Shown piece by piece: positions 1 to 64,000 of a stretch of 64,000 nt of DNA. The stretch covers positions 492,088 to 556,087 of the forward strand of contig OZ241840.1 of assembly GCA_965202645.1 (NCBI GenBank), in the 5' to 3' direction. Position numbers and translations under genes: made by a program. Below the pieces are notes generated by a model. That model was not told the DNA's origin and searched no databases. It worked only from the letters and a program-made list of their open reading frames with translations. This stretch comes from Bdellovibrionales bacterium (GTDB taxonomy: Bacteria > Bdellovibrionota > Bdellovibrionia > Bdellovibrionales > UBA1609). How positions within the stretch are numbered: position 1 is the first letter of the stretch; every line of letters starts with the position of its first letter.

Positions 1-670
1 TAACGCTGTCGTCATTATGCGAGTGTTCCGAGATATAATAATGCAGCAACTCGTGAATAACAACAATATGAAAATCAAAGTCATTGCTGTATATCTTATC
101 TCGGTTAATCCAAATATCGGATTCTATCGAAGAGGAAACAACACCTAACAGAGGGATGCGTGTTCCTTTTTTGGTGTTTGTTCCGTATTCTCCGCCCTCA
201 AAATAAGAGGCTGGAACAAAACAGACCTCATTTTTTGGAAATTATATATTTGACACCGCATTTGTAAAACCTTGAACGGTTTATGCACGGCAAAAGTTAA
301 ACAAAATCAATAATTTATATTATTAACTATCTGTTTTCTTAGTTTTATGCACGCTTTTTGCGCTAAATCATTAAAACCTCCTGTAAGCCTTACATTTAAA
401 GGCCATCACAGGTTTTATGCGGCTTTAAGTGTATAATTCCCCATTTTTTCCATTCCCTGCAATGCAATTAACCGGATCAGGCTTTTCCTTGAACTTAAAA
501 AGGGTTTCCCCTACAATTTCCTCTACCTTATTAAGCACATACTTAATCTCACTCAACCTGTCGCTATGAACAATATAAGTTGGCGGATCAATGGGGCCTA
601 TTGTGTTATCCCCGCCAAAAGGCTGGAAGCACACCACAAAAAAGAAAAAACTCATTCCTGTATATCCCAT
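1..670 (-). pseudogene. HExxH-motif (putative zinc metallopeptidase-like) gene interrupted by a 205-bp MITE; 3' part runs off the window
   Basis: Minus ORF 670->450 (MGYTG...IAGNGKN) and open frame 236->1 (EVCFVPASYFEGGEYG...IVVIHELLHYYISEHSHND) share the same phase once 237-449 (213 bp = 71 codons) is removed. The HELLH motif was read directly. Confidence 0.6.
237..441. mobile_element. MITE family A, copy 1 (205 bp)
   Basis: Imperfect terminal inverted repeats GGAAATTATATATTTGAC and (rc) GGGAATTATACACTTAAA. Flanked by the exact 8-bp direct repeat CATTTTTT at 229-236 and 442-449. Near-identical copy at 44249-44453. Confidence 0.85.
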
Positions 671-951
671 TGTTAAGCCCCCAAGCTATCGTAAGCAATA
701 TCGTTATTTTTGTGGAAAAAGTCAATTTTTTTGCCGAGCATAAGTCAGACTTTAGGCGAAAATTGCGTTTTTTGCCGGTGTGCCGAGCTGGCGCTTTTCC
801 TCCCCGTTTTTTCAGCTGGCCTTTTTGTTATGGAATACAGCTAAAGGCAATGACAAAGATTGCCCCAGCTGAAAAAAGCCAACTGGCAGAGTTTGAGCGT
901 GATAGCCCGGTTTGCCATGATAAACTCTGGATTATGCCCTTAAATCAATAA

Positions 952-1028
952 TGGTCGGACCGACAGGATTTGAACCTGCGACTTCCACCGCCCCATGGTG
1001 GCGCGCTGCCTGACTGCGCTACGGTCCG
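952..1028 (-). tRNA. tRNA-Pro (anticodon GGG)
   Basis: Reverse complement folds as a cloverleaf: acceptor CGGACCG/CGGTCCG, anticodon stem CCACC/GGTGG with loop AT-GGG-GC, T-loop TTCAAAT, encoded CCA. Confidence 0.93.
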
Positions 1029-1090
1029 CAAAGAGGCTTTCAATATATACAGATTCTTTAAAAGGGGCAAACGGATAAAAATTTGCCTCT

Positions 1091-1721
1091 CCCCTATTTA
1101 TATGCGGAAAAATTTATTTGAGGAAATGGCCCCCACGCTTTTTTTAACTCTACCCTGCTTTACATGCGAAAAAATATCAACAGATCCAAATAGCTGTCTT
1201 TCCCCTATTACATGCGGAACAGCCAGAGCTGTCTGAAAAAGCTGGCGGAGGATACCCTGCTTTACATGTGGAAAAATCCGCTGGCCGGGTCGGGGTTTAT
1301 AAGCTGAGGCGGCAAAGCCATTCTCTGGGCTTATTCTAACCCCTTTCGCTTGCAAATACACAGGTTGACACTGAAACTGCCGCAATAACAAGGGCTGTTC
1401 CTGAGTTCGCCCTTACAAAGGCCCTGTTCCTATAAGTTATTGATTTTACTATAATTTTTCTTGTCAAGCCATAAGTTAAGACATACTAGGAAAAAAATCA
1501 GAATCCCTATATTTATAGCAATTTTTATACTAAACTAAGGTCTAAAAGGGCGAACTCGGGACAAGGGCTGTTAATCCTCCGCCCGCAAATACACAGTTGA
1601 TATGCGGGGCTGTGGAAAAAGTTGCCCTGAATGCCTCCGCCCGCAAATACACAAGTTGACAGGCATGTCTAACACGATCTCTGGCATTTCTGGATTCCGC
1701 CCGCAAATACACAGGTTGACA
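1091..1721. repeat. Interspaced repeat array (CRISPR-like layout, no cas genes in window): 4 A-type plus 4 B-type units
   Basis: B units CCGCCCGCAAATACACAGGTTGACA, with GCAAAT anchors at 1352, 1585, 1643 and 1703. A units CCCTGCTTTACATGCGGAAAAAT at 1091-1113, 1152-1175, 1202-1220 and 1254-1277. Intervening segments are unrelated to each other. Confidence 0.5.
1400..1560. mobile_element. MITE family B, copy 1 (161 bp)
   Basis: TIRs CCTGAGTTCGCC and GGCGAACTCGGG. Flanked by the exact 12-bp direct repeat ACAAGGGCTGTT (1388-1399 and 1561-1572). An inverted-orientation homolog lies at 56430-56586. Confidence 0.75.
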
Positions 1722-1744
1722 AAAAGATAAAGAGCTTTCATACT
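1716..1744 (+). promoter_or_regulatory. Candidate sigma70-type promoter for tRNA-His
   Basis: TTGACA (1716-1721), a 17-nt spacer, then CATACT (1739-1744), about 50 nt upstream of the tRNA. The -35 box is the end of the last B-type repeat. Confidence 0.35.
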
Positions 1745-1792
1745 GAATGTTGCTGATCGGGCCAAAAAAGGGCAAAACAGACGCGAAAAAAC

Positions 1793-1870
1793 GGCGGTCG
1801 TAGCTCAGTTGGTTAGAGCTCCAGATTGTGGTTCTGGATGTCGCGGGTTCAAATCCCGTCGATCGCCCCA
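1793..1870 (+). tRNA. tRNA-His (anticodon GTG)
   Basis: Extra 5' G (G-1) opposite discriminator C, acceptor GCGGTCG/CGATCGC, anticodon loop TT-GTG-GT, T-loop TTCAAAT, encoded CCA. Confidence 0.95.
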
Positions 1871-1930
1871 CCTTGCAAAATAGGCCCGTTTGAGAAAACA
1901 ACAAAATATAGGCTTTAAAGAGAGGAGAAA

Positions 1931-2359
1931 ATGAAATTAAAATTTATTCCCCAAAATATTGAGGTGGAGGCGGATCCCAGCAAAACCGTTTTGGAGATAG
2001 GCAGAGAGCTGGGGCTTTTTATTCAATCCTCATGCAATGGGATGTGCGCCTGCGGGGATTGCCGTGTTTTTGTTCGGGAGGGGGAAAGCCACGCGCTTTT
2101 TCCTTCAGTCCAGGAGCTAAAATTGATAGGGCAAGGGCATTACATGGATCAAAGGCGGCTGGCTTGCCAGCTCTATTGTTTTGGAGATGTTGTCATTGAT
2201 CTCTCTGAGCAGGAGGACAGAGCCAATCAGGGCAAAATCTCCCAGCAGTTTTTAAAAAGAGCGCAAAAAAAGAGTCCAGAGGACGCCTATTCCAAGGGCG
2301 ATATTCTCATCGAGGACGATGATGATATAAAACAGATCAAAGAGGGCAAAATCACTTAA
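1931..2359 (+). CDS. [2Fe-2S] ferredoxin-like protein with an acidic C-terminal tail
   Basis: Cys pattern C-x5-C-x2-C (SSCNGMCACGDC) plus a distal RLACQ cysteine, as in adrenodoxin-type 2Fe-2S ferredoxins. RBS-like GAGAGGAG lies upstream. Confidence 0.7.
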   Translation: MKLKFIPQNIEVEADPSKTVLEIGRELGLFIQSSCNGMCACGDCRVFVREGESHALFPSVQELKLIGQGHYMDQRRLACQLYCFGDVVIDLSEQEDRANQGKISQQFLKRAQKKSPEDAYSKGDILIEDDDDIKQIKEGKIT

Positions 2360-2620
2360 CAACTCAATGCTTTAAAATACTCTGCCCATATAGGGATTTT
2401 GATTTTTCGCATAGCATGTTTCGGATAGCTTGGCCAGAAAAGTTATAGTTCAGCCCAATAGCTTAAAAAATAGATTGCCGGCGATAAGCCTAGCCAGCCT
2501 CGCGTGGAGCCTAGCCCATAGTTTGAAAAATAATCATAAAAACAGCTTGTCTTTATAAGCTCAAAGCGCTTTTATGATATAGCTTGTGCGTTTTAAGATT
2601 TTACAGCTTTTTGCCGCGGT

Positions 2621-3175
2621 ATGAAAATTGAGTTTAAAACTTACTTTGACGAGGGCTGTTTCCCGCTCCACAGACTACAGCTTGTCAGAGGATCGCCAGA
2701 GAGAGTCATTTGCTTTCTTATGCTCAATCCCTCTATGGCAGACGACAAAACGGACGACCCGACAATCAAAAGATGCAAAGGCTTTATGACGGACTTAGGC
2801 TATACAGGTTTAATTGTGGTCAATCTCTTTACTGTTATTTCAAAAGATCCGGACAAAATTTATAAAGCTTTGCGGAAAGACTGCGCAATATGGCCAAAAA
2901 GGCTTAAAGCCCAGCCAAACAAGCCTAATTTAAAATCATCAGCTAACCATATAAAATACGCTTTTAAAATTTCTGAAATTATTGTGGCCGGATATGGAGC
3001 TTTAAAACACAAAAACGCAATTAAACGGGCGGAGGAAATTTTTAAAATGACAAAAAAACCTATTTATGCCCTTAAGCTGACAAAGAGCGGCTTTCCGGGC
3101 CATCCGCTCTATTTAAACAAAAATCGCCATTTAACTCTTTTCAGAAGGGCTGGCTCAGGACACAAAATAGCGTAA
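2621..3175 (+). CDS. DUF1643-family protein
   Basis: ICFLMLNPSMADDKTDDPTIKRCKGF...VVNLF matches my recollection of the DUF1643 signature (fimlNPS.ad...DpT...c). No search was run. Confidence 0.6.
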   Translation: MKIEFKTYFDEGCFPLHRLQLVRGSPERVICFLMLNPSMADDKTDDPTIKRCKGFMTDLGYTGLIVVNLFTVISKDPDKIYKALRKDCAIWPKRLKAQPNKPNLKSSANHIKYAFKISEIIVAGYGALKHKNAIKRAEEIFKMTKKPIYALKLTKSGFPGHPLYLNKNRHLTLFRRAGSGHKIA

Positions 3176-3254
3176 AAATAGTGTTGCGCCAGCGCTCACA
3201 AACGGCTTATATTTGTTTGGCCGGAATGAAGCCCGGTTAAAATCAAATTGCAAA

Positions 3255-3869
3255 ATGAGCGCATTGGATCGGGACATAAAAAACACTCTAGGCTACACCC
3301 GGCCCCTCGCTGTTTTAAATAGATGGCTCAAACAAGCTTGTAAAATCAAGGGGATAAAAGAGCCTTGGGCTATGGTTTTATCCACAAGCTATAAGCGGAA
3401 AGCCAGCTCCCGTGTTGTTCTTCTAAAAAAAGTCAATCAAGGACGGCTGATTTTTTACACCAATTATTTGAGCGAAAAAGGGCGGGATATAGCCCACAGC
3501 TCTTGGACAGCTGTTAATTTTTATTGGCCCCAGCTGAGTCAGCAAATCCGCATAGAGGGAAAGGCTCAAAAGCTCAGCAGAAAGCAGTCCGTTTTATACT
3601 GGAAAACCAGATCCCGCTCCAGCCAGCTCAGCCAATGGATCTCAAAACAGTCTCAAGAGGCGGAATCCAGACAACAGCTGAAAAATTTAAAAAAAGCGGC
3701 GGAAAGGCGCTTTAAAAATAAAGAGATTCCCTGCCCAAAAAATTGGGGAGGCTATGCTGTGTCCATTCAGAAAATAGAATTTTGGAAAAACCGGGATCAT
3801 CGCCTGCATGACCGCTTTTTGTTCAAAAAAAAAGGCTCTGGATGGGAAAAACAAAGGCTTTTCCCTTAG
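3255..3869 (+). CDS. pdxH: Pyridoxamine 5'-phosphate oxidase
   Basis: Collinear with E. coli PdxH: RWL.QAC, FYTNY.S.KG, ...WGGY.V....IEFW..R.HRLHDRF...P at the C-terminus. The ORF is open from 3213; the Met at 3255 fits the homolog length better. Confidence 0.9.
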   Translation: MSALDRDIKNTLGYTRPLAVLNRWLKQACKIKGIKEPWAMVLSTSYKRKASSRVVLLKKVNQGRLIFYTNYLSEKGRDIAHSSWTAVNFYWPQLSQQIRIEGKAQKLSRKQSVLYWKTRSRSSQLSQWISKQSQEAESRQQLKNLKKAAERRFKNKEIPCPKNWGGYAVSIQKIEFWKNRDHRLHDRFLFKKKGSGWEKQRLFP

Positions 3870-3886
3870 TTTTAAGCGGGTTGTCG

Positions 3887-4066
3887 CTTGACCTAAATCC
3901 CATTATGATCTTCAGTTTTCCAGAGTTCAAGCTTTTAGGGTTAGCTGTGTTATGGATGGAGCCAGCCGGCTCAAGAGCCGGACGCCCGTCCCGATAAAAA
4001 TAAGCTTGGTCTCTGGAATAAAGGCAGGTTTAGCCTCGTGAATAGGTCAAGAAAGCTAGCTCAATT
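3887..4066 (+). repeat. Family C element, copy 1 (about 180 bp; candidate structured RNA or palindromic MITE)
   Basis: Roughly 85% identical by eye to the reverse complement of 12181-12361. Long-range complementary arms: 3887-3895 with 4043-4051, and 3920-3934 with 4002-4016. Inner hairpins CCGGCT-CAAG-AGCCGG and GGAC-GCCC-GTCC. Confidence 0.6.
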
Positions 4067-4221
4067 TAAAATTTTAGGCCGATTGTTTAACAGCCAGCCG
4101 GCAGGCTGAGGCTGTAAATAAGCCCTTGATTTTAGCTAAAACCGGGTTTTTAAAAGTTTTATAGGCCGGAGCGGAATTTTAAGCTATACTGCATTAGAAG
4201 GCAAGATTTAAGGAGCGCCTC

Positions 4222-5793
4222 ATGGGCTTTTATGAAACATTTTATATCTTTATAATGGGATGGCCTTTTGGCTTTTTGCTGGCCTGGATTTGGAGCAGTC
4301 TGGAAAAAAGGATCATGATCAAAAAAACAAAGCTGGAGGGAGGGCATATCCTCCAAGAGGCTCAAGAGAAAGCGGACGCTTTATTGGAGAAATGCCAAAA
4401 AGAGGCTCAAAGCACGCGGGAAAAAACATGGCGTATCTTTGAGAGGGAAAAAGAGCAAATCAAAGCCCATATCAAAACGCTTCAAGCTGTGGCGGATAAG
4501 AAGTCCCAGCAGTTGGCGCTAAAACACAGGGAAAAGAGCGCCCTTTTTAGCGCGCTGAAAAAAACCGCCCATCACATTCAGCGGGAGCATGCCCATTACA
4601 AAAAACAAAAGAGCCAACTGCGCTTGGATTTAAAACAACACGATCAAGACTCAGCTCAAAAAATTAAAAGCCATTTTTCCATTAACGCGGAAAAGCTAAG
4701 AGAGGAGCTGAAAAAAGAAATTGAGGACAGCTGGACAGATAAAATCAGAGAGGAATGGGAGGCGAAAAGCAAGCATAGCAAACAAAACCTTCAAAAAGAC
4801 TCTGTTTTTCTTTTAAATAAGGCTCTCAGCCGCTTTGACCGAGTTTATTGCCCGGAAAGAGGCATAAGAGCTGTCCCTTTTAAAACAGACAAACAGATGG
4901 AAAGAGCATTTGGCCCAGACAATGTTTATTTGAATGAGATTGAAAAAGAGTGCGGCGTGGATATTTTGCTCAACAAAGAGGACTCGCAGGCCTCTGTTTT
5001 TGGCATCGATCCCGTGCGCCGGGAGCTGGGCCGAGTCACTTTAAAAAAACTGCTCAAAAAGAGAAAAATAGATCTGCCGTCCATAAAAAAAGCTGTTCAG
5101 CGCTCTAAAAAAGATCTATTTGCCAAAATCCGCCGGGATGGGCAGGCCATCTGCAAAAGATTGAGGCTTAAAAATGTGGCGCCGGAGGCGCAAAATATGA
5201 TGGGGGCTTTGAGGTATAGATATTCGTTTGCTCAAAATCAGCACTTTCACTGTGAGGAGGCGGGCTGGCTTTGCGGCTTATTGAGCGCGGAGTTGAGTTT
5301 GCCGGTAAAGCCGGCGCAGAGAGCGGGCATGTTCCATGACATTGGAAAAGCCATGGATCACTCCATTGAGGGAAATCACGCTGTGATTGGAGCGGAGTTT
5401 CTCTCCAAGCATGGGGAGAGAGAGGAGATTCTTCACGCTGTCCGGGCGCATCACCATGATGTTCAGCCCTCCACCGCTTTGGCCTATTTGGTCATTGTCG
5501 CCGATTCTATCTCAGGCTCCCGTCCGGGCGCCCGCAGATTCACAGAGGATTCTTACAGCCAAAAAATGGCCAGTTTAGAGAGAATTATAGACAGCTTTGA
5601 GAACATTGAGGACGCGTATATTATGAGCGCCGGCCGTGAAATGAGAGTTATAGCGGACAACAAAAAAGTCAGCGATCAAGAGGCTTTAGAGCTAAGTCAA
5701 AAGATTGCCAGAAAAATTGAAAAAGAGTGCGCTTATCCGGGATTGATTAAAGTCACTGTTGTTTTGCACAGTGAAAAAACAGCCATAGCTTAG
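4222..5793 (+). CDS. rny: Ribonuclease Y
   Basis: N-terminal hydrophobic segment, long coiled-coil, KH-like region, and an HD domain (GMFHDIGKAMDH...HHHD). Confidence 0.93.
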   Translation: MGFYETFYIFIMGWPFGFLLAWIWSSLEKRIMIKKTKLEGGHILQEAQEKADALLEKCQKEAQSTREKTWRIFEREKEQIKAHIKTLQAVADKKSQQLALKHREKSALFSALKKTAHHIQREHAHYKKQKSQLRLDLKQHDQDSAQKIKSHFSINAEKLREELKKEIEDSWTDKIREEWEAKSKHSKQNLQKDSVFLLNKALSRFDRVYCPERGIRAVPFKTDKQMERAFGPDNVYLNEIEKECGVDILLNKEDSQASVFGIDPVRRELGRVTLKKLLKKRKIDLPSIKKAVQRSKKDLFAKIRRDGQAICKRLRLKNVAPEAQNMMGALRYRYSFAQNQHFHCEEAGWLCGLLSAELSLPVKPAQRAGMFHDIGKAMDHSIEGNHAVIGAEFLSKHGEREEILHAVRAHHHDVQPSTALAYLVIVADSISGSRPGARRFTEDSYSQKMASLERIIDSFENIEDAYIMSAGREMRVIADNKKVSDQEALELSQKIARKIEKECAYPGLIKVTVVLHSEKTAIA

Positions 5794-5837
5794 CCGGCGC
5801 CTCAATTATCACGGAGGCTGGATTTGAAAGCTCGTGC

Positions 5838-5935
5838 TGAGTTCGCCCGCCTTACATTGGACTATAATGTTTCTTATCAAGCTGTCCATTAAGGCATGCT
5901 ATGAAAGAGTCCCTATATTTAAGCATTTTTTATGC
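5838..5935. mobile_element. Degenerate, truncated family B MITE
   Basis: Begins GCTGAGTTCGCCCGCCTTACA and shares ACTATAATnTTTCTTnTCAAGC and TCCCTATATTTA blocks with 1400-1560. The right TIR is absent. Confidence 0.4.
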
Positions 5936-6072
5936 CAAAAACAATGGCTTTGCCCGGCCTTTTAATCCGTACGATCCTCTGGCTCCAAAATAGCTTTCAT
6001 CCCTTGCTATTTGACTTTGGGAAACAGGCTGTTTTTCCCGCAGCGCTCAGCTATTCTTATACAAATGTTTTT

Positions 6073-6336
6073 TTAAGATTTTTTTCCGATATTGCCAAAG
6101 CCTTTATATTTTTTCATAAACTTTTCCGCTCGGCCCTCGGTGTCTAGCAGTCTTTGTTTCCCCGTGTAAAAGGGATGAGACGCGCTGGAGACATCAAAAG
6201 AGACCAGAGGATAGCTTTTGCCGTCAACCTCTATAGTTTGTTTGGTCTCAACAGCGGATTTGGTGATAATTTGAAATCCGCTGGAGATATCCTTAAAAAC
6301 CACCGGCCTTGTTTTAGGGTGTATGTCTTTTTTCAT
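6073..6336 (-). CDS. rpmE2: 50S ribosomal protein L31, type B (no CxxC zinc motif)
   Basis: MKKDIHPK...DVSS.SHPFYTGKQR matches YkgM-type L31. No cysteine pairs are present. Confidence 0.9.
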   Translation of the reverse strand: MKKDIHPKTRPVVFKDISSGFQIITKSAVETKQTIEVDGKSYPLVSFDVSSASHPFYTGKQRLLDTEGRAEKFMKKYKGFGNIGKKS

Positions 6337-6500
6337 GGCAAAAGGTTAAATACCACAAAGCGGCTTGAGATGGCAAGAGTTAAATTCTCAGCTCAATAAG
6401 ATTCGCCAAAATTAGCGCTAATTAACGAAAAATGAGTGGGAATAGGGTCAAATATAAAAAATATTTTGACTTTTAATCTGAAAAGGGATATTTTAAATTT

Positions 6501-6736
6501 ATGGAATATATAGATAAGCTTGTCCCTTTATTCACAGTTGGAATTTTCTTTATCGGGTTTTTAGCTTTGCTTAATTCTCTTTTAAATTCAAAAATAGAGC
6601 TTTTAAAAGCTAATCAAGCCCGTTTTGATAGCGAGCTTACAGGCATAAAGCCCGTTTTGACATAGAGCTTAAAGGCATAAAAGAAGGTCAAGCTAAACTT
6701 GAGGCTAAGCTTGATCAGCTTTTAGAAAAAGCTTAA
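6501..6736 (+). pseudogene. Small N-terminal-TM coiled-coil protein (GQAKLE family), frameshifted by a 32-bp tandem duplication
   Basis: ATG 6501 gives MEYIDKLVPLFTVGIFFIGFLALLNS...GIKPVLT*, stopping at 6665. Units starting at 6618 and 6650 (GCCCGTTTTGA...GGCATAAA) are 32 bp apart. Deleting one unit yields a 67-aa ORF ending ...GIKEGQAKLEAKLDQLLEKA*. Confidence 0.55.
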
Positions 6737-6790
6737 TTTTGTCAGGCGCCAGCCAAGAGGATTGTCTTTTATCCTATAAAGATCAAACCA

Positions 6791-7417
6791 ATGGAAAGTT
6801 TAGATTTTATAGAGAGAAAAGCGGAAGGCGGAGACTCAGACGCTCAATATAAATTAGGCATCCATTATCAGGGCATGAGGAATCGAAGCCTTGAAAAGGC
6901 TTTTCATTGGTTTGAGCGAGCGGCACAGCAAGGGCACACTCAAGCTCAATACCAGTTAGCCTTTTGTTATCAGACAGGCTGGGGCGTAAAACAGAGCGAT
7001 AAGTTTGCTCTCCATTGGTATAAGCAGGCGGCAGAGAAAGGGGATGCGATCGCTCAACATATTTTAGGCGTCATCTATGAGACAGGCTGGGGGGGAGAGC
7101 AAAGCTTTGAGCAAGCTATCTATTGGCATAAACTAGCGGCAAATCAAAAATATGCGGATGCTCAATACAAATTAGGCGTCCTTTATTATGATGGCCATGG
7201 CGGGAGGCAAAACTTTAAAGAGGCTTTCCATTGGTATAAGCTTGCGGCAGAGCAAGGGCATATTCCGGCTCAATACTATTTAGGCATCCTTTATCATAAA
7301 GGCCAGGGTGTAAAGCAAAATTTTTTAAAAGCTGAAGAGTGGCTTCAGCGGGCGGCGCAACGAGGGCTTTCGGAGGCGCAAAACTATTTAAAAAACCAAT
7401 TAGAGACTTCTTATTAA
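6791..7417 (+). CDS. Sel1/TPR-like repeat protein
   Basis: Five or six tandem units of about 36 aa, of the form AxxWYxxAAEQGHxxAQYxLGxxYxxGxGVxQ. Confidence 0.9.
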   Translation: MESLDFIERKAEGGDSDAQYKLGIHYQGMRNRSLEKAFHWFERAAQQGHTQAQYQLAFCYQTGWGVKQSDKFALHWYKQAAEKGDAIAQHILGVIYETGWGGEQSFEQAIYWHKLAANQKYADAQYKLGVLYYDGHGGRQNFKEAFHWYKLAAEQGHIPAQYYLGILYHKGQGVKQNFLKAEEWLQRAAQRGLSEAQNYLKNQLETSY

Positions 7418-7508
7418 AAGAAAACTAAATGTATTAAAAGCCTATTATCTAAAAAAATTATTGGACAAAGGGCAAAAAAGCGGTTAATAGCTTTTAAAAG
7501 GCGTATTT

Positions 7509-8132
7509 ATGGCTTTAAGGAAGGCGAGATTTAAAACTCAAAGGCGGCTGGGGACAGAGCTTCCGGGGCTGGGCAAAAAAGGCGCTTTAGAAAGGCGGCC
7601 CTATCCGCCTGGAGAAAGCGGAAATAAACGGAAAAAATACTCAGATTACGCTCTCAGGCTGGAGGAAAAACAAAAGCTTCGCTATCATTATGTTTTAAAG
7701 GAGCGCCAACTGCGGCGGTTTATCCGCCACGCCAAAACAGGCCAGTCCAGCCATTGGATCAATAAGCTGATCTCTTTGCTGGAGAGGCGATTGGATAATA
7801 TTATTTTTCGCTTAGGCTTTGCCCCCAGCATTCCCGCGGCCAGGCAGTTGATAAATCACGGCCATGTCCTTTTAGGAGGAAAAAAAGCGGATATTCCCTC
7901 CATGATTGTTAAGGAAAATCAGGATGTCTCCATCAAAGAGAAATCCTTAAAAAATCAAATTGTTTTGCAGGGTCTGCAAAATCCCAGGCTGGAAATGCCG
8001 GATTACTTGAGAAAAGAGGAAAAACAAGGAAAAATCATCGGCATCCTTCAGGCTCAGCCCCATTTAGAGCATATCCCTTTTGACTTTAACGCGGGGGCTT
8101 TTACAGAATACTACGCCGCCAGAAAAGCCTAA
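7509..8132 (+). CDS. rpsD: 30S ribosomal protein S4
   Basis: MARY/ALRKARFK...SDYALRLEEKQKLRYHY...RLDNIIFRLGFA.S...ARQLINHGH, typical S4 plus S4 RNA-binding domain. Confidence 0.95.
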   Translation: MALRKARFKTQRRLGTELPGLGKKGALERRPYPPGESGNKRKKYSDYALRLEEKQKLRYHYVLKERQLRRFIRHAKTGQSSHWINKLISLLERRLDNIIFRLGFAPSIPAARQLINHGHVLLGGKKADIPSMIVKENQDVSIKEKSLKNQIVLQGLQNPRLEMPDYLRKEEKQGKIIGILQAQPHLEHIPFDFNAGAFTEYYAARKA

Positions 8133-8206
8133 AAACCAAGGCTTTTTAAAACAGCAGGATGTATTTTTAAACCTGTTCAGATAGTTTTATGACCGCGCTT
8201 CCGGTT

Positions 8207-8436
8207 TGTCGGCTCTATTGGCGGGGGTTATGGGACGCGGGGCGTGGCAAATGCTTCCCCCGTCTATTGGCTGGCTGAAAATGGCAGAATGTATGGGGGT
8301 CGGACGCGCGGCTGGTCGTGGCAAATGCTTTCCCCGTCTATTGGCTGGCTGAAAATGGCAGAATGTATGGGGGTCGGACGCGCGGCTGGTCGTGGCAAAT
8401 GCTTTCCCCGTCTATTAGTTGGCTTAAAATGGCGTC
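8207..8436. repeat. 74-bp tandem repeat, about 3 units
   Basis: GTGGCAAATGCTTTCCCCGTCTATTGGCTGGCTGAAAATGGCAGAATGTATGGGGGTCGGACGCGCGGCTGGTC starts at 8244, 8318 and 8392. The last unit decays into the 3' end of the DoxX gene. Confidence 0.9.
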
Positions 8437-8887
8437 ATTTGTGGGACAGCCTCTTTTTTAACAGGCTGTCCAGGCTGTATTTTCCTCCTCCGGCCAATGT
8501 GAATAAGAGGAAAAACAGGGCATACAGCAAAGCCAGCTCCTTCGCTTTAAATGGATCTGGCCAATGAGTGATAAAGGCGGCCACTAACATTGTAAATAAA
8601 AGGCTAAAGCCTGCCCATCGGCTAAACAGCCCTAAAGCCAGGAGAATGGCTCCAAAAAACTCAGCGCCTGTGACAAGAAAAAGGCTCAGTGTGGAGCCTA
8701 AACCCAGCGGGTTGGGAAAGTGAGGGGCGATATTTGAAAAATTCATTAGCTTTCCATAGCCGTGAGAGCATAGCATAATACAAGAGACCGCCACTCTGAC
8801 AAATAAGTATGACCAGTCCAGCAAACGGCTTTCCATGGCCCGCCCAAAATTTAAGCCCAGGAGCTTTAAAGCTTTGTGTTTATTCAT
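8435..8887 (-). CDS. DoxX-family membrane protein
   Basis: About 150 aa with 4 predicted TM segments. The LL.RV....M..HGY.KL motif is typical of DoxX. Confidence 0.8.
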   Translation of the reverse strand: MNKHKALKLLGLNFGRAMESRLLDWSYLFVRVAVSCIMLCSHGYGKLMNFSNIAPHFPNPLGLGSTLSLFLVTGAEFFGAILLALGLFSRWAGFSLLFTMLVAAFITHWPDPFKAKELALLYALFFLLFTLAGGGKYSLDSLLKKRLSHK

Positions 8888-8993
8888 TGAGCCTCCTTTA
8901 TTTATTAGCTTTTTATACCTTTAATCATGCCCTGTCAATCCGCTTTAAAGTTTGCCTTTTTTTAAGGGCTTATGCTATTCTGTGGATGTATGC

Positions 8994-9070
8994 GCGGGTG
9001 TAGCTCAGTTGGCTAGAGCGCAACCTTGCCAAGGTTGAGGCCGAGGGTTCAAATCCCTTCACCCGCTCCA
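8994..9070 (+). tRNA. tRNA-Gly (anticodon GCC)
   Basis: Acceptor GCGGGTG/CACCCGC, anticodon stem CAACC/GGTTG with loop TT-GCC-AA, T-loop TTCAAAT, encoded CCA. Confidence 0.95.
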
Positions 9071-9450
9071 TTTACCGGCTATTGACGCAAAACAACACCA
9101 AGGCGCTTTTGGAAAAACGCCGCTATTTTCAAGCCCCCGCCTTTTCTCACAAATCAGGCCAGCGTTATTTTCAGCTAGTTAAGCCCTATCAAATTATGCT
9201 TAACCAGTATAAGAGCCATAATAAAATTACATTTTGGACTAGGCGCAAAAAATCATGTAGAGTATAAAAACTGGAGGTTAATGCGCTTTAATAATGAATA
9301 CCATAAAAAATAAAATTGCTAAGCTGGCAAATAGTTACTCCAAAAATTTGAGAAAGAAAATAGATGAGCGTGTTGCTGAAATGGAAGAGGACGATCCATA
9401 TAGCCTCTCAGCTATAGCATTATCCTGAAAGTTTTTGTCCTTTCAGCCGC

Positions 9451-9900
9451 TCAATGACTCGAAGCGGCTTTTGCGCAAAAAGCGGAATCTTTTTTTAGGA
9501 ATTTTAAAATAGAGGCTTTTCCCATCACAGATTTTTTCCCGCCTTTGATCTTCAAGCTGGGGGAGCCTTGAATTTTATAAGCCTCATAAAACTCATTGGG
9601 AGATCCGGAAAAAATCTCATAACCCGCTTGAAAAGCCTTTAGCTTTTTTAAAAGGGCTTTTGGGTTTGGCCCTGTGGCGAAAAAGCCAATTTGAGAGGGA
9701 GCGGGCTTTTTGCCGGAGCAAAGCTTTGTTAAATCCGCCAGAGTTTCTGAGCAGGAGTGACAGCCTTGAGCCACCAACAGCCAATGCTTTTTTTCAGCTT
9801 TTTTTGGCCCGCCGGCCTTCTTGGATTTTAAATTGTAAATCGCCCCGCTGGAAAAAGAAAAAAAACAGGGGACCAATAAAAAAAATATAAACCGAAACAT
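9451..9900 (-). CDS. Secreted thioredoxin-fold protein with CxxC motif (putative)
   Basis: N-terminal signal-like MFRFIFFLLVPCFFSFSSG. WLLVAQGCHSCSETL resembles the TlpA/ResA-type active site. Confidence 0.45.
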   Translation of the reverse strand: MFRFIFFLLVPCFFSFSSGAIYNLKSKKAGGPKKAEKKHWLLVAQGCHSCSETLADLTKLCSGKKPAPSQIGFFATGPNPKALLKKLKAFQAGYEIFSGSPNEFYEAYKIQGSPSLKIKGGKKSVMGKASILKFLKKDSAFCAKAASSH

Positions 9901-10199
9901 GCAGATCCTCCTGTTTTAAATAAGTTTTTAAGCCTCTTTCAAATCCCGCCAATTTGCCTCTCCCGGTAAAAAAAGGGGGATCGATATAAATTTAAGCCTC
10001 TTTCAAATCCCGCCAACCCGCCAATTTTCCTCTTTCCAGCTGAAAACTTGATGCTTTTTTTATCAGGGCCTCTCCCCTTTTATAGCAGATCGGCTTATGA
10101 ATTCCCAGCAAATTCAATTTGAGCCAGTCATTCCTATAAAAAGACAGGCGCTCGCCTAAAAGCAGGCTTTATTTTGCCGCATTTTTTTTGGAAAGGCCA

Positions 10200-10290
10200 C
10201 AAAAACTTTAATCTCCGCCATTTTTGCGGGTCGCCTCTGCTCTGCTCAGCTGTCGCCAGGGTGCTGTATTTGAGCCATAATTCCTCCTTT
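10200..10290 (-). mobile_element. IS3-family orfA 5' remnant
   Basis: The reverse complement reads AAGGAGGAATTATGGCTCAAATACAGCACCC..., the same start as the remnants at 21016 and 35063. It is truncated and closed by stops. Confidence 0.45.
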
Positions 10291-10642
10291 GTTTGCTCCC
10301 CTTACTACCCCTCACATCCTGAAACTATACACATGGCGGCCTCTTTAACAGTTGCTATTTCAGTTTTAAAAAGCGCTTTCAATAAGAGTTTCTTGTGAAT
10401 TAAGTTTTTGAAATGAATGGGCTAAAGGCCAGCCTAAAAAAACAGCAATGAGCCATAAAAATATCAATCTGAGCGGCTGATTTGTGGCTTTGTTTAAGCG
10501 CCGGCTGTTTTCATTTCAAAAGAGAATGCTAACTCTTTTTCTGGCGGATGGGCTAAGTCTGTTTTAGAGCATGCCTGCAGCGCCTTAAAAAGCGCTGGCT
10601 TTCCCTCTGTTTTAGGCCGCGGGCAAAAAAATCCAGCTTAAT

Positions 10643-12085
10643 TTAGCCGCTCAATATGCGGTTTTTTAAAAAGAAAAAGTTTTTCACAGTGAAAGTCAGA
10701 GCCTGCTCCAGGCTTAAAGGGCTGATTTCCGCCTCTTGCCTCAAATCAGACAGAGTTCTGGCCACCCTCAGCAAAGCTCGTTTTCGGCGATGAGAGGAGT
10801 TTTTTGGCAAAAGAGACATGAGATTTTTTCCCGCCATAGCCTCTAACTGCCTCAAATCCAGGAGAGAGTTGGGATTTTCCTGCTTTCTCTCCTTTAAACG
10901 AAAAAGACGGGCTTTTTGCGCCTCCTTATAGAGGCTTTTTAAAGACACCTCCCTTTTCCCTCTCCAATCTTTGGAGAAAGCCAGCAAATCAAAGCGATCC
11001 ATCATCGGGCCGCTTAAACGGTCTAAATGGGATTGGCATCTCCTGAGAGAATAAGAGCATTGAGCCGGCCGGCCAGGCTCATAATCCCCGCAGGGGCAAA
11101 GATTGCTGGTCGCCGCTAAAAGAAACCGCGCGGGAAAAACCATGCATTGCCCCTTTCGGACCAGGCGAATCTTCCCTTTCTCCAAAGGCTCTCTTAGGGC
11201 CTCTTGCGCTTTGGGATGAAATTCCAGATACTCATCTAACAAAAGCAGGCCTCCATGAGCTTTTGAAATTTCACCTAAAAAGAGAGGGGATCCGCCGCCA
11301 ATAATAGATAAAGGGCTTGTTGTGTGATGGGGGCTGATAAAGGGCCGCCATGTCAGGGAGATATTTAAAATTTGCTCCAGCTCCTCAAGAGATTCTTTTT
11401 TTGGCTCAGAGAGAAGATAATAAAGATGTTCAGCCAGTGTGCTTTTTCCCGATCCCGCTGAGCCGCAAAGCAAGAGAGAGTGCTCCCCCGCCGCGCTTAT
11501 TTTTAAAAGCTCCCCGGCCGTTTTTGAAAAAGAGATGTCCGGAATGTCCGGCGCCTTGAGGCGCTCCCGCCAATCTGTGGCGGGAATAGCCTGCCCGGCG
11601 GAAAGCTCCCTTAAATTTTGAGCGGAATAAACCGCTCCCTTATAATTTTTGCCTTTTAAAGAGCCTATAATCAAGGTTTTGCCTTGAATGGGCAGGGCTT
11701 TCCAATCATCAGGCGTCCATACATTCCCATTGAGATCGGTTTCCCCATAAAAATACAAAGAGGAGCTGTTGTAGTGAGAAAAATTCATCTGGCCGGTTTT
11801 CCATAAAATAGCTCCCGCCAAGGCTAAGTCCATTCCCGGACTGCTCTTTTTTATGTAAGCCGGAGACAGGTTGATAATCATCTGCTGCTTGACAGGCCAG
11901 CTATAGCCCATTTTTTTAAAGGCGGACTTCAGCCTTATGGCGCTCTCTTTAATGGCCATATCCACAAGCCCTGTAAATTTAACCTCCGGCAGTCCGGGCA
12001 AGAGGCTGACTTGAATCTCAACAGGAATAAAGAAAAACCCCTCTTTTACAAAAGAAAAAAACTTCATGCCTTTTTTTACTTGCAA
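10643..12085 (-). CDS. YifB/ComM-family Mg-chelatase-like AAA+ ATPase
   Basis: Lon-protease-like N-domain, Walker A GSAGSGKST, Walker B LLLLDE, and the cysteine cluster CPCG...C typical of YifB. Confidence 0.9.
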   Translation of the reverse strand: MQVKKGMKFFSFVKEGFFFIPVEIQVSLLPGLPEVKFTGLVDMAIKESAIRLKSAFKKMGYSWPVKQQMIINLSPAYIKKSSPGMDLALAGAILWKTGQMNFSHYNSSSLYFYGETDLNGNVWTPDDWKALPIQGKTLIIGSLKGKNYKGAVYSAQNLRELSAGQAIPATDWRERLKAPDIPDISFSKTAGELLKISAAGEHSLLLCGSAGSGKSTLAEHLYYLLSEPKKESLEELEQILNISLTWRPFISPHHTTSPLSIIGGGSPLFLGEISKAHGGLLLLDEYLEFHPKAQEALREPLEKGKIRLVRKGQCMVFPARFLLAATSNLCPCGDYEPGRPAQCSYSLRRCQSHLDRLSGPMMDRFDLLAFSKDWRGKREVSLKSLYKEAQKARLFRLKERKQENPNSLLDLRQLEAMAGKNLMSLLPKNSSHRRKRALLRVARTLSDLRQEAEISPLSLEQALTFTVKNFFFLKNRILSG

Positions 12086-12180
12086 TTTTTTTTCTAAAAA
12101 AAACTGAGTTTTTTTTGAGTTTTAAGCCTCACCTTCCAAAAAATTTCCGAATACCGGATTTTTTAACAGGCTTTTTTATA

Positions 12181-12361
12181 AACTGAGCTGGCTCTCTTGG
12201 CTTATTCACGAGGTTAAATTTGTCTTTTTTTCAGAGGCCAAGTTTATTTTTATCGGGACGGGCGTCCGGCCCTTGAGCCTGCCGGCGCCATCCATGGCGC
12301 AACCAGCCCTTAAAGCTTGGCCTCTGGAAAAATTGAAGATCATAATGGGATTTAGGCCAAG
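12181..12361 (-). repeat. Family C element, copy 2 (inverted relative to copy 1)
   Basis: The reverse complement aligns end to end with 3887-4066. It lies upstream of yifB in the same relative orientation that copy 1 has to rny. Confidence 0.6.
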
Positions 12362-12449
12362 AGATCTAGTTCAGCTTATTTTTTTAGGCCGGGCTTTAAA
12401 ATCACTTTTAAAGCCTTGACTGCCCGGCGGGCTATGATATGCTAAAGGC

Positions 12450-12776
12450 ATGGAAGGTTTAGACACAAGCGAAAAAAACTTAATACAGAGGCTGTCTCTA
12501 AAAGACACATCGCCAAGGTTTCAAACCATTGGCGTAACAGTGAGCTGTTTTATTTTGTTTTTTTTCTTCATAAGTTTTATTTTAGAGGCTAAAGTTGATC
12601 CGATCAAAAAAGATATCGCCAAGGTTGAGGCTGATATTGCCAAGGTTGAGGCTGATATTGCCAAGGTTAAGGCGGATATTTCCGCGCTTGGGGCTGGACA
12701 GGCCAAGCTTGAGGCCGGACAAGACAGCCTAAAAAGCGACATCGCGGAAATAAAAAACTTGCTATTAAAAAAGTAG
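12450..12776 (+). CDS. Small TM plus coiled-coil protein (GQAKLE family) with internal 21-bp repeats
   Basis: TM segment IGVTVSCFILFFFFISFIL, then DIAKVEA x3 (21-bp DNA repeat) and GAGQAKLEAGQDSLKSDIAEIKNLL. Paralogs at 6501 and 16297. Confidence 0.6.
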   Translation: MEGLDTSEKNLIQRLSLKDTSPRFQTIGVTVSCFILFFFFISFILEAKVDPIKKDIAKVEADIAKVEADIAKVKADISALGAGQAKLEAGQDSLKSDIAEIKNLLLKK

Positions 12777-12851
12777 TATGAGCCGCAAACTCAAAAAGCT
12801 TAAAGCGCGTCAGATCCGTCTCTCTCTCGCTCTCTTTTGGAAGACAATTTA

Positions 12852-12869
12852 CCCCCCCCCCCCCCCCCC
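12852..12869. repeat. Homopolymeric C18 tract
   Basis: I counted 18 consecutive C residues, 102 bp upstream of the pilin-like ORF start at 12971. Confidence 0.95.
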
Positions 12870-14259
12870 GATTTTTTTCTCTTATAAATAAGCTCTTTAA
12901 AAGACAAGCCCGTATCGGCTTTAGCCTTTGCTCCCTTAACTGGATCGTCCCCGCAAAATGGACAATTTACTTGGCAAACTATCTAAATATCAAAGATAGA
13001 TCAAACAGCGCTTTTAACCCTCACCTCACCCCATTACATACCGGGTTTAGCCTCATTGAAGTTTTAATAACTTCCACAATCGGCTTGGTTTTAGGCGCCG
13101 GAGTTTTAAAGCTAAGCCAGATCGCTATTGAAAATACTCATATCCTCAAGACGATCTTTGCGGAGCAAAGACTTGAAAAAGCAGTCAGTGACGCTTTAAC
13201 AGATCAAGCTCATTGCAAAGATATTTTAGGGCAGTTTCATTCAAAAACAGTTGATTCAGACGGAGCTATTTCCGTCACTAATGACAGCTCAAAAACCTAT
13301 AAATATGGAGTAAAGACTGGCGAATTTGAGGGCGGTATAATTGACATTCAAGCAATAAAATTAACCCCTCCAGCCGCCGCTGATTGGACTGCCGCTAATT
13401 CAGAGACGGATTATGTTCTCTATTATAAAAAGCCCCGGCTTGGCAAATATGCGACTCTAGGCGGCAATACATGCTCCGCCTCCGATCAAACCGGCTGTTA
13501 TTTTGTTAAATGCAAAATGAATTATTTTTGCTCTGACAACACATGCCAAACGGACGGCGATCAGTGTCAGCTTGTGGCCGGGAGCTGTAAGGGGAATAAC
13601 CAGGGGAGTAATGCTATAGCAAACAAAGAGTGTGATCCGGGGCTTTCTTTAACCGGGTTTGACTCCGCTGGAGAGCCGATTTGCAGAATAGCCTGCTCTT
13701 CCGGCCGGGTTTATGATGCCGGGGCCTGTAAATGCCCCGGCGCTCCCGGTGAATTAAAGTGGAAGCGGGCTGGCGAAGTGGACGAGGGGCGTTGTCTTTG
13801 CGCTAAGAGTGATGGGACTTATGATTATAGAAAAGTCTGGAATGGGAAAAAGTGTGTGACTAAGTGCACTGGAATTAATAAGTTTAACACAGTCACAAAG
13901 CAGTGCACTGAATGCGATGACAGCGGCAATCCGCCGGATTATCACTGGTGGGCGCTCACTAATACATGCGTCTATTGCCCTGAACGCGCTGCTACGGCTA
14001 CACACACACGGACGGCCTTTTTTGCTGTAGGCCAAAGCTGTGGCTGCCATGGTGTTGGAGGCAGAGAATTAAAATTTTATAATCTCTTTAACGGTCAAGA
14101 AGATGTATGCGTCGACAAATGCGAAGCGAATGAGCATTGGAACGGGACAAGCTGTATCAATAAATGTTCAGCCGGGGAAAGGTGGTTTACAGGTTATTAT
14201 CCGTCGCCGGGCCGCTGTCAAAGTTGTCCGGGAACATGGCATCCATATACTAAAATAAA

Positions 14260-15011
14260 GGTTCATGACAACTTAAGCTCTGTTTGATAGAGGTTAAGTT
14301 GTTGAAATGACTGTAAAAAACAAGTATTTTCTCCGTTCAAGAATTTCTGAGCCTAAATTTAGGGAAATTGTTAGGCTCTTTTCTGCCGATCTGACAGCCC
14401 AACAAATAGCTTTTTTTTCGGGAATCAGCAGAAACAGCATCAATAAAATCTTAAAAAATATCCGTATAAGAATGGCTGAGCATTGCGAGAAAAATAGCCT
14501 GTTTTCTAAAGGTCAAATAGAAATGGATGAAAGCTATTTTGGGCCTCGAAGAATACGCGGAAAAAAAGGCCGGGGAGCTTATGGAAAAACTATCGTTTTT
14601 GGCGTTAAAAAAAGACAAGGGAAGGTTTATACCCAAATCATTAAGAATTGCTCAAAAAAGGAGGTTTTGCCTCTTATAAGAGATAAAATTGACAGAAAGA
14701 CAACCCTATTTACAGACGGATTTAAGACCTATGATAGTTTAGTGGATTTGGGTTATAAGAAACATTATAGGGTGCATCACGGGAAGAATGAATTTTCTAA
14801 AAAAGAGGGGAAGATAAAAAGCCATATTAATGGCATAGAAAATTTTTGGGGGATCGCTAAAGTGAGGCTTTATAAATTTAGAGGAATGGATAAAAGAACA
14901 TTCTATTTGCATTTAAAAGAATGTGAGTTTAGATTTAATTATAGACAAGATAATTTATATGTGTTATTATTAAAAATCATCAGAAATAGACCCCTTAAGT
15001 TGTCATGAACC
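14260..15011 (+). mobile_element. IS1595-family (IS1016-like) insertion sequence, 752 bp
   Basis: Perfect 18-bp TIRs GGTTCATGACAACTTAAG (14260-14277; reverse complement at 14994-15011). Single transposase ORF. AAATAAA is duplicated at 14253-14259 and 15012-15018. Confidence 0.9.
14307..15008 (+). CDS. IS1595-family (ISXO2-like DDE) transposase
   Basis: 233 aa. The N-terminal HTH-like region, ...EMDESYFG...GKT.VFG...TDG.K.Y....H..V.H and ...HINGIENFW...K match my recollection of IS1016-group transposases. Confidence 0.88.
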   Translation: MTVKNKYFLRSRISEPKFREIVRLFSADLTAQQIAFFSGISRNSINKILKNIRIRMAEHCEKNSLFSKGQIEMDESYFGPRRIRGKKGRGAYGKTIVFGVKKRQGKVYTQIIKNCSKKEVLPLIRDKIDRKTTLFTDGFKTYDSLVDLGYKKHYRVHHGKNEFSKKEGKIKSHINGIENFWGIAKVRLYKFRGMDKRTFYLHLKECEFRFNYRQDNLYVLLLKIIRNRPLKLS

Positions 15012-15657
15012 AAATAAAAAAATACGTACAAAATTTTTTTATGTGTCAATGTCCCGCCGGGCAAAAATGGTGTCACAAATCCGGCGGCGGCTTTGACTGT
15101 TTTGAGCGATGCAAGGATTGGGGCAAAGAATGGAACAGCTCAAGCAAAACATGCGTGGCTAGATGTTCAAGTGGTCTAGTATGGAATGGCAAACGCTGTG
15201 TCAGAAAATGCGATGGGACTGGGGAGAATGGGAAGGGACGGGATCACGACTCCAGCGCCTGCCGCTCCTGTGTGACTATTCCTGCTGAAGATGGAGTAAA
15301 TTGGATCGTCGCCGGCTCCAATCGCGGCCAGATCGCTGGAGACTGTATTCCGCAAAATACTAATGATCCTCCCCCCCCCGACCACATATAACGGTTTTCA
15401 AAATAAATGTTATTGCGGTGCGAAGATATGTCCCGATAGCCAACAGCCTTAAGATAAGCCAGCTCAGTTGAATTGTGGCCCACGGCTGGGAGTCAATTCA
15501 GCCGGCAGTTTACTCCCGGCCGTCCGCCTCTTTTTTTTGTGGCCACCGGCTTAATAACCCAGTTTGTAAAATTTTCACACTAGAGAGATTTAAGATAATT
15601 TAAGTTTTCTTTTTTTTACTGTGATATAAAATCCTCAAACAAACCATAGGAGGATTT

Positions 15658-16197
15658 ATGCAAAAAATTATTATAAGGCTTTTCTCTGCCTTAACCAAAG
15701 AGATAAAAATCGGCTTTAAGCGTTTAGCCGTGATAGGCGTTATTGGACTAATCGGCTTTTCTAATTATGGCTATGGAGCTGGAGCTGATGTCAATACTAG
15801 AGATAATAGCGGCTCGACTCCCTTAATCGCGGCCGTCATAAATGGACATTATGATGTCGCAAAGGTTTTAATTGAATACAAAGCTGATGTTAATATTCCA
15901 AATAATAAAGGCGCGACTGCTTTGCATTATGCCTCATTTTTGGGATACAGTAACATTGCAAAATTGCTGATCGACGCTGGAGCTGATGTCAATGCTAAAG
16001 ATAATGACGGATGGACTCCTCTTAAATATGCCATGAGCTTTATGGACTTTCATGCGCAAGCAGATGGAAAACTTAACAATGACAATCCTTCCCATGTCAA
16101 ATTTCTAAAAATCATATCTATAATAAAAAGCAGAATGGCGGAGAGGCCGGCGGACAAAGGCACGCCAGACGAATACCGCAACTCAAGCGACGAATGA
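15658..16197 (+). CDS. Ankyrin-repeat protein with N-terminal TM/signal segment
   Basis: Three ANK units (GADVN..D..G.TPL..A...GH.D.AK.LI). Strong RBS AGGAGG. Confidence 0.9.
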   Translation: MQKIIIRLFSALTKEIKIGFKRLAVIGVIGLIGFSNYGYGAGADVNTRDNSGSTPLIAAVINGHYDVAKVLIEYKADVNIPNNKGATALHYASFLGYSNIAKLLIDAGADVNAKDNDGWTPLKYAMSFMDFHAQADGKLNNDNPSHVKFLKIISIIKSRMAERPADKGTPDEYRNSSDE

Positions 16198-16219
16198 TAA
16201 AATTCAGTTGTTAGGAATG

Positions 16220-16247
16220 AGGCTGGGGGCGACTCCGGCCTTTTTTT
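16220..16247 (+). terminator. Rho-independent terminator after the ankyrin gene
   Basis: A 9-bp stem AGGCTGGGG/CTCCGGCCT (with G-U pairs) and GCGA loop, followed by T7. Confidence 0.6.
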
Positions 16248-16296
16248 GCGCGGTTTTTGTTAAAAAAACCCGACTTTGGCGGGATAAGCTTGGGTT

Positions 16297-16515
16297 ATGG
16301 CAATTTTTACTCCGCTATTTCAAGCTATTATTGCTTTTGTGGCCGTTTTGACTGGCTTAGGCATTATTTTTGGATTGATTTTAGAGCCAGTCAGTTTCCG
16401 CTTGACTAGTCTTGAGGAGGGCCAAGCCAAGCTTGAAAAGAGAATGGACGGTTTAGAGGATAAAATTGACAATTTTTTAAAGCATAGCCACAAAAAGAGC
16501 ATAGTTCAGCGCTAA
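16297..16515 (+). CDS. Small TM plus coiled-coil protein (GQAKLE family)
   Basis: TM segment FQAIIAFVAVLTGLGIIFGLIL, then LEEGQAKLEKRMDGLEDKIDNFL. Third paralog in the window. Confidence 0.6.
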   Translation: MAIFTPLFQAIIAFVAVLTGLGIIFGLILEPVSFRLTSLEEGQAKLEKRMDGLEDKIDNFLKHSHKKSIVQR

Positions 16516-16719
16516 TTTTCTTTCCAAAAGGGAGAATTTGGGCGCTAAAAAGTCCGCCAGCTTAAAGCGCCATGAGCCAAAAGCCTGAGTTCGCCTCTTG
16601 GCTTGGATAAATTGGAAAAGGCTTAAGATATTTTTAAACCGGGTTTGCTTTATTGTCGGGCTTTGCGGACGCTCAACATGAGTTAAGAATCCGAAAACAA
16701 GACTAGCAGGCCGGCGGCC

Positions 16720-18174
16720 TTATCTTGCAATATCTCTATAGCAGACAGATAAATAAGCTGGACAGAGTTTATAAATTTTTGATCCGGCGCTAGTATCCTT
16801 TATTTCGGATTCATTAAGCAAATGGAATCCGTGACAGCTATTTCCCCCGGTGTTTAAAATCTCCGGATCAAATTCAATCCGAGAAAAACCGGGAGAGTAG
16901 CAACTGGACTTTCTAAATTTAATACAAGGATGACGGGTATTGATATACTCTTCCCCTCTCCAAGCGATAACATTGCCAATTTCAAAGGGCAATCTATGTA
17001 ATTCATAAGAGCCAAACTCCCGCTCAAAATAATATTTTTCATCCGCTGTTGGGTTTCTGCCAGTTTGGCAGAATCCTTCCGGTGATATATTTTGAGCGAT
17101 TTTAGAATTGCGCGGCCGATAATAATTATACTGTTTGTTAAAGTCGCTTGAGGGGCCGCTGGTCGATCGATGAACCATAAGTCTAAGCTCTCTGGGACAA
17201 GTCCATCGCCCCTCTATTTTGTTTGTCTGTAAATTTTCTTCATGAATATTATGTATGTAATTTGCTTGATAAGGCTCTGCAAACTCAATCTTATAACTTC
17301 TGCCATAAGGCTTTCTGTTTGAGCTAAAAATAGGCGGCCCGTTTGTCCTGCCAAGAGTATAAGTCAAAGTGAGAAGTGGGTCACCGGAACTTCCTTGAGC
17401 CAAAGCCGGGGCCCAAGCGACAAGCTGGGCGCTCAATAAAGGCAGGCTGGTTTGAAAAAGTCCGCTGTTATTAACATTAACCCTATCCAGGCTCCGGGAT
17501 GTAAATACCGGCTTGAGCTGGCTCAGAAGGTTTAAAGTGACAACATTGTCAAAGCGGGGAAAAAAATTAGCTATATGCTTTCCCTGTGAGCTTATCGGGG
17601 TATTGATGTTGGATTCACTATGAAGCCCTAAGCGGGCTAGGGCGCGTCTATAAGGGGATCTGTCAATTAACTGCCGGACTCTTTGTGGAGGATCTCCGCT
17701 TTTGATTTTGTGGCTATCTTTAAAATCCTCTGATAGCTGAAGGCCAGATTGCTGAAGGCCAAGAGGATAAGCGCCAGCTGTTAAAGTAAAAGGATAACCA
17801 TTAATTCTTTGATCAAAAGGACATGTTACAGTTGTGATAGTGTTTGGGGTTAAATTATATAAAAACTCATTATCTCGATTATTAGAATAATCTCCGCCGG
17901 AGCCGGGATTGCTATAGCTGGAGCCGGAACCTCGATTGCTATAGCCGGAGCTGGGCGGGCCATAAGACGCATGTTGGCCGGAGCCTTGATTGTCTTGGCC
18001 GGAGCCGGGAGCGCCAGTGGGCGGCTGTCCCGCGCCGCCGGGAGCGCCAGCGGGGCCTTGATTCCCATAAGGTTGTCCGGTTGAGGGCAGGTTGCTAGGG
18101 CCTCTGTGAGAGCAAAAGGACAGCGCTCCCGCTATCAAACATAACCCAGCGGCATATTTTAACAAACTTTTCAC
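16720..18174 (-). CDS. Secreted or lipoprotein-like hypothetical protein with a G/S/N/P/Y-rich low-complexity region
   Basis: The ORF is open to 18363, but a GTG at 18174 gives a classical signal peptide, MKSLLKYAAGLCLIAGALSFCS. I recognise no family. Confidence 0.55.
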   Translation of the reverse strand: MKSLLKYAAGLCLIAGALSFCSHRGPSNLPSTGQPYGNQGPAGAPGGAGQPPTGAPGSGQDNQGSGQHASYGPPSSGYSNRGSGSSYSNPGSGGDYSNNRDNEFLYNLTPNTITTVTCPFDQRINGYPFTLTAGAYPLGLQQSGLQLSEDFKDSHKIKSGDPPQRVRQLIDRSPYRRALARLGLHSESNINTPISSQGKHIANFFPRFDNVVTLNLLSQLKPVFTSRSLDRVNVNNSGLFQTSLPLLSAQLVAWAPALAQGSSGDPLLTLTYTLGRTNGPPIFSSNRKPYGRSYKIEFAEPYQANYIHNIHEENLQTNKIEGRWTCPRELRLMVHRSTSGPSSDFNKQYNYYRPRNSKIAQNISPEGFCQTGRNPTADEKYYFEREFGSYELHRLPFEIGNVIAWRGEEYINTRHPCIKFRKSSCYSPGFSRIEFDPEILNTGGNSCHGFHLLNESEIKDTSAGSKIYKLCPAYLSVCYRDIAR

Positions 18175-18370
18175 TAAGTATTTAATCGGCTCATTTTGAC
18201 TTTTTCTTAAATGGCTATAGCTATTGAGGCCGCGGCTGGGAGTCAATTCAGCCGGCAGTTTCCGCCTAAAATTTATCTTTGGCCTGTTCCTGTGGATGAG
18301 CCTTTTACCGGCAAGAGTTTTAAGCTTCTTCCTGTGAAAGAGTCTTTTTTCTGAATGGAGCATTTGTTAT

Positions 18371-19756
18371 TCACACAGCGGCTATGATAAGTCTTTGTTT
18401 TGATGACCGGATTAGGACATCTTCCGCAAAGCGCCGCATAATTACACAGTTTTTTGCACTGCGGGCGCTCTTGATAAAGAATTTCCTCTCCCGCCTGTGT
18501 GTGACAGGGTAATAAAAAATTTTCGACGGCTGCCACTGCCAGGGCGGAGAGAGAAGGTCGACATATCGTCTTTTAAGCATTCCGTGACTGATGGGATTTT
18601 TCGCTTCTTTAGCAATAAAATCGGCATTGCAGGGGACTAGGCGGCAATCAGAATCAAACTGACAGTCAGTTGCCAAATCATCGCCTCCCGGGGTTTTAAG
18701 AGTGGCTCTATAGATGTTTAAGAAAGCTTTTCCGCTCTCTTTAAAGCCGTTTTGATTATAAACGCAGGCTAACTTTTTCCAAAGGGCGCTTTTAGAGGGG
18801 TTTAGAAAAGCGGCTTTTCTCAGCCGTTTAAAAACTTGCGCTTTGCTTGGACAGCTTTCATTTTTATTTTTTAATTGGCTTTTCCGGCATTGATCAGAAC
18901 ATTGCGGGAAAGCCTGCCTTATCGCGTGATCTAGGCCGGCATCTTCAGGAAACCAGTATGCGGCTTGGCCGCGGATCAGCTTCTTAAAACAGTCAACATT
19001 CCTTCCACATTTCCCTTTGAGAAACTTTCCCACCATTCCCAGTTTGTAGGCGTTGACCATGCCCACCCCATTTTTGCGGGGATTTTCAAAAGCGGAGTGA
19101 AGTGTGGGGATGGCTGTTTTTTTCAAAAGGATTTTAGCCTCTTCCGGTGTGGGATGATAGCCGGACAGCCATTCAAAACCCGCTAGACTTCCCGTCACTA
19201 AAGGGGCCGCTCCGCTTGTCCCGCCAAAAGGAAAATATTTTCCATCGTCATAGGCGGAGGTCAAACTATAGTCCGATGGGGCCATGATATGAACCGCCCT
19301 CCCCTGACTGGAAAAATCGCTTCGCAAGCCATCTGGATGGAGACTTCCCACAATAATGGCATTAAAATCCTTTGAGGCGCGGGCTTTGTCAGGATGAACA
19401 GACAAGCCCAAATCATTTTTATTTCCAGCCGATGTGACTAATATAGAGGGAGGGGAAAGTTTTTTATAAGCATTGAAGCTGGATCTAGAGCTGACTTGGA
19501 ACACTCTTCCTTTCCTTCGTTTGAGTGGCCCAGACAGAGATTCATTTATAAAAGAGGACAAAGATTTGCTCCAGCATTGCTCTATTGGAATTATAGGAGT
19601 TATTTTAAGCGCTAAATACGGTAATTTAGCTTTGGCAACTAATAAGGGAGGGATTAACTTAGGCGCAGTTAGTTTTTTTGCGGGCGCTGGCATCGAGCAA
19701 AAAAACAGCGCTAAAGCAAAAAATTTATTCATCATGCTGTCCTTTCTGTTGCTCAT
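18371..19756 (-). CDS. Subtilisin-like (S8) serine peptidase, C-terminal catalytic half plus Cys-rich extension; probably part of a disrupted gene
   Basis: INESLSG, SILVTSAGNKN (oxyanion Asn) and FGGTSGAAPLVTGSLA (catalytic Ser) align with subtilisin BPN'. No Asp or His motif is present in this ORF. Confidence 0.65.
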   Translation of the reverse strand: MSNRKDSMMNKFFALALFFCSMPAPAKKLTAPKLIPPLLVAKAKLPYLALKITPIIPIEQCWSKSLSSFINESLSGPLKRRKGRVFQVSSRSSFNAYKKLSPPSILVTSAGNKNDLGLSVHPDKARASKDFNAIIVGSLHPDGLRSDFSSQGRAVHIMAPSDYSLTSAYDDGKYFPFGGTSGAAPLVTGSLAGFEWLSGYHPTPEEAKILLKKTAIPTLHSAFENPRKNGVGMVNAYKLGMVGKFLKGKCGRNVDCFKKLIRGQAAYWFPEDAGLDHAIRQAFPQCSDQCRKSQLKNKNESCPSKAQVFKRLRKAAFLNPSKSALWKKLACVYNQNGFKESGKAFLNIYRATLKTPGGDDLATDCQFDSDCRLVPCNADFIAKEAKNPISHGMLKRRYVDLLSPPWQWQPSKIFYYPVTHRRERKFFIKSARSAKNCVIMRRFAEDVLIRSSKQRLIIAAV

Positions 19757-20687
19757 ACTCTTTAGGCTCTTTAGGCTCTTTAAGCCCGCATTTTTTTCTT
19801 GCTTGCATCAACAAACTATTTATGGCCCTTAGCGTTTTTGAAATACGGTCAGTCCGAACATAATTTATTCCGCTTCCCATCTCCGGCAAAACCGCGTGTT
19901 TTCCTTTATCTGAGATTAAGTTTTTGACCCCTATATAATGATTTCGATTTGGACCGTCAAAAACAGAGACTAAACGCTTGTTGGGCCGGGGGGTTTTTTT
20001 TAGCTCCTCTTTTAAGAGATCAGCGCCTATCATCTCTTGCGCCCAATAATCCGGAAGGGGCGAATTAAGCTTTCCCGCTATTAAATTTAATTTTGTGGAG
20101 ACAATTCCACAGGATCTTAAGTCAGCAATGGGTGGGATCAGGGGGGGCTTAAAATAGCCAATGTGCTCGGCGGCGGAAGGTGGGATCCGCGGATCAGGGG
20201 GGGGGGGGGGTAGGCTGGCTTTTTGCTCCCTCGCGGGGTTTAACAGGTCATCCGGCTCGCAGTAATCTAAAAAGGCAAGCTTCGGGAGATTTTTGCAAAA
20301 ATCTTCCGCTAGCACAGCCTTTTTCTCTTTATCCCACTCAAACACCCAGGACTTAAAAATTTCATACTCCGCGCTAGCGGTTAAAGCCGCCTCTTTTGTT
20401 TTTTGGAGAATAAGCTCTTTTTCGGACTGACTGAGGGGCCACTTCTTAAAAGCTAGTATAACCCCCTTAGCCTGAGACTCTTGATTATTAAAAAAAGGCG
20501 GTATTTTTTTAGCCTTTAGCGCGGAGCTGAGGGCTGTTTTGCGCTGAGGAGAGGAGTTGGCCGGGCGTTTTTTCGATAAGCTGGCTGGATTTTTTTGGCT
20601 TTTAGCCTCCGCAAAAGGCAGAGCCTTCAAATCCGGCCGGATAAAAAGGCTAAGGGCAAAAAACAACAAAAAAAGCTTTTTTCTCAT
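19725..20687 (-). CDS. Signal peptide, propeptide-like region and putative S8 Asp/His region; overlaps the next ORF by 32 bp
   Basis: MRKKLFLLFFALSLF signal. YWAQEMIGADLL...RLVSVFDG resembles the S8 N-terminal Asp block. Contains a C14 tract encoding PPPPP. Confidence 0.5.
   Translation of the reverse strand: MRKKLFLLFFALSLFIRPDLKALPFAEAKSQKNPASLSKKRPANSSPQRKTALSSALKAKKIPPFFNNQESQAKGVILAFKKWPLSQSEKELILQKTKEAALTASAEYEIFKSWVFEWDKEKKAVLAEDFCKNLPKLAFLDYCEPDDLLNPAREQKASLPPPPPDPRIPPSAAEHIGYFKPPLIPPIADLRSCGIVSTKLNLIAGKLNSPLPDYWAQEMIGADLLKEELKKTPRPNKRLVSVFDGPNRNHYIGVKNLISDKGKHAVLPEMGSGINYVRTDRISKTLRAINSLLMQARKKCGLKEPKEPKEYEQQKGQHDE
20197..20210. repeat. Homopolymeric G14 (coding-strand C14) tract inside ORF 19725..20687
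   Basis: I counted 14 consecutive G residues. It is translated as PPPPP(D) in the current frame. Confidence 0.95.
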
Positions 20688-20924
20688 TTAGAATTTAATT
20701 TCAGCACAGGCTTTATCAAATGTCAAATTGTGTGGCGGATCGTCCCTGAAAATGGACAGTTTTCCTCCTGACTTCCGCATTTTGGTTTGAAAAATCCAAT
20801 GAATACAGGGGTTCCAGGGATCGTGGGGTCACTACAACTACCTCTCCGAAAGCCCTGTTTAGCTGTCTATAAAAATTGAGCTGTTTGTTGGAGTTTCTTG
20901 TTGAGCGCCTCGTAGATCCCGACT

Positions 20925-21120
20925 TTGACACTTAATTGGCGTGGCAAAAATAAACCCCCCGGAAATATAGGATTTTTTATGATTTTTTTTGGGTTGGAGT
21001 TAAAAAGGAGGAATTATGGCTCAAATGCTACACCCTTGCGCCAGCTGAGCAGAGGCCAAAAATATACAAAATAGTCCAAAGAGCATAAGCGAAATTGGCA
21101 AAATAGAGCGGCTGAGCTTA
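20925..21120 (+). mobile_element. IS3-family left end plus orfA remnant
   Basis: TGACACTTAATTGGCG resembles the reverse complement of the putative right end near 36285 (TTACACTGGATCGCGC). AAGGAGGAATTATGGCTCAAATG... is closed after 10 codons. Confidence 0.4.
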
Positions 21121-21125
21121 TTCCT

Positions 21126-23327
21126 TTATTTTGGACATTTAGCTTTGTGCTTGCTCATATATAGAGACCAGATGTCCACCATTGAGGCGGGGGAGCCTTT
21201 GACATTTCTCCCTAAAACAGCCTCTGTGTGAGCCAGATTTGAGATTGTGCAGGAGAGCAGTCTGCCCGTTCCCCTCTCCTCTTTCCCTTCGTTGGTTATG
21301 CAATCCTTCCCCTTTTTGACTTTTTGAGACAGTTTTTCCGCAAAATAGGCCAGCCTCAAGCGCTCCCAGGGCATTTTATTTTGCGCATATTTCTTTTTGG
21401 TGTGTTTATGAGAATCCTTAAGATGTTTGCCCGTGTTTTTTAAAGCCTCCGTATTGCGGACAGACTCTATGGCCCGTGTCACCCAGCCGGGGCCGCCGTT
21501 GTAAGCGGACACACCTCGCCTCCAGGCGTCTTTTTCCTCAGGCCCCATATCCCGCCAAGATTTGCATGAGGATGAATCAGTGGGCTTGGCGTTTACTTTG
21601 CGATAGTGGCCGGCTAAAATATCAACCCCCGCTCTCAAATTATTTATTGGATTTTGAAAACATTGCCGGGCAAGGCCTTTCTCTGTCTTGTCCTTTGCCT
21701 TTATGCTATAGGTTTTTCCTGCATCATTACGGCATTGGTGAACTTTAGCGTTTATTTGAAACAGGCCCATGCTGTTTTCCCTAGAGGTGTCCAGGTTAGC
21801 CTGGCATATACCGGCGCTTTCGATGCTCATCATGGCCATCATGATTTCCGGAGGGACCCCTTGTTTGCAGGATTCGCATTGAGCTTTTTCAAAAAAACTC
21901 TTAAATTTGCCGCATTGAGCTTTTTTAGAACAATTCTTAAATTTTTTGTCACCAGGGCAGTGTATTTCAAAATTTTTGATAATGGCTTTTAAAGCTTTTA
22001 AAGATGTCTCAGGAGAGCAAATTTTTTCAGCGGGAACTTCTTTTGAGCTGATTTTCTTTCGGCTGGAAGCTGTCACCTCTTTAAGATAGCCGCTTAAAGC
22101 GCTAAAAAAAGCTCTATCTTGCATTAAAGAGGACAAAACTGAATCCTCCCCATCTCTCAGACACTCAAAACACCAGCCGGCCTCTGTATCCCCCTCTTTT
22201 GGATCTTCAAGGGAGATGCATTGAGAGGCGCTGGAGGATTTTGTTTGAGAGCGCTTTAGAGCAGCTGGAAGAGCCGCCGCTTGTTTTCTAGATCTGGCCA
22301 AAAATCCCGCATGAGCTAAGCTGGCGCTTTCGCCGGAAGGCTTTTTGGCGCTCTTTGAAGCGGTAGTTTGTGTTTGCTGAGAATCCAGATCTTTGGCTGT
22401 TTTCGATTTAAGCTCATCGGATTTTTGGGAAAAATCTGGAGCCTCTTGTCGTTTAGATCCCCTAACTTTGGCCTTTTTTGGTTTATCGGATTCTGGAGAG
22501 GGGGCTTTAGCCTTTTTTGGTTTAGCAGATCCAGCTTTGGATCCTCTTGATTCAGGCTCTTCAAATTCTTCAAGGGGATCTGTCTCTAAAGTCAAATCCT
22601 CTTCAGAAACTAAAACCGGACGAACGGATTGAGCCTTTTGCTCTCCCTGATCATCTGTATACACAGCTATAAATTGGCTGGGATCTGATTTGCTCTGATA
22701 AAGCGTGGTTTGTGGATCTGAGCCTTCTTGTTCCGGCTCCGCAAAAGAGGGCGAAAAAGCCTCCCAATTTGTGTCCTTTTCCGGGCTGTCCTTAACAACT
22801 TTGAGCTGGCTGATGTCCTCCTCAGGGCTTAAGCCTCCCCGCTTTTCTCTTATGATTTTTTTCCCTTTTTGATCTGTTTCCACTATTTTAACGGTGTCAG
22901 GGGATGATTTGCTGCGATAAAAAACTCTTTTAGGAGATGGCTTTTCGCTTTTCAAATCTGATTTTTGATTTCTCCTTCTGTCTCTCCTTCGGCTAAAAGA
23001 GGAGGAAAAAGACGGCCGAAAAACCGTCCAATCCGCGCTTTTTGCCGGATTCTCATCTACAGCCCCGACCGGCAGAAAAGCCGGAAGGAAGTATTGAAAT
23101 TGAGGCCGGGCGGCGCCTTGAGGATAAACAGCCAAAGGAATAGCCTGTTGAGACCATTGGTTGACACATAAAGGGCTGGAGGGGTCATCACATAGAGGCA
23201 TTAAGGGGGCGCCTGCGGGAACAGCCACAGGAGCTCCGCTAAAATCAGGAGTGAAAACAGCGGGATTGCCCGCTCCCTGAAATGGAAAAAGAAGAAATAT
23301 CAATAAAAAGCCGAAAAGCCCGCGCAT
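21126..23327 (-). CDS. Large secreted protein with a C-terminal lytic transglycosylase (SLT)-like domain
   Basis: Signal peptide MRGLFGFLLIFLLFPFQGAG and a long K/S/P/E-rich disordered region. MSIESAG...MGLFQIN...Y resembles the SLT catalytic Glu-Ser and GLMQI motifs. Confidence 0.7.
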   Translation of the reverse strand: MRGLFGFLLIFLLFPFQGAGNPAVFTPDFSGAPVAVPAGAPLMPLCDDPSSPLCVNQWSQQAIPLAVYPQGAARPQFQYFLPAFLPVGAVDENPAKSADWTVFRPSFSSSFSRRRDRRRNQKSDLKSEKPSPKRVFYRSKSSPDTVKIVETDQKGKKIIREKRGGLSPEEDISQLKVVKDSPEKDTNWEAFSPSFAEPEQEGSDPQTTLYQSKSDPSQFIAVYTDDQGEQKAQSVRPVLVSEEDLTLETDPLEEFEEPESRGSKAGSAKPKKAKAPSPESDKPKKAKVRGSKRQEAPDFSQKSDELKSKTAKDLDSQQTQTTASKSAKKPSGESASLAHAGFLARSRKQAAALPAALKRSQTKSSSASQCISLEDPKEGDTEAGWCFECLRDGEDSVLSSLMQDRAFFSALSGYLKEVTASSRKKISSKEVPAEKICSPETSLKALKAIIKNFEIHCPGDKKFKNCSKKAQCGKFKSFFEKAQCESCKQGVPPEIMMAMMSIESAGICQANLDTSRENSMGLFQINAKVHQCRNDAGKTYSIKAKDKTEKGLARQCFQNPINNLRAGVDILAGHYRKVNAKPTDSSSCKSWRDMGPEEKDAWRRGVSAYNGGPGWVTRAIESVRNTEALKNTGKHLKDSHKHTKKKYAQNKMPWERLRLAYFAEKLSQKVKKGKDCITNEGKEERGTGRLLSCTISNLAHTEAVLGRNVKGSPASMVDIWSLYMSKHKAKCPK

Positions 23328-23395
23328 ATATATTTTATCGGCTCAAAAGCAGTTTTTTTAAAATTTGCCATTTACACGCCGACTATGGGCTGAGG

Positions 23396-24568
23396 CTATT
23401 TTTTAGGATGGCGCAAGCTTTGGGGGCTGGCCAGCTCTCCGCCGGGGCCAAAAGCCAGAGCTTTTTTCCAAAGCGCCTCTTTAGAGATCTTTTGTTTGGC
23501 CTTTTTTTCCTGTCCCGGAAGGCTGGGCACATCCAATGTTTGGGTGGGAAAGGCAAAATCAATCTCCAGCTCTTTGGCCAAGCGAAGAATCTCCAAAAAA
23601 ATATTTTGCTTTTGCAAAAGCTCCGTATCCCAATCCGGCGCTTTTAGAAAAAAGTTTAAAAGAATTTGCAGGCTGTGAGGCCCATAATCTGAAAAATAGC
23701 ATTGATAATAATCTTTTCGGGTATAGCTGTTAGATTGAATGATATTTTTTATCCCCTCCACAAAAGCCTCAATTTTTTCCGGCGGGGTATCGTAAGTGAT
23801 ATCCAAAACAGCTCTTGTTCTTCTCGCCTGCCTTTTGCCCAAGTTGTCAATGATGGATTCAGAAATAACAGAGTTGGGAATAGTTAAAAGAGAGTCATAA
23901 AAAGTTTTGACTTTTGTTGAGCGAAAGCCAATATCCTCCACCGTCCCCTCAAATTTATCACAGACAATCCAATCCCCCGCGGAAAAAGGCTTGTCTAAAA
24001 CCACTGTGACTCCGCCAAAAAAATTGCCCAAGGTCTCTTTAGCCGCCAGAGCTATGGCGATTCCCCCAATGCCAAGGCCAGCCAGCAAAGATGTGACATT
24101 AAACCCTGAATTTTGAAGGAGCATTAAGCCCGCAATGACAGCGAATAAAGTTTTTAAGATTTTTTTGGCGTAAGGAAGCAAATGCTTTGTGACAGAATCC
24201 GCCGGGCGCCGGGCGCTTTTTTCGCTCTCTAAATTTAAGATAAAAAGCTTTTCCAAAAGATCTAAAAACTGCCAGCTGATAAGAAGCAGGCTGTAAGCCA
24301 AAATAACCTTTAAAGGCTGGTATAAAAAAGCCCGCCATTGATCCTCCACAGAGGCGAACGGAAAGCCTATGCGGCAGACCGCCCATAAAATAAGCAAAGA
24401 GTAAGCCGTTTGAGGCTGTTTTAACAGGTAGGGCCTAAGCCCTTCAGGGCAATAAGCCTGAGAAATCCTTTTTACAAACAAAGCGATGACCGGCCTTAAA
24501 TATCTGGCCAAAGCGCAACCGGCCAAAAAAACTAAAAAAATCAAAAAAAGAGATGAGCCGCCGATCAT
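23396..24568 (-). CDS. Mechanosensitive ion channel (MscS family)
   Basis: Multiple TM segments, then GGIAIALAAKETLGNFFGG......KPF..GD.I and a beta-domain, typical of MscS. Confidence 0.9.
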   Translation of the reverse strand: MIGGSSLFLIFLVFLAGCALARYLRPVIALFVKRISQAYCPEGLRPYLLKQPQTAYSLLILWAVCRIGFPFASVEDQWRAFLYQPLKVILAYSLLLISWQFLDLLEKLFILNLESEKSARRPADSVTKHLLPYAKKILKTLFAVIAGLMLLQNSGFNVTSLLAGLGIGGIAIALAAKETLGNFFGGVTVVLDKPFSAGDWIVCDKFEGTVEDIGFRSTKVKTFYDSLLTIPNSVISESIIDNLGKRQARRTRAVLDITYDTPPEKIEAFVEGIKNIIQSNSYTRKDYYQCYFSDYGPHSLQILLNFFLKAPDWDTELLQKQNIFLEILRLAKELEIDFAFPTQTLDVPSLPGQEKKAKQKISKEALWKKALAFGPGGELASPQSLRHPKK

Positions 24569-24749
24569 AAACTTGTTTTTTTGCTCAATGCGCGCTGTTT
24601 GACTGGAAAACTTCTGAAAGCAAAAACATCTGCCAATTTAAAAATCTTGCAAAAAGAAAACTTCAGGCCTCAAGCGCTTAAAGCCAGCCTATCTTATTGT
24701 TTCACAAGATTTTAGCCTAATCAAGCTATAAAAATTCCCAGAGGCAAAA

Positions 24750-24960
24750 AAGAATCTTTTATTTATCCACTGGGGAGCGATCCAAAACTTCAGGATAAAA
24801 TCGTATCCTATTCCCTCCGCCTCATCATAAGCTTCTCCAGACAATATAGCTCAGATGCGGATGTGACGGGCGGCAGGGCCAATATAGAGAGCCAGCAGGG
24901 CAAACAGCTGATGAGGATTATTGAGGCTTAATCCCCCTCTTCTCCAGCCAATATTTTTCA
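24750..24960 (-). pseudogene. Degenerate duplicated fragment of the adjacent cysK-like gene
   Basis: 24752-24850 aligns with 25196-25300 (…GAGCGATCCAAAACTTCAGGA(A)TAAAATCGTATCCTATTCCCTCC…). A second CTCCAGCCAATAT block follows. Confidence 0.55.
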
Positions 24961-24971
24961 CATACAAAATT

Positions 24972-25943
24972 TTAGCTCAAATCTGAGGAGGATAGAGGAA
25001 ATCCCCTCTTCCTCATCCAATCATCATTTAAAAATTTGCTCATATAGTTTTGTATCCCATCAGGCAAAATAATGACGCAATTTTGCCCTTTCTTGAGCCT
25101 TTTAGCCTCTTTTAAGCCGGCGTAAACAGCCGAGCCGGAGGACCCTCCGCATAAAACGCCCTCCAATCGAATCACTTTTCGGGCCATAGCAAAAGAATCT
25201 TTATCTGTGGTTTTTACCCATTTATCCACCAGGGAGCGATCCAAAACTTCAGGAATAAAATCGTATCCTATTCCCTCCACCTCATAAGCCTGAATAGGCT
25301 CCTCTCCAGCCAATATAGAGCCAACAGGGTCAACCCCTATTATTTCACAATGAGGGCAGGATTTCTTAATCCGTTTGGCCAGCCCTGTTAAAGTTCCGCC
25401 GGTCCCCGCCCCCGCCACAGCCATATCCAAACGGCCATTGAGATCGGATAAAATCTCTTCCGCTGTTCCCTCATAATGAGCCATGTAATTGGCCGGATTA
25501 GAATATTGATCCAAAATATGAGATCGGGGCATTTCCTCATTCAGCTTTTTAGCCACGCTGATATGGCTTTCCGGAGAGCTGGAGGCGGCTGACGCGGGCG
25601 TTCGGATAATTTTTGCCCCCAAGAGTTTTAAAATGCTCTCTTTTTCCCGGCTCATTTTTTCCGGCATAACAATGAGCGCCTTATAGCCTAAAACCGCTCC
25701 GGCCAAAGCAATGCCAATGCCCGTATTGCCGCTGGTTGGCTCAATTAAGGTGTCTCCCGGCTGAATAACTCCCTCCTCTTGGGCTTTTTTAACCATGTTA
25801 AAGGCAATGCGATCTTTAACTGAGCCTCCGGGATTAAAAAACTCGCATTTGCCGTAAATATTGGCGGGCAAATCTCCGGCTATTTTTTGCAATTTGACCA
25901 GAGGGGTTTTCCCGATGGCCTCCAAGATATTGTCAAAAAGCAT
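24972..25943 (-). CDS. cysK: PLP-dependent cysteine synthase / cystathionine beta-synthase family enzyme
   Basis: KCEFFNPGGSVKDRIA (PLP Lys), TSGNTGIGLA and GGSSG motifs. EGIGYDFIP resembles CBS-type enzymes. No CBS-pair domain is present. Confidence 0.88.
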   Translation of the reverse strand: MLFDNILEAIGKTPLVKLQKIAGDLPANIYGKCEFFNPGGSVKDRIAFNMVKKAQEEGVIQPGDTLIEPTSGNTGIGIALAGAVLGYKALIVMPEKMSREKESILKLLGAKIIRTPASAASSSPESHISVAKKLNEEMPRSHILDQYSNPANYMAHYEGTAEEILSDLNGRLDMAVAGAGTGGTLTGLAKRIKKSCPHCEIIGVDPVGSILAGEEPIQAYEVEGIGYDFIPEVLDRSLVDKWVKTTDKDSFAMARKVIRLEGVLCGGSSGSAVYAGLKEAKRLKKGQNCVIILPDGIQNYMSKFLNDDWMRKRGFPLSSSDLS

Positions 25944-26156
25944 ATTTGCTCTTTTACTCTAAAAAGCCGGGGCCTATCAATCAAAAAAAACCCCCTGTTA
26001 AAAGTCTGTCCTCTCAGCTTGAAATAAAAGGGAAAAACAGCTCCGCAAATAGCTCGCTTAGGCTGGCTAAAGGCGCATGCGCTTTCTCTGAAAGCGCATA
26101 AATACAGCTCCCGCTTTTTTTATTCATGTATCAAAAATGAGCCGTCTGATTTTTGT

Positions 26157-26175
26157 CAATTTATTTTCATTATCC
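26157..26175. promoter_or_regulatory. Candidate Fur box upstream of feoAB
   Basis: The reverse complement GGATAATGAAAATAAATTG matches about 13 of 19 positions of GATAATGATAATCATTATC. It lies 59 nt upstream of the feoA start. Confidence 0.35.
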
Positions 26176-26233
26176 AAAAATATCTTTTTATTTGTTGGCT
26201 GGGCCCCTGTTTTTTGAAATGATTGAGGCGCGC

Positions 26234-26488
26234 ATGCCTCTCTCTCATTTAAAGCTGGGCCAAAAGGCTGAAATTGTCTCTTTTGGAATTTACGGCCAGA
26301 GCCTTATCCGCTTTATGGAAATGGGCTGGCGCGCCAGAGATCCTATCCAAATGATCGGACAGCTCCCTTTAGGAGGGAATTTAATTGTGCTCTCCCATCA
26401 CGGGAAATACATCATCAGAAAAAAAGACGCCCAGCTCATAAAGGTCAAACCAACTGCTGAGCCAGGCCATAACAGGCAGTGGCCGTGA
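26234..26488 (+). CDS. feoA: Ferrous iron transport protein A
   Basis: LSHLKLGQKAEIVSF...G......G..I is typical of the FeoA SH3-like domain. RBS GAGG precedes the ATG at 26234 (ORF open from 26153). Overlaps feoB by 10 nt. Confidence 0.8.
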   Translation: MPLSHLKLGQKAEIVSFGIYGQSLIRFMEMGWRARDPIQMIGQLPLGGNLIVLSHHGKYIIRKKDAQLIKVKPTAEPGHNRQWP

Positions 26489-28386
26489 GGAATCCCCTAA
26501 CGGGCAAAAGAGCCAAACAAAAAAAGCCCCGCATAGTTTTGACAGGCCCTCCTAACAGCGGGAAGACCACGCTTTTTAACTGGCTGACCGGCTTTAAGCG
26601 CAAAACTGTCAATTATCCGGGATCTACCGCCCTGTTGTCCCTTGGAGATATTTTAGAAAAATATAACTGCCCGGCGGAGCTGGCGGACACTCCGGGAATT
26701 TACAGTTTATTTTCCCGCTCAGAGGACGCGAAAACAGCCCTTCAGGCCCTCTTTGAGAATCAAAGCCTTTCCGGGCTAATTGTGGCTCTGGACGCCGGCA
26801 AATTGGAAATCCAACTGCCTTTTCTCCTGCAATTAAAATCCGCCGGTTTTCCTCTAGTGGCGGCTTTGACTATGCGGGACACTTTGAGCGAGCGATCCCG
26901 GCTAAATGTTTCCGCTCTGGAAAAAGAGTTAAACTGCCCGGTTGCGCCTGTCAACGGCCTCTTAGGAGAGGGGGTGGTGGAGCTGGCTCAAAAGCTTAAA
27001 TCTATAAAAATTCATCCCCCCTTATTAAGAGTTAAAAAAATAAAGGATTGGGATCAAGAGCAATTCAACAAGGCTTCGGATCAGGCTCAAGCTATTGTCC
27101 GGCGCTCTCTCATAAATCCAGATCAAAAGGACAATAAAAACAGCCTTTTCCTCTCTGATAAATGGGACAGGCTGGCGCTGAGTCCCAGAAAAGGGCTTTT
27201 GCTTTTTGCCGGCATAATGTTTGGGCTTTTTTCCTCCATTTTTTGGCTGGCCTCCCCTTTTATGGAGGCTATAGACAAAGCCTTCTCTTTTTTAATTCGG
27301 CAAAGCGGGAAAAGCCTTTCGGCTTATCCTCAACTGGCGGATTTGTCGCATGGCCTGTTGGCCAGCTTTGGATCTGTTTTGGTTTTCGCGCCTCAAATTT
27401 TTATTCTTTTTGTCGGAATTTCCCTTTTGGAAAACACGGGCTATTTAGCCCGGGCGGTCGCCCTCATGGATGGGCCTTTTTCAAAAATAGGGCTGAGCGG
27501 CCGATCTTTTGTCCCTTTTTTATCCGGCTACGCCTGCGCCATCCCCGCTATTTTATTGGCCAGAAATCTCAGCTCTAAAAAAGAGAAATTTATGACTGTG
27601 TTCGCCATTCCCTTTATGACCTGCTCGGCTAGGCTTCCTGTCTATGCTCTGCTCCTCAGCTTTTTGTTTTACGGCCAGTCCGCCTGGAAGCCGGGAATAG
27701 CCTTGAGCTTTATTTACATCGCCTCGCTCTTTTTAGGGGCGGGCGCTGTCTGGATTTTAAGCCTTTTTTTAAAAGGAGAGGAGAAAGAGCCTTTTGTGTT
27801 GGATCTGCCCCTCTACCGCGCGCCGGCTATAAAAACAATTTTGCAAAGCGCGCTCCGGCAAACCCGGCATTATATTGTAAAAGCCGGGCCGGCTATTTTT
27901 TTTGCAGGTTTGGCGATTTGGCTTTTGAGTCATTGGCCGGCAAATCCTGACCTGCCCCCTTCTGAAAGAATCCAGCAAAGCTATGCGGGGCAAATGGGAA
28001 AGCTCGTGGAGCCTGTGTTTGGGGCTATGGGCTTGGATTGGCGGGCGGGAACAGCTTTGATCGCGGCCTTTGCGGCCCGAGAGGTTTTTGTGTCCGCCTT
28101 AGTTTTGATTTTTAGTGTTACAGCGCTCACGGAAGAGGGCCTCACCCATTCCCTTCTGGAGACTATGAAAAGCGCCAGCCATCCAGACGGAGCGCTGATT
28201 TTTACAACAGCCAGCGTGGCCGGGCTTGTGATTTTTTTTATGTTTTCTCTTCAATGCCTGTCCACAACCGCTATTGTTTATAAAGAAAGCGGATCGCTTA
28301 AATTAGCTCTGGCCCAATTTGCGGCGCTAAACATCCTCGCCTATTTTATGTCTGTATTGGCCTATCAAAGCTTAAGTTTAATTTAA
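26479..28386 (+). CDS. feoB: Ferrous iron transporter FeoB
   Basis: N-terminal G-domain (GPPNSGKTTLFN, DTPG) followed by a polytopic membrane domain. Confidence 0.95.
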   Translation: MAVRNPLTGKRAKQKKPRIVLTGPPNSGKTTLFNWLTGFKRKTVNYPGSTALLSLGDILEKYNCPAELADTPGIYSLFSRSEDAKTALQALFENQSLSGLIVALDAGKLEIQLPFLLQLKSAGFPLVAALTMRDTLSERSRLNVSALEKELNCPVAPVNGLLGEGVVELAQKLKSIKIHPPLLRVKKIKDWDQEQFNKASDQAQAIVRRSLINPDQKDNKNSLFLSDKWDRLALSPRKGLLLFAGIMFGLFSSIFWLASPFMEAIDKAFSFLIRQSGKSLSAYPQLADLSHGLLASFGSVLVFAPQIFILFVGISLLENTGYLARAVALMDGPFSKIGLSGRSFVPFLSGYACAIPAILLARNLSSKKEKFMTVFAIPFMTCSARLPVYALLLSFLFYGQSAWKPGIALSFIYIASLFLGAGAVWILSLFLKGEEKEPFVLDLPLYRAPAIKTILQSALRQTRHYIVKAGPAIFFAGLAIWLLSHWPANPDLPPSERIQQSYAGQMGKLVEPVFGAMGLDWRAGTALIAAFAAREVFVSALVLIFSVTALTEEGLTHSLLETMKSASHPDGALIFTTASVAGLVIFFMFSLQCLSTTAIVYKESGSLKLALAQFAALNILAYFMSVLAYQSLSLI

Positions 28387-28398
28387 GCGAAAAAGCCC

Positions 28399-30600
28399 TC
28401 AATCGTAATCTATTTTTCTTTTTACACTTAACACATTGTCTATTTGGCTGAGGCGGGCCATCAGCTGGCTGGCTTGCCTTAAGCCTTTAACTTTTGTGTC
28501 AAAAACAATAAAAACTTTTAGGGCGTTTGTCCGATTCACTTTAAGATTTGTAATATTCAACCCAAAAAAATTAAAAGCCTCGCTAAGTTTAGATAAAGTT
28601 CCCGGCTTGTCCAGACACACTGTGCTTAAAGACATAGTGTAATCATTGTTTAAGCTCTGATCGCTCTTCCAGCTTACATCAATAAATCGATCGGAGGAGA
28701 TCTGATCCAAAGCCTTGCAAATGTTTCTGTGAATGACAATGCCCTTTTTTTTGCTCACATAAGCCTTGACATGATCGCCCGCCACAGGATAACAGCATTT
28801 TGCAAAGTGAACCATCACATGATCCGCCCCCTCTATAGCCAAAGGGGATCCGGAAAAGTCTTTTTCCGGAGGGAGAGACAGCGGATCCGCCTGATCCAAC
28901 AAATCCTCCTGCTGACGTTTAAACACATAATCCGCTATTTGCTTAAACTCAATTTTTCCAAATCCCAAATCAATAAAAAGCTCCTCTTTTTTATTTAACC
29001 CCCGGCTTTTCATAAACTCAAAAATTTGAGGATGAGACCACAGCTCTTTTTCAGAGATTTTTAAGCGATAGCATCCTTTCTCAAACAGCTTCTCCCCTAT
29101 TTCCATAGATTTTTTTCTTTCCTCCGCCTTAAAAAAGCTTTTGATTTTAGAGCGGGCTTTGGAGGTGACGCACATTTTGAGCCAGTCTTTAGACGGCTTG
29201 GGCTTTTTAGAGGTGACAATCTCCACCGTATCCCCGCTCTTCAGCTCATGGCTTAAAGGGGTCTGCCGGCCATTGACTTTAGCCCCAATAGTTTTCTCCC
29301 CCAGTTGAGTGTGAATGGCGTAGGCAAAGTCAATGGGAGTCGCGCCTTTGGGAAACTCTTTGATTTCCCCTTCCGGGGTAAAAACATAAATCTCCGATTC
29401 AAAAAGATCCATTTTTACATTTTCCAAAAACTCCTCAGAATCATCGGAATGCTGATGCCAAGCCAGCAAATCCTTCAGCCAGTTGAATTTTGAAAGGCTG
29501 TCGCCTTTGATTTGCGCTTTTTGATTTTTAAGCTTATAAATCCAGTGAGCCGCCACTCCCCTTTCCGCCATGAGGTGCATATCATGGGTGCGTATTTGAA
29601 TTTCAATTTGCCGCCCCTCCGGCCCTAAAACAGTGGTGTGAAGGCTTTGATAGTTATTCCTTTTAGGCATGGCGATAAAATCCTTAAAACGGCCGGGGAC
29701 CGGCTTCCAAAGGGCGTGGGTCAGGCCCAAAGATTCATAGCATTCATGAATTTCCTCCACGCAGATGCGAAAAGCCGCAATATCATGAATTTCCTCAAAA
29801 GGAATGTCTTGATAGATCATTTTTTGATGGATGGAGTAAAGATTTTTGTATCGCCCCTCCACTTCGCAATTCCAGACGCCATTGGCTTTCAGCTCCTTTT
29901 CCAACAGGCCGACCACCTTTTTTTGATAAGCATTTCTGTCTGTGTTAAGCTCCCTCATTTTCCTCTCCAAGCCGGCATAGCTTTCCGGCTGAGAAAATTT
30001 AAAAGATAAATCCTCCATCTCCACTTTCATTTCATTCATGCCCAAACGGGAGGCTAAGGGGGTATAAATCTCCAAAGTCTCATTGGCTATCGCTGTTTGG
30101 CGATCTTCCGGCATGTGCTGGAGGGTTCTTAAATTATGAAGCCGGTCAGCCAGTTTAACCAAAATCACACGAACATCCCGCCCCATGGCCACAATCATTT
30201 TTCTGATATTTTCGCTTTGTTTGTGATAAATGTTGCGAAATTTCATGCGGGAGATTTTTGTGACTCCATCCAGCAAAAAAGCTACAGTCGGCCCAAACTC
30301 TTTTTCTATGTCCTTAAGAGAGGCTGAAGTGTCCTCCACGACATCATGGAGAAGAGCTGTAATGACGCTCTCCTGATCCATCTCCAAATCAGCTAAAATA
30401 TCAGCGACATTCAGGGGGTGGATAATGTAAGGCTCTCCGCTTCGCCTTTTCTGGCCATCATGGGCTTTTTTGGAGTATTCATAAGCCTTAATGATGGGAT
30501 CTATTTTAATTTTAGGGCTGCGCTTTTCCAGCTTGAGCTTTAAATCCTCAAAAGTGATGGAGTGGGATTTTGCGGGGATAATTTTTTGCGGGACAGCCAC
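28399..30600 (-). CDS. rel: Bifunctional (p)ppGpp synthetase/hydrolase (RelA/SpoT homolog)
   Basis: HD hydrolase domain (HPLNVA...LHDVVEDT), synthetase domain (YKNLYSIHQKM...YQSLHTTV), and TGS and ACT regions. Confidence 0.95.
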   Translation of the reverse strand: MAVPQKIIPAKSHSITFEDLKLKLEKRSPKIKIDPIIKAYEYSKKAHDGQKRRSGEPYIIHPLNVADILADLEMDQESVITALLHDVVEDTSASLKDIEKEFGPTVAFLLDGVTKISRMKFRNIYHKQSENIRKMIVAMGRDVRVILVKLADRLHNLRTLQHMPEDRQTAIANETLEIYTPLASRLGMNEMKVEMEDLSFKFSQPESYAGLERKMRELNTDRNAYQKKVVGLLEKELKANGVWNCEVEGRYKNLYSIHQKMIYQDIPFEEIHDIAAFRICVEEIHECYESLGLTHALWKPVPGRFKDFIAMPKRNNYQSLHTTVLGPEGRQIEIQIRTHDMHLMAERGVAAHWIYKLKNQKAQIKGDSLSKFNWLKDLLAWHQHSDDSEEFLENVKMDLFESEIYVFTPEGEIKEFPKGATPIDFAYAIHTQLGEKTIGAKVNGRQTPLSHELKSGDTVEIVTSKKPKPSKDWLKMCVTSKARSKIKSFFKAEERKKSMEIGEKLFEKGCYRLKISEKELWSHPQIFEFMKSRGLNKKEELFIDLGFGKIEFKQIADYVFKRQQEDLLDQADPLSLPPEKDFSGSPLAIEGADHVMVHFAKCCYPVAGDHVKAYVSKKKGIVIHRNICKALDQISSDRFIDVSWKSDQSLNNDYTMSLSTVCLDKPGTLSKLSEAFNFFGLNITNLKVNRTNALKVFIVFDTKVKGLRQASQLMARLSQIDNVLSVKRKIDYD

Positions 30601-30794
30601 AGGGCCATTTTAACAAGAAGTTTTAAATTTTACAACTGGAGAAACCGGCTGGCCGGCTCAGCTTGAAAAAAATCCCGCTTTATCTTCAGGAGCTTTGCGC
30701 TTTACAGCCGGTATAATTTGAGGCTCAATCCTTTTTTTGTCATAATCCACATTGATGGCTGGGAAGAGCCGGCATAAAAACAGAAAATATCAAC

Positions 30795-32723
30795 TCAATC
30801 CTCTTTTTTGTCATAGTCCACATTGATGGTCTCGCTGTCTCCCCCGCTTTCGCCCTCCGGTTTTTTCTCCTGTTTTTTTTCCCGGCTGGAGCTGTCCTCT
30901 TTTTTTGCGTCCTCTTTTTGAGTTTGCTTATAAACCTCCTGGCCAATTTGCTGAAAATTTTGCTTCACCTGATCTCTGATATTTTTCAGCTCATCTATGT
31001 CTATTTCATCTTTTTTCAAAGATTCTCTGGCTGTTTCAAAAGATTTTTCAGCCTCCGATTTCATGTGAGATGGGATTTTTTCCTCGTTTTCCTTTATAAT
31101 TTTTTCACACTGATAGATCATCTGATCTAATTCATTTCTTAAATTGACTATTTCTCTCCTTTTGAGGTCCTGCTCCTCATAAACCTGAGCGGATTTGATC
31201 ATTTGGCTAATCTCCTCCTCGCTCAAGCTGGGTTTGTCAATGCGAATATTTTGGCTTTTCCCTGTCGCCTGATTTTTTGCGGAAACATGAATAATCCCAT
31301 TGGAGTCAATGTCAAAAGAGACCTCAATTTTAGGAACTCCTCTGGGAGCGGGAGGAATATCCCTCAAATCAAATCGCCCCAGAGTTTTATTGTCCTTAGC
31401 CAAGCCTCTCTCCCCCTGAAGAACATGGATGGACACAACATTTTGATTGTCCTCCGCTGTGGAAAAGACCTCTGATTTTTTTGTGGGAATGGTTGTGTTT
31501 TTAGGGATTAGAGCGGTCATTACCCCGCCCAAAGTCTCTATGCCCAAAGACAAAGGCGTCACATCCAACAGCAGAACATCCTTTATCTCATTGGACAAAA
31601 TGCCCGCCTGGACAGCGGCTCCGGCCGCCACAACCTGATCGGGATTGACTGAAAGATTTAAGTCTTTGTTAAAAAAATTTTTCACCGCGGACTGGACCGC
31701 CGGAATGCGTGTGCTTCCCCCAACCATGATCACCTCATTGATTTCATCCACTGTGAGATTGGCGTCCTTTAAAACTGTCTCGCAGGGCTTTAGAGTTTTT
31801 TGAACCAGATGATCGGTCAACTGCTCAAATTTAGATCGGGTTAAAGATATGTCCAAATGCTTCGCGCCCCCCTCTCCAGCTGTAATAAAGGGAAGGTTAA
31901 TGGAGGTCTCCTGGGCGGAGCTAAGCTCCATTTTGGCCTTTTCCGCCGCCTCCCGCAGTCTTTGAAGGGCCATTTTATCCGCTCTCAAATCAATGCCCTC
32001 CATTTTTTTAAACTCATCAGCCAGCCAGCCTAAAACCGCCTCGTCAAAATCGTCTCCGCCCAGCTTTGTGTTTCCGTTTGTGGACTTCACCTCCACCAGC
32101 TGATCTGTAATGTCCAAAATAGAAATATCAAAAGTCCCTCCGCCAAAGTCATAAACAGCGACCAAGCGGTTCTCCTTTTTATCCATTCCGTAAGCCAAGG
32201 CGGCCGCTGTAGGCTCATTGATAATCCTTTTGATTTTTAAGCCCGCCACTTTGCCGGCGTCTTTTGTCGCCTGCCGTTGGGAATCATTAAAATAAGCGGG
32301 AACTGTGACCACCGCCTCTTTCACTTCCCGGCCTAAATAAGACTCCGCGTCTTTTTTGAGTTTGGATAAAATGAGAGAGGCCACTTTTTCCGGGGAGATT
32401 TCCTCACCGTGGACCAGGAAAGCGCAGTTTTCACTGCCTGATTTTTTAACTGTTTTAAAGGGGTAATTTTTAATTTCATCTTGAATTTCAGAATACAGCC
32501 GTCCAATAAATCTTTTAGAGGAAAAAATGGTGTTGCTGGGGTTGCTGACAGCCTGCCTTTTAGCAATTTGGCCAACCAGAATATCCCCTTTTTTGCCAAA
32601 GCCAACCACAGATGGCGTCGTGTAAGCCCCCTCCGCATTGGTTAAAACTTTAGGCTTGCCATTTTCAATAATGGACACCACAGAGTTTGTTGTCCCTAAA
32701 TCAATGCCGATAACCTTTCCCAT
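30795..32723 (-). CDS. dnaK: Chaperone DnaK (Hsp70)
   Basis: [17 protein letters not shown] and VGGSTRIP signatures, with a full-length Hsp70 layout. Confidence 0.97.
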
Positions 32724-33063
32724 ATATTCCCCCTTTTTTGTTATATTTTTATCAAAGTTTGATCTATTAGGCTAATATTAACTCCATTCTTCAGAGAGCC
32801 TCTTTCCCATCTTCGCTCAGAAACTCTTTTGCGCCTAACATGATTAACTCTATTCTTTAGCGCTTTTTCCTCTCCTATCCGCGCCCGGCGCAAAAACTGT
32901 TTGCTTAAAGGCCCTTTTGTCAATTTACTTAATGTTGAGACAACTGCCTCTGTTGTCAAGCCCGGCGGAAAAAAATTTAAGCCGAGCCGGCTCTTGCAGC
33001 CTGTTCAAAAGGCTGGGGTCCGTCTTTTTCAGAGGCCAAATTGCTGAGGCGGGCAGAATCCGC

Positions 33064-34179
33064 TTAAAACAATTTTCTCTTTTTTTCTGAAATGGATTCC
33101 CGTTTGATGTCCGCAATTTCCCTCAAAAGCTCCTCTTCTCTTTTTTTAAGCTTTTTAGGCAGATCTACATGGATTTCACATATCAAATCGCCCCTTGTGG
33201 GATTATTTAAGCTGGGCAGGCCCCGATGAGGGAGGCGAATTTGCGCTCCGGGCTGGGTTCCGGGGGGGATTTTGACAGTCTCTTTCTCTGTCAATCCCCG
33301 CAGAGATTTTTCAGTCCCTAAAAGAGCTTGCAGATAAGAGATGGAAATAGACGCTCTGAGATCCCGCCCATCTTTTACAAACAGGGAATGGGGCTTTAAG
33401 CGAACTTCCATATAAAAATCACCGGGCGGCGCGCCGGAAGGGCCAGGCTCCCCTTCGCCCTGAAGGCGAAGTTTTGTCCCACTGCTGACGCCGGGCGGGA
33501 TTTTCACAGTCAAAGCTCTTTTTTTCCGGACAATCCCTTTGCCGTAACAATTTCCGCAAGGGCTTTCTAAAACTGAGCCTTGCCCTCCGCAGGAAGAGCA
33601 GGCTCTGGCTACAGAAAAAAAGCCTTGTTGAGAGATATGCTGCCCGCGGCCCTTGCATTGGCGGCAGGCTGTCCTTTTAGTTCCCGGCTGAGCGCCGGAG
33701 CCTTTGCAAATAGAGCAGGAGCTATGGCCGTGAAAAGAGATTTCCTTTTCCGCCCCGGTCAGAGCCTCTTTTAAGTCTAATTTCACCTCATGGTAAAGAT
33801 CAGCCCCTTTTTTGACCCTTTCAAAGTTAGAGGAGGAAAACAGCTCCTCAAATCCGCTAAAGCCTCCTCTAAAGCCTCTGCCAAAAAAGTCAGAAGCGCC
33901 AAAAATATCTTTAAAAGCCTCAAAAATATCCCCCACATCCTGAAAGCCTCCCCCTCCATTAAAGGCGCTGTGGCCGAAGCTGTCATATTTTCGCCTTTTT
34001 TTGGGATCGCCTAAAACTTGATAAGCCTCAGAGGCCTCTTTAAACTTCTCCTCCTTGCCCTTATCTCCTTTGTTTCGATCCGGATGATATTTAAAGGCCA
34101 GCTTTCTATAAGCTTTTTTAATCTCATCCTGAGAGGCGGTTTTAGAGACAGACAGAATGTCATAATAATCTTTAGGCAT
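33064..34179 (-). CDS. dnaJ: Chaperone DnaJ
   Basis: J-domain MPKDYYDIL...KYHPD, G/F region, and four CxxCxGxG zinc-finger motifs. The start is set at MPKDYY (ORF open to 34194). Confidence 0.95.
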
Positions 34180-34372
34180 AAAAATTTCCCTCAAGCTTTC
34201 TCAATCTCATCCTGAGAGGCGGTTTTAGAGACAGACAGAATGTCATAATAATCTTTAGGCATAAAAATTTCCCTCAAGCTTTCTCAATCTCATCCTGAGA
34301 GGCGGTTTTAGAGACAGACAGAATGTCATAATAATCTTTAGGCATAAAAATTTCCCTCAAGCTTTTGAGCCT
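34111..34372. repeat. 83-bp tandem triplication covering the dnaJ RBS, start codon and first 20 codons
   Basis: ATCTCATCCTGAGAGGCGG starts at 34121, 34204 and 34287. Each upstream unit encodes [23 protein letters not shown]. Confidence 0.95.
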
Positions 34373-34843
34373 TTATAGACAATAAGCGGTTAAAATAGCC
34401 AAAAATCAAGGATCAAAATATTTCTTTAGCTGTCCGGCCTTGATTTTAAAAGCATATAAGTATATGAAAGAAATAAGCCAGGCAATCATTTTGTCCATCA
34501 TTAAGGGCGGGTTTGTGGGATATAGAGCTATAAGCGGCGCTGTCACGGGCAAATTGGAGCTGATATTTAAGTCTCTGGGATTAAGCGAGCGTTAGCGCGG
34601 GCAAAGGGGATGATTTTCTAACAGTTTTATATACAGCAGAGCCATGATGCGCTATACCGGTCAAGATTGAAAAAACAAAGAGCAATGAGGCCAGTTTGAT
34701 GGCCGCTCGCTATAAGCTAAAAAAGCAAAAAATAATAAATGAGGAGCTAGCAGATCAGACATAAAATGAGCGAAAAGGCGGATGAGCGCGCTCCGCTTTC
34801 CGCGAGGCAAAAAGCTAAGCGCTTTAAAAGGAGATCAAAAAAA

Positions 34844-34934
34844 GCCCGAGTGGTGGAATTGGTAGACACACAGGACTTAAAATCCTGCGGTTTTTATTAA
34901 AGCTGTGCCAGTTCAAGTCTGGCCTCGGGCACCA
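34844..34934 (+). tRNA. tRNA-Leu (anticodon TAA), 91 nt with a long AT-rich variable arm
   Basis: Acceptor GCCCGAG/CTCGGGC, anticodon stem CAGGA/TCCTG with loop CT-TAA-AA, T-arm GCCAG-TTCAAGT-CTGGC, encoded CCA. Confidence 0.9.
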
Positions 34935-35062
34935 CGATCCAAATTTATGTTAAGCGCTAAAGGGCAAATCGCCATTTTTGTTGTCTTGATTTTTCAGGCT
35001 ATTTTTATAGTTGGATGATGTGAGGGCATAACATATCAAGGGGAGAAAACAAAGAAGGAATT

Positions 35063-35206
35063 ATGGCTCAAATACAGCGTCTTTGCGCCACGACAAAGTC
35101 GGCAGCCCTCAGCAAGATGCAAAATAGTCAAAAGAGCATAGCCAAGCCGGCCAAACAATACGGAATAGCCCCTAATGCCGCATTCAAATGGCGATCCAGC
35201 CACTGA
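35063..35206 (+). pseudogene. IS3-family orfA remnant (47 codons)
   Basis: MAQIQRLCATT...KQYGIAPNAAFKWRSSH* resembles the IS3 OrfA HTH (..ygIs.ntlykWrk), truncated. Confidence 0.55.
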
Positions 35207-35304
35207 GCGCGCCGGCTGAAAAATAGCTTTATTTTTTAAGCTTATTTTCCTGAAAGAGCCATCCTTGACAAAGGCCGCGAATCTGCGCTCAGCTTGTTTT
35301 TAGA

Positions 35305-35898
35305 TTATCCCGCCGTCAGAAGGCTCAAAAGCTCTTTTAGCCTAAAAAACAAATATTTAAAGAAGGAAAGGCTATAGCATTGCCAAGCTGTTTTGTCCCA
35401 GCCGATTTTTCTATAGCTCTCAGGAGCCGGCCTGTTAATAAGATCAAAAAGCAGGGGCTGATTATAGGGGACAAAATCGCTGGAGTTAAAATTTTTGCTG
35501 TAGTCCTTCGGATGAACATAATAAACATAAGAATGAATCAAGACATTTGTTTTTATATTAAAGCGATAAACATCAAAAATCTCTCTGTAAAATCCTTGCT
35601 GCTCACGCGCTGTTGTCAAATAAGCTGAGGATAAAACATTTTTGCTCAAGCGGAGGTCCAGCAGCTCCCCCCTGTATGAAAAATTAGCTGTATAAAGCTT
35701 TTTGCCGGCTTTGGAATAGTAAAAAGTTCGATCAAAATAGCTCAAAGCGCCATCAAAAGGCCGCAGGGGATCAATGCCTGTTTTAAAAGCGGATCTTAAA
35801 AAATCACAAATAAAAAAATGTTTTTCTTTAGCGGAAGAGCAAAAGCTAAAAAGAGCAAAAAACAAAATAAAAGCTGTTCCCCTCATACTCTTTATCAT
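35305..35898 (-). CDS. Hypothetical secreted protein
   Basis: Signal-like MRGTAFILFFALFSFCSSA. I recognise no family. It lies between two IS3 remnants. Confidence 0.45.
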   Translation of the reverse strand: MIKSMRGTAFILFFALFSFCSSAKEKHFFICDFLRSAFKTGIDPLRPFDGALSYFDRTFYYSKAGKKLYTANFSYRGELLDLRLSKNVLSSAYLTTAREQQGFYREIFDVYRFNIKTNVLIHSYVYYVHPKDYSKNFNSSDFVPYNQPLLFDLINRPAPESYRKIGWDKTAWQCYSLSFFKYLFFRLKELLSLLTAG

Positions 35899-36011
35899 TT
35901 AACGCCAATAAAGCCTATAATGTCAAACCGCTAAAAGGCTGAGCGGCAGACAATGACAAGTCCTGATAACCGCCAATAAAGCTTATAATGTCAAACCGCT
36001 AAAAGGCTGAA

Positions 36012-36281
36012 TAATTTGGGGTTTATTCAATCCATGTCCCGAAAAGGGAGCTGTTATGACAACGCTTATTGTGAAAGCTGTTTTCTTTGCTCAAACGGGA
36101 ATTAGGCTGTAAAGTGTATTCTGGAATTAATGAGGCAAGAGAGAAGATTTTTGAGTGGATTGAAGGGCGGCATAACACTCAACATCTCCCTTCCGCTTTG
36201 GGCTATAAAAGCCCTTTGGAATTTGAAAAAAGGATACAACGCAATATGAAAAAGACTCATAACTTTAATCCGCTTTTTTAG
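36012..36281 (+). pseudogene. IS3-family transposase (OrfB) C-terminal remnant with an internal frameshift
   Basis: IQSMSRKGSCYDNAYCESCF in one frame, then LLKRELGCKVYSG...AREKIFEWIEG.HN......ALGYKSPLEFE in another. These are classic IS3 DDE C-terminal motifs. Confidence 0.7.
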
Positions 36282-36401
36282 CGCGATCCAGTGTAAAATT
36301 TTCCGATAAACGGGCCTTTTTTAAAATTTTCTTGTATTTTATTGATTAAAGCCGCATAAAGCGCTATTAAGCAAACCATAAGCAAAGGAAGGACAAGAGA
36401 A

Positions 36402-36776
36402 ATGCGTGCCACATTTAAAGCCATCAGTTTGACGATAATTTTATTATTGAGCAGTGGCTCGCTCTTTGCGCACGCGCATCTTCCACAGCCCGCTCCCAGC
36501 TATTGGGGGGGGATTCCGATATGCCCCAACCCCTATACCCACAGCTCCATTTGCCACACTTATTCCGGCCAGGCCTGCTCCCTTTATATAAGCTATTATC
36601 AGCCGTCTTGGTTTTCCGCTTGTTTGAGCAGCGGTTTTTTTCATGCCTGTCTAAATGCCCCCGCCTTTCCCGCCCCCCTGGTCCAAAACGCCTGTTATTT
36701 AAGGGGAACTCCCTGCGTTTGCTCTTTTGGCCTGATTAACGGCTATTACTACTATGAGCCGGGATTTGTGAATTAA
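36402..36776 (+). CDS. Small secreted cysteine-rich protein (hypothetical)
   Basis: Signal peptide MRATFKAISLTIILLLSSGSLFA and cysteine-rich mature part. Contains a G8 tract at 36496-36503. Confidence 0.45.
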   Translation: MRATFKAISLTIILLLSSGSLFAHAHLPQPAPSYWGGIPICPNPYTHSSICHTYSGQACSLYISYYQPSWFSACLSSGFFHACLNAPAFPAPLVQNACYLRGTPCVCSFGLINGYYYYEPGFVN

Positions 36777-36856
36777 AAACTGCTGGGATCAGATCCGCCT
36801 CAAATATAAAACCCTTTACACGCGTGACAATTATGAGAAACGGCCCATCTGGAGCT

Positions 36857-37265
36857 GTGAATCTTAAATTGCGGGATCAGCGGCTGGTTTTTATTGTCGG
36901 CCCTGCGGCGGCCGGAAAAACAGACTGGGCGCTCCAATGGGCGGAGCGGGACTCAGCCTGTATTTTAAATAGCGATGTTTCTCCAAACTCCACAATGGGA
37001 AGTGAATCTTAAATTGCGGGATCAGCGGCTGATTTTTATTGTCGGCCCTGCGGCGGCCGGAAAAACAGACTGGGCGCTCCAATGGGCGGAGCGGGACTCA
37101 GCCTGTATTTTAAATAGCGATGTTTCTCCAAACTCCACAATGGGAAGTGAATCTTAAATTGCGGGATCAACGGCTGGTTTTTATTGTCGGCCCTACGGCG
37201 GCCGGAAAAACAGACTGGGCGCTCCAATGGGCGGAGCGGGACTCAGCCTGTATTTTAAATAGCGA
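36857..37265. repeat. 145-bp tandem repeat (2 full units plus a partial third) duplicating the miaA 5' end including the P-loop
   Basis: GTGAATCTTAAATTGCGGGATCA starts at 36857, 37002 and 37147. Units are near-identical. The upstream copies end in ...ILNSDVSPNSTMGSES*. Confidence 0.95.
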
Positions 37266-38064
37266 CAGCATTCAAGCTTATAGGGATTTAAACATTGGAT
37301 CAGCCAAACCGGATTTTACAAAATATCCCTCTATAGCTTTCCATCTCTTTGATGAGGTTTCCGCCCCCCAAATCTGGACAGCCGGAGATTTTAGGCGAAA
37401 AGCCCTTGAGGTTTTATCCCAAAAGCTCCCTCAAAAAAAAGTTTTTGTTGTGGGAGGAAGCGGGTTTTATATACAGGCTTTAGAAAGGGGAATGTATCCT
37501 CCGCCGGCTGTGTCAAACAGCGCTGTCCGGCGCCTGCGGGAAATAGCCAAACAAAAAGGCTTAGGCTTTCTCTATCAGGACTTGCGGGCCAAAGATCCGG
37601 AGAGGGCTAGGCAAATCAGCCCTAAAGATCAATATAGAATTATCCGCTCTTTGAGCTTGATAGAGAGCGGGGGGAGGCCTTTCTCTCAAATCAAAAAAGA
37701 GTTTAAGGAGCAAAAGCTCCCCTGGCCCTATCTCAAAGCGGGCTTAGCCCTTCCCAAAGAGGAGCTTTTAAAAAAGGTGAGGAAAAGAGCAAAAAACATG
37801 ATCCGAAAGGGCCTCATAGAGGAGATTGAGGCATTAGTCAAAAAAGGCTTTAGAGCCTGGCGGCCATTAAGCAGTGTGGGCTATAAAGAGGGTCTGCTTT
37901 ATCTGGACGGAAAAATTAAAAAAGAGGAGCTTGTGGATAAAATTGTCTCCAGCACAATGGCTCTGGCTAAAAAGCAAAACACCTGGCTTAAAAGAGACAA
38001 AAGCATCAAATGGCTGGATGGAAATCTATCCGCTTTAAAGGTTTACAAAGAAATTTTTAAGTGA
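37120..38064 (+). CDS. miaA: tRNA dimethylallyltransferase
   Basis: VFIVGPTAAGKT (P-loop), ILNSDSIQAYRDLNIGSAKP, and the typical MiaA length. The start is ambiguous (ATG 37120 lies in junction sequence; GTG 37147). Confidence 0.93.
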   Translation: MFLQTPQWEVNLKLRDQRLVFIVGPTAAGKTDWALQWAERDSACILNSDSIQAYRDLNIGSAKPDFTKYPSIAFHLFDEVSAPQIWTAGDFRRKALEVLSQKLPQKKVFVVGGSGFYIQALERGMYPPPAVSNSAVRRLREIAKQKGLGFLYQDLRAKDPERARQISPKDQYRIIRSLSLIESGGRPFSQIKKEFKEQKLPWPYLKAGLALPKEELLKKVRKRAKNMIRKGLIEEIEALVKKGFRAWRPLSSVGYKEGLLYLDGKIKKEELVDKIVSSTMALAKKQNTWLKRDKSIKWLDGNLSALKVYKEIFK

Positions 38065-38077
38065 TAGAAGTCAAGCC

Positions 38078-38923
38078 ATGCGCAGTATGACAGGCTTTGG
38101 CTGCTCCACGGCCAGCGTCAAAGATTTTAAACTGGAGATTAGCGTCAAATCCGTTAACTCCCGGTTTTTGGATATGAAGTTTTACACTCCCTCCTATTAT
38201 ATTCCTCTGGAGCCGGAGCTAAAACAGCTTATTTCCAAAAAATGCCGGCGCGGCCACTTTATTGTTCATATAGACCGCTATCCTCAAAAGCCCCCTCCGT
38301 CCATTTCCCTGAATTGGAGCAAAAAGCAGGCTCAGCAGTGGAAGAGGCTGTATGACTCTTTATCTAAAGAGATGAAATTTAAAAATAATTTAACTTCCGG
38401 AGATTTTATCGATCGGGAGGGGGTGGTTCATTTAATAGAAAAGCCCCAAAGCCTCAGCCCAAGGGAAAAAACAAAGGTTAAAAAGAGTTTTCTTCAGGCT
38501 CTTCAGTCTTGCCTTCAAGAGAGGAAAAGAGAGGGGATGGCTTTAAAGAGAGATATTTTATCTCATTTGCGGGCTATCCAGGCCTTTGCCCAAAAAGCCC
38601 GGCTTTTAAATGAAAAACAAAAAAAAATCTTTATGAGGAAAAAACAGCGGGACAAAAAACGCTCTAAAGACTGGGCCTGGGATGTGGAAAAGTTTGATAT
38701 TCACGAGGAAAGCGTCCGCATTAAAGAGCATTTGAGGCGGTTTAAAAAAATGACTGATGACTCCTCCGCCGTGGGGCGAAAGCTGGATTTTTATGTTCAG
38801 GAGATTTTGAGAGAGATGAACACTATAGGCTCAAAATCCAGCTTATCCGAATTAACAGCTCAAGTGGTTGAGGGGAAATTCGCTTTGGAAAAAATTAAAG
38901 AGCAAATTCAAAACATAGAATGA
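38078..38923 (+). CDS. yicC: YicC-family stress-induced protein
   Basis: MRSMTGFG......E.KSVN.RFLD and the C-terminal GRKLDF..QE..RE.NTIGSK are typical of YicC. Confidence 0.9.
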   Translation: MRSMTGFGCSTASVKDFKLEISVKSVNSRFLDMKFYTPSYYIPLEPELKQLISKKCRRGHFIVHIDRYPQKPPPSISLNWSKKQAQQWKRLYDSLSKEMKFKNNLTSGDFIDREGVVHLIEKPQSLSPREKTKVKKSFLQALQSCLQERKREGMALKRDILSHLRAIQAFAQKARLLNEKQKKIFMRKKQRDKKRSKDWAWDVEKFDIHEESVRIKEHLRRFKKMTDDSSAVGRKLDFYVQEILREMNTIGSKSSLSELTAQVVEGKFALEKIKEQIQNIE

Positions 38924-38966
38924 TCCCCAAAGCCGGAGCGCGGAACACAAAATAGGGATTGCAATA

Positions 38967-39533
38967 ATGAGTCTTAAAGGCCCTTTTGTTATAGTGTCCG
39001 GCCCCAGCGGAGCGGGAAAAACCTCATTCATTCAAAAAAGTTTGGAGGAGTGGCCGCAATTCTCCAATACTGTCAGCTGGACCACCCGCCGCCCCCGCAA
39101 AGGGGAAAAAGAGGGGGCCTTTTATCGTTTCATCACAAAAAAACAATTTGAAAAGCTCAAAAGCAGTGGAGAGCTTTTAGAATGGGCCCGTGTGCACAAT
39201 GATTTTTACGCCACATCAAAAAAAGAGATTGAAAGGCTATGGCGCAAGGGGCAAGCCATTATCAAAGACATTGATGTTCAAGGATGCCGCTCCATTAAAA
39301 AAATTTTCCCGCACAGCGTAAGCGTTTTTATTTATCCCCCCTCCATCCATGAGCTGAAAAAGCGCATGTTAAAAAGAGATCCCTCTTTAAAAGAGGGAGT
39401 GGAGCAAAGGCTGGCCTCAGCCGCCGCGGAAATGGCGCAGGGCCGGAAATATGATTTTAAAATCGTCAATGACTCCTTTGAGGAGGCTTGGGGGGAATTT
39501 CAAAAAATACTCGCCCAAAGCTTAAAACCCTGA
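38967..39533 (+). CDS. gmk: Guanylate kinase
   Basis: GPSGAGKTS P-loop, TTR.PR.GE..G..Y.F, and adjacency to yicC. Confidence 0.95.
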   Translation: MSLKGPFVIVSGPSGAGKTSFIQKSLEEWPQFSNTVSWTTRRPRKGEKEGAFYRFITKKQFEKLKSSGELLEWARVHNDFYATSKKEIERLWRKGQAIIKDIDVQGCRSIKKIFPHSVSVFIYPPSIHELKKRMLKRDPSLKEGVEQRLASAAAEMAQGRKYDFKIVNDSFEEAWGEFQKILAQSLKP

Positions 39534-39740
39534 GCCGCCCGGACAAAAATTCTGTGTTTCAAGCTCAATCAGCCGCCTCCTCAATGCCGCGCCACTGAGC
39601 CGCCCGGACAAAAATTCTGTGTTTCAAGCCAGCCGTCCCTTAGCCTGTAAAAAATCCCCTCTATCTCTATACAACATAAGCGGTGGCGGGCTTGGGAAAA
39701 CTCAACCGCCCAAAGCGGGAGTTGGCGGACGGGCTGTAAA

Positions 39741-40139
39741 TCAGCAAATTTCAAAAAACTCTATTTTATTTTTATCGCTCACCGCGGCTAAAAAAAGCCT
39801 TAAGCTGGGAAAGTCATCGCTCAAGCTTTCCGCCACTTGTTTTAATCTTTCTTTTTGCCTGTCTTTAACAATAGCCTCTAAATGCTCCTCTTTTTTAAGG
39901 GACTTAACCTCTATTAAACAAAATGACTGGCCTTTTTTTGCCAGCAAATCCGTTTCCACCCCTAACACTTTTTTATTTTGACAGATAATATTCCAGCCCC
40001 TCTCCCTTAAATATTGAGCGACCAGCCTCTCCTTTATTAAGCCTTTGGCCTTAGGACTGGCTTGGGGCTTTTTCCGCCGGCTTTTTTTTATCATTTTCAC
40101 TTTGGGCAAAAAAGGCTCCCATCGCTCAGTTTGGATCAT
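39741..40139 (-). CDS. yraN: YraN-family (UPF0102) endonuclease-like protein
   Basis: G...E..VAQYL...GW.I...N......E.DLLA......IEVK layout. Confidence 0.8.
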   Translation of the reverse strand: MIQTERWEPFLPKVKMIKKSRRKKPQASPKAKGLIKERLVAQYLRERGWNIICQNKKVLGVETDLLAKKGQSFCLIEVKSLKKEEHLEAIVKDRQKERLKQVAESLSDDFPSLRLFLAAVSDKNKIEFFEIC

Positions 40140-40394
40140 CCCGGAAAAATGGACAGTTCACTTGGAATAACCCTGTTCATAAATCAATAGGCTCTTATTG
40201 TCAATGCCGGAGCGCCTCCGCCTTGTCCTATAAAAGCCTTCAATAGAATTAAGCATATTCTTTTAAGCCCTCAGTTTGCAAAAAATAAGCCGTGAGCGCT
40301 AAAATCCAATGGACAGCCCTCTTATTTCTATACTATTATTAAAAGCTGGTGGGGCTGGCTCAGATCCCTCTGGAAAAATCAGAGCTTTATTATA

Positions 40395-42218
40395 ATGAAG
40401 CAGTTTTTAGCAAAAAGCCACGGCTTAAATCCCATCCAGCCAAATAAAAAAGCCCGCCCTCCATACTGCGGCGGAGGGGGCATTCTCAGCTTAAAAGCCC
40501 TCTCCCCGCGCGGCGAAAGGCCCATCCTCCTAGGCACAGCGCTCTTTAAAGCTTTTTTCCGCCCTTCGCGCGGCGAAAGGCCCATCTTCAAATTAAAAGC
40601 CCTCTTTGCGGGCTTAGCTGTTTTCTGTCTTTCCCCGCTCTCTTGGGCTGTTCCCTTTGAGGGTTCAAAATTTGTGATCTCCGGCCCCTCCCCTCACTCT
40701 CCAGCTGTGGCTAAAGCCATTTTTAAACAAGGCGGAAACATTGTGGACATGGCAGTTGGATCAGCTCTGGCTTTGGCTGTGACTCACCCTTATTATGTGT
40801 CTCTCGGATCTGGCGGATTTGCCCTTGTCAAAATAGGCTCTTCCGTTCAGGCTTTGGATTTTCGCGAAACAGCCCCTCACAAAATGCCGGCGGATTTTTT
40901 TGAAAAAAGCGGTTTATCCTCGCAAAAAGGAGGAGCGTCTGTTGGGGTTCCGGGATTTGTGGCCGGGCTTATCGAGCTTCACAAAAAGCATGGCCGGCTG
41001 GCTTGGAGGAAACTGATTCAACCGGCTCTCTCTCTGGCGCAAAAAGGCTTCCCCGTTTCAGGTGAGTGGGCCTCTATAACTCAAACATCAAAAAGCAAAT
41101 TTAACCCCGCCGGGCGGGCTGTTTTTTTTAAAAAGGGGCGGGCTTACAAACCCAATGAGCTTTTTAAGCAGGCTAAAATGGCCCAGGCTTTAAAGCTTCT
41201 TCAAAAAAATAAAGGAAAGGCTTTTTATGGAGGCCCTATCGGCAAAGATATTGTCTCCGCGGTAAAGGGGCAAAAAGGGCTTATGACAGAGGAGGACCTT
41301 AAAAAATACACAGCCAGATGGCTGGAGCCGGTGGTTATTCCCTTTAGGGGGTATAAAATTTACAGCATGCCTCTGCCCAGCTCCGGGGGGATCATTTTAT
41401 CCCGCGCTTTAAGCCTTATTGAAAAACAAAAGCTTTTTAAAAAAGCGCTTTACAGCGCGGATGAGCTTCATCTCTTAGCGGAAATTTTGTCCAGAGCCTT
41501 TCGCCCCCGGATTTTAATGGGAGATCCCGCTTTTGCGAAAATAAAAGCGGCGGATTGGCTGTCCGGCAAAGCCTTAGAGAATATAAACAAAACCATTTTT
41601 TTAAAAAAAGCCCATCGCCTTTCCCCTTTAAAAGAGTCAGAGGAGACCACACATATAGCCCTCATGGACGCTCAGGGGAATGCCATCTCCATGACCCTTA
41701 CGCTCAATGGCTCTTATGGCTCTCATATTGTCACTAAAAAATATGGCGTCACACTCAACAATCAGATGGATGATTTTACAACCCTTCCCGGAGCCGGCAA
41801 TATGTTTAGCTTGATTCAGGGCAAAAATAATTCCATTCAAGGGGGAAAAAGGCCCCTCAGCTCTATGACTCCCTCCATAGCGGCAAAACGCGGCTCCACT
41901 GTGATGGCGCTGGGCGGAGCCGGAGGCCCAACAATTATCAGCGGGGTTTTGCAAACGCTCTATAGGCATTTAATCAATAAAATGGGCTTAGAGCAAGCCA
42001 TCTTAGCTGGCCGCCTCCATCATCAGTTTTTGCCGCGCCCCCTTTTTGTTGAAAACAAAAGCTTTAGCCCGGAGATTATCACGGAGCTTAAAATGCGAGG
42101 GCATAAAATTCAATTTAGAGATTCTATAGCCAGAGTCTTTGCTGTCTCCAAAGATAAAAACGGGAGATTGCTTTCCGCCCACGAGATCCGCGGGGAGGGA
42201 GCCTCCGGCGGCTTATAA
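40395..42218 (+). CDS. ggt: Gamma-glutamyltransferase
   Basis: GGN.VD.AV....ALAV..P...LGGGGF and the autoprocessing site ...ETTH (threonine nucleophile). The N-terminus carries a repeat-bearing 102-bp in-frame insert ahead of the signal peptide. Confidence 0.92.
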   Translation: MKQFLAKSHGLNPIQPNKKARPPYCGGGGILSLKALSPRGERPILLGTALFKAFFRPSRGERPIFKLKALFAGLAVFCLSPLSWAVPFEGSKFVISGPSPHSPAVAKAIFKQGGNIVDMAVGSALALAVTHPYYVSLGSGGFALVKIGSSVQALDFRETAPHKMPADFFEKSGLSSQKGGASVGVPGFVAGLIELHKKHGRLAWRKLIQPALSLAQKGFPVSGEWASITQTSKSKFNPAGRAVFFKKGRAYKPNELFKQAKMAQALKLLQKNKGKAFYGGPIGKDIVSAVKGQKGLMTEEDLKKYTARWLEPVVIPFRGYKIYSMPLPSSGGIILSRALSLIEKQKLFKKALYSADELHLLAEILSRAFRPRILMGDPAFAKIKAADWLSGKALENINKTIFLKKAHRLSPLKESEETTHIALMDAQGNAISMTLTLNGSYGSHIVTKKYGVTLNNQMDDFTTLPGAGNMFSLIQGKNNSIQGGKRPLSSMTPSIAAKRGSTVMALGGAGGPTIISGVLQTLYRHLINKMGLEQAILAGRLHHQFLPRPLFVENKSFSPEIITELKMRGHKIQFRDSIARVFAVSKDKNGRLLSAHEIRGEGASGGL

Positions 42219-42461
42219 CCCAAATCCACAGCTTAATTACAGCCTTTCGCAAGCCTGTCCACAGTGTGTGAGGTTTGAAAACGAGTCCTCCGCCCCACTG
42301 TTAATTTTTTAAACATTTTTTTTAAGATTGAGTTAATTCATCTTTCTGAGGCTCTCCGAGTTTTGGTTTTTATTGAGAAAAAACGCAAATTCGCTTATTT
42401 ATGTTTTGTCTCATTTTGAGACGGCTTAAAAATCAAAAATAAAAAAACGCAAGGAGGCCGT

Positions 42462-43418
42462 ATGATTTTTTTACAAGCTGGACAAAACCAAGTGAAATTT
42501 GAGGATCAAACAAAAGAGCTGGGAGTCGAATGGGATAATGAGCCATCTGTGTTTATTGCCAAGTCTCCGGTGATGAAAAAAATTCACAGCAAAATAAAAA
42601 GTCTGGCCAGCTTATCTTCCCCTGTTTTGATTTTAGGGGCCAGCGGGACCGGACGGGACCGGGCGGCTTATGAGATATTTAAAGAGGGAAAAAACAGCCT
42701 CAAACGGTTTATCAAGTGTGTCTGCTATGGGCTAAGCCCAAATATGATTGAAAAACAGCTTTTTGGCGATTCGGAGGAAAACGGCATCTTAAATTGCGGG
42801 AGCTTTAACACATTGTTTATTGATGGGCTGGAATCCTGCCCCCCAGCTTTGCAAAACAAAGTTTTATCTTATCTGTTAGATCACAAAAGCCAAACAACAG
42901 CTCCCCGCCTGATTTGCTCCGCCAGCGACAATTTTCCTGAAAAGGTGAAAGAGCGGAGCTTTTCCAGAGCTCTGTTTGAGGCGCTTAGCCAAAATCTTCT
43001 AATTCTCCCATCCTTATCCGAAAGAGCGGAGGATGTGCCTTTCTTTATTTCTTTGTTTAATAAGAAAAATGATTTTAAAGGCTGTATCTCCCCTCCAGCT
43101 TTAGAGGCTTTAAAGAGGCGCTCCTGGGCGGGAAATATTACAGAGCTGAAAAATGTCTGTCTGCAAATGGCTATTATGCTTTCCGACAAAAGCATTATAG
43201 ATGAGTCAGATCTGGCTTTAATCATTAAAAAAGAGCCGCTGGCCAAAAGAGAGCTTAAATATGACCCTCAGCTGTCTCTGGAGGATTTGATCAACTGCTA
43301 TATTCAAATGTCATTGAGGCACTTTCGCTCTAAAAAGAAAAGCGCTGAGGCTTTGGGAATTTCCGTAAAAACTATTTACAATAAAATAAAAACCGGCCAA
43401 GTGGCCTACTCGGATTAA
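42462..43418 (+). CDS. NtrC-like AAA+ transcriptional regulator with C-terminal Fis-type HTH; sigma54-contact motif absent
   Basis: AAA+ core similar to bacterial enhancer-binding proteins. Walker A reads GASGTGRD, Walker B reads LFIDGLES, and there is no GAFTGA loop and no receiver domain. HTH: SAEALGISVKTIYNKIK. Confidence 0.7.
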   Translation: MIFLQAGQNQVKFEDQTKELGVEWDNEPSVFIAKSPVMKKIHSKIKSLASLSSPVLILGASGTGRDRAAYEIFKEGKNSLKRFIKCVCYGLSPNMIEKQLFGDSEENGILNCGSFNTLFIDGLESCPPALQNKVLSYLLDHKSQTTAPRLICSASDNFPEKVKERSFSRALFEALSQNLLILPSLSERAEDVPFFISLFNKKNDFKGCISPPALEALKRRSWAGNITELKNVCLQMAIMLSDKSIIDESDLALIIKKEPLAKRELKYDPQLSLEDLINCYIQMSLRHFRSKKKSAEALGISVKTIYNKIKTGQVAYSD

Positions 43419-44077
43419 AACAGCCCGCTCTCTCCGTCTTCGTCCTCCTCCTCTAAATCCTCTAAGGAGTCAAAGGGATCATCAAAGCTCATTTCCGCCT
43501 CCTCTTCCTCCTCATCGGAAGGATAGTCATTTTCCTGAAAAGACTCAAAGCTTTCATTGTTTTCTATATCTGACTCATCGCTTTCCATCCTCCCAAAATC
43601 ATCTCCGCCCAGCTCTTTATCATCCGCAAGGCCAATGCCCTCCTCAAAAGAGCTTTCATCCAAGCTTTGCGGATGTTGTTTTATATTTTTTGAGCGGGCT
43701 GAAACTTGACTTTCCTCTTGTTCCGGAGCGATAAATCCAGTTAACCGCTTATCCGCCGGCTCCTGCGCTTGGGTTTTTTTAGCGGAGCCGGAGGCCCGCT
43801 TTTTAAAAGGCTTTGCTCCAGATCTTTTTTTAGGCTTTTTTATGGCGGATTTCCCGCTTAAAGATTTTTTGGGGGGGGTAGGCTTTTTTTTCCGCTCTTT
43901 TTTTTTGGCCGGCTGTTTTTTGCGGGCGGGCTTTTTAGCGGAGCGCGCGGCTAATTTTTTAGATGATTTCTTTTTTTTCACAGGCTTTTTTTGGGAGGTC
44001 TGGCGGGCGGCGGGCTTTCTGTTGGCGAGTCGCTTTTTAACAGCCTTTTTTTTGGAGGAAGATTTCCTTTTTGCCAT
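43415..44077 (-). CDS. Lys/Ala/Pro-rich histone H1-like basic protein with a strongly acidic C-terminal tail
   Basis: The N-terminal ~110 aa is dominated by K, A, P and S (KKAVKKRLANRKPAAR...). The C-terminal ~70 aa is rich in D and E. It overlaps the convergent regulator gene by 4 nt. Confidence 0.55.
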   Translation of the reverse strand: MAKRKSSSKKKAVKKRLANRKPAARQTSQKKPVKKKKSSKKLAARSAKKPARKKQPAKKKERKKKPTPPKKSLSGKSAIKKPKKRSGAKPFKKRASGSAKKTQAQEPADKRLTGFIAPEQEESQVSARSKNIKQHPQSLDESSFEEGIGLADDKELGGDDFGRMESDESDIENNESFESFQENDYPSDEEEEEAEMSFDDPFDSLEDLEEEDEDGESGLF

Positions 44078-44248
44078 AATATTAAAATCCTTTTCAGTCG
44101 CTTAAAATAATTTTAAATTTATTTTTTTGTTATGCTTTTTAAGCTGTCAAGGCTTATTTGTCTGTCTTTAAAAAATTTTTTATAAAAACAAGCCTTTTTT
44201 CTTAAAATCTCAAAACATAGAAAAATGAGGCCATATATCAATCAGAAT

Positions 44249-44453
44249 GGAAATTATATATTTGACACCGCATTTGTAAAACCCTGAACGGTTTATGCAC
44301 GGCAAAAGTTAAACAAAATCAATAATTTATATTATTAACTATCTGCTTTCTTAGTTTTATGCACGCTTTTTGCGCTAAATCATTAAAACCTCCTGCAAGC
44401 CTTACATTTAAAGGCCATCACAGGTTTTATGCGACTTTAAGTATATAATTCCC
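44249..44453. mobile_element. MITE family A, copy 2 (205 bp)
   Basis: Near-identical to 237-441. Flanked by the exact 8-bp direct repeat ATCAGAAT (44241-44248 and 44454-44461). Confidence 0.88.
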
Positions 44454-44587
44454 ATCAGAATAGGTCTTGAGTTTGTCCAACCTGTCCAATTTTTTAAACG
44501 GCTTTATTTACAAGGGTTTTAGCGGTTTTTGTTTTATGCGGCGCATAACAAACGGCTTTTCCGGCTTCTCTGATCAGTCAAAGAATT

Positions 44588-44605
44588 GGGAATTATATAC
44601 TTGAC
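44588..44605. mobile_element. Solo family A terminal repeat
   Basis: GGGAATTATATACTTGAC matches the family A TIR. I found no partner end within 400 bp. Confidence 0.45.
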
Positions 44606-45000
44606 TCCCTTTAAAATGCTATTAAACTCTGCCACCGGCGCCTTTGCTTATCAAAAAAAATGAGCCATAAATAAGGCAAAAAAAATAAAAGAATACGCAA
44701 AAACTTTAACCGCAAATAAAGACAAGGCTCTCATAAAAGCCTTATCGGCTTTTTCATCAAAATTTATAAGCCGTGCGCTTTTTTAGGATCTCTGCCGGCT
44801 TGGATCTGGCTTAAAATCAAATAAAGCCAGCCGTTTTTTCCAAAAAAAGAGGAGCTATCCGTTTAGACCAGGGGTCGGGAGAAGGCTTGGCATCAAGCCA
44901 GCCGTTTTTTCCAAAAAAAGAGGAGCTATCGTTTAAACCAGAGGCTGTAAATAAGCTGGCCGGCTTGTAAAAATAAGCTTTTGCCCTTAAAATAAAAAGC

Positions 45001-45432
45001 ATGACAGACAGAAATCAAATGATTTTAAAGCATTTCCCCCTTAAAAACTCTTGGGAAGAAAATTATAGGAAAATCATTGATTTAGGAAAAAAACTTCCAA
45101 AATTTAATGAAGAGGATAAACTGGATAAGTGGCTGATCAAGGCCTGTCAATCCCCCCTCTGGCTCAAGGCTGAAAAAGACGATTCAGGATATTTAATCTT
45201 CACTGGAGACAGCACGGGGCTGATCAGCAAAGGGCTTTTGTCCATTATCATTGAATTTTACACAAACAGGAAACCTGCGGATATTTTGAGGGATCGGCCT
45301 ATATTTATTGAGAAATTGGAGCTGAGCCAGTATTTAAGCGCCCGAAGAGCTAATGGCTTGCAATCCCTTTTAGATCAAATTTTACAATATGCCAAAGCTT
45401 ATTCCATTATATTACAGCAAAAGTTAAGCTAA
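45001..45432 (+). CDS. sufE: SufE/CsdE-type cysteine desulfuration (sulfur acceptor) protein
   Basis: ...IKACQSPLWL... contains the conserved SufE active-site Cys context (GCQS.VWL). Length about 140 aa. Confidence 0.8.
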   Translation: MTDRNQMILKHFPLKNSWEENYRKIIDLGKKLPKFNEEDKLDKWLIKACQSPLWLKAEKDDSGYLIFTGDSTGLISKGLLSIIIEFYTNRKPADILRDRPIFIEKLELSQYLSARRANGLQSLLDQILQYAKAYSIILQQKLS

Positions 45433-45492
45433 AATTGAAAAAAACCTAATAAAATCTTACAAAAACTTAAACAATATACCGATTAAAGTCTT

Positions 45493-46416
45493 GTGAGAGG
45501 CTTTTTTATACCGCTTTTAGTCCTGATAACTTTACTATCTATATCCTGCGCTCCATTGCAGGTCATGGATGCCGCATATTTACAATCTGATAATAGCTTG
45601 GCCGGATCTATTATTGGCGAAGAAAGCTTTGATGAGGGTCATTATCAAACTTTTTCAAATGATTATAAAGATTTTCCCATGGAAAACAATAAATATATCA
45701 CGAAATGGATAAAGACTTTAACCGGAACTCTGCGGCAGGATATGACACGGTGGTTAGAGCGATCTCATAGATATCTTGATTTTATGGGAAATATTTTGAG
45801 ACAAGAGGGCTTGCCGGATGATTTTGTTTATATGGCTATGGCTGAATCCGGATTTAACCCTTACGCCATAAGCAAAAAGCAAGCTGTCGGCTACTGGCAA
45901 TTTATGAAGGGGACAGGCAAACATTATGGCTTAACCATCAACTCTTACATGGATGAGCGGAGGGATTTTGAATTATCCACCCGGGCGGCTATCCGATATC
46001 TCAAACATCTGTATGGCCTCTTTCAGGATTGGCGCCTAAGCATGGCCGCTTATAACTGGGGAGAGAGAAGGGTCAAAAAAGCCATTAACCGCCACAACAG
46101 CAAAAATTTTTGGCTTTTAGCTGAAAAAAGAGCTATGCCGGTTCAAACAAGGGACTTCGTTCCCAAGATAATGGCCATGAGAAGAATCGCCATGGATCCT
46201 GAAAAATACGGGTTTTTAAACCTGAAATATAAGCAGCCCTTAAATTACAGGCGCATCTCTTTGCAAAACGGCTCTTATTCTTTATCCCAAATTTCCCGTC
46301 AGTTAAACATTTCCCATGATGAATTGAAAAGGCTAAACTCAAAATTTAAAACGGATATTATTTCCGCCGACAAACAAAAAATTGATATTAGAGTTCCGGC
46401 CTATATTCAGCTTTAA
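45493..46416 (+). CDS. Membrane-bound lytic murein transglycosylase D-like (SLT domain plus LysM)
   Basis: MAMAESGFNPYAISKKQAVGYWQFM (catalytic E-S, GxWQF) and the C-terminal LysM-like YSLSQISRQLNISHDELKRLN. Confidence 0.85.
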   Translation: MRGFFIPLLVLITLLSISCAPLQVMDAAYLQSDNSLAGSIIGEESFDEGHYQTFSNDYKDFPMENNKYITKWIKTLTGTLRQDMTRWLERSHRYLDFMGNILRQEGLPDDFVYMAMAESGFNPYAISKKQAVGYWQFMKGTGKHYGLTINSYMDERRDFELSTRAAIRYLKHLYGLFQDWRLSMAAYNWGERRVKKAINRHNSKNFWLLAEKRAMPVQTRDFVPKIMAMRRIAMDPEKYGFLNLKYKQPLNYRRISLQNGSYSLSQISRQLNISHDELKRLNSKFKTDIISADKQKIDIRVPAYIQL

Positions 46417-46561
46417 AGCTTGCCCGGCAGGTTTAAAGCTCTGCCCTGAAAATCAATTTTTGGCTTATGGAATCTGAACAGGGGCAAAGGCTTTTTTTGA
46501 AACAGCCCAAACGAACGGTTTAACAGCTTTAAAGCTTGCCCGGCAGGTAAAGCCTTAGAAG

Positions 46562-47017
46562 TCAAATAAACTCCACATAATCGGAAGGGTAGCATTTGTC
46601 CACTTTATAGACAACTATCCTAATTTCCTCAAGGGAAACAGCTGTTTTCCAGACACTGACTATGGAAAAAGCCGCTTGCTGGGCCACAGTTTTATTGATC
46701 TGCAAAAGAGAGGACTCATAACTGTAATCTGAAAGCTCATCAAACAAAAATCCTTTAGGCAGTTTCAGCTCCTCCTCAAAAAATTGAAGAGCTTTATTGT
46801 TTTCTATATGAGACTGAATTTCCCCGCAATTTCCGGCTTTGCTTAAATCGCCAAATAGAAATAACAGCTCTTGCCTGTTCTCCTCAGACAAACTGCCGCT
46901 TGTCGCATGAGAGGCCATTTGGGTTAAAGAGTAATCCTTCCAGTCCGCAAACCAGCGGGATAAAAAATGGCTCTGGCAAGACGGCAAAAGCAGAACAGCG
47001 AAAATTAAGGCCCTCAT
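46562..47017 (-). CDS. Hypothetical lipoprotein
   Basis: MRALIFAVLLLPSC lipobox-like signal. No recognised domain. Confidence 0.45.
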   Translation of the reverse strand: MRALIFAVLLLPSCQSHFLSRWFADWKDYSLTQMASHATSGSLSEENRQELLFLFGDLSKAGNCGEIQSHIENNKALQFFEEELKLPKGFLFDELSDYSYESSLLQINKTVAQQAAFSIVSVWKTAVSLEEIRIVVYKVDKCYPSDYVEFI

Positions 47018-47160
47018 AATTCATCTATCGGCCATTCTTTGTTTAATCTTGAGCCGGTGGAGGGCTGGCCTATTCGTCCCGCTCAAAAATCCAAGACTTA
47101 AAGATTTCATATCCCGCGCTCGCTGTAAGCCCCTTAAAGCGCGCCATGAGTCTCATTTTA

Positions 47161-48636
47161 TCATCTGCGCCGGGCTATAAAGCGCCCATCTCCAGCCAAG
47201 GATCTGTGCCGGCGATGAGCCATCATAAAAATATTATCTTCAGCCACTCCCACAATATCATTCCCCAGCTGGACAGATTTTTCCGCCGGGGAGGTGACTG
47301 TTTTTTTATTTCCACGCAAATTGCCCAAAAGCTGTTTCATCTGATCAGCCAAAGAGTTGGGCTTTTTCTTTGCAATCGCCCGTTTTAGGCCAGGCCCACC
47401 AGAGGATCCGGCTAAGGAGGCTTCGCCCCCGGAAAATTGAGACGCGGACATATCCGCGCCTAAATCCTCAACGGCCTCTAAATCATCCTCTCCGCCGGCT
47501 AAATCCACACCCAGTCCGCTGCTCAGCTGACCCGCGTTTTTTTGGCTCGGGATTTTTATTCCCTTTTTAGCCAAATAAGCCGCATTACTTTTGTGAAGCG
47601 GAGCCAACACTTCATCAACATGCTCCTGCTCCTTTGGAGAAAGATCTTTAATCAAGCCCGTTGTTGACGCAAAAGGCCTCATGCCTTTAGGAGGCCATGT
47701 TCGCCCTTCCTCTCTGGCCATCGCCGTAAAAGCGGTGGTTAGCCTTGGATCCATACCAGGAGCGGGAGTTGTAGGGGTTGGCGGATTATTTGATGGACAG
47801 CTTTCATCCCCCGGATCACAATCCCAGCCAAACGATTTTGCCATGATCTTGCAATGACTAGGATGCTTTTTACACTCAGAAGTATCCATCATATTAGGCT
47901 CGGGTTCTCCATCGTCAATGCACTCGGATGAGCCTGGCTTTTTCACACACATAGCCGATTCCGTGTTTTTAAGTTGCTTTTTTTTGTTAGCCATTAAACC
48001 AGTTTGAACCCCGGCCGCGGCGGTCATCCCCCCCCATATCCAACACCAGCCACTCTCTCTACAGCCTGGTGAAGAGCAACATGTAACCGTCTTATAGCCC
48101 AAAAAAGCTGTTGTGGCCGCTCCTACGGCGGTGAATGCGCCCATGTTTTTTCTCTTTTTGTGCACTTGGGATAAGGGGGATTTAGAGGACTCCTGTTGCA
48201 TTTTTACGCTCTTCTCGAGATCATCCAGCTCCTGTTGAGATTGGTCCGCTAGCTTTTTATGCCTATTGTATTCGTCTTTTGTCGCTTGGCACTCGCCAGT
48301 GTCACACAAAGCAAAAGAGCATTCCGGGGAGGCCGGCTGATTTGCGCCGCCATCCTCTTCTCTGGCTCTTCTATCCTCTAAACATTGTTTTTGACAGCGA
48401 TTTCGGCAGGAGGTGAGCTTTTCTAACATGCCACTGACAAGTTTTTTCTTTTCCGCCAGATCCTCTCTGGCTTTATCGATAGCCGCAGTTTTTGTGGTTT
48501 CTTCATTAGCTGGAGATTCTTCGTTAGCTGTAGTCTCTCCAGCGCCTTCAGCCCCAGCCTCTCCGTCCAACAGAGACAAACATCCCATCAGCGCGCAAAT
48601 AGCGACTCCTCTGTTAATCCTCTTTAAGTGTTTCAT
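47161..48636 (-). CDS. Hypothetical Cys-rich lipoprotein or surface protein
   Basis: Start reset to the ATG at 48636, preceded by AGGAGG. MKHLKRINRGVAICALMGC lipobox. Coiled-coil, hydrophobic central segment, and Cys and Pro/Thr-rich regions. Confidence 0.55.
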   Translation of the reverse strand: MKHLKRINRGVAICALMGCLSLLDGEAGAEGAGETTANEESPANEETTKTAAIDKAREDLAEKKKLVSGMLEKLTSCRNRCQKQCLEDRRAREEDGGANQPASPECSFALCDTGECQATKDEYNRHKKLADQSQQELDDLEKSVKMQQESSKSPLSQVHKKRKNMGAFTAVGAATTAFLGYKTVTCCSSPGCRESGWCWIWGGMTAAAGVQTGLMANKKKQLKNTESAMCVKKPGSSECIDDGEPEPNMMDTSECKKHPSHCKIMAKSFGWDCDPGDESCPSNNPPTPTTPAPGMDPRLTTAFTAMAREEGRTWPPKGMRPFASTTGLIKDLSPKEQEHVDEVLAPLHKSNAAYLAKKGIKIPSQKNAGQLSSGLGVDLAGGEDDLEAVEDLGADMSASQFSGGEASLAGSSGGPGLKRAIAKKKPNSLADQMKQLLGNLRGNKKTVTSPAEKSVQLGNDIVGVAEDNIFMMAHRRHRSLAGDGRFIARRR

Positions 48637-48654
48637 AAACGCCTCCTGCTTTTT

Positions 48655-49090
48655 TATTTTTAAAAAATTCATTGAAATCTAAGTTTTTGGCTGAATGTGA
48701 CAATCCGCAGGACTGGCTTTGCTTTGCCGGCATGAGGGCGCCCATTATACTCGCATTGTTTTCCGAGTGCCCCGGCTCCGCTTTGCCGGCGTGAGAGCGC
48801 TGTATCTGAGCCATAGCCCCTCCATTATTTCTCCTCTCTATTCCCTCGCATCCCGCTAATAACATAATTTACCCGCCTTTTTGTAAGCTCATTATTTTTA
48901 AAAAATTCATTGAGACCTAAGTTTTGGCTGAATTTGAAAATCCGCGGGCTGGCTCCGCTTTGCCGGCGTGAGAGCGCTGTATCTGAGCCATAGCCCCTCC
49001 ATTATTTTTCCCCTCTATTCCCTCGCATCCCGCTAATAACATAATTTACCCGCCTTTTTGTAAGCTCATTATTTTTTCAAAAATATGGCT
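48655..49090. repeat. About 238-bp tandem duplication containing copies of the 3' end of gene 49089..50276
   Basis: TAAAAAATTCATTGA starts at 48661 and 48899. Each unit ends GCTAATAACATAATTTACCCGC, mirroring the real gene end GCTAATAACATGATTTACCCGC. The first unit has an extra inner duplication with a 62-bp period. Confidence 0.85.
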
Positions 49091-50276
49091 AATAACATGA
49101 TTTACCCGCGTTTTCTGAGCAAAAGGATTGAATAAACCCACTCATTCTTTTAAAAATGCTGGCGCTGTTGTTGGAGCCAGCCTCCGCGAAAATATCCCGG
49201 TCTGAATGGCTTTTTTTGCCGGATGCGCTGTTTAAAGCTAATTTAGAGCTTGCCATTCCTCTTTTAGAATTATAGCCCCGGCCGCCGGCTGAATAGGAGT
49301 ATCTCCCACTGCCGGTAAAAGAGCCAGCGGAAGCTCTGGCGGATCGGAGATTTCTCTCGTCGCCGTCCTCCGAGTCTTCAGCGCCGGATTCCCCACTGCC
49401 CGCGAGCTTATTGCCGCTCTCCCCCGAAGAGCGATCTTTAGTGAATCCTTTAGAGGGTATCCCTCCTGTCAGCGAAGCGTTTGAAGAATCGGAAAGGCCG
49501 TCAGAGTTTAAGGAGGCAGCTACAGCGTCATCAGAGTTTGAGGAGCCGGCTGGGCCGCCGGAGGGCTGGCCGGAAGGCTTGCCGGAAAAGCCTGCCAAGC
49601 TTTTAGCGGAAGATCTAGGCGAAGAAGGCGGGATGGGCGTGTTGGAATTATTTTTGTTAGCGCTATCAGCAAATGTTTGTCCAGAGTAAGAGCCGGGGGA
49701 GCTGGCTTGTGGCATCTCTGGAGTGGGCGGGGCCGCAGAGCCTCCGTTTGCTCCGCAATCCGCCCCTTCACAGCCTCCCAGCTTTTTTTTCGCCAGCAAA
49801 GAGGCGGCGGATTGCATAGCGGACAGCAAGCCTTGAAGCCCAGCCGAACTGCATGTAGCGGACTGGGCCCTGCATCGCGCTAAAAAGCTTTCGTTGTCCT
49901 GTGAAGTATCAGTCCCTTCGTCGGCTGCACAGGCCGCCTCACATGCGGCTATGGCAGTTGTGCATTTTCTCCATCTGTTTAAAGCCGCAACAGAAAGAGC
50001 GCTGTTGATGGCCGCATTGGCTTTATGAGCGGTTGAGGCTGAGGCTCCGCTTATATTTTGAGTGGTGTTTGATACGACACTGGCCACCATAGCGTAATTT
50101 TCAATATTCATGCCGGAGGCGGCCTGTTCAGCGGCTGTGGCCAATTCGTTCGTGCAACCGGTGCTGGAATCTTCTGATGATGATAAAAAACAAAATCCGG
50201 CAAAAAACAAAAGCCCTGTTTTAAAAAGCACACTCCAAAAAGCGCCGTCCCCGGCTCCTCTCAAATCCCTAAACAT
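49089..50276 (-). CDS. Hypothetical secreted Ser/Gly/Ala-rich protein
   Basis: ATG at 50276 after GAGGGAGAGG (ORF open to TTG 50300). Hydrophobic N-terminus, Cys-containing helical region, and a long S/G-rich tail. Confidence 0.5.
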   Translation of the reverse strand: MFRDLRGAGDGAFWSVLFKTGLLFFAGFCFLSSSEDSSTGCTNELATAAEQAASGMNIENYAMVASVVSNTTQNISGASASTAHKANAAINSALSVAALNRWRKCTTAIAACEAACAADEGTDTSQDNESFLARCRAQSATCSSAGLQGLLSAMQSAASLLAKKKLGGCEGADCGANGGSAAPPTPEMPQASSPGSYSGQTFADSANKNNSNTPIPPSSPRSSAKSLAGFSGKPSGQPSGGPAGSSNSDDAVAASLNSDGLSDSSNASLTGGIPSKGFTKDRSSGESGNKLAGSGESGAEDSEDGDERNLRSARASAGSFTGSGRYSYSAGGRGYNSKRGMASSKLALNSASGKKSHSDRDIFAEAGSNNSASIFKRMSGFIQSFCSENAGKSCY

Positions 50277-50614
50277 CAACAAAACCTCTCCCTCAAACAA
50301 AAAAGCCCTTTTTTAAATGCCTCATTCAAACAAAAATAAACAGCTAAAAAGAATATCGGCTCGCCTAAAATAAAACTTTAGTCATTTTTTTGATCTGAGG
50401 GTTAAATTGGCCATTTTTCAGGGACGATCCGCTTTTTTTAGCGAAAAAACCCGTCCCGGCTTTAGCGCTTAATTTGCTTTAGGGAATTTAAAAGCCAGGC
50501 CAGACAAGGGTTTCAGGCAATATTGCCTTAAAATTAAGCAAATTTTGGATCGGACCAAAAAGCTCCATTAAAACTTCAAAAAAACTCTTTTTTTGTTAAA
50601 ATAGCATAAGATAT

Positions 50615-51424
50615 TTGATAAATTATAATGGCCAGCCTCTGCCTATGAATCCAGTCGTTTATAATACAATAGAGAATCAAAAAAGGCAACAGCATATATT
50701 GCCTTATCAGCTTAAAAAAGATGACGGAATTTTTTTTACAAATGAAATTAAGATTATTGATTCCATTCTTGATATCATTAAATTTGATAATAATATTGTA
50801 AATAAAAAAATTTTAGACCCCGCTGTTGGCAATGGAATTTTTTTATTAAGGATTATTGAAAAAGCATGCCAATATTGCTCAAATAAAAGAAAAATTAAAA
50901 ATTTTATAGAAAATGGCTTGTTTTTTATTGATATAGATCCCGAAAAGATAGAAAAAACAAAAAAAAATATCTTTAATTTATATAAACACCTTTTTAATGA
51001 GCGATATACAGGTGAATTTAATGGTTTTGTATATGATTTTACTGAAAAAATTGAAACAGATTTAACTTTATTCAAAGAAAAACATTGTCAAAAATTAGCC
51101 AGTTTGTTGCGCAAAATGGATTATGTTGTTGGCAATCCGCCGTATGTCACTCTTTATGGCCGAAGAGACAGAAAAAAAAGTGAATCGCAAAGAGTTAAAT
51201 ATTTAAATCAATATAGCCAATTTCCTCAAAATTTAAAGAATGGAAAAATTAATTATATAATGCTTTTTATTGAGTATAGTTTGGAGTATCTAAAGAAAAA
51301 TGGGAAATTATCTTTTATTGTGGATATATCTTTTTTTGAAACAGCTTATAAATATACAAGGAAATATCTTCTAGAGAATGTTAAAATCCTCTCCTCTATT
51401 GATATTTTCTTCAAGATTTCTTGA
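50615..51424 (+). CDS. N6-adenine DNA methyltransferase (gamma-type, Eco57I/TaqI-like), apparently truncated
   Basis: Motif I ILDPAVGNGIFLL and motif IV VVGNPPYV. The ORF ends after 269 aa with no target-recognition region. It lies in a visibly AT-rich patch. Confidence 0.7.
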   Translation: MINYNGQPLPMNPVVYNTIENQKRQQHILPYQLKKDDGIFFTNEIKIIDSILDIIKFDNNIVNKKILDPAVGNGIFLLRIIEKACQYCSNKRKIKNFIENGLFFIDIDPEKIEKTKKNIFNLYKHLFNERYTGEFNGFVYDFTEKIETDLTLFKEKHCQKLASLLRKMDYVVGNPPYVTLYGRRDRKKSESQRVKYLNQYSQFPQNLKNGKINYIMLFIEYSLEYLKKNGKLSFIVDISFFETAYKYTRKYLLENVKILSSIDIFFKIS

Positions 51425-51566
51425 GAAATTTTAATTTGCCGTTTATGAGATTCTTTTAGTTTATTTGCGAATAATTTTATAAAGTTTTCTCTTGAGCGAT
51501 ACTCTGGCGGCTCAGATATATTAACCTGTAATTGATTTTTAGGATTTCGCCTAAACGAATGAGCGC

Positions 51567-52370
51567 TTAAACAGGGACATTCAGCTCCCTTAAACACTGG
51601 TTGAGAGAGATTTTTTTATCTGTGCTCTCTGATCGCCGGCCAATAATCAAAGCGCAGGGAGTTTGATAAACTCCCGCCGGAAACCTCTTGTTTTTGTGTC
51701 CCGGAATAACCACAGAGTTTTTAGGGACTTCCCCTATGTGCTCTTTAGCCGGGCTTTGAGTCACATCCACAATTTTTACGCTTTTTGTGAGAATAACGCC
51801 CGCCCCAATCACAGCGTTTTCCCGGACACAAACCCCCTCCACAATGACAGAGCGGCTTCCTAAAAAAACATGATCCTCAATGACAACCGGCTGAGCCTGT
51901 ATAGGCTCCAGCACTCCGCCAATCCCCACGCCCCCGGAGACATGAACCCCCTTTCCCACTTGGGCGCAAGATCCCACAGTGGCCCAAGTGTCAATCAATG
52001 AGCCTTCATCCACATAAGCTCCAATGTTGACATAAGACGGCATAAGCACAGAGTTTTTAGCGACATAGCCGGCATAGCGGACAAGAGCTTGAGGCGCAAC
52101 GCGAACCCCCTCCCCGCCAGTCCATTTTTTAAGGGGGATTTTATCAAAAAAGTTAAAATCACCGGAGACAAACTCCCTCATTTTTGTCATCTTAAAATAA
52201 AGGAGGATGGCGCCTTTCACCCATTCATTGACCCGCCACTCTCCCTTAATTTTTTCACACACACGAAGCTCCCCCGCGTCCAAACCAGCCAGAGCGCCTT
52301 TAACCGCCCGCTCCGTTTCAGGGGTTATTTCATTATGTGACAAGGCATGATAAATAAGCTCCGGCTTCAT
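51567..52370 (-). CDS. dapD: 2,3,4,5-tetrahydropyridine-2,6-dicarboxylate N-succinyltransferase
   Basis: VLMPSYVNIGAYVDEGSLIDTWATVGSCAQVGKGVHVSGGVGIGGVLEP is nearly identical in pattern to E. coli DapD. Confidence 0.95.
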   Translation of the reverse strand: MKPELIYHALSHNEITPETERAVKGALAGLDAGELRVCEKIKGEWRVNEWVKGAILLYFKMTKMREFVSGDFNFFDKIPLKKWTGGEGVRVAPQALVRYAGYVAKNSVLMPSYVNIGAYVDEGSLIDTWATVGSCAQVGKGVHVSGGVGIGGVLEPIQAQPVVIEDHVFLGSRSVIVEGVCVRENAVIGAGVILTKSVKIVDVTQSPAKEHIGEVPKNSVVIPGHKNKRFPAGVYQTPCALIIGRRSESTDKKISLNQCLRELNVPV

Positions 52371-52404
52371 AAAGTCTCCATTGGGATTTTTCTCAAAAAA
52401 CTTT

Positions 52405-52728
52405 GCAGGCTCTTCAGTCTTCTCTATATTGACTCAAGCTAAACAGATAAGCCAACTGATAATACAGCTCTTCAGCTTGAGCCTTCCCCATATTGACTCA
52501 AACTACACGGCTAAGCCAACTGATAATACAACTCTTCAGCTTGAGCCTTCCCCATATTGACTCAAACTACACAGCTAAGCCAACTGATAATACAGCTTTT
52601 CAGCCTAGACCTTCCCTATATTGACTCAAACTACACAGCTAAGCCAACTGATAATACAGCTTTTCAGCCTAGACCTTCCCTATATTGACTCAAACTACAC
52701 AGCTAAGCCAACTGATAATATGAACTGA
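52405..52728. repeat. 64-bp tandem repeat x5 immediately upstream of dapD
   Basis: TATTGACTCAA starts at 52427, 52491, 52555, 52619 and 52683. Confidence 0.95.
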
Positions 52729-52868
52729 GCGCCGCATATTCAAAAAATAGGTTGTATTTTTGTTAAAATTCCCTCAAGCTCTAACAATAAGCTTGAGTTC
52801 GTGACGGATCAAGCTATAAAACAGCCCCCGCCCTTTTAAAAATAGCGGGAAAACAAAGGACTGCGCTT

Positions 52869-53297
52869 GTGAAGGGAAAACCTAAAATCCAGAGAAAAAA
52901 GCCAGCTTTCAGCCATGACAGCCTCTTTAAGCATTTCTATTCTGATCCAGATCTGGCGCGGGAATTGCTTCAGCTCATCTTTTCCAAAAAGGAGGCTCAA
53001 GCCTACGACTTAAAAAAGCTGAAAATAGAAAAAGACACTTTTGAGGGGAAAAGAGCGGATCTTATCATCTCAGTCCCTTTTAAAGCGAACCCTAAAATGA
53101 AACTGGAGCTTTTAATCCTTTTAGAGCACAAAAGCCATTATGATAAATATCTTTTTGAGCAACAGCTGGATTATCAAATTTTAGTCCGCAAACACACTAT
53201 TCGGCAAAAAGGCTATCCCCAGCCCATAATGCCGGCGCTGTTTTATCAGGGAAAACAGCCCTTAAAATGGAAGAAATCCCTGCAGGAGGAGGCTTAA
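52869..53297 (+). CDS. Rpn/YhgA-like (PD-(D/E)XK, transposase_31) family protein, truncated
   Basis: SHDSLFKHFYSDPDLARELL...ADLIISVP......LLEHKS matches the Rpn N-terminal nuclease core. At 142 aa it is about half my recollection of the family length. Confidence 0.65.
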   Translation: MKGKPKIQRKKPAFSHDSLFKHFYSDPDLARELLQLIFSKKEAQAYDLKKLKIEKDTFEGKRADLIISVPFKANPKMKLELLILLEHKSHYDKYLFEQQLDYQILVRKHTIRQKGYPQPIMPALFYQGKQPLKWKKSLQEEA

Positions 53298-53433
53298 AAG
53301 CCGCCAGTTCAAAAGCATGGCCTAAGTTAAGCTGTTTCTGTCCCAAATGGAGCGCAGTCAAAATGCTTAAAAGAGCCTCAAGGAAATAAAAGAGGAATAA
53401 GCCTCGAAAGCCAAAATACAGCCATTCATAACA

Positions 53434-54750
53434 ATGCCTCCGCAAAAATACGACACCCTCTTATTGTGCGATAAAATTTTAATTTATAAAAAAGGCAAAT
53501 TCGCCTTAGAGGCCAACAAAGCCGTTGGCGTCCGCAAAGGGAAAATCGCTTATGTTGGAGATTTCTCCCCACAGCTGAAGGCCAAACAAACCATCCATTT
53601 AAAAAATCAGCTAGTGTGTCCGGGGTTCGTCAATACCCATACGCATTTGCCCATGTCTTTGTTTAGAGGGTTAGCGGACAACAAGCCTTTAAAAGTCTGG
53701 CTGGAGAATTACATTTTCCCTGTGGAGGAGCGGTTGGTGACAGAGGATTTTGTCCGGGCGGGGGCTAAGCTGGCTTTAGCGGAGCTTATTCGCTCCGGTG
53801 TAACCTGCTGTTACGATATGTATTTTTACAACAGCGCCATAGCCGAGACATTGGATGAATCCGGCATAAGGGGCATTGTGGGAATAGGCGTCCCCAGCGT
53901 GGAAAAAGACTGGAGGGAGTGGAGGCGAAAAGCTCTGGAGTTAAGAGAGCGCTTTAAAAATCATCCCCGGGTAAAAATAGGCATAGCCCCTCACGCCCCT
54001 TACACTGTGGAGCCAAAAGCGCTGAGGGAAATGGGGGAATTTTCAAAATCAGAAGATCTGCCTCTGGCCATCCACACTGCGGAAAGCCAATGGGAGCAAG
54101 AGGAAATCCAAAAAAGGCACAGCCAAACGCCCATCGGGCTTCTTCATGATTTAGGAGTGACGGGAAAAAACTCTTTATTTGTCCATTGCGTGCGGGCCAG
54201 CGAAAAAGATTTGGAGATTATGGCGGAAAGCCAAACCTCCCTCTCCTATAACCCCGAAAGCAACATGAAGCTTTCCAATGGCATTGCCCCTATTGGCGAG
54301 GCTCTGGAAAAAGGGGTGGCCGTGGGCTTGGGAACAGACGGCTCCGCCTCCAACAATAACTTGAATTTTTTTGGAGAAATGGGGACAGGGATTAAACTGC
54401 AAGCCTTAAAATATGGAGACAAATCCATTACAGCGGAAGGGATGCTAAAAATGGCCACCATTGAGGGGGCAAAAGCTATGGGGCTGGAAACAGAAATCGG
54501 AAGCATTGAGGAGGGGAAAAGAGCGGACATTATCGCCTTGGACTTAAGCCATATCTCTTTTCATCCCCGCTACAATCTAATCTCCAATATCGTCTATGCC
54601 GCCTGGGGAAATGAGGTGAGCTTTGTATTATGCGAAGGCCAAATCCTGATGGAAAATTATCGGCTGAAAACTTTAGATGAGGAAAAGATTGTTAAGCAAA
54701 CTGAGTTTTTCGCCAAACAAGTGAAGGATTTTATCAAAACCTCCTTGTGA
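53434..54750 (+). CDS. mtaD: Amidohydrolase, 5-methylthioadenosine/S-adenosylhomocysteine deaminase-like
   Basis: GFVNTHTHLPMSLFRG.ADN, ...HTAES..E and ...GTDG.ASNN.L metal-ligand motifs. Confidence 0.85.
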   Translation: MPPQKYDTLLLCDKILIYKKGKFALEANKAVGVRKGKIAYVGDFSPQLKAKQTIHLKNQLVCPGFVNTHTHLPMSLFRGLADNKPLKVWLENYIFPVEERLVTEDFVRAGAKLALAELIRSGVTCCYDMYFYNSAIAETLDESGIRGIVGIGVPSVEKDWREWRRKALELRERFKNHPRVKIGIAPHAPYTVEPKALREMGEFSKSEDLPLAIHTAESQWEQEEIQKRHSQTPIGLLHDLGVTGKNSLFVHCVRASEKDLEIMAESQTSLSYNPESNMKLSNGIAPIGEALEKGVAVGLGTDGSASNNNLNFFGEMGTGIKLQALKYGDKSITAEGMLKMATIEGAKAMGLETEIGSIEEGKRADIIALDLSHISFHPRYNLISNIVYAAWGNEVSFVLCEGQILMENYRLKTLDEEKIVKQTEFFAKQVKDFIKTSL

Positions 54751-54981
54751 CTTAAGTTAGCTTTTAATGATAGGAAAAGCAGGGACAGATCAGTGAGTTT
54801 AGATTTAATCATAGACAAGATAATTTATATGTGTTATTAAAAATCATTAGAAATAGACCCCTTAAGTTGTCATGAACCTTATTAAAAATCATTAGAAATA
54901 GGCCTCTTATCTTAAGCTGTATGAGCCTTTGTTATTATTAAAAATATTGAGAAATAGGCCCCTTAAAGCGCGTCATGAACC
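54745..54981. mobile_element. Internally deleted IS1016-like derivative with three tandem copies of the right end
   Basis: 54793-54878 matches IS positions 14925-15011. A left-end-like ACTTAAG..GATAG block lies at 54755-54780. Two further decayed copies of the terminal ~50 bp end at 54927 and 54981. Confidence 0.7.
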
Positions 54982-54990
54982 AAAAAAGAT

Positions 54991-56418
54991 ATGGCTGATC
55001 GTATAGAGACCGACACATTAGGCTCAGTCCGCATTCCTGAGGGAAAGCTTTGGGGGGCGCAAAGCCAAAGATCGCTGGAAAACTTTAAAATCGGGTCAGA
55101 TCTGATGCCCCTGGAGCTGATTCAGGCTTTGGCTTTAATTAAAGAGTCCAGCTCTAAAGCCAATTCCGCTTATGGCCTGCTGGACAAAAAAAAAGCCAAA
55201 TGGATTGAGCAGGCCGCGCGGGAAGTCCAGCAGGGCCGTCTCAATGAGCATTTTCCCCTGACCGTGTGGCAGACAGGAAGCGGCACACAGAGCAACATGA
55301 ATGTCAATGAGGTTATAGCCAACCGGGCCATTCAGCTTTCCGGAGGCCGGATAGGGGATAAAAGCATTCATCCCAATGACGATGTTAACATGTCCCAATC
55401 CTCAAACGACACTGTCCCCTCCGCCATGAGGATTTGCCTTTATCTCTTTATTCAAAAGCGCCTCCGGCCCGCCTTAAATCTTTTCGCAAAGTCTTTGAAT
55501 AAAAAAACAAAAGAGTTCCGGGGCATTGTAAAAACCGGAAGAACGCATCTGATGGACGCTGTCCCTCTGTCTTTAGAGCAGGAGTTTTCAGCCTTTCACC
55601 GGCAAATGGCCCTGAGCCAAGAGAGAATAGAAAAAAGCCTTCGCCACCTGCTTTTTTTGCCTTTGGGCGGAACAGCTGTTGGAACAGGCTTAAACAGCCC
55701 TCCGGGCTTTGGCGAAAAAGCGTGCCATTTTATCAGCCAAAAAACAGGCTATAAATTTGTTTGCGCTTTAAACAAATTTGAGGCTATTTCCGCCCATGAC
55801 TGCATTGTGGAGTTAAGCGGATCCCTTAAAACTCTGGCTGTCAGCTTGATAAAAATCGCCAACGACATTCGCCTGCTGTCCAGCGGCCCCCGCTGTGGCT
55901 TAGGAGAGCTGATTTTGCCCGCCAACGAGCCGGGAAGCTCTATCATGCCCGGCAAAATCAACCCCACCCAATGCGAGGCTTTGGCCATGCTGTGCGCTCA
56001 AGTGATAGGCCAGGATTTAATTGTCAGCCTGGGCGGATCCGGAGGACAGCTCCAGCTTAACGCTTTTAAGCCCCTCATTCTTTTTAACTGCCTTCGCTCC
56101 GCCCGCTTGTTAAGCGATGGCTTAACCAGCTTTAGAGGGAAATGTCTGGAGGGCTTAAAAGCCAACAAAAAAAAGATCAAGAAAAATTTGGACAGCAGTT
56201 TGATGCTGGCTACGGCCCTTAATCCTCATATTGGCTATGACAAAGCCTCACAAATCGCAAAATCCGCTTATGAGAAAGGCCGGTCGCTAAAAGATGAGGC
56301 TGTCCGCTTAGGCTTTTTGACGGAGAAAGAGTTTGACCGCTTAGTCTGCCCGGAAAAAATGATAGAGCCTAAAACGCTCAATCCATCTAAAAAAAACAGG
56401 CCCCCCGGCTCCCGATAG
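54991..56418 (+). CDS. fumC: Class II fumarate hydratase
   Basis: GSSIMPGKINPTQCEA signature, TGSGTQSNMN, and full length of about 475 aa. Confidence 0.96.
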   Translation: MADRIETDTLGSVRIPEGKLWGAQSQRSLENFKIGSDLMPLELIQALALIKESSSKANSAYGLLDKKKAKWIEQAAREVQQGRLNEHFPLTVWQTGSGTQSNMNVNEVIANRAIQLSGGRIGDKSIHPNDDVNMSQSSNDTVPSAMRICLYLFIQKRLRPALNLFAKSLNKKTKEFRGIVKTGRTHLMDAVPLSLEQEFSAFHRQMALSQERIEKSLRHLLFLPLGGTAVGTGLNSPPGFGEKACHFISQKTGYKFVCALNKFEAISAHDCIVELSGSLKTLAVSLIKIANDIRLLSSGPRCGLGELILPANEPGSSIMPGKINPTQCEALAMLCAQVIGQDLIVSLGGSGGQLQLNAFKPLILFNCLRSARLLSDGLTSFRGKCLEGLKANKKKIKKNLDSSLMLATALNPHIGYDKASQIAKSAYEKGRSLKDEAVRLGFLTEKEFDRLVCPEKMIEPKTLNPSKKNRPPGSR

Positions 56419-56429
56419 CTAGGGATCAT

Positions 56430-56586
56430 CCTGAGTTCGCCGTTTTAGACCTTGGCTCAGCATAAAAATTTCTATAAATATAGGGATCCTGATTTTTTCA
56501 TATGTCTTAATTTATAGCTTTACAAGAAAAATTATAGTAAAATCAATAATTTATATACACGTGGCCTTTGTAAGGGCGAACTCAGG
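56430..56586. mobile_element. MITE family B, copy 2 (157 bp, inverted relative to copy 1)
   Basis: TIRs CCTGAGTTCGCC and GGCGAACTCAGG. Flanked by 27-bp direct repeats (56403-56429 and 56587-56613; 25 of 27 identical) that include the fumC stop codon. Confidence 0.75.
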
Positions 56587-56612
56587 CCCCGGCTCCCGAT
56601 AGCTAAGGCTCA

Positions 56613-57212
56613 TTAAAAAAGATTGAGCTGGCCCTCCATTTGAGAATAGGGAAATCGCAAAGGGCTTCGGTCAGACAAATCAATAAGCTTTTTTATATCT
56701 TTTGCGGAGCAAGAATGCTTTTTTAATATATGAATAAAAAGATGGCCGCAATGAACAGCGTCCGCCTCAGCTCTGTGAAATCCATTGGCCTCAATTTTTA
56801 AGCAGTCGCAAAGTGTCGCAAGCTTGTAATTTGGCAGACCGGGAAAGCTTTTTCGCGCCAGCTGGCAAGTGTCTAAAACCATCCCTCGTGGGGCGGGGGA
56901 GCGATGCTCCTCTATAGCTCTCAATAAAAACTGAAAATCAAAGGGGGCGTTGTGAGCGACTAACAGGCTCTGAGAGCAAAACTCGGCAAAAGAGGCCAGC
57001 GCCTTTTCTATAGGAGGCTGGCCCTTTAACATTTCATTTGTAATCCCATGGATCGCAGTCGCCTGCTCCGGCATAGGAATATCAATGGACACCAACTGCT
57101 GATAAGTCTCTTGAGCTTTGCCCTCCACAAAACGCACAGCCCCTATTTCAACAATATGATCCAGATGGCTTAAAGTCCCTGTGGTCTCTAAATCAAAACT
57201 GACAAACTCCAT
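56613..57212 (-). CDS. DnaQ-like 3'-5' exonuclease (DNA polymerase III epsilon family)
   Basis: Exo I FVSFDLETTG, Exo II LVAHNAPFDF, and Exo III H.A.ADA motifs. Confidence 0.85.
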   Translation of the reverse strand: MEFVSFDLETTGTLSHLDHIVEIGAVRFVEGKAQETYQQLVSIDIPMPEQATAIHGITNEMLKGQPPIEKALASFAEFCSQSLLVAHNAPFDFQFLLRAIEEHRSPAPRGMVLDTCQLARKSFPGLPNYKLATLCDCLKIEANGFHRAEADAVHCGHLFIHILKKHSCSAKDIKKLIDLSDRSPLRFPYSQMEGQLNLF

Positions 57213-57685
57213 AGCGCTTAACCTTAAATAAAAAGAGCGGACTTTAAAATCCGCTATGTGTCAGAAACATTTTTATACAGCGCTCCGGCATACAAAATTC
57301 GCTCATCTCCAGTTTAAAAGCCCGCCTGAAATCCAACATAATAGCCCCTCGCTTTTGATTTTATATATGACAAAGCTGTTTTACGCCAGCCCGGCTTAAA
57401 AATCTAGTTTAAAGGCTTGCGCCCGGCCTATTTTTGCCCGATCTGGATTTTCCAAATGTTAAAAGCCTCCAAAGAGAAGAGTCGAGCATTTTATAAAGAG
57501 CATAAAGACAGGCCTTTTTTTAGGAGTTAACGGATTTTATAAGCGCTCTGCTCCTGTGGCGGCTTTTCAAGAGTCTGGAGCTGTGTTAAAGGCTCGTAAA
57601 ATTAGGGTTTTGGCCCCCAGCGTGCGGCCGGCCAGCCGACTGCATAGAGCTGTGGCAAAGGCCGTAAAATTAGGGGGATACAGAT

Positions 57686-57718
57686 CCTAAAAACTGCCGG
57701 GCGGACGCTATCCGCCCG
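57686..57718 (-). terminator. Rho-independent terminator downstream of rodZ
   Basis: The minus strand reads CGGGCGGA-tagcg-TCCGCCCG followed by GCAGTTTTT, 17 nt after the stop. Confidence 0.6.
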
Positions 57719-57734
57719 ATAAATGGCCTGCCGA

Positions 57735-58520
57735 TTAAAAAGCCCTTTCAAAAAACGATCTGTTTCCCAGATCCACTTGCTCTCCATTGTAAAACATTTG
57801 AACAGCGCCCTGATACTCATCAAAGCGAATATAAATGCTGGTTTGAGCTTTAATATGAAACCAAACAGAAGGCTTAAGAATCTTTGTAACAGTGGCCTGC
57901 CGATCCGTTTTAAAATAAATTTGAAGAGTTTCAAATGATCTGATCAACAGCTCTTTTTGAAATACAGATTCAGCGATTTGATCCAAAAGATCGGGAGAGC
58001 CGCCAGCGGACTGCCCGCCCTCCGCGCTGTTTGAGTCTTTTGGGGCTATGGCGGCCTCATCTAAGCCTCCCGGAGCGTCTCCCTCTGAGCTTTTATCAGC
58101 CCCTGCCGGCGCCTCATTTTTTGCTGTCCCAGCCTCTTTATTAAAATAAGCTGGGCCGCCCATGACTCCTATCCACAAAAAAACAATAAAAAAACCAACA
58201 AATAAGAGCGCATAAGCTGAGCGGACAGGCTGTGGGGGAGCGCTTGGCTCTCCCGATGGGCCGGCTGGCTTTTTTTGGCTTTTTTGGCTGGCCCCCTCTT
58301 GGCTTTGGCTAAAAATATCCTCCGGATTCAAGCCTAAAAAACGGGCATAAGTTTTTATAAAGCCTTTTAAAAAAACAGGAGCGACAGAAGACGCCCTCCC
58401 CTCTTCAATCTCTCTTAAAATGGAGGGCTGAATTCTTGTGATTTCAAAAATTTGCTCATAGCTCAAGCCTTTGCGCTCCCTCTCAAGCTTTAAACAGCTT
58501 CCTATTTTAGAATAATCCAT
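57735..58520 (-). CDS. rodZ: RodZ-like cytoskeleton protein (HTH, TM and C-terminal DUF4115-like domains)
   Basis: N-terminal XRE-type HTH (LERERKGLSYEQIFEITRI), a single TM segment (LLFVGFFIVFLWIGV), and a position next to pilW/ndk as in many proteobacteria. Confidence 0.75.
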   Translation of the reverse strand: MDYSKIGSCLKLERERKGLSYEQIFEITRIQPSILREIEEGRASSVAPVFLKGFIKTYARFLGLNPEDIFSQSQEGASQKSQKKPAGPSGEPSAPPQPVRSAYALLFVGFFIVFLWIGVMGGPAYFNKEAGTAKNEAPAGADKSSEGDAPGGLDEAAIAPKDSNSAEGGQSAGGSPDLLDQIAESVFQKELLIRSFETLQIYFKTDRQATVTKILKPSVWFHIKAQTSIYIRFDEYQGAVQMFYNGEQVDLGNRSFFERAF

Positions 58521-58703
58521 AATCGCCGGATAGCGGAGATAATTGTCCGAATCCTCTCCTTAAATAACTTCCTATGTTAAAGCAATCCATAATCGCCGGC
58601 TCTCCCTTCAGCCGTTTCCGCCAGCTCCGAAATCGCTTTCTCCCCTTCTCTCCGGGACAAGCTAAAAACATGAAAAAAAACATAAGCCTAAAAATCCGCG
58701 CCA

Positions 58704-59486
58704 TTAAGAAAGTTTTTTCAAAAGCTTTTTAGCTTGTTTTTCAAGATCAGTCCCCGCTTTGGCTTTTCTCAAAAAAAGCCCTAAATGATATTTGGCTTTT
58801 TGTTTGTTCCCTTTCTTGATATACAGCTGGGCCAGAGCCAACTGCTCCTCATGGGTTAATTCCCCGCAGAGAGGCTTTTCTTTCGCGCAGGCTAAAAGAG
58901 CTTTTTTTAAAAACCTCTCGGATGATTGGAGATGGCCTAAAGCCATCTCGGTCTTTCCCATATACAAATAGATAAAACAAATTTTCCCGCCGGGAAGGGA
59001 CAGCGATTCCTTCAGCCATTTTTTAGCTCTTCGATAGGAGCCCTTTTTGTAATAAGCCAAGGCTTTCTGGCCGACAAGCTTTAAATAATTTGTGTAGGTG
59101 ATGTCTTTTTCAGCTATTTTAATCTCCCTGAGGGACTTATTCAGCTGATTTTTATCAATATACACGCGGGCCAGATCCACCCGGGACTCTGTAAAATCAG
59201 GTTTTATTTTGAGTATCTTTTTAAACTCCTGCTGGGCTTTGTCACGCTGGCCCATAGATTGATAAACTATGGCTAAGGTGTGGCGAATTAAAAAATTTTT
59301 AGGATTCAGCTTAACCGCCTTCAGCAAATGGGAAAGGGCCCTGGGCTTATCACACTTGCTGATCAGCCCGACAGCGATTTTATGGTGATCGTTCGCCCTT
59401 TGAATGCTCTTTAGGCTGGTTTGGCAGGAGAAGAGCAAACATAAAAGGCTAAAAAAATAAAAACGGCGCATTGTTTTAATCCTCAC
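58704..59486 (-). CDS. TPR-repeat lipoprotein (PilW/PilF-like)
   Basis: Lipobox LLFSC. Several 34-aa TPR units. Located between ndk and rodZ. Confidence 0.7.
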   Translation of the reverse strand: MRIKTMRRFYFFSLLCLLFSCQTSLKSIQRANDHHKIAVGLISKCDKPRALSHLLKAVKLNPKNFLIRHTLAIVYQSMGQRDKAQQEFKKILKIKPDFTESRVDLARVYIDKNQLNKSLREIKIAEKDITYTNYLKLVGQKALAYYKKGSYRRAKKWLKESLSLPGGKICFIYLYMGKTEMALGHLQSSERFLKKALLACAKEKPLCGELTHEEQLALAQLYIKKGNKQKAKYHLGLFLRKAKAGTDLEKQAKKLLKKLS

Positions 59487-59907
59487 TGGCGAAAAGCTCC
59501 TCAGAGGAAAAAAACAAAGCCAACTCCCTTTTCGCGCTCACTGGAGAATCACTGCCGTGAATCGCGTTTTTTCCAATACTCTCCCCATACTCATAGCGGA
59601 TAGTGCCCGGCCGGGATTTTTTGGGATCTGTATCCCCCATAATTTCCCTGACCTTTAATACAGCCCCAGTCCCTTGAAAAACAGCCACAGCCACAGGAGC
59701 TGAGCTTATAAAATCCGTTAACTCCTGAAAAAAAGGCCTGTCTTTATGCTCTTTATAAAACTCTCGGCACTTTTCTTTGGATATTTTTAACATTTTTAAG
59801 CCAATAAGAGCGAGGCCCTCCCGCTGAATTTTTTGTATGATGGCCCCCGCCTTTTGTTTATCCATGGCATTGGGCTTTATAAGAACAAATGTCCGCTCCA
59901 TGATCAT
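59476..59907 (-). CDS. ndk: Nucleoside diphosphate kinase
   Basis: ERTFVLIKPNA...NAIHGSDS (active-site His). Confidence 0.96.
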   Translation of the reverse strand: MIMERTFVLIKPNAMDKQKAGAIIQKIQREGLALIGLKMLKISKEKCREFYKEHKDRPFFQELTDFISSAPVAVAVFQGTGAVLKVREIMGDTDPKKSRPGTIRYEYGESIGKNAIHGSDSPVSAKRELALFFSSEELFASED

Positions 59908-59974
59908 CCCTCCAAAAGCTGTTGAGCTGTAACCAAAATTAGCCCATTTGAAACATTAAAATCTTGGCCCATGA

Positions 59975-60847
59975 TCATCCCTCCAAAAGCTGTTGAGCCA
60001 CAGCCGCCAAATTCGCGGGGTTATCCACCAGCTGGCATCCGGCCCGCTTAAGGGCTGCCAGCTTGCTGTCCGCGCCTCCGCGCCCCCGGCTGATTATCGC
60101 TCCGGCGTGACCCATTCTGCGGCCGGAAGGAGCGGTTTTGCCGGCGATAAAAGCCGTCACCGGCTTTTTAAACTCCCTTTCAATATAATCCGCCGCCTCC
60201 TCTTCCGCAACCCCTCCAATCTCGCCAATTAAAATAAGCCCTTGAGTCTCCTCATCCTCATTAAAAAGCTTTAATATATCCACAAAATCTGAGCCTGGGA
60301 CAGGATCTCCGCCAATTCCCACACAAGAGCTTTGGCCTAATCCTAAACAAGTGGTTTGCCATACCGCCTCATAAGTCAAAGTGCCTGATCGGGACAAAAT
60401 TCCCAAAGAGCCTTTTTTGTGAATGTATCCCGGCATAATGCCGATTTTACAGGCGGAGGGAGTGATAACGCCCGGACAGTTGGGGCCGATAAGGCGGGAC
60501 CGGCTCCCTTTTAAAGCCTGTTTGACTTTGAGCATATCTAAAATGGGAATGCCCTCTGTGATGCAAACCACTAAATCCAGCTCAGCCTCAATAGCCTCAA
60601 TAATGGCCCCGGCGGCAAAAGGCGCGGGAACATAAATCATAGACGCGTTGGCTTTTGTCTGATCCACAGCCTGCCGGACAGTGTTAAAAATCGGCTGTCC
60701 CAGATGAGCGCCGCCTCCTTTTCCCGGTGTGACCCCGCCCACAAGCTTTGTCCCGTATTTTAAAGCCTGCTCGCTGTGAAAAGTCCCATGTTTGCCCGTA
60801 AAGCCCTGACAGATCAGGCGTGTGTTTTTGTCCGCTAAGATAGACAT
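59975..60847 (-). CDS. sucD: Succinyl-CoA synthetase alpha subunit
   Basis: [18 protein letters not shown] and GHAGAII (phosphohistidine) motifs. Confidence 0.97.
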
Positions 60848-61041
60848 ATTTCAGTTGAGTTGAGGTGTCCTAAAAATAAAGCGCTGTCCATACAATCCGC
60901 CAAAAATGAGCTGTTAATTGAGTTTGGCTTGAGAGCAAGGCGCTTTGGCCCATAAAGCATAAGCCTAAAATTTAACTGAGCGCTTTTTGCCCGATTTTGC
61001 CCCGGCTTAAAATCCATAAAGTCAAACTAGTATAGCATAAT

Positions 61042-62208
61042 TTAATTTTTGGCAAGCTGGACAGCTTTTTTTGCCGCTGTGGCCAAATCAGAGGCCGTCA
61101 CCAAATCCAAAGAGGAGCGCTCCAGCCTCTCCATTCCCTCTTTAGAGCGCGTTCCCTCTAAACGAACAACCAGAGGGACCTTAATTTTTACAGCCTGAGC
61201 GGATTTGATCAAAGCGGAGGCTATCACATCGCATCTCATAATTCCCCCAAAAATATTGACCAAAATGCTTTTCACCTCTTTAGACTTTAAAATGATCTCG
61301 AAGGCTTTTTTGACTTTTTCCTCTTCCGCTCCTCCTCCAACATCTAAAAAATTAGCCGGACGGCCCCCATAAAGCTTAATAATATCCATAGTGGCCATAG
61401 CCAAGCCCGCCCCGTTAACCATACAGCCAATTTCTCCATCCAATTTAATAAAAGACAAATCATGGGACAAAGCCTCAGCCTCGCTTTCATCCCTTTCCTG
61501 GCTTTTGTGGATGGAGGACAAATCCTCCTGGCGGTAAAACGCGCTCTCATCAAAACTCATCTTTCCATCCAATGCGATAAGCTCTCCCTCCTGTGTTTCT
61601 GCCAAAGGATTGATTTCCAGCAAACTGGCGTCTTTTTCCATAAAAAGCCTATAAAGATTTTTGCATAAAGCAAATAGGGCCTGAATATCCTCTTTTTTGG
61701 AAAAGCCCAAAAACTCCCCTATGTCCCAAGCCTGCCAGCTCGCAAAGCCATAGCTGGGATTTATTTTCAGCTTTAAAATTTTTTTCGGAGATTTTTGGCT
61801 CACTTCCTCAATATCCACGCCGCCCTCCGGAGAGGCTATAAAAATAATTTGGGAGCAGGCGGGATCCAGCAAAACAGCTAAATAATGCTCTTTTTTAATC
61901 GCACAGCCCTTTTCAACCAGAACTTCTGAAACCAGCTCTCCCTCCTTATCCGTTTGAGGGGTCACTAAACGGGATTGCAGCAGGGCTTGAGCCGCCTGCT
62001 GAGCCTCTTCGGGGCTATGCGCTATTTTAATCCCTCCTCCCTTGCCTCGCCCGCCGGCTAAAATTTGAGCTTTGACAGCAAAAACTGGGCTGCCCAGCTG
62101 TTGAGCCGCCTGAAAAGCCTCTTGAGGGCTTTTGGCCGGATAAGACTCCAAAATGGGAATAGAATACCGCTTAAAAAGCGCTTTGGCTTGATATTCTTTT
62201 ATATTCAT
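61042..62208 (-). CDS. sucC: Succinyl-CoA synthetase beta subunit
   Basis: [13 protein letters not shown]-grasp layout, and GGIMRCD near the C-terminus. Note the 194-nt gap to sucD. Confidence 0.97.
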
Positions 62209-63149
62209 TTGAGCTGGCCCTCCATTTCAGCCAGCAGGCGCCTCACAGCGTCCGCCGATTTTTTAAATTGGCTTTTCTCCTCTTCGCTTAAGGGCGCCTC
62301 TATAATCTTTTCAACGCCTTTTCCCCCTAATAGGCAGGGAACTCCAATAAAAATTCCGCTCTCTCCATATTCTCCCTTTAGCCAGGCCGCGCAGGGAAGT
62401 ATTCTTTTTTGATCCTTTAAAATGGATTCCAGCATTTCCGCCACCCCAACAGCCGGAGCGTAATGGGCGGAGCCTGTTTTCAGCAAAGACACAATCTCCC
62501 CCCCGCCTTTTCTTGTTCTTTCCACCAGCTCTTTTTGGCTCTTCTCATCCATAAAGGCGGAAAGGGGAACAGAGCCGACTGTGCAATAGCGAATAAGAGG
62601 AACCATGCTGTCGCCGTGTCCGCCTAAAACCAAAATGGAAATATCCTGCGCGGAGCAATTTAATTTTTGAGCCGTGAAAGCCTTAAACCGGGCAGAATCC
62701 AAAACTCCGGCCATGCCCATAATTCTCTCTCTGGGAGGCTTTAAAATTTGATGAGCCAAAGAAACCATAGCGTCTAAAGGGTTTGAAACCACAATAAAAA
62801 TAGAGTCGGGACAGCGCTGTTTAAGCTGGACGCATATTGTTTTCATAATTTGCGCGTTTTTTGCCAAAAGATCTGAGCGGCTCATGCCCGGCTTTCTGGC
62901 TAAACCGGCGGTAATAACGACAATATCAGAGTTTTCCGCCAAACTGTAATCAGAGCCTCCCTGAATAGAAAGTCTGGATCCTGTGGCCGGGCTGGCGGAA
63001 AAAAGATCTAAAGCCCGCCCCTTGGCTAATCCCTCATTGACATCGATAAGGCTCACATCGGCCAAATCTCTGGAGAGAATCCATTGGGCTAAGCTGGATC
63101 CCACAAAGCCGCTCCCTACAATTGTCGCCTTTTTTCTTTTATGAGGCAT
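62205..63149 (-). CDS. mdh: Malate dehydrogenase (LDH-like family)
   Basis: IVGSGFVGS NAD-binding motif, ITAGLARKPGMSR and GGHGD. Overlaps sucC by 4 nt. Confidence 0.95.
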   Translation of the reverse strand: MPHKRKKATIVGSGFVGSSLAQWILSRDLADVSLIDVNEGLAKGRALDLFSASPATGSRLSIQGGSDYSLAENSDIVVITAGLARKPGMSRSDLLAKNAQIMKTICVQLKQRCPDSIFIVVSNPLDAMVSLAHQILKPPRERIMGMAGVLDSARFKAFTAQKLNCSAQDISILVLGGHGDSMVPLIRYCTVGSVPLSAFMDEKSQKELVERTRKGGGEIVSLLKTGSAHYAPAVGVAEMLESILKDQKRILPCAAWLKGEYGESGIFIGVPCLLGGKGVEKIIEAPLSEEEKSQFKKSADAVRRLLAEMEGQLK

Positions 63150-63164
63150 ATCAGGAAAGCTAAA

Positions 63165-63869
63165 TTATTTGATTTTGATAAGCTCCACCTCAAAAATTAA
63201 AACAGCGTGAGGGGGAACATTTGAGCCAGATCCCCGCTCCCCATAAGCCAGATGGGAGGGAATATAAAATTTATATTTTGATCCCTCTTTCATCAGCGCC
63301 AGCCCCTCTGTCCAGCCCTTAATAACCGCCTGGAGAGGGAAAGAGGCCGAAACGCCTCTTTTGTAGGAGCTGTCAAACTCTGTCCCATCAATCAAAGTCC
63401 CGCGGTAATGGACCTCAACAGTGTCTTCTTTTGCGGGCTTTTTGCCTGGCCCTTCAGTTAAAACCTCATATTGCAAGCCTGAGGCTGTGACTTGAACACC
63501 CTCTTTATTTTTGTTTTCCTCAAGAAATTTTTGCCCGCTCATTTTGTGTTTCTCCCCTTCCCGCTTTCGTTTTTCCAAAGCGGCTTTTTTCTTAATTTGC
63601 CGGTGGACGCTCTCCATGTCCCTCTGCTCTAACATCGGCTTTTGGCCATTGAGGCTGTCCTGAGCGCCTTTGAGAAAAGCCTGACTGACTAAATGGGCTT
63701 CTGATTTTTTCGTGTTTTCAGCTAAAATATAGCCCAGAAGATAGCTGGCTTTTTCCTCTTCAGACTCTAATTTTACAGAATCCGCCTGGCCCATGAAAGC
63801 TTTAATTTTTTCACAAGACGATAAAACAAATGGAGCGGCAAGCAATAAAACAAAACCTTTTAAACGCAT
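63165..63869 (-). CDS. FKBP-type peptidyl-prolyl cis-trans isomerase (FkpA/Mip-like), secreted
   Basis: Signal/lipobox LLAAPFVLSSC, N-terminal dimerisation helix, and a C-terminal FKBP domain (V.VHY.G.L.DG..FDSS...G......L..VI.GW.E.L..M..G.K....IP..LAYG). Confidence 0.9.
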   Translation of the reverse strand: MRLKGFVLLLAAPFVLSSCEKIKAFMGQADSVKLESEEEKASYLLGYILAENTKKSEAHLVSQAFLKGAQDSLNGQKPMLEQRDMESVHRQIKKKAALEKRKREGEKHKMSGQKFLEENKNKEGVQVTASGLQYEVLTEGPGKKPAKEDTVEVHYRGTLIDGTEFDSSYKRGVSASFPLQAVIKGWTEGLALMKEGSKYKFYIPSHLAYGERGSGSNVPPHAVLIFEVELIKIK

Positions 63870-64000
63870 AAAATCCCCCTTTATGATTTTTTAAGAAAGC
63901 CCCACTATAAAACAAACAATGGACTGCGCCAAGAAAAAATTTAAAAAATTTAAGCCGGGAGGGGGGGCGGCCTTTTAAGCGCTCGCTCTTTTCATTTCAG

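Follow-up and report, generated by a model that had tools for sequence, protein, structure and literature searches.

The translation-initiation region of dnaJ is repeated three times, head to tail, in the 64-kb stretch of DNA analysed here (referred to as the window). We consider this array likely to be a recent, lineage-specific tandem amplification. Its most probable origin, as judged from the sequence, is an ancestral microhomology at which slippage or unequal exchange took place. It is probably a neutral copying accident and not a designed control element.

A preliminary description of this DNA had reported that the dnaJ start is tandemly triplicated (83 bp × 3), and three approaches agree with it. 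Tandem Repeats Finder detects, at positions 34110–34365, a period of 83 bp with 3.1 copies, 98% matches and a score of 498; comparison of the window with itself, using BLAST and a repeat finder, recovers a 173-nt self-match with 98.8% identity at an offset of 83; and the units can be read directly from the letters. A chance origin of this self-similarity is excluded. The whole array spans 256 bp. The anatomy given in the preliminary description stands, while the strand had to be corrected: dnaJ is on the minus strand, with its ATG at 34179 and its stop at 33064, and the two extra 83-bp units lie upstream. The components of the array are as follows.

34283..34365, minus strand: repeat copy 1 (distal), the same 83 nt, ending in GAG (Tandem Repeats Finder, self-comparison and sequence reading)
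34200..34282, minus strand: repeat copy 2, the same 83 nt, with GAG rather than AAA as its last codon (Tandem Repeats Finder, self-comparison and sequence reading)
34117..34199, minus strand: repeat copy 3 (proximal), with the ATG at 34179 and codons 2–21, ending in the native AAA of Lys21 (minus-strand reading and Tandem Repeats Finder)
34274..34345, minus strand: upstream ORF 1, 23 codons plus TGA (ORF list and sequence reading)
34191..34262, minus strand: upstream ORF 2, 23 codons plus TGA, identical to ORF 1 (ORF list and sequence reading)
33064..34179, minus strand: intact dnaJ coding sequence, 371 aa, beginning at the ATG of the proximal copy (ORF list)

Each unit comprises 20 nt of leader, including a GAGGG Shine-Dalgarno sequence, followed by an ATG and 20 codons. 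The three ATGs are at 34345, 34262 and 34179 on the minus strand. Every one of them is preceded by AAAGCTTGAGGGAAATTTTT, codons 2–20 are identical in the three units, and the block reads AAAGCTTGAGGGAAATTTTT-ATG-CCTAAAGAT…GATGAGATT in all copies. At its left edge, the distal copy is fused to the native leader (…GGCTCA/AAAGCTT). Since 83 is not a multiple of 3, the upstream copies shift frame, as had been proposed and as the sequence confirms. The two 23-codon decoy ORFs described previously, each stopping 11 nt ahead of the next ATG, are likewise found on the minus strand. The TGA of each upstream ORF overlaps the Shine-Dalgarno sequence that follows; for ORF 2, the TGA (34193–34191) overlaps the GAGGG of dnaJ itself (34192–34188), 11 nt before the dnaJ ATG. 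The encoded peptide is a 23-aa fragment of the J domain that ends before the HPD motif (DnaJ residues 32–34).

The gene behind the array is intact. Its product exceeds the Pfam cut-offs for DnaJ (J domain), DnaJ_CXXCXGXG (zinc finger) and DnaJ_C, and is 100% identical to a 371-aa protein on record (P0001). The amplification is tolerated because the proximal copy runs into this intact gene and retains its own Shine-Dalgarno sequence and ATG. The preliminary description called dnaJ essential, which is too strong; dnaJ is conditionally essential in model bacteria.

In a species-representative collection, the nearest genomes are MAG chromosomes of 1.8–2.5 Mb labelled 'Bdellovibrionales bacterium', whose DnaJ proteins are 72%, 59% and 48% identical to that of the window. 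In a protein search, the relatives that follow the window's own DnaJ are 81% and ∼77% identical. The dnaJ upstream regions of five Bdellovibrionales MAGs were aligned with the window: L001 (72% DnaJ identity), L034 (81%), and L035, L036 and L037 (∼77%). All five have a single dnaJ start region, indicating that the single copy is the ancestral state, and none has the upstream ORFs. Within this clade, the array is therefore no conserved part of how dnaJ is regulated. The surroundings of the gene are shared with these relatives. The gene order dnaJ-dnaK-relA/spoT is common to the window and L035–L037, and the tRNA sequence upstream of dnaJ is also seen in L034, L035 and L037. In the window, these neighbours are as follows.

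30795..32723, minus strand: dnaK, directly downstream of dnaJ (Hsp70 sequence, ORF list)
28399..30600: relA/spoT (RelA/SpoT Pfam matches)
34844..34934, plus strand: tRNA-Leu(UAA), the divergent neighbour upstream of dnaJ, syntenic in relatives

Several longer DnaJ homologues (P0021, P0022 and P0041) were considered as in-frame N-terminal duplications, and proved to be merely upstream start calls. Another candidate for an N-terminally duplicated DnaJ, P0038, is a frameshifted call on a contig with 2x coverage.

The length of the unit is explained by the sequence at its edges. The two sites 83 bp apart share AAAAGCTT (8 nt), once in the leader, where the context is CTCAAAAGCTTGAGGG, and once in codons 21–23, where the context is ATTAAAAAAGCTTAT (codons 20–24). 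In L035, which has a single copy, an 11-nt direct repeat, CAAAAAAGCTT, is present in the leader and in codons 21–23, exactly 83 bp apart. The unit is thus as long as the interval that separates the two short repeats in unduplicated sequence. Because the repeat in L035 lies at the junction sites of the window, the 83-bp substrate for slippage or unequal exchange is ancestral and predicts the length of the unit.

The junctions themselves are less simple. Both read ATT-GAG-AAA-GCT-TGA, while the gene reads ATT-AAA-AAA-GCT-TAT, and codon 21 of the upstream copies carries two A>G changes (K>E) relative to the gene copy. Thus, the placement of the junction at AAAGCTT in the preliminary description is correct, but a plain hybrid of leader and coding sequence is not what is found: codon 21 is GAG in both decoys, and the junction reads ATTGAGAAAGCTTGA, where the hybrid would be ATTAAAAAAGCTTGA. 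Lys21 of DnaJ is ancestral, judged by the relatives. The two changes could reflect later drift in the decoys or an error during the duplication. If changes fell at random in the 83-nt unit, two in a single junction-adjacent codon would be expected by chance in ∼2% of cases; they may therefore stem from the duplication itself, through error-prone or template-switch synthesis.

The likely history begins with the ancestral direct-repeat pair, (C)AAAAAAGCTT, with one member in the leader and the other at codons 21–23, 83 bp apart. Replication slippage or unequal exchange between the two would duplicate the 83 bp between them, the non-functional upstream copy would then acquire the two A>G changes (AAA>GAG), and homology-driven unequal exchange between units would later add a third copy carrying the same changes. 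Of the consequences that had been offered for the array, the one with the strongest backing is a very recent, unstable amplification, given the single copy in each of the five relatives, the near-identity of the units and the abundance of similar events in the window.

These events were assessed with two measures. Tandem arrays (period ≥40 bp, ≥1.9 copies, ≥90% identity) number 4 in the 64 kb of the window, 5 in 105 kb of Bdellovibrionales relatives and 1 in ∼500 kb of other bacteria. For local direct repeats (spacing 40–300 bp, ≥30 nt, ≥85% identity), the counts are 13 in the window, 9 in the relatives (105 kb) and 1 in the other bacteria (503 kb). The window, at 64 kb, thus has an excess of long-period, high-identity repeats in non-coding and boundary regions over the controls, which are the dnaJ loci of other bacteria and include many short-read MAGs that may collapse repeats. 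Almost all duplications in the window are at gene starts, at gene stops or between genes:

miaA start: 145-bp array, 2.8 copies, 98% identity
rodZ-like HTH gene start: spacing 70 bp, 85% identity
sucD-ndk junction: the Shine-Dalgarno sequence and ATGA overlap start of ndk copied 71 bp away, 100% identity
gmk stop region: spacing 65 bp, 100% identity
dnaK 3′ end: final 10 codons copied 70 bp downstream, 94% identity, absent in relatives
intergenic: arrays of 64, 74 and 177 bp

The range of identities (85–100%) indicates an ongoing process of birth and decay. The dnaJ array belongs to a large set of boundary duplications, and both the genome and the clade are unusually prone to local duplication.

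The array at miaA resembles the one at dnaJ in some respects. Its two upstream copies share a G where the gene copy has an A, at two sites. One of the differences, GCG in the decoys versus ACG in the gene, affects the Thr of the MiaA P-loop (GPTAxGKT), which is ancestral according to the relatives; the other, CAG versus CAA, is synonymous. The GCG/ACG difference fits a sequence of events in which a copy was made, drifted and was duplicated again as a decoy. The simplest history for both arrays is a first duplication, drift of the decoy and re-duplication of the decoy. The junction at miaA contains a 26-nt filler, TGTTTCTCCAAACTCCACAATGGGAA, for which the window offers no template and which resembles neither flank. 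Plain slippage leaves this filler unexplained, because the simple model predicts no such insertion. The ATG at the miaA junction was considered as the native start and discarded, since relatives begin MKPLVFIVGP; for the same reason, the start of miaA is likely the TTG at 37159.

Microhomology-mediated duplication (slipped-strand, RecA-independent) describes the dnaJ array in most of its features: the unit equals the spacing of a direct repeat (8 nt here, 11 nt in L035), the copies are head to tail and the relatives are single-copy. The array differs from a textbook case in its imperfect junction, with GAG for AAA, and the miaA junction differs in its 26-nt insertion.

These discrepancies raise the question of whether the events in this lineage result from a duplication mechanism distinct from classical slippage, producing copies of ∼60–150 bp and often leaving filler, with dnaJ as one instance. 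Candidates include repair of closely spaced opposed nicks, and fork restart at transcription-replication conflicts near promoters or terminators. Many duplications in the window have a repeat-filler-repeat (p-q-p) form, with identical repeats of 30–119 nt separated by 17–41 nt of unrelated sequence; at miaA the intervening element measures 26 nt, and at dnaJ it amounts to 3 changed nt. Searches of the rest of the window gave no origin for the fillers, which do not significantly resemble their flanks; the periods cluster at 60–83 bp (9 of 16 cases), and the events are located almost entirely at gene boundaries. The boundary bias, however, is what purifying selection alone would leave, because a duplication spanning a boundary spares one intact gene, whereas an intragenic duplication whose length is not a multiple of 3 destroys it. 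In relatives, the native sequence downstream of dnaK can be aligned with the supposed filler at the 3′ end of that gene, so that a portion at least of the p-q-p cases are simple tandem duplications in partial decay. At dnaJ, an ancestral microhomology of 8–11 nt at the right spacing is sufficient, the 2-nt difference can be explained by decoy drift, as at miaA, and the sample of events comes from only 64 kb. We consider a distinct mechanism unlikely.

A broader proposal, which we also regard as unlikely, is that this lineage has a hyperactive, and possibly mechanistically unusual, local duplication process (units of ∼60–150 bp, often with filler) that continually copies gene starts and ends, generating decoy initiation regions and upstream ORFs ahead of housekeeping genes, among them dnaJ, miaA, ndk and the rodZ-like gene. 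If so, new leader peptides and expression variants would have a ready source in such a process.

A promoter-like motif is found upstream of the array and outside it:

34382–34410, minus strand: sigma-32-like promoter motif, CTTGAT-N15-CCGCTTAT, conserved in relatives

The E. coli sigma-32 consensus consists of a CTTGAA −35 element, a spacer of N13–17 and a CCCCATNT −10 element. We presume a sigma-32-type promoter here from the likeness to this consensus. The motif has a single match in the window versus 0.04 expected; because it was written from this very site, the real evidence for it is its conservation. Relatives carry the block CTTGAT-N15-CC(G/T)CTTAT ∼36–40 nt upstream of the dnaJ ATG, and the motif is found at the same position in L001, L034, L035 and L037. 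Inside the unit, a consensus scan yields no terminator-like site, and its promoter-like matches are confined to weak antisense ones of the sigma-70 type, with none on the dnaJ strand. Multiplication of the promoter, one of the possibilities raised earlier, is therefore not supported. We infer one promoter and one transcript, with a leader that has grown from ∼35 nt to ∼200 nt. Transcription would still start at the single conserved heat-shock-type promoter, with one predicted start ∼7 nt past CCGCTTAT, and the longer leader would carry the two short ORFs. An Rfam search of 33900–34900 returned no family at E≤1 besides the tRNA, and none at the gathering threshold; a known cis-regulatory RNA or RNA thermometer in the leader is rejected for this lack of matches.

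The remaining suggestion, that the copies affect ribosome loading or re-initiation, is physically plausible at each of them, as each has a complete Shine-Dalgarno sequence and ATG, with the preceding stop overlapping the next Shine-Dalgarno sequence. A stop close to the next start, together with such an overlap, is a geometry that permits termination-reinitiation. Ribosomes could initiate at any of the three identical sites on one mRNA, and those ending an upstream ORF would stop on the next Shine-Dalgarno sequence, where they may re-initiate and open local structure. According to ViennaRNA, the unpaired probability of the dnaJ Shine-Dalgarno sequence is 0.18 in the three-unit leader versus 0.56 in a reconstructed one-unit leader, and CCUCUC in codons 15–17 of the preceding unit is able to pair with it. 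On this lower predicted accessibility, a weak thermodynamic argument, dnaJ expression might be changed to more than a negligible degree; translation of the upstream ORF would open the pairing. Since these features are not conserved, loading and re-initiation are likely a side-effect rather than a demonstrated function. The net change in DnaJ output is expected to be modest, and any effect on it is probably not under selection.

The same observations could be taken to describe an adaptive regulatory leader, in which the upstream ORFs act as leader peptides or standby loading sites that tune DnaJ, and possibly DnaK, by translational coupling, with translation of the upstream ORFs unfolding the structure that masks the dnaJ Shine-Dalgarno sequence. 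The complete initiation signals of each unit, with stops overlapping the next Shine-Dalgarno sequence 11 nt from the ATG, would suit this role; coupling could matter if accessibility falls as predicted (0.56 to 0.18), and three copies have been kept despite their expected instability. Known bacterial leader peptides also consist of short ORFs with their own Shine-Dalgarno sequence and a stop a few nucleotides from the next start. They are, however, conserved, dedicated and sensing elements, whereas the ORFs here are accidental copies of the first 20 codons of the gene, with no independent sequence signature and no sign of sensing or stalling. They are missing from all five relatives, and the leader matches no regulatory RNA family in Rfam. 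Furthermore, like duplications occur at the starts of miaA, the rodZ-like gene and ndk and at the 3′ ends of gmk and dnaK; their presence at unrelated genes favours a mutational process over a design specific to this locus. An adaptive leader is thus improbable, and we retain the interpretation of a recent tandem amplification.

Contingency loci offer another comparison. As in these loci, the repeat array is at the 5′ end of a gene and its copy number could change by slippage. Their units, however, are of 1–10 nt and switch the gene through its frame or promoter spacing, whereas dnaJ keeps its frame and its start site whatever the number of 83-nt units.

The sequence comes from a single assembly of an uncultured organism (one 2.2-Mb contig, one cluster member), and assemblies are known to go wrong at tandem repeats. 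The real genome might thus have one unit, the array being an error of assembly or consensus building or a minority variant that entered the consensus. Look-ups of exact proteins (DnaJ from the ATG or from an upstream TTG, DnaK and P0001) and of the protein cluster brought up no further assembly of this species, and exact-pattern metagenome scans for the 83-bp unit and the start region matched no contigs. On the other hand, the 256-bp array is shorter than one long read, and a chromosome-scale contig presumably implies long reads. A specific 2-nt difference between decoys and gene is atypical of spurious repeat expansion, the window contains a dozen analogous duplications of differing ages (85–100% identity), and independently assembled relatives carry long-period arrays as well. 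We judge an artefact to be very improbable, and regard the amplification as most probably a feature of the genome.

Repeat-driven change of this kind has a precedent in Ehrlichia ruminantium, in whose genomes tandem repeats in non-coding regions are described, in a report that summarises earlier work including Frutos et al. 2006 (PMC10710844), as actively expanding and contracting. In both cases a small genome carries tandem repeats of high identity and long period (tens to hundreds of bp), mostly in non-coding sequence and around gene boundaries. They differ in phylum (Rickettsiales there, Bdellovibrionales-like here) and in that variation of copy number between strains is documented for E. 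ruminantium. The 2005 genome paper on that species reportedly describes repeats that generate truncated gene fragments beside intact genes. We know of no report of a triplicated dnaJ translation-initiation region in E. ruminantium, and a literature search for duplicated initiation regions in bacteria found nothing relevant. The array matches the genome-wide signature of repeat plasticity of the E. ruminantium type, as seen here in the window of one assembly, which suggests that a poorly known, small-genome, Bdellovibrionales-like clade shares the repeat-driven plasticity earlier described for that species.

For the biology of dnaJ itself, the array is probably of little consequence, and more weight falls on the genome-wide duplication process that it reveals. 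If real, it is a clean natural case in which microhomology-mediated duplication copies the ribosome-binding site and start codon of a gene perfectly into its own leader, and it would provide a natural series of 1, 2 and 3 units for the study of ribosome competition and re-initiation. Tandem repeats of 83 bp are expected to be lost quickly through RecA-independent deletion between short tandem repeats, and the persistence of three copies could hint at selection.

The triplication of the dnaJ start is accompanied, in the same window, by a second gene start of the same kind, that of miaA.

36857–37265, plus strand: 145-bp unit repeated 2.8 times (98% identity) at the start of miaA

Each unit spans the gene start and approximately 36 codons, including the P-loop, and the TTG at position 37159 is the likely start codon of miaA. 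The unit length of 145 bp is not divisible by 3, and both upstream copies therefore terminate as …ILNSDVSPNSTMGSES followed by a stop codon. A 26-nt filler (TGTTTCTCCAAACTCCACAATGGGAA) is present at each junction of the array; it supplies an ATG that shares the reading frame of the copy that follows, and no source for the filler was found within the window. The P-loop reads GPAAAGKT in the upstream copies, compared to GPTA.GKT in the miaA gene and in relatives.

Two further gene starts carry duplications.

59898–59998, minus strand: 30-nt block GCTCAACAGCTTTTGGAGGGATGATCATGG in two copies (100% identity), 71 bp apart, at sucD-ndk
58490–58599, minus strand: start region of a rodZ-like HTH_25 gene (57735–58520), duplicated at a spacing of 70 bp (85% identity)

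The sucD-ndk block contains a Shine-Dalgarno sequence and an ATGA stop/start overlap, with one copy forming the 3′ end of sucD (59975–60847) and the other the start of ndk (59476–59907). A once-overlapping gene pair may have been separated by the duplication and 41 nt of filler. At the rodZ-like gene, CCGGCGATTATGGATT…TAGGAAG occurs twice, with 30 nt of unrelated sequence between the copies; this duplication is an older event.

Gene 3′ ends and intergenic regions are also affected.

39530–39629, plus strand: gmk stop codon and 31 nt, repeated 65 bp downstream (100% identity)
30724–30829, minus strand: last 10 codons and stop codon of dnaK, repeated 70 bp downstream (94% identity)
8237–8433: intergenic long-period tandem or near-tandem repeat, period 74 bp
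44821–44944: same type, period 71 bp
46408–46553: same type, period 116 bp
48654–49082: same type, periods 177/238 bp
52412–52720: same type, period 64 bp, 4.7 copies

The extra copy of the dnaK 3′ end is not present in the Bdellovibrionales relatives L035–L037. When the intergenic and gene-boundary repeats of the window are pooled, their periods concentrate at 60–83 bp. Two dispersed repeat pairs were also found, the members of each lying approximately 40–44 kb apart.

236–441 and 44248–44453: 206 nt, 98% identity
14923–15021 and 54793–54888: approximately 100 nt, 93–98% identity

The dnaJ start and the region upstream of it contain the following features, and one further transposase fragment lies elsewhere in the window.

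34437–34470, dnaJ strand: strongly conserved block TTTCATATACTTATATGCTTTTAAAATCAAG
34141–34169, 34224–34252 and 34307–34335, plus strand: sigma-70-like match TTTAGA-17-AATAAT (weak, 9/12), one in each 83-bp dnaJ unit
35051–35206 and 36016–36281, plus strand: degraded IS3-family transposase fragments in the dnaJ-miaA interval (weak Pfam matches)
21004–21043: a further such fragment (weak Pfam matches)

The conserved block is separated from tRNA-Leu by approximately 370 nt in the window; in L034 and L035, two of the relatives, its distance to the tRNA is only approximately 40 nt. The extra sequence (34480–34843, plus strand) has no Rfam match and contains no convincing ORF. The IS3-family matches (HTH_Tnp_1 and rve_2/rve_3) are sub-threshold. 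In relatives, the sequence upstream of dnaJ carries Mur ligase genes in place of the fragments and, thus, the dnaJ neighbourhood has been rearranged. The sigma-70-like site, which lies antisense to dnaJ, is tripled because the unit itself is triplicated, and is probably a chance match.

The window also encodes an ankyrin-repeat protein.

15658–16197, plus strand: ORF with strong Pfam Ank matches

Ankyrin-repeat proteins are frequent in host-associated bacteria. The presence of this ORF is consistent with the small 2.2 Mb genome, but is no proof of host association.

What the first reader, a model, noticed from the sequence alone, without database searches (positions are those of the whole stretch)
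36857..37265. The miaA 5' end, including the P-loop, is tandemly amplified (145 bp, about 2.8 units), giving two truncated decoy ORFs ahead of the real gene
The units begin at 36857, 37002 and 37147. Each full unit holds 119 bp of miaA coding sequence (VNLKLRDQRL.FIVGP.AAGKTDWALQWAERDSACILNSD) plus a 26-bp junction segment (TGTTTCTCCAAACTCCACAATGGGAA) not present in the continuing gene. Since 145 is not a multiple of 3, the two upstream copies end ...VSPNSTMGSES*. The likely ancestral start (ATGAGAAACGGCCCATCTGGAGCT, 36833) is now 290 bp upstream of the functional copy, which must use ATG 37120 (inside junction sequence) or GTG 37147. This is the same architecture as at dnaJ, 3 kb away.
Basis: seen in the sequence. 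Interest (0 to 1): 0.55.

Follow-up and report, generated by a model that had tools for sequence, protein, structure and literature searches.

The report
Tandem triplication of miaA's 5' end
The start of the tRNA-modification gene miaA has recently been copied head-to-tail three times in a small-genome Bdellovibrionales bacterium, an ordinary kind of replication/recombination scar that this lineage makes often and that leaves the last, intact copy able to work.

Summary
A 145-bp unit is repeated 2.8 times at 36857..37265, with 3 substitutions among the copies. It covers the P-loop end of a full-length miaA. Two upstream copies give truncated ORFs that end ...VSPNSTMGSES*.

The interpretation needs correcting. 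In 75 of 84 related loci mutL directly precedes miaA, and in the closest relatives the junction reads TAA-N-ATG. Each unit here keeps that junction as TAA-A-TTG. The real start is therefore most likely the in-unit TTG (37159 in the intact copy), not ATG 36833, ATG 37120 or GTG 37147. Because 145 = 1 mod 3, each truncated ORF stops at that TAA, 1 nt before the next TTG.

miaA has been separated from mutL, which is intact elsewhere in the same genome. The array sits at that rearrangement breakpoint.

The dnaJ array is a clean microhomology-mediated duplication. The miaA array is not, because its 26-bp junction has no detectable source.

A close relative carries the same kind of duplication at the mutL 5' end. 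This clade has about 2.3 % tandem-repeat content, against 0.03 % in more distant Bdellovibrio.

Verdict: a real, recent and probably neutral duplication, and a new member of a known kind. Only one assembly exists, so copy number is unverified.

The parts
36857..36975 (+). Unit 1, segment C (119 bp): 12 nt of ancestral mutL-stop/miaA-start junction, then the first ~36 codons of miaA; P-loop reads GPAAAGKT
36976..37001 (+). Junction segment J, copy 1 (TGTTTCTCCAAACTCCACAATGGGAA), found only between units; origin unknown
37002..37120 (+). Unit 2, segment C; GPAAAGKT and a private Val>Ile change
37121..37146 (+). Junction segment J, copy 2, identical to copy 1
37147..37265 (+). Unit 3, segment C, continuous with the rest of miaA; keeps the Thr (GPTAAGKT) that is invariant in the 14 relatives read
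36865..36871 (+). TAA-A-TTG, homologous to the relatives' mutL stop / miaA start (TAA-N-ATG); repeated at 37010-37016 and 37155-37161
36869..37012 (+). Truncated ORF 1 (47 aa from TTG; up to 62 aa if started at GTG 36824), ends at the TAA of unit 2
37014..37157 (+). Truncated ORF 2 (47 aa from TTG; 60 aa from ATG 36975), ends at the TAA of unit 3, 1 nt before TTG 37159
37159..38064 (+). Intact miaA (301 aa from TTG), followed by yicC and gmk as in relatives
36777..36856 (+). Flank U, where relatives have the mutL 3' end; no detectable mutL remnant; contains GGAG (36851-36854), the only SD-like element ahead of unit 1
34110..34365 (-). Sister case: dnaJ ribosome-binding site + ATG + 23 codons, 83 bp x 3.1, AAGCTT(G/A) microhomology at both ends

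Best explanation
This is a recent, probably neutral or slightly deleterious tandem duplication of the miaA 5' end. It arose at, or next to, the breakpoint of the rearrangement that separated miaA-yicC-gmk from mutL. A first illegitimate event produced C-J-C, two 119-bp copies joined by a 26-bp insert of unknown source. Unequal homologous recombination between the copies then added the third unit. The array is tolerated because every unit carries the gene's own translation start (TTG, preceded by the ancestral stop TAA), so the last unit still begins an intact MiaA. Because 145 = 1 mod 3, ribosomes that start in an upstream unit stop at the TAA just 1 nt before the next TTG. This recreates the stop-start arrangement that relatives have between mutL and miaA, and it may pass ribosomes on by termination-reinitiation. 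Shown: the anatomy, the homology of the stop-start junction, the loss of mutL adjacency, and the recurrence of such duplications in the clade. Inferred: the order of events, neutrality and reinitiation.
For: Array anatomy and identity. Intact gene: full Pfam IPPT match. P0001, the single 100 %-identical database protein, starts at TTG 37159. mutL lies directly upstream of miaA in 75 of 84 related loci, and L082/L083/L084 read TAA-N-ATG. The window has no mutL or remnant, but the same 2,207,895-bp contig encodes an intact 606-aa MutL, P0140. MAFFT puts the in-unit TAA on the mutL stop and the TTG on, or 2 codons before, the relatives' ATG. SD scoring favours the TTG positions over ATG 36833, 36975 and 37120. 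Copies 1 and 2 share Ala at a P-loop position that is Thr in the 14 relatives read. This fits relaxed constraint on the upstream copies and a two-step history, and is hard to explain as an assembly artefact. The same kind of event occurs at dnaJ in the window and at mutL in an independent assembly, L082 (274 bp x 2). Tandem-repeat load is 2.2-2.3 % in the window and the close clade, versus 0.03 % in long contigs of distant Bdellovibrio. Published values are E. coli 0.38 % and E. ruminantium 6.3 % (PMC3287509). Microhomology-mediated tandem duplication followed by expansion is described as the general route to tandem repeats (bioRxiv 10.64898/2026.02.28.708716).
Against: Only one assembly of this organism exists, so neither the copy number nor the array itself is confirmed by reads. 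J has no identifiable template, so the first step does not fit the simple microhomology model and its mechanism is unknown. The left edge of the repeat coincides within 2 nt with the start of homology to the mutL-miaA junction. That needs a single complex event, a later deletion, or chance. The junction homology itself rests on only ~11-15 nt. No promoter was identified. Reinitiation and neutrality are untested. The shared Ala/Thr difference is a single site.
Confidence: 0.7

Rival explanations
1. Adaptive amplification. After miaA lost mutL, and with it the operon's transcription and stop-start translational coupling, copies of the 5' end were selected because they restore or raise MiaA expression. 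They could do this through a chain of small ORFs that deliver ribosomes to the TTG, or through a promoter created at the junction.
For: The array sits exactly where the native upstream context was lost. Unit 1 has no upstream ORF ending at its TAA, whereas units 2 and 3 do. J supplies an SD-like GGGAAG at the same distance as GGAG in U. The J-preceded start regions are predicted to be less structured (z about 0) than unit 1 (z -1.9). Tandem duplications that activate poorly expressed genes are reported in bacteria (titles and abstracts of PMC6614815 and PMC11111574, listed).
Against: There is no sigma-70-like promoter on the + strand in 36200-37400. The structure difference is weak (8 of 200 shuffles). 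The same genome and clade make many tandem arrays in intergenic and 3' regions where this logic does not apply, so a high background rate explains the array without invoking selection.
Confidence: 0.15
2. Assembly artefact: the array, or its copy number, was created by the long-read assembler or polisher, and the real genome has one unit.
For: There is a single assembly and no reads are available. No exact protein or 29-mer match was found in other collections. All three inter-copy differences are G/A transitions, a class also produced by some consensus errors (own knowledge).
Against: The C|J|C junction contains 26 bp found nowhere else in the window, and assemblers do not invent such sequence. 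The copy-specific differences are patterned: the conserved Thr is kept only in the intact copy, and Ala is shared by copies 1 and 2. Arrays in the window range from 94 to 98 % identity. A comparable 5'-end duplication exists in an independent assembly from another sample. Short-read assemblies are known to lose tandem-repeat units rather than gain them (PMC7343930).
Confidence: 0.07
3. Functional upstream products: the 47-62-aa P-loop peptides act as decoys or regulators, or the array is a phase-variable contingency locus controlling miaA.
For: The upstream ORFs are open and have start codons and weak SD-like elements.
Against: A change in unit number cannot switch the intact copy on or off, because that copy carries its own start and its frame does not depend on the units upstream. 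The peptides stop after about 36 MiaA residues, which is only the first ~16 % of the domain. They carry Ala at an invariant Thr. Relatives have nothing similar at miaA. The ORFs are not called as genes in the protein collection.
Confidence: 0.04

Closest known systems
Microhomology-mediated tandem duplication (MTD) followed by expansion into a tandem repeat (bioRxiv 10.64898/2026.02.28.708716; PMC8639346)
   Same: Both are head-to-tail copies of a short single-copy segment that then grow by unequal recombination. The neighbouring dnaJ array (3 x 83 + 7 bp, AAGCTT arms) and the L082 mutL duplication (274 bp, CGG arms) fit this model exactly.
   Different: The miaA array has a 26-bp non-templated or foreign insert at the junction and no microhomology, so its founding event is not a clean MTD.
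Ehrlichia ruminantium long-period tandem repeats of variable copy number (Collins et al. 2005, doi 10.1073/pnas.0406633102, cited in PMC3287509 and PMC7343930; its content on duplicated and truncated genes is from my own recollection of the abstract)
   Same: Both are small genomes with many 60-300-bp tandem arrays. TRF rows per Mb are 156 in the window versus about 133 (201 rows in 1.516 Mb). Some arrays duplicate and truncate gene ends.
   Different: This is an unrelated phylum (Bdellovibrionota versus Rickettsiales). The fraction covered is lower (2.2 % versus 6.3 %). In E. ruminantium the repeats lie mostly in non-coding regions (PMC7343930). Copy-number variability is not demonstrated here.
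Translational coupling by termination-reinitiation at adjacent stop/start codons, as at the mutL-miaA boundary of the relatives (TAA-N-ATG)
   Same: Each truncated ORF stops 1 nt before the next in-unit TTG (TAA-A-TTG), the same geometry as in the relatives.
   Different: Here the upstream 'gene' is a frame-shifted fragment of miaA itself. Coupling is inferred from geometry only.
Phase-variable contingency loci / VNTRs in coding 5' ends
   Same: Both involve a repeat array at a gene's 5' end whose unit length is not a multiple of 3.
   Different: The unit is 145 bp rather than 1-9 bp. The start codon lies inside each unit, so a change in copy number does not shift the functional frame.

Membership tests
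MiaA, tRNA dimethylallyltransferase (Pfam PF01715 IPPT) | Full-length match to the IPPT domain | tested here: met
   E 2.1e-58, profile positions 1-243 of 243 for the ORF ending at 38064; 57-76 % identity over 96-100 % of its length to Bdellovibrionales MiaA
MiaA, tRNA dimethylallyltransferase (Pfam PF01715 IPPT) | N-terminal P-loop G-x-T-x-x-G-K-T/S | tested here: met
   Unit 3 reads GPTAAGKT. Units 1 and 2 read GPAAAGKT, losing the Thr that is present in the 14 relatives read
MiaA, tRNA dimethylallyltransferase (Pfam PF01715 IPPT) | Conserved neighbourhood mutL-miaA-yicC-gmk in this order of bacteria | tested here: not met
   yicC and gmk follow miaA, but mutL is absent upstream. It is present upstream in 75 of 84 related loci, and an intact copy lies elsewhere in this genome (P0140). 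This concerns context, not membership of the enzyme family
Long-period tandem repeat array | At least 2 head-to-tail copies with high identity, far above chance | tested here: met
   145 bp x 2.8, 98 %, TRF score 797; alignment
Microhomology-mediated tandem duplication (MTD) | Array length = n x unit + a short microhomology, with no inserted bases at the junction | tested here: not met
   409 = 2 x 145 + 119. J (26 bp) is not 'start of D + end of U' and has no template in the window. The feature is met for dnaJ (256 = 3 x 83 + 7) and for L082 mutL
Phase-variable contingency locus | Gain or loss of a unit shifts the reading frame or promoter spacing of the functional gene | tested here: not met
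   The start codon (TTG, or GTG) lies inside every unit, so the frame of the last copy is independent of unit number
Phase-variable contingency locus | Copy number varies within populations | not testable with these tools
   Single assembly, no reads
Translationally coupled gene pair (termination-reinitiation) | Upstream stop within a few nt of the downstream start | tested here: met
   TAA 37155-37157, then A, then TTG 37159; the same at 37010-37016. Relatives read TAA-N-ATG
Translationally coupled gene pair (termination-reinitiation) | Downstream translation depends on upstream translation | not testable with these tools
   Needs reporter or ribosome-profiling experiments

The most novel reading that the evidence does not exclude
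A clade of small-genome (1.3-2.5 Mb) Bdellovibrionales has a strongly elevated rate of short tandem duplication. Duplications that copy a gene's start region (dnaJ, miaA, mutL) are retained because they rebuild translation initiation: chains of mini-ORFs ending 1 nt before the next start relay ribosomes to genes that lost their operon context. Under this reading, 5'-end amplification is a recurrent repair route for expression after rearrangement, not just a scar.
Probability: 0.12. Interest if true: 0.55.

Novelty: new member of a known kind. Interest (0 to 1): 0.3.

Why it matters
Taken alone, this is an ordinary tandem duplication. It has three modest uses. First, it is an annotation trap: the longest ORF (ATG 37120) and the upstream ATG 36833 are both probably wrong starts, and two P-loop mini-ORFs could be miscalled as genes. 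Second, together with dnaJ and the mutL case in a relative, it shows that an uncultured small-genome Bdellovibrionales clade carries roughly 6 times the tandem-repeat load of E. coli and about 70 times that of more distant Bdellovibrio. That points to a lineage-specific difference in replication or recombination fidelity which long-read metagenomes now make visible. Third, the stop-1 nt-start geometry recreated by a 3n+1 unit is a natural test case for how translational coupling can survive a rearrangement.

Tried and rejected
(1) Independent assemblies. Exact-protein look-ups for YicC, two MiaA versions, P0001 and P0140 all returned nothing. A 29-mer of the unit had 0 hits in the metagenome contigs.

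(2) Loss of mismatch repair as the cause of the repeat load. Rejected, because an intact MutL (P0140) lies on the same 2,207,895-bp contig.

(3) The 607-aa ORF downstream of gmk as a relocated mutL. Rejected, because it is a gamma-glutamyltranspeptidase.

(4) J templated from C, U or D, or from an inverted copy of U. The best local scores are no better than shuffles (p 0.11-0.6).

(5) J as ancestral upstream sequence, prompted by the 'PxW' resemblance to the N-terminal extensions of P0003 and P0029. Those extensions are the mutL 3' end read in another frame. J and U align equally poorly with the mutL tail.

(6) An older degenerate 'copy 0' at 36768-36791. Not significant (62 of 500 shuffles).

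(7) The inverted match between U and C (12 of 13, p about 0.013). It is not used in the predicted minimum-energy fold, so it was left as a weak note.

(8) The shared AAGCTTATAG near the ends of both arrays as a recombination signal. AAGCTT occurs at the expected frequency (67 versus 65.9 +/- 8.5).

(9) A first nhmmer profile of the junction was mis-anchored and was redone.

(10) Rfam found only tRNAs and no RNA family in the array. The promoter and terminator scans gave nothing above shuffles.

(11) The truncated ORFs are not present as called proteins in the 15-billion-protein collection.

Full report
OBSERVATION

Tandem Repeats Finder reports one array at 36857..37265 with period 145, 2.8 copies, 98 % matches and score 797. 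I aligned the three units together with 47 nt of left flank and 26 nt of right flank. Identity begins exactly at 36857, 37002 and 37147, and ends at 36975, 37120 and 37265.

Each full unit has two parts. The first is a 119-bp segment, here called C. The second is a 26-bp segment, here called J (TGTTTCTCCAAACTCCACAATGGGAA), which occurs only between copies. J has no other match in the 64-kb window at up to 3 mismatches, with 0 expected by chance.

The copies differ at three positions, all G/A. Copy 2 has ATT for GTT. Copy 3 has CAA for CAG, which is synonymous. Copy 3 also has ACG (Thr) where copies 1 and 2 share GCG (Ala), so the P-loop reads GPTAAGKT in copy 3 and GPAAAGKT upstream.

The ORF that runs to 38064 is a complete MiaA: Pfam IPPT, E 2e-58, profile positions 1-243 of 243. 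yicC and gmk follow it.

ORGANISM AND RELATIVES

The best matches among species-representative genomes are uncultured Bdellovibrionales. Many are chromosome-level MAGs of 1.3-2.5 Mb. The highest MiaA identity among them is 64-65 %.

In the large protein collection, one protein (P0001) is 100 % identical over 301 aa. It lies on a single contig of 2,207,895 bp and comes from NCBI and ENA. Its cluster has one member on one contig. The next relatives are 72-76 % identical (P0002-P0006).

No other assembly of this organism was found.

THE TRUE START AND THE ANCESTRAL CONTEXT

In the closest relatives MiaA begins MKPLVFIVGPTAVGKT. In 75 of 84 related loci the mutL C-terminus lies directly upstream of miaA. 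In L082, L083 and L084 the DNA reads ...GGCCGAATCACT-TAA-N-ATG-AAACCTCTTGTTTT... Here TAA is the mutL stop, one nucleotide follows, and ATG is the miaA start.

The repeat unit in the window begins GTGAATC-TTAA-A-TTG-CGGGATCAGCGGCTGGTTTT. MAFFT places the in-unit TAA (36865-67, 37010-12, 37155-57) on the relatives' mutL stop. It places the TTG (36869, 37014, 37159) on, or two codons ahead of, their ATG.

Shine-Dalgarno pairing energies were computed with the conserved 16S tail, which I assumed for this organism. ATG 36833, GTG 36824 and ATG 36975/37120 show no pairing (dG >= 0). The TTG positions have GGAG (in U, -5.6 kcal/mol) or GGGAAG (in J, -4.9 kcal/mol) 11-14 nt upstream. The only database gene call, P0001, starts at TTG 37159.

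Three conclusions follow:
- The ancestral start lies inside the unit.
- Every unit carries its own start.

FRAME GEOMETRY

145 = 3 x 48 + 1. Translation that begins at the TTG of unit n therefore runs into the next unit one frame off, and stops at that unit's TAA, exactly 1 nt before its TTG. This recreates the TAA-N-start geometry that relatives have between mutL and miaA.

A chain of termination-reinitiation steps could therefore carry ribosomes from unit 1 to the intact gene. This is inferred from the geometry and has not been shown. Unit 1 has no upstream ORF ending at its TAA, because that frame is open from 36772 but contains no start codon (read).

REARRANGEMENT

The window holds no mutL and no recognisable remnant of one (tblastn, best E 2-8). 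The same genome does encode a full-length MutL elsewhere: P0140, 606 aa, 73 % identical to L082 MutL, with the tail ...YPLSRLERDFGRQT, on a contig of 2,207,895 bp. So miaA-yicC-gmk and mutL were separated by a rearrangement, and mismatch repair was not lost.

Several features now lie upstream of miaA: an unassigned 124-aa ORF with a signal-peptide-like N-terminus (36402-36776), a weak integrase-core C-terminal remnant (36087-36281, E about 0.007) and a tRNA (34844-34931).

Homology to the relatives' junction starts at about 36859. The repeat starts at 36857. The duplication edge and the rearrangement breakpoint therefore coincide within 2 nt. The possible explanations are one complex event, a later deletion that removed a first J, or chance. 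The data do not decide between them.

HOW THE ARRAY AROSE

The dnaJ array on the minus strand (34110-34365) is 3 x 83 + 7 bp and has AAGCTT(G/A) at both breakpoints. Each unit holds the GAGGG ribosome-binding site, the ATG and 23 codons, so the upstream copies encode [23 protein letters not shown]. That is a textbook microhomology-mediated tandem duplication followed by expansion (preprint 10.64898/2026.02.28.708716).

The miaA array is different. 409 = 2 x 145 + 119, so the founding structure was C-J-C. J is not the 'start of the right flank plus end of the left flank' expected from a plain duplication. It is also no more similar to C, U or D than shuffled sequence.

The substitution pattern suggests two steps. 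Copies 1 and 2 share the derived Ala, and copy 3 keeps the invariant Thr. This fits a first duplication followed by unequal recombination that added a unit. It also fits constraint acting on the last copy only.

A LINEAGE HABIT

The window has four arrays with period >= 60 bp in 64 kb: 8243-8433, 34110-34365, 36857-37265 and 52419-52720. One lies between convergent genes and one between divergent genes, so gene 5' ends are not the only target.

Tandem-repeat coverage was measured with the TRF settings of PMC3287509:

| Sequence set | Tandem-repeat coverage | Source |
|---|---|---|
| This window | 2.23 % | |
| 19 loci from the close small-genome clade | 2.33 % | |
| The remaining loci, mostly short-read | 0.20 % | |
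| 11 loci on long contigs of more distant Bdellovibrio | 0.03 % | |
| E. coli (published) | 0.38 % | PMC3287509, |
| Ehrlichia ruminantium (published) | 6.3 % | PMC3287509, |

L082 comes from an independent assembly of a relative with 72 % MiaA identity. It carries a 274-bp x 2.0 duplication comprising 208 bp of upstream sequence plus the first 23 codons of mutL, with CGG microhomology. This gives a truncated 36-aa ORF ahead of the intact gene. That is a third instance of the same architecture, found in different data, and it argues against an assembler artefact.

WHAT IT DOES

Nothing indicates a function for the array or for the 47-62-aa P-loop fragments:
- They cover only the first ~16 % of the domain.
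- They carry Ala at an invariant Thr.
- They are absent from relatives.
- They are not called as genes in the protein collection.

A change in unit number cannot switch miaA on or off, because the start lies inside each unit. No Rfam family, promoter-like site or terminator-like site stands out.

The start region of unit 1 is predicted to be somewhat more structured (z -1.9) than the J-preceded ones (z about 0). J also offers an SD-like GGGAAG. An expression benefit after the loss of coupling to mutL is therefore possible, but the support is weak.

VERDICT

The array is real as far as one assembly can show. It is recent and most likely a neutral by-product of a high tandem-duplication rate in this clade. 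It is tolerated because the unit contains the gene's own stop-start junction.

It is a new member of a known kind, namely tandem duplications that copy and truncate gene ends, as in E. ruminantium. It has two unexplained details: the origin of J, and the coincidence of the array's edge with the rearrangement breakpoint.

Interest is modest, and I score it 0.3.

Noticed in passing
window 34110-34365 (- strand): dnaJ ribosome-binding site + ATG + 23 codons repeated 3.1 times (83 bp, 98 %). It is a clean microhomology duplication (AAGCTT G/A at both ends). The upstream copies encode a 23-aa J-domain fragment that ends at a TGA overlapping the next unit's GAGGG.
   Followed up: yes
L082 3673-4223 (ENA ERZ25072854, contig ctg59995_28x_l): 274-bp x 2.0 tandem duplication (96 %) of the mutL promoter region and first 23 codons in a close relative, leaving a truncated 36-aa ORF ahead of intact mutL. 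This is the same architecture in an independent assembly.
   Followed up: yes
window and loci L001-L084: Tandem-repeat load is clade-specific: about 2.3 % of sequence in the small-genome clade and in the window, versus 0.03 % in long contigs of more distant Bdellovibrio. The load is uneven among genomes; L010, L015 and L082 carry most of it.
   Followed up: partly
window 8243-8433: 74-bp x 2.6 array (96 %) in the spacer between two convergent genes, starting right after the stop of the 150-aa ORF 8435-8887 (- strand). It contains an internal 37-bp sub-period.
   Followed up: no
window 52419-52720: 64-bp x 4.7 array (94 %) in the spacer between divergent genes (51567-52370 on the - strand, 52869-53297 on the + strand), that is, in a likely promoter region.
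   Followed up: no
window 34844-34931, 36087-36281, 36402-36776: Between dnaJ and miaA lie a long-arm tRNA, a weak integrase-core (rve_2/rve_3) C-terminal remnant, and an unassigned 124-aa ORF with a signal-peptide-like N-terminus and a good SD. This looks like an insertion or rearrangement zone replacing the mutL found in relatives.
   Followed up: partly
proteins P0036, P0049, P0057, P0059, P0063, P0070, P0077 (MiaA relatives): Several Bdellovibrionales MiaA proteins carry 40-90-aa low-complexity, charged insertions right after the conserved GMYP motif. The window's MiaA does not.
   Followed up: no
window 36844-36856 vs 36931-36942; J 36988-36999: The motif CTCCA(N0-2)ATGGG occurs inside C, inside J in the same orientation, and inverted just upstream of unit 1 (12 of 13 complementary to the copy in C, p about 0.013). 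It is not used in the predicted minimum-energy fold.
   Followed up: partly
L081 3100-3160 (Logan DRR466689, MiaA 76 % identical): In the closest relative found, miaA is also not preceded by mutL. It overlaps the stop of a PreP-type M16 peptidase gene (TGATG). The mutL-miaA linkage has therefore been broken more than once, or early in this sub-clade.
   Followed up: no
L018 7034-7215 and 11695-11885; L015 7124-8610; L010 407-903, 7798-8079: Further long-period arrays occur next to miaA in relatives: a 72-bp x 2.5 array in the miaA-yicC spacer, an in-frame 72-bp x 2.6 array near the N-terminus of another ORF, and a 204-bp x 7.3 array overlapping long minus-strand ORFs.
   Followed up: partly

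Follow-up and report, generated by a model that had tools for sequence, protein, structure and literature searches.

A MITE with IS1634-family ends and long, variable target duplications at the fumC locus of a Bdellovibrionales bacterium

How does a short element come to lie between two convergent genes with a copy of the end of one of them on either side, and how can a second copy of the same element, in the same DNA, be framed by direct repeats of a different length? These questions are raised by the region downstream of fumC in a Bdellovibrionales bacterium (GCA_965202645.1, contig OZ241840.1), where one MITE stands between 27-bp repeats that contain the fumC stop codon and another stands between 12-bp repeats. 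The original prediction for this DNA had taken repeats of such unequal length as a sign of an insertion or repair route other than that of DDE transposases. In this study, we examine the element in the window (the whole stretch of DNA analysed, 64,000 nucleotides), its relatives in other assemblies, and an insertion sequence (IS) that carries the same ends. We conclude that the repeats are true target duplications, produced by a DDE transposase belonging to a known, atypical family, and that the locus adds one more case to a known oddity and does not represent a new insertion route.

The copy beside fumC, copy B (56430..56586, plus strand), is 157 bp long and non-coding, and was detected by nhmmer with E=5e-42. 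It is bounded by 12-nt terminal inverted repeats (56430-56441 and 56575-56586), opens with CCTGAGTTCGCC and closes with GGCGAACTCAGG, and is oriented such that the half resembling the IS left end comes first on the plus strand. Copy A (1400..1560, minus strand; 161 bp, E=1e-48) is inverted with respect to copy B and has tRNA-Pro and tRNA-His as its neighbours, one on either side. The 12-nt end CCTGAGTTCGCC is common to both intact copies, which can be aligned over their whole length; the two full, mutually inverted copies with shared ends are present where they had been placed. Allowing at most one mismatch, the 12-mer end occurs six times in the window against an expectation of 0.17. A decayed copy, which had been proposed at 5838-5935, was recovered on the minus strand at 5837..5949 with a profile of the MITE copies (nhmmer E=3e-9); one of its ends is still readable (GCTGAGTTCGCC at 5836) and the other is lost. 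A second decayed copy (2355..2479, plus strand; E=7e-7), absent from the earlier account, consists of the interior only. Two lone ends had also been described. The one at 16585 stands, as an exact intergenic 12-mer CCTGAGTTCGCC at 16584..16595 on the plus strand, and the sequence beginning there resembles the IS left end at locus L121 for its first 19 nt, with no similarity further on. The one at 52797 does not, as it has three mismatches to the 12-mer and is probably a chance match. With four copies in the 64 kb, two of them intact and two decayed, and six more in two other assemblies, the element conforms to the MITE family that had been proposed, being short, non-coding, bounded by terminal inverted repeats, and dispersed in several copies.

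A dispersed unit of this kind might be mainly a functional RNA or regulatory module under selection, with mobility as a secondary property. The copies do occupy intergenic positions, and the element folds with a z-score of -3.9, but the stable fold arises mainly from pairing of the terminal inverted repeats, and no Rfam family reached threshold (best match 25.7 bits, gathering score 50). In addition, no terminator-like site was present, promoter-like matches were at chance level, and two of the four copies in the window have decayed; neither the fold nor these scans pointed to an RNA or regulatory function. We therefore regard a primarily regulatory role as distinctly improbable, and treat the element as a MITE.

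The flanks of both intact copies are direct repeats. Copy B is preceded by CCCCGGCTCCCGATAGCTAGGGATCAT (56403..56429) and followed by CCCCGGCTCCCGATAGCTAAGGCTCAT (56587..56613), which are identical at 25 of 27 positions and abut the element on both sides. Copy A lies between two abutting copies of ACAAGGGCTGTT (1388..1399 and 1561..1572) that match exactly (12/12), for which the chance probability is 6e-8 per element. Within the window, the 19-nt core of the 27-mer is found only at its two flank sites (0 expected), as is exact ACAAGGGCTGTT at its own two, in accord with the original description of these repeats as locus-specific, target-derived, long and variable. Because the 27-bp repeat has acquired two mismatches and two of the copies are decayed, the evidence suggests that the window copies are not recent.

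At fumC, the duplication falls precisely on the junction of two genes. The class II fumarate hydratase gene fumC (54991..56418, plus strand; 475 aa) is intact; its C-terminal tail is longer than those of its relatives and ends ...NRPPGSR-TAG. The intact gene for a DnaQ/RNase T-type exonuclease (56613..57212, minus strand; 199 aa) is convergent with it, and the ortholog of this exonuclease in L123 carries PF00929. Copy B is placed outside both genes, fumC ending at 56418 and the exonuclease gene beginning at 56613. The fumC TAG (56416-56418) forms positions 14-16 of the left repeat, and the 27 bp comprise the last 13 coding bases of fumC, the TAG, a 10-bp spacer, and one base from the stop codon of the exonuclease gene; in the left copy, the 11 nt that follow the TAG are former spacer. 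The right repeat ends on the first base, plus strand, of that stop codon. Since the duplication spans both gene ends, each gene retains its full 3' end, which bears out the earlier claim that the repeat holds the end of fumC with its TAG, reaches the exonuclease stop, and leaves both 3' ends intact. Removal of the element and one repeat copy brings the convergent stop codons to a distance of 10 bp. The site before insertion is accordingly predicted to have held a single CCCCGGCTCCCGATAGCTARGGMTCAT and 10 bp between the two stop codons.

An empty site of this kind was sought among relatives. The fumC product of the window is 100% identical to a protein on the 2,207,895-bp source contig; the next relatives are 83-79% identical, and those with names are Oligoflexia or Bdellovibrionales MAGs. 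In the closest one (83% identity of the fumC protein) the order is kept, with fumC followed by the exonuclease gene and an HTH gene on the opposite strand, and the spacer between fumC and the exonuclease gene there is 800 bp of unrelated sequence. In OZ220490.1 the downstream neighbour of fumC differs.

Copies of the MITE in other assemblies provide independent insertions. A scan of reference-genome contigs with the degenerate end CCYGAGTTCGCCSTTWYA gave listed matches that were mostly chance; among them were homologous MITEs, 70-77% identical, in OZ220490.1 (a Bdellovibrionales MAG) and in an Oligoflexia MAG, plus an IS remnant, L083. The MITE at L011 is flanked by a repeat of 69/70 bp that abuts both ends, that at L018 by an abutting repeat of 8/8 bp, and that at L001 by a repeat of 18/19 bp with a 3-bp spacer beside its degenerate end, while a comparison of the flanks at L007 revealed no recognisable repeat. 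A metagenome scan with CCTGAGTTCGCCCTTWCAAA returned 0 matches, and a scan of viral contigs returned three, all unrelated. Flank duplications are thus the rule, with a length that differs from copy to copy, and the original prediction survives on this point: apart from L007, other copies do carry duplications, and these are neither of fixed length nor uniformly short.

The IS remnant identified the family of the partner element. At L083, a 180-aa ORF matches the N-terminal part of NF033559, the model for IS1634-family transposases (E=5e-7), and 120 bp upstream of this ORF is an end of the type seen in the MITE; used as a query, the L083 fragment returned only truncated relatives. Among the contigs of these relatives, L121 encodes a 279-aa transposase fragment that scores 122 bits on NF033559 (cut-off 100; 122.3 bits for P0124), with the exact end CCTGAGTTCGCCCTTT at a distance of 115 bp upstream. 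L122 is a frameshifted IS of 1645 bp with CCTGTTTTCGCCCTTT at both ends, its transposase being divided into three ORF pieces that are colinear on the model, and its flanks form an abutting direct repeat of ~280-294 bp. A profile search for the transposase gave 829 matches, of which the best 120 were inspected, and many of the transposases were intact, at 535-570 aa. IS loci were picked from these for their closeness to the fragments (94-99.6% and 86% identity). The IS copies were reached by protein similarity only, and they have the ends of the MITE.

Two groups of intact IS, hosted by related Bdellovibrionota/Oligoflexia assemblies, were obtained in this way. The first (L130, L131 and L132) is 1857 bp long with exact CCTGAGTTCGCC at both ends; its 539-aa transposase, P0140, scores 296.8 bits on NF033559 (cut-off 100), and the three copies have perfect abutting repeats of 133, 90 and 116 bp, respectively. 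The second (L133-L137) is a set of five copies of a 1878-bp IS in one chromosome of 1.87 Mb, all encoding an identical 557-aa transposase, P0170, which scores 304.8 bits (cut-off 100); this IS is apparently active. Its flank repeats are ~30 bp at L133, 281 bp at L135, 230 bp at L136 and 463 bp at L137; the 281-, 230- and 463-bp repeats directly adjoin the IS and are 100% identical. The L135 repeat duplicates the 3' ends of lon and of a neighbouring gene, and L134 sits in an apparent duplication of ~1.9 kb with a mosaic identity of 85-99.7%. No other family model reaches its cut-off for the transposases of the 1857-bp and 1878-bp IS. At L125 and L129, which are intact, more distant IS relatives with different ends, no flank repeat was recognised. 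An autonomous partner with the same 12-bp ends, for which the original prediction had proposed a search, therefore exists in related assemblies (L130-L137) and was not seen locally: the 64-kb window has no IS1634-family transposase, and none from the source contig of 2,207,895 bp was among the best 120 of the 829 matches. The window copies may therefore be fossils. An IS1595-family IS within the window, at 14260-15011, was considered as a partner and rejected, its ends (GGTTCATGACAACTTAAG) being unrelated.

The MITE and these IS are linked by more than their outermost bases. The MITE and the intact 1857/1878-bp copies share their terminal 12-16 nt exactly, and the right ends of MITE and IS agree at 20 of 21 positions. 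In the MITE profile, positions 73-162 align with the final 88 nt of the 1878-bp IS (E=9e-6); against the 1857-bp IS, the aligned stretch is positions 101-162, which match its final 62 nt (E=1.5e-3). A global alignment of the MITE interior to the ends of the 1857-bp IS, with the 16 terminal nt excluded, gave z of about 2 for the right half, which is marginal, and z of 0-0.7 for the left half, which is not significant. Because of the latter result, homology past the ends can be taken as established for the right half alone, as judged from these alignments. The end itself also carries the mark of the family, since the IS1634-family terminal consensus is C-----YT (PMC2266710) and CCTGAGTT fits it, with C at position 1 and T, T at positions 7-8. 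We consider it very probable that the element of ~160 bp is a MITE derived from an IS1634-family IS of Bdellovibrionota/Oligoflexia and mobilised by the transposase of that IS.

A mechanism can be proposed on this basis. In addition to the element anatomy, shared ends, partner transposase family and duplication lengths reported here, we infer a staggered strand transfer, gap filling and mobilisation in trans, with general DDE chemistry as the basis of the strand-transfer and gap-fill step. The MITE would retain the ends bound by the transposase (CCTGAGTTCGCCCTT...AAGGGCGAACTCAGG) together with ~88 nt from the right end of the IS, and the DDE transposase of a full-length copy would therefore mobilise it in trans. 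The two 3' ends would be joined to opposite strands of the target, far apart and with variable spacing, and host repair that fills the single-stranded gaps would duplicate the interval into flanking direct repeats. At fumC, the joining points would have bracketed the 13 coding nt and TAG, the 10-bp spacer and the first exonuclease stop base, so that on either side of the insert the adjoining gene would have kept its 3' end whole.

What sets the length of the duplication is a further question. The MITE repeats measure 8, 12, 19, 27 and 70 bp, and the IS repeats 30, 90, 116, 133, 230, 281, about 285 and 463 bp; the MITE repeats are the shorter set (exact Mann-Whitney p=0.003, in a sample that is small and not independent). 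One reading is that duplication length is limited by element length, the two ends attacking the target independently and being tethered only by the DNA of the element, with 8-70 bp for the MITEs of ~160 bp and 30-463 bp, possibly ~1.9 kb at L134, for the IS of ~1.86 kb. As the sample is small and its members are not independent, we hold this reading to be improbable. If it were true, the two ends would not be held in a tight paired-end complex, and the MITE and IS together would form a natural length series for the unexplained IS1634/IS1549 mechanism. The difference may also be due to survivorship, in that an insert between long repeats is prone to loss by recombination; at 70-77% identity between genomes, the MITE copies are old, and perfect repeats mark the IS copies as young.

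The repeats might have been generated without a transposase, for example if a staggered double-strand break captured the element or if replication or repair switched template. Repeat lengths too variable for a fixed active-site geometry speak for such a route, as does the long-repeat habit of the IS1634 family, for which there is no mechanistic model (PMC2266710). However, in MITEs and IS alike and in several genomes, the trait goes together with a single set of terminal inverted repeats and a single transposase family; the junctions, too, fall exactly on the final base of the terminal repeat, whereas capture by repair would predict imprecise ones. Given this link to one family and its ends, a non-DDE route is unneeded, and we judge it highly improbable. 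The different insertion or repair route put forward in the original prediction thus gives way to IS1634-family ends served by a DDE transposase, with the same duplications at the full IS and with repeats of 8-514 bp already documented for IS1634 and IS1549 of this family.

It could also be supposed that the flank repeats are older than the insertions, the element landing between existing tandem or dispersed repeats with nothing duplicated. The relatives compared offered no nucleotide-level empty site, and the ~1.9 kb duplication around L134, with its mosaic identity of 85-99.7%, may predate that insertion. Against this stand ~14 independent insertions, each framed by a repeat of its own that is specific to the locus and begins directly at the termini of the element, and pre-existing repeats are for this reason very unlikely indeed. 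Moreover, seven of the repeats are 100% identical over 90-463 bp, the window repeats are found nowhere else in the 64 kb, and a tandem fumC stop region before the insertion is without independent support.

IS30-like elements duplicate palindromic targets, and the IS1202 group is another with long duplications. Derivation from either is scarcely credible: although 27 bp is within the 16-28 bp reported for the IS1202 group, the ends of that group are 5'-TGT...ACA-3' (PMC10132070), which excludes it in view of the CCTGAG...CTCAGG found here, the observed 8-463 bp extends far beyond its range, no transposase of either kind was found bounded by CCTGAGTTCGCC ends, and the element shares its ends exactly with IS whose transposases reach 297-305 bits on the IS1634 model and the cut-off of no other family model. 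Target duplication by an IS1634-family DDE transposase thus stays the preferred reading.

The locus has consequences for annotation and for mechanism. Insertions of this type duplicate gene ends, for example the fumC 3' end here and lon at L135; they can therefore fit between tightly packed convergent genes without damage, and the short pseudo-3'-ends left behind may mislead gene callers. Five IS copies in one chromosome, four with abutting repeats, and a 160-bp derivative make up a compact substrate set with which to ask how two strand transfers become uncoupled. The value is moderate, in that the system is compact and bears on a mechanistic question that is old and unsolved. Long, variable repeats of the IS1634 family were reported in 1998-1999, and a 2008 review gives direct repeats of 8-514 bp for IS1634 and IS1549, still without a mechanistic model (PMC2266710). 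No such model was found in later papers, and no paper on an IS1634-family MITE with such repeats was found in the literature searched, the coverage of which is incomplete. The newness is modest, consisting of a MITE derivative and a new host lineage for this oddity of the IS1634 family.

Among known systems, the nearest are IS1634 of Mycoplasma mycoides and IS1549 of Mycobacterium smegmatis. The partner here has a DDE transposase of the same family model, NF033559, the ends of the window element fit C-----YT, and the repeats are long, copy-specific and variable, spanning 8-463 bp compared with the 8-514 bp given in the review (PMC2266710). The differences are that the host is an uncultured member of the Bdellovibrionota/Oligoflexia and that the window element is a non-coding derivative of 157-161 bp, not a full IS. 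Typical IS1634-family members have the same transposase family but make short duplications, of 5-6 bp in AT-rich tracts (PMC2266710), and of 6 bp in ISGka5 (PMC8024623). The IS1202 group resembles the window element in its long duplications, whose 16-28 bp overlap the 27 bp seen here, but differs in its transposase, which is related to TnsB, in its TGT/ACA ends, and in its narrower range of lengths (PMC10132070). The classical bacterial MITEs are alike in size, in being non-coding, in their terminal inverted repeats and intergenic copies, and in their presumed mobilisation in trans. They generally carry the short, fixed duplication of the parent family; in contrast, the window MITE inherits duplications that are long and variable.

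L134 and L135 are two of the five copies of an 1878-bp IS1634-family insertion sequence in one 1.87-Mb chromosome. In L134 (ENA ERZ26051513 contig_7), about 1.9 kb of sequence on either side of the element (positions 2382-4259) appears to be duplicated. This apparent duplication touches both ends of the element, and its identity is mosaic, with three blocks at 99.7%, 84.7%, and 92.6%. It may represent a target duplication of exceptional length that was partly overwritten later, or it could be an older paralogous region.

Ends of the MITE type were also found on two larger structures in other assemblies. At positions 56-1521 of the contig L083, a 1466-bp composite with MITE/IS ends at its borders carries a hicA-hicB toxin-antitoxin pair and a truncated IS1634-family transposase, and contains a full MITE copy (56-239) and an additional degenerate end (241-256). 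On either side of the composite lies a perfect repeat measuring at least 55 bp, the left copy of which runs off the contig start. The second structure, a non-coding element of 621 bp at L010 4353-4973, is distinct from the MITE but has the same ends (CCYGAGTTCGCCGTTTTAG...GGCGAACTCGGG). Within a MAG that carries the label Propionibacteriaceae, this element is present in high copy and interrupts contigs, with further occurrences at the contig ends of L013, L014, L020, L030, L041, L062, L091, L094, and L097; a flank repeat is absent at its sole complete copy, that in L010. The terminal sequence is therefore present in a distant or mis-binned lineage.

Other repeats were seen near these elements. 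In L122, a contig bearing a frameshifted IS1634-family element, 39-bp tandem repeats form a long array (5600-6400) that adjoins the decayed element, and the large gene that holds the array has a faint match to the ALTTAQ repeat. In the window, a motif that resembles a promoter and measures about 27 nt, (C/T)CGC(C/T)(C/T)GCAAATACACAGGTTGACA, is present several times at 1340-1720, in an interval bordered by tRNA-Pro (952-1028, minus strand) and tRNA-His (1794-1870, plus strand), and MITE copy A is located amid these motif repeats. The window also contains a complete 752-bp insertion sequence of the IS1595 family (14260-15011), inserted in a cysteine-rich gene, with perfect 18-bp inverted repeats (GGTTCATGACAACTTAAG) unrelated to the MITE ends, a 233-aa transposase (NF033547, 154 bits), and a 7-bp AAATAAA repeat on both flanks.

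The fumC product in the window ends in ...MIEPKTLNPSKKNRPPGSR (56380-56418), 2-14 residues longer than its closest relatives, whose ends fall near ...MIKPK or ...MIKPN, and this tail is without conservation. At L135, a 281-bp duplication (2101-2381 and 4260-4540) spans the final 174 bp of a gene for lon protease together with the final ~100 bp of a convergent gene of 105 aa. As at fumC in the window, the insertion leaves the gene ends preserved.
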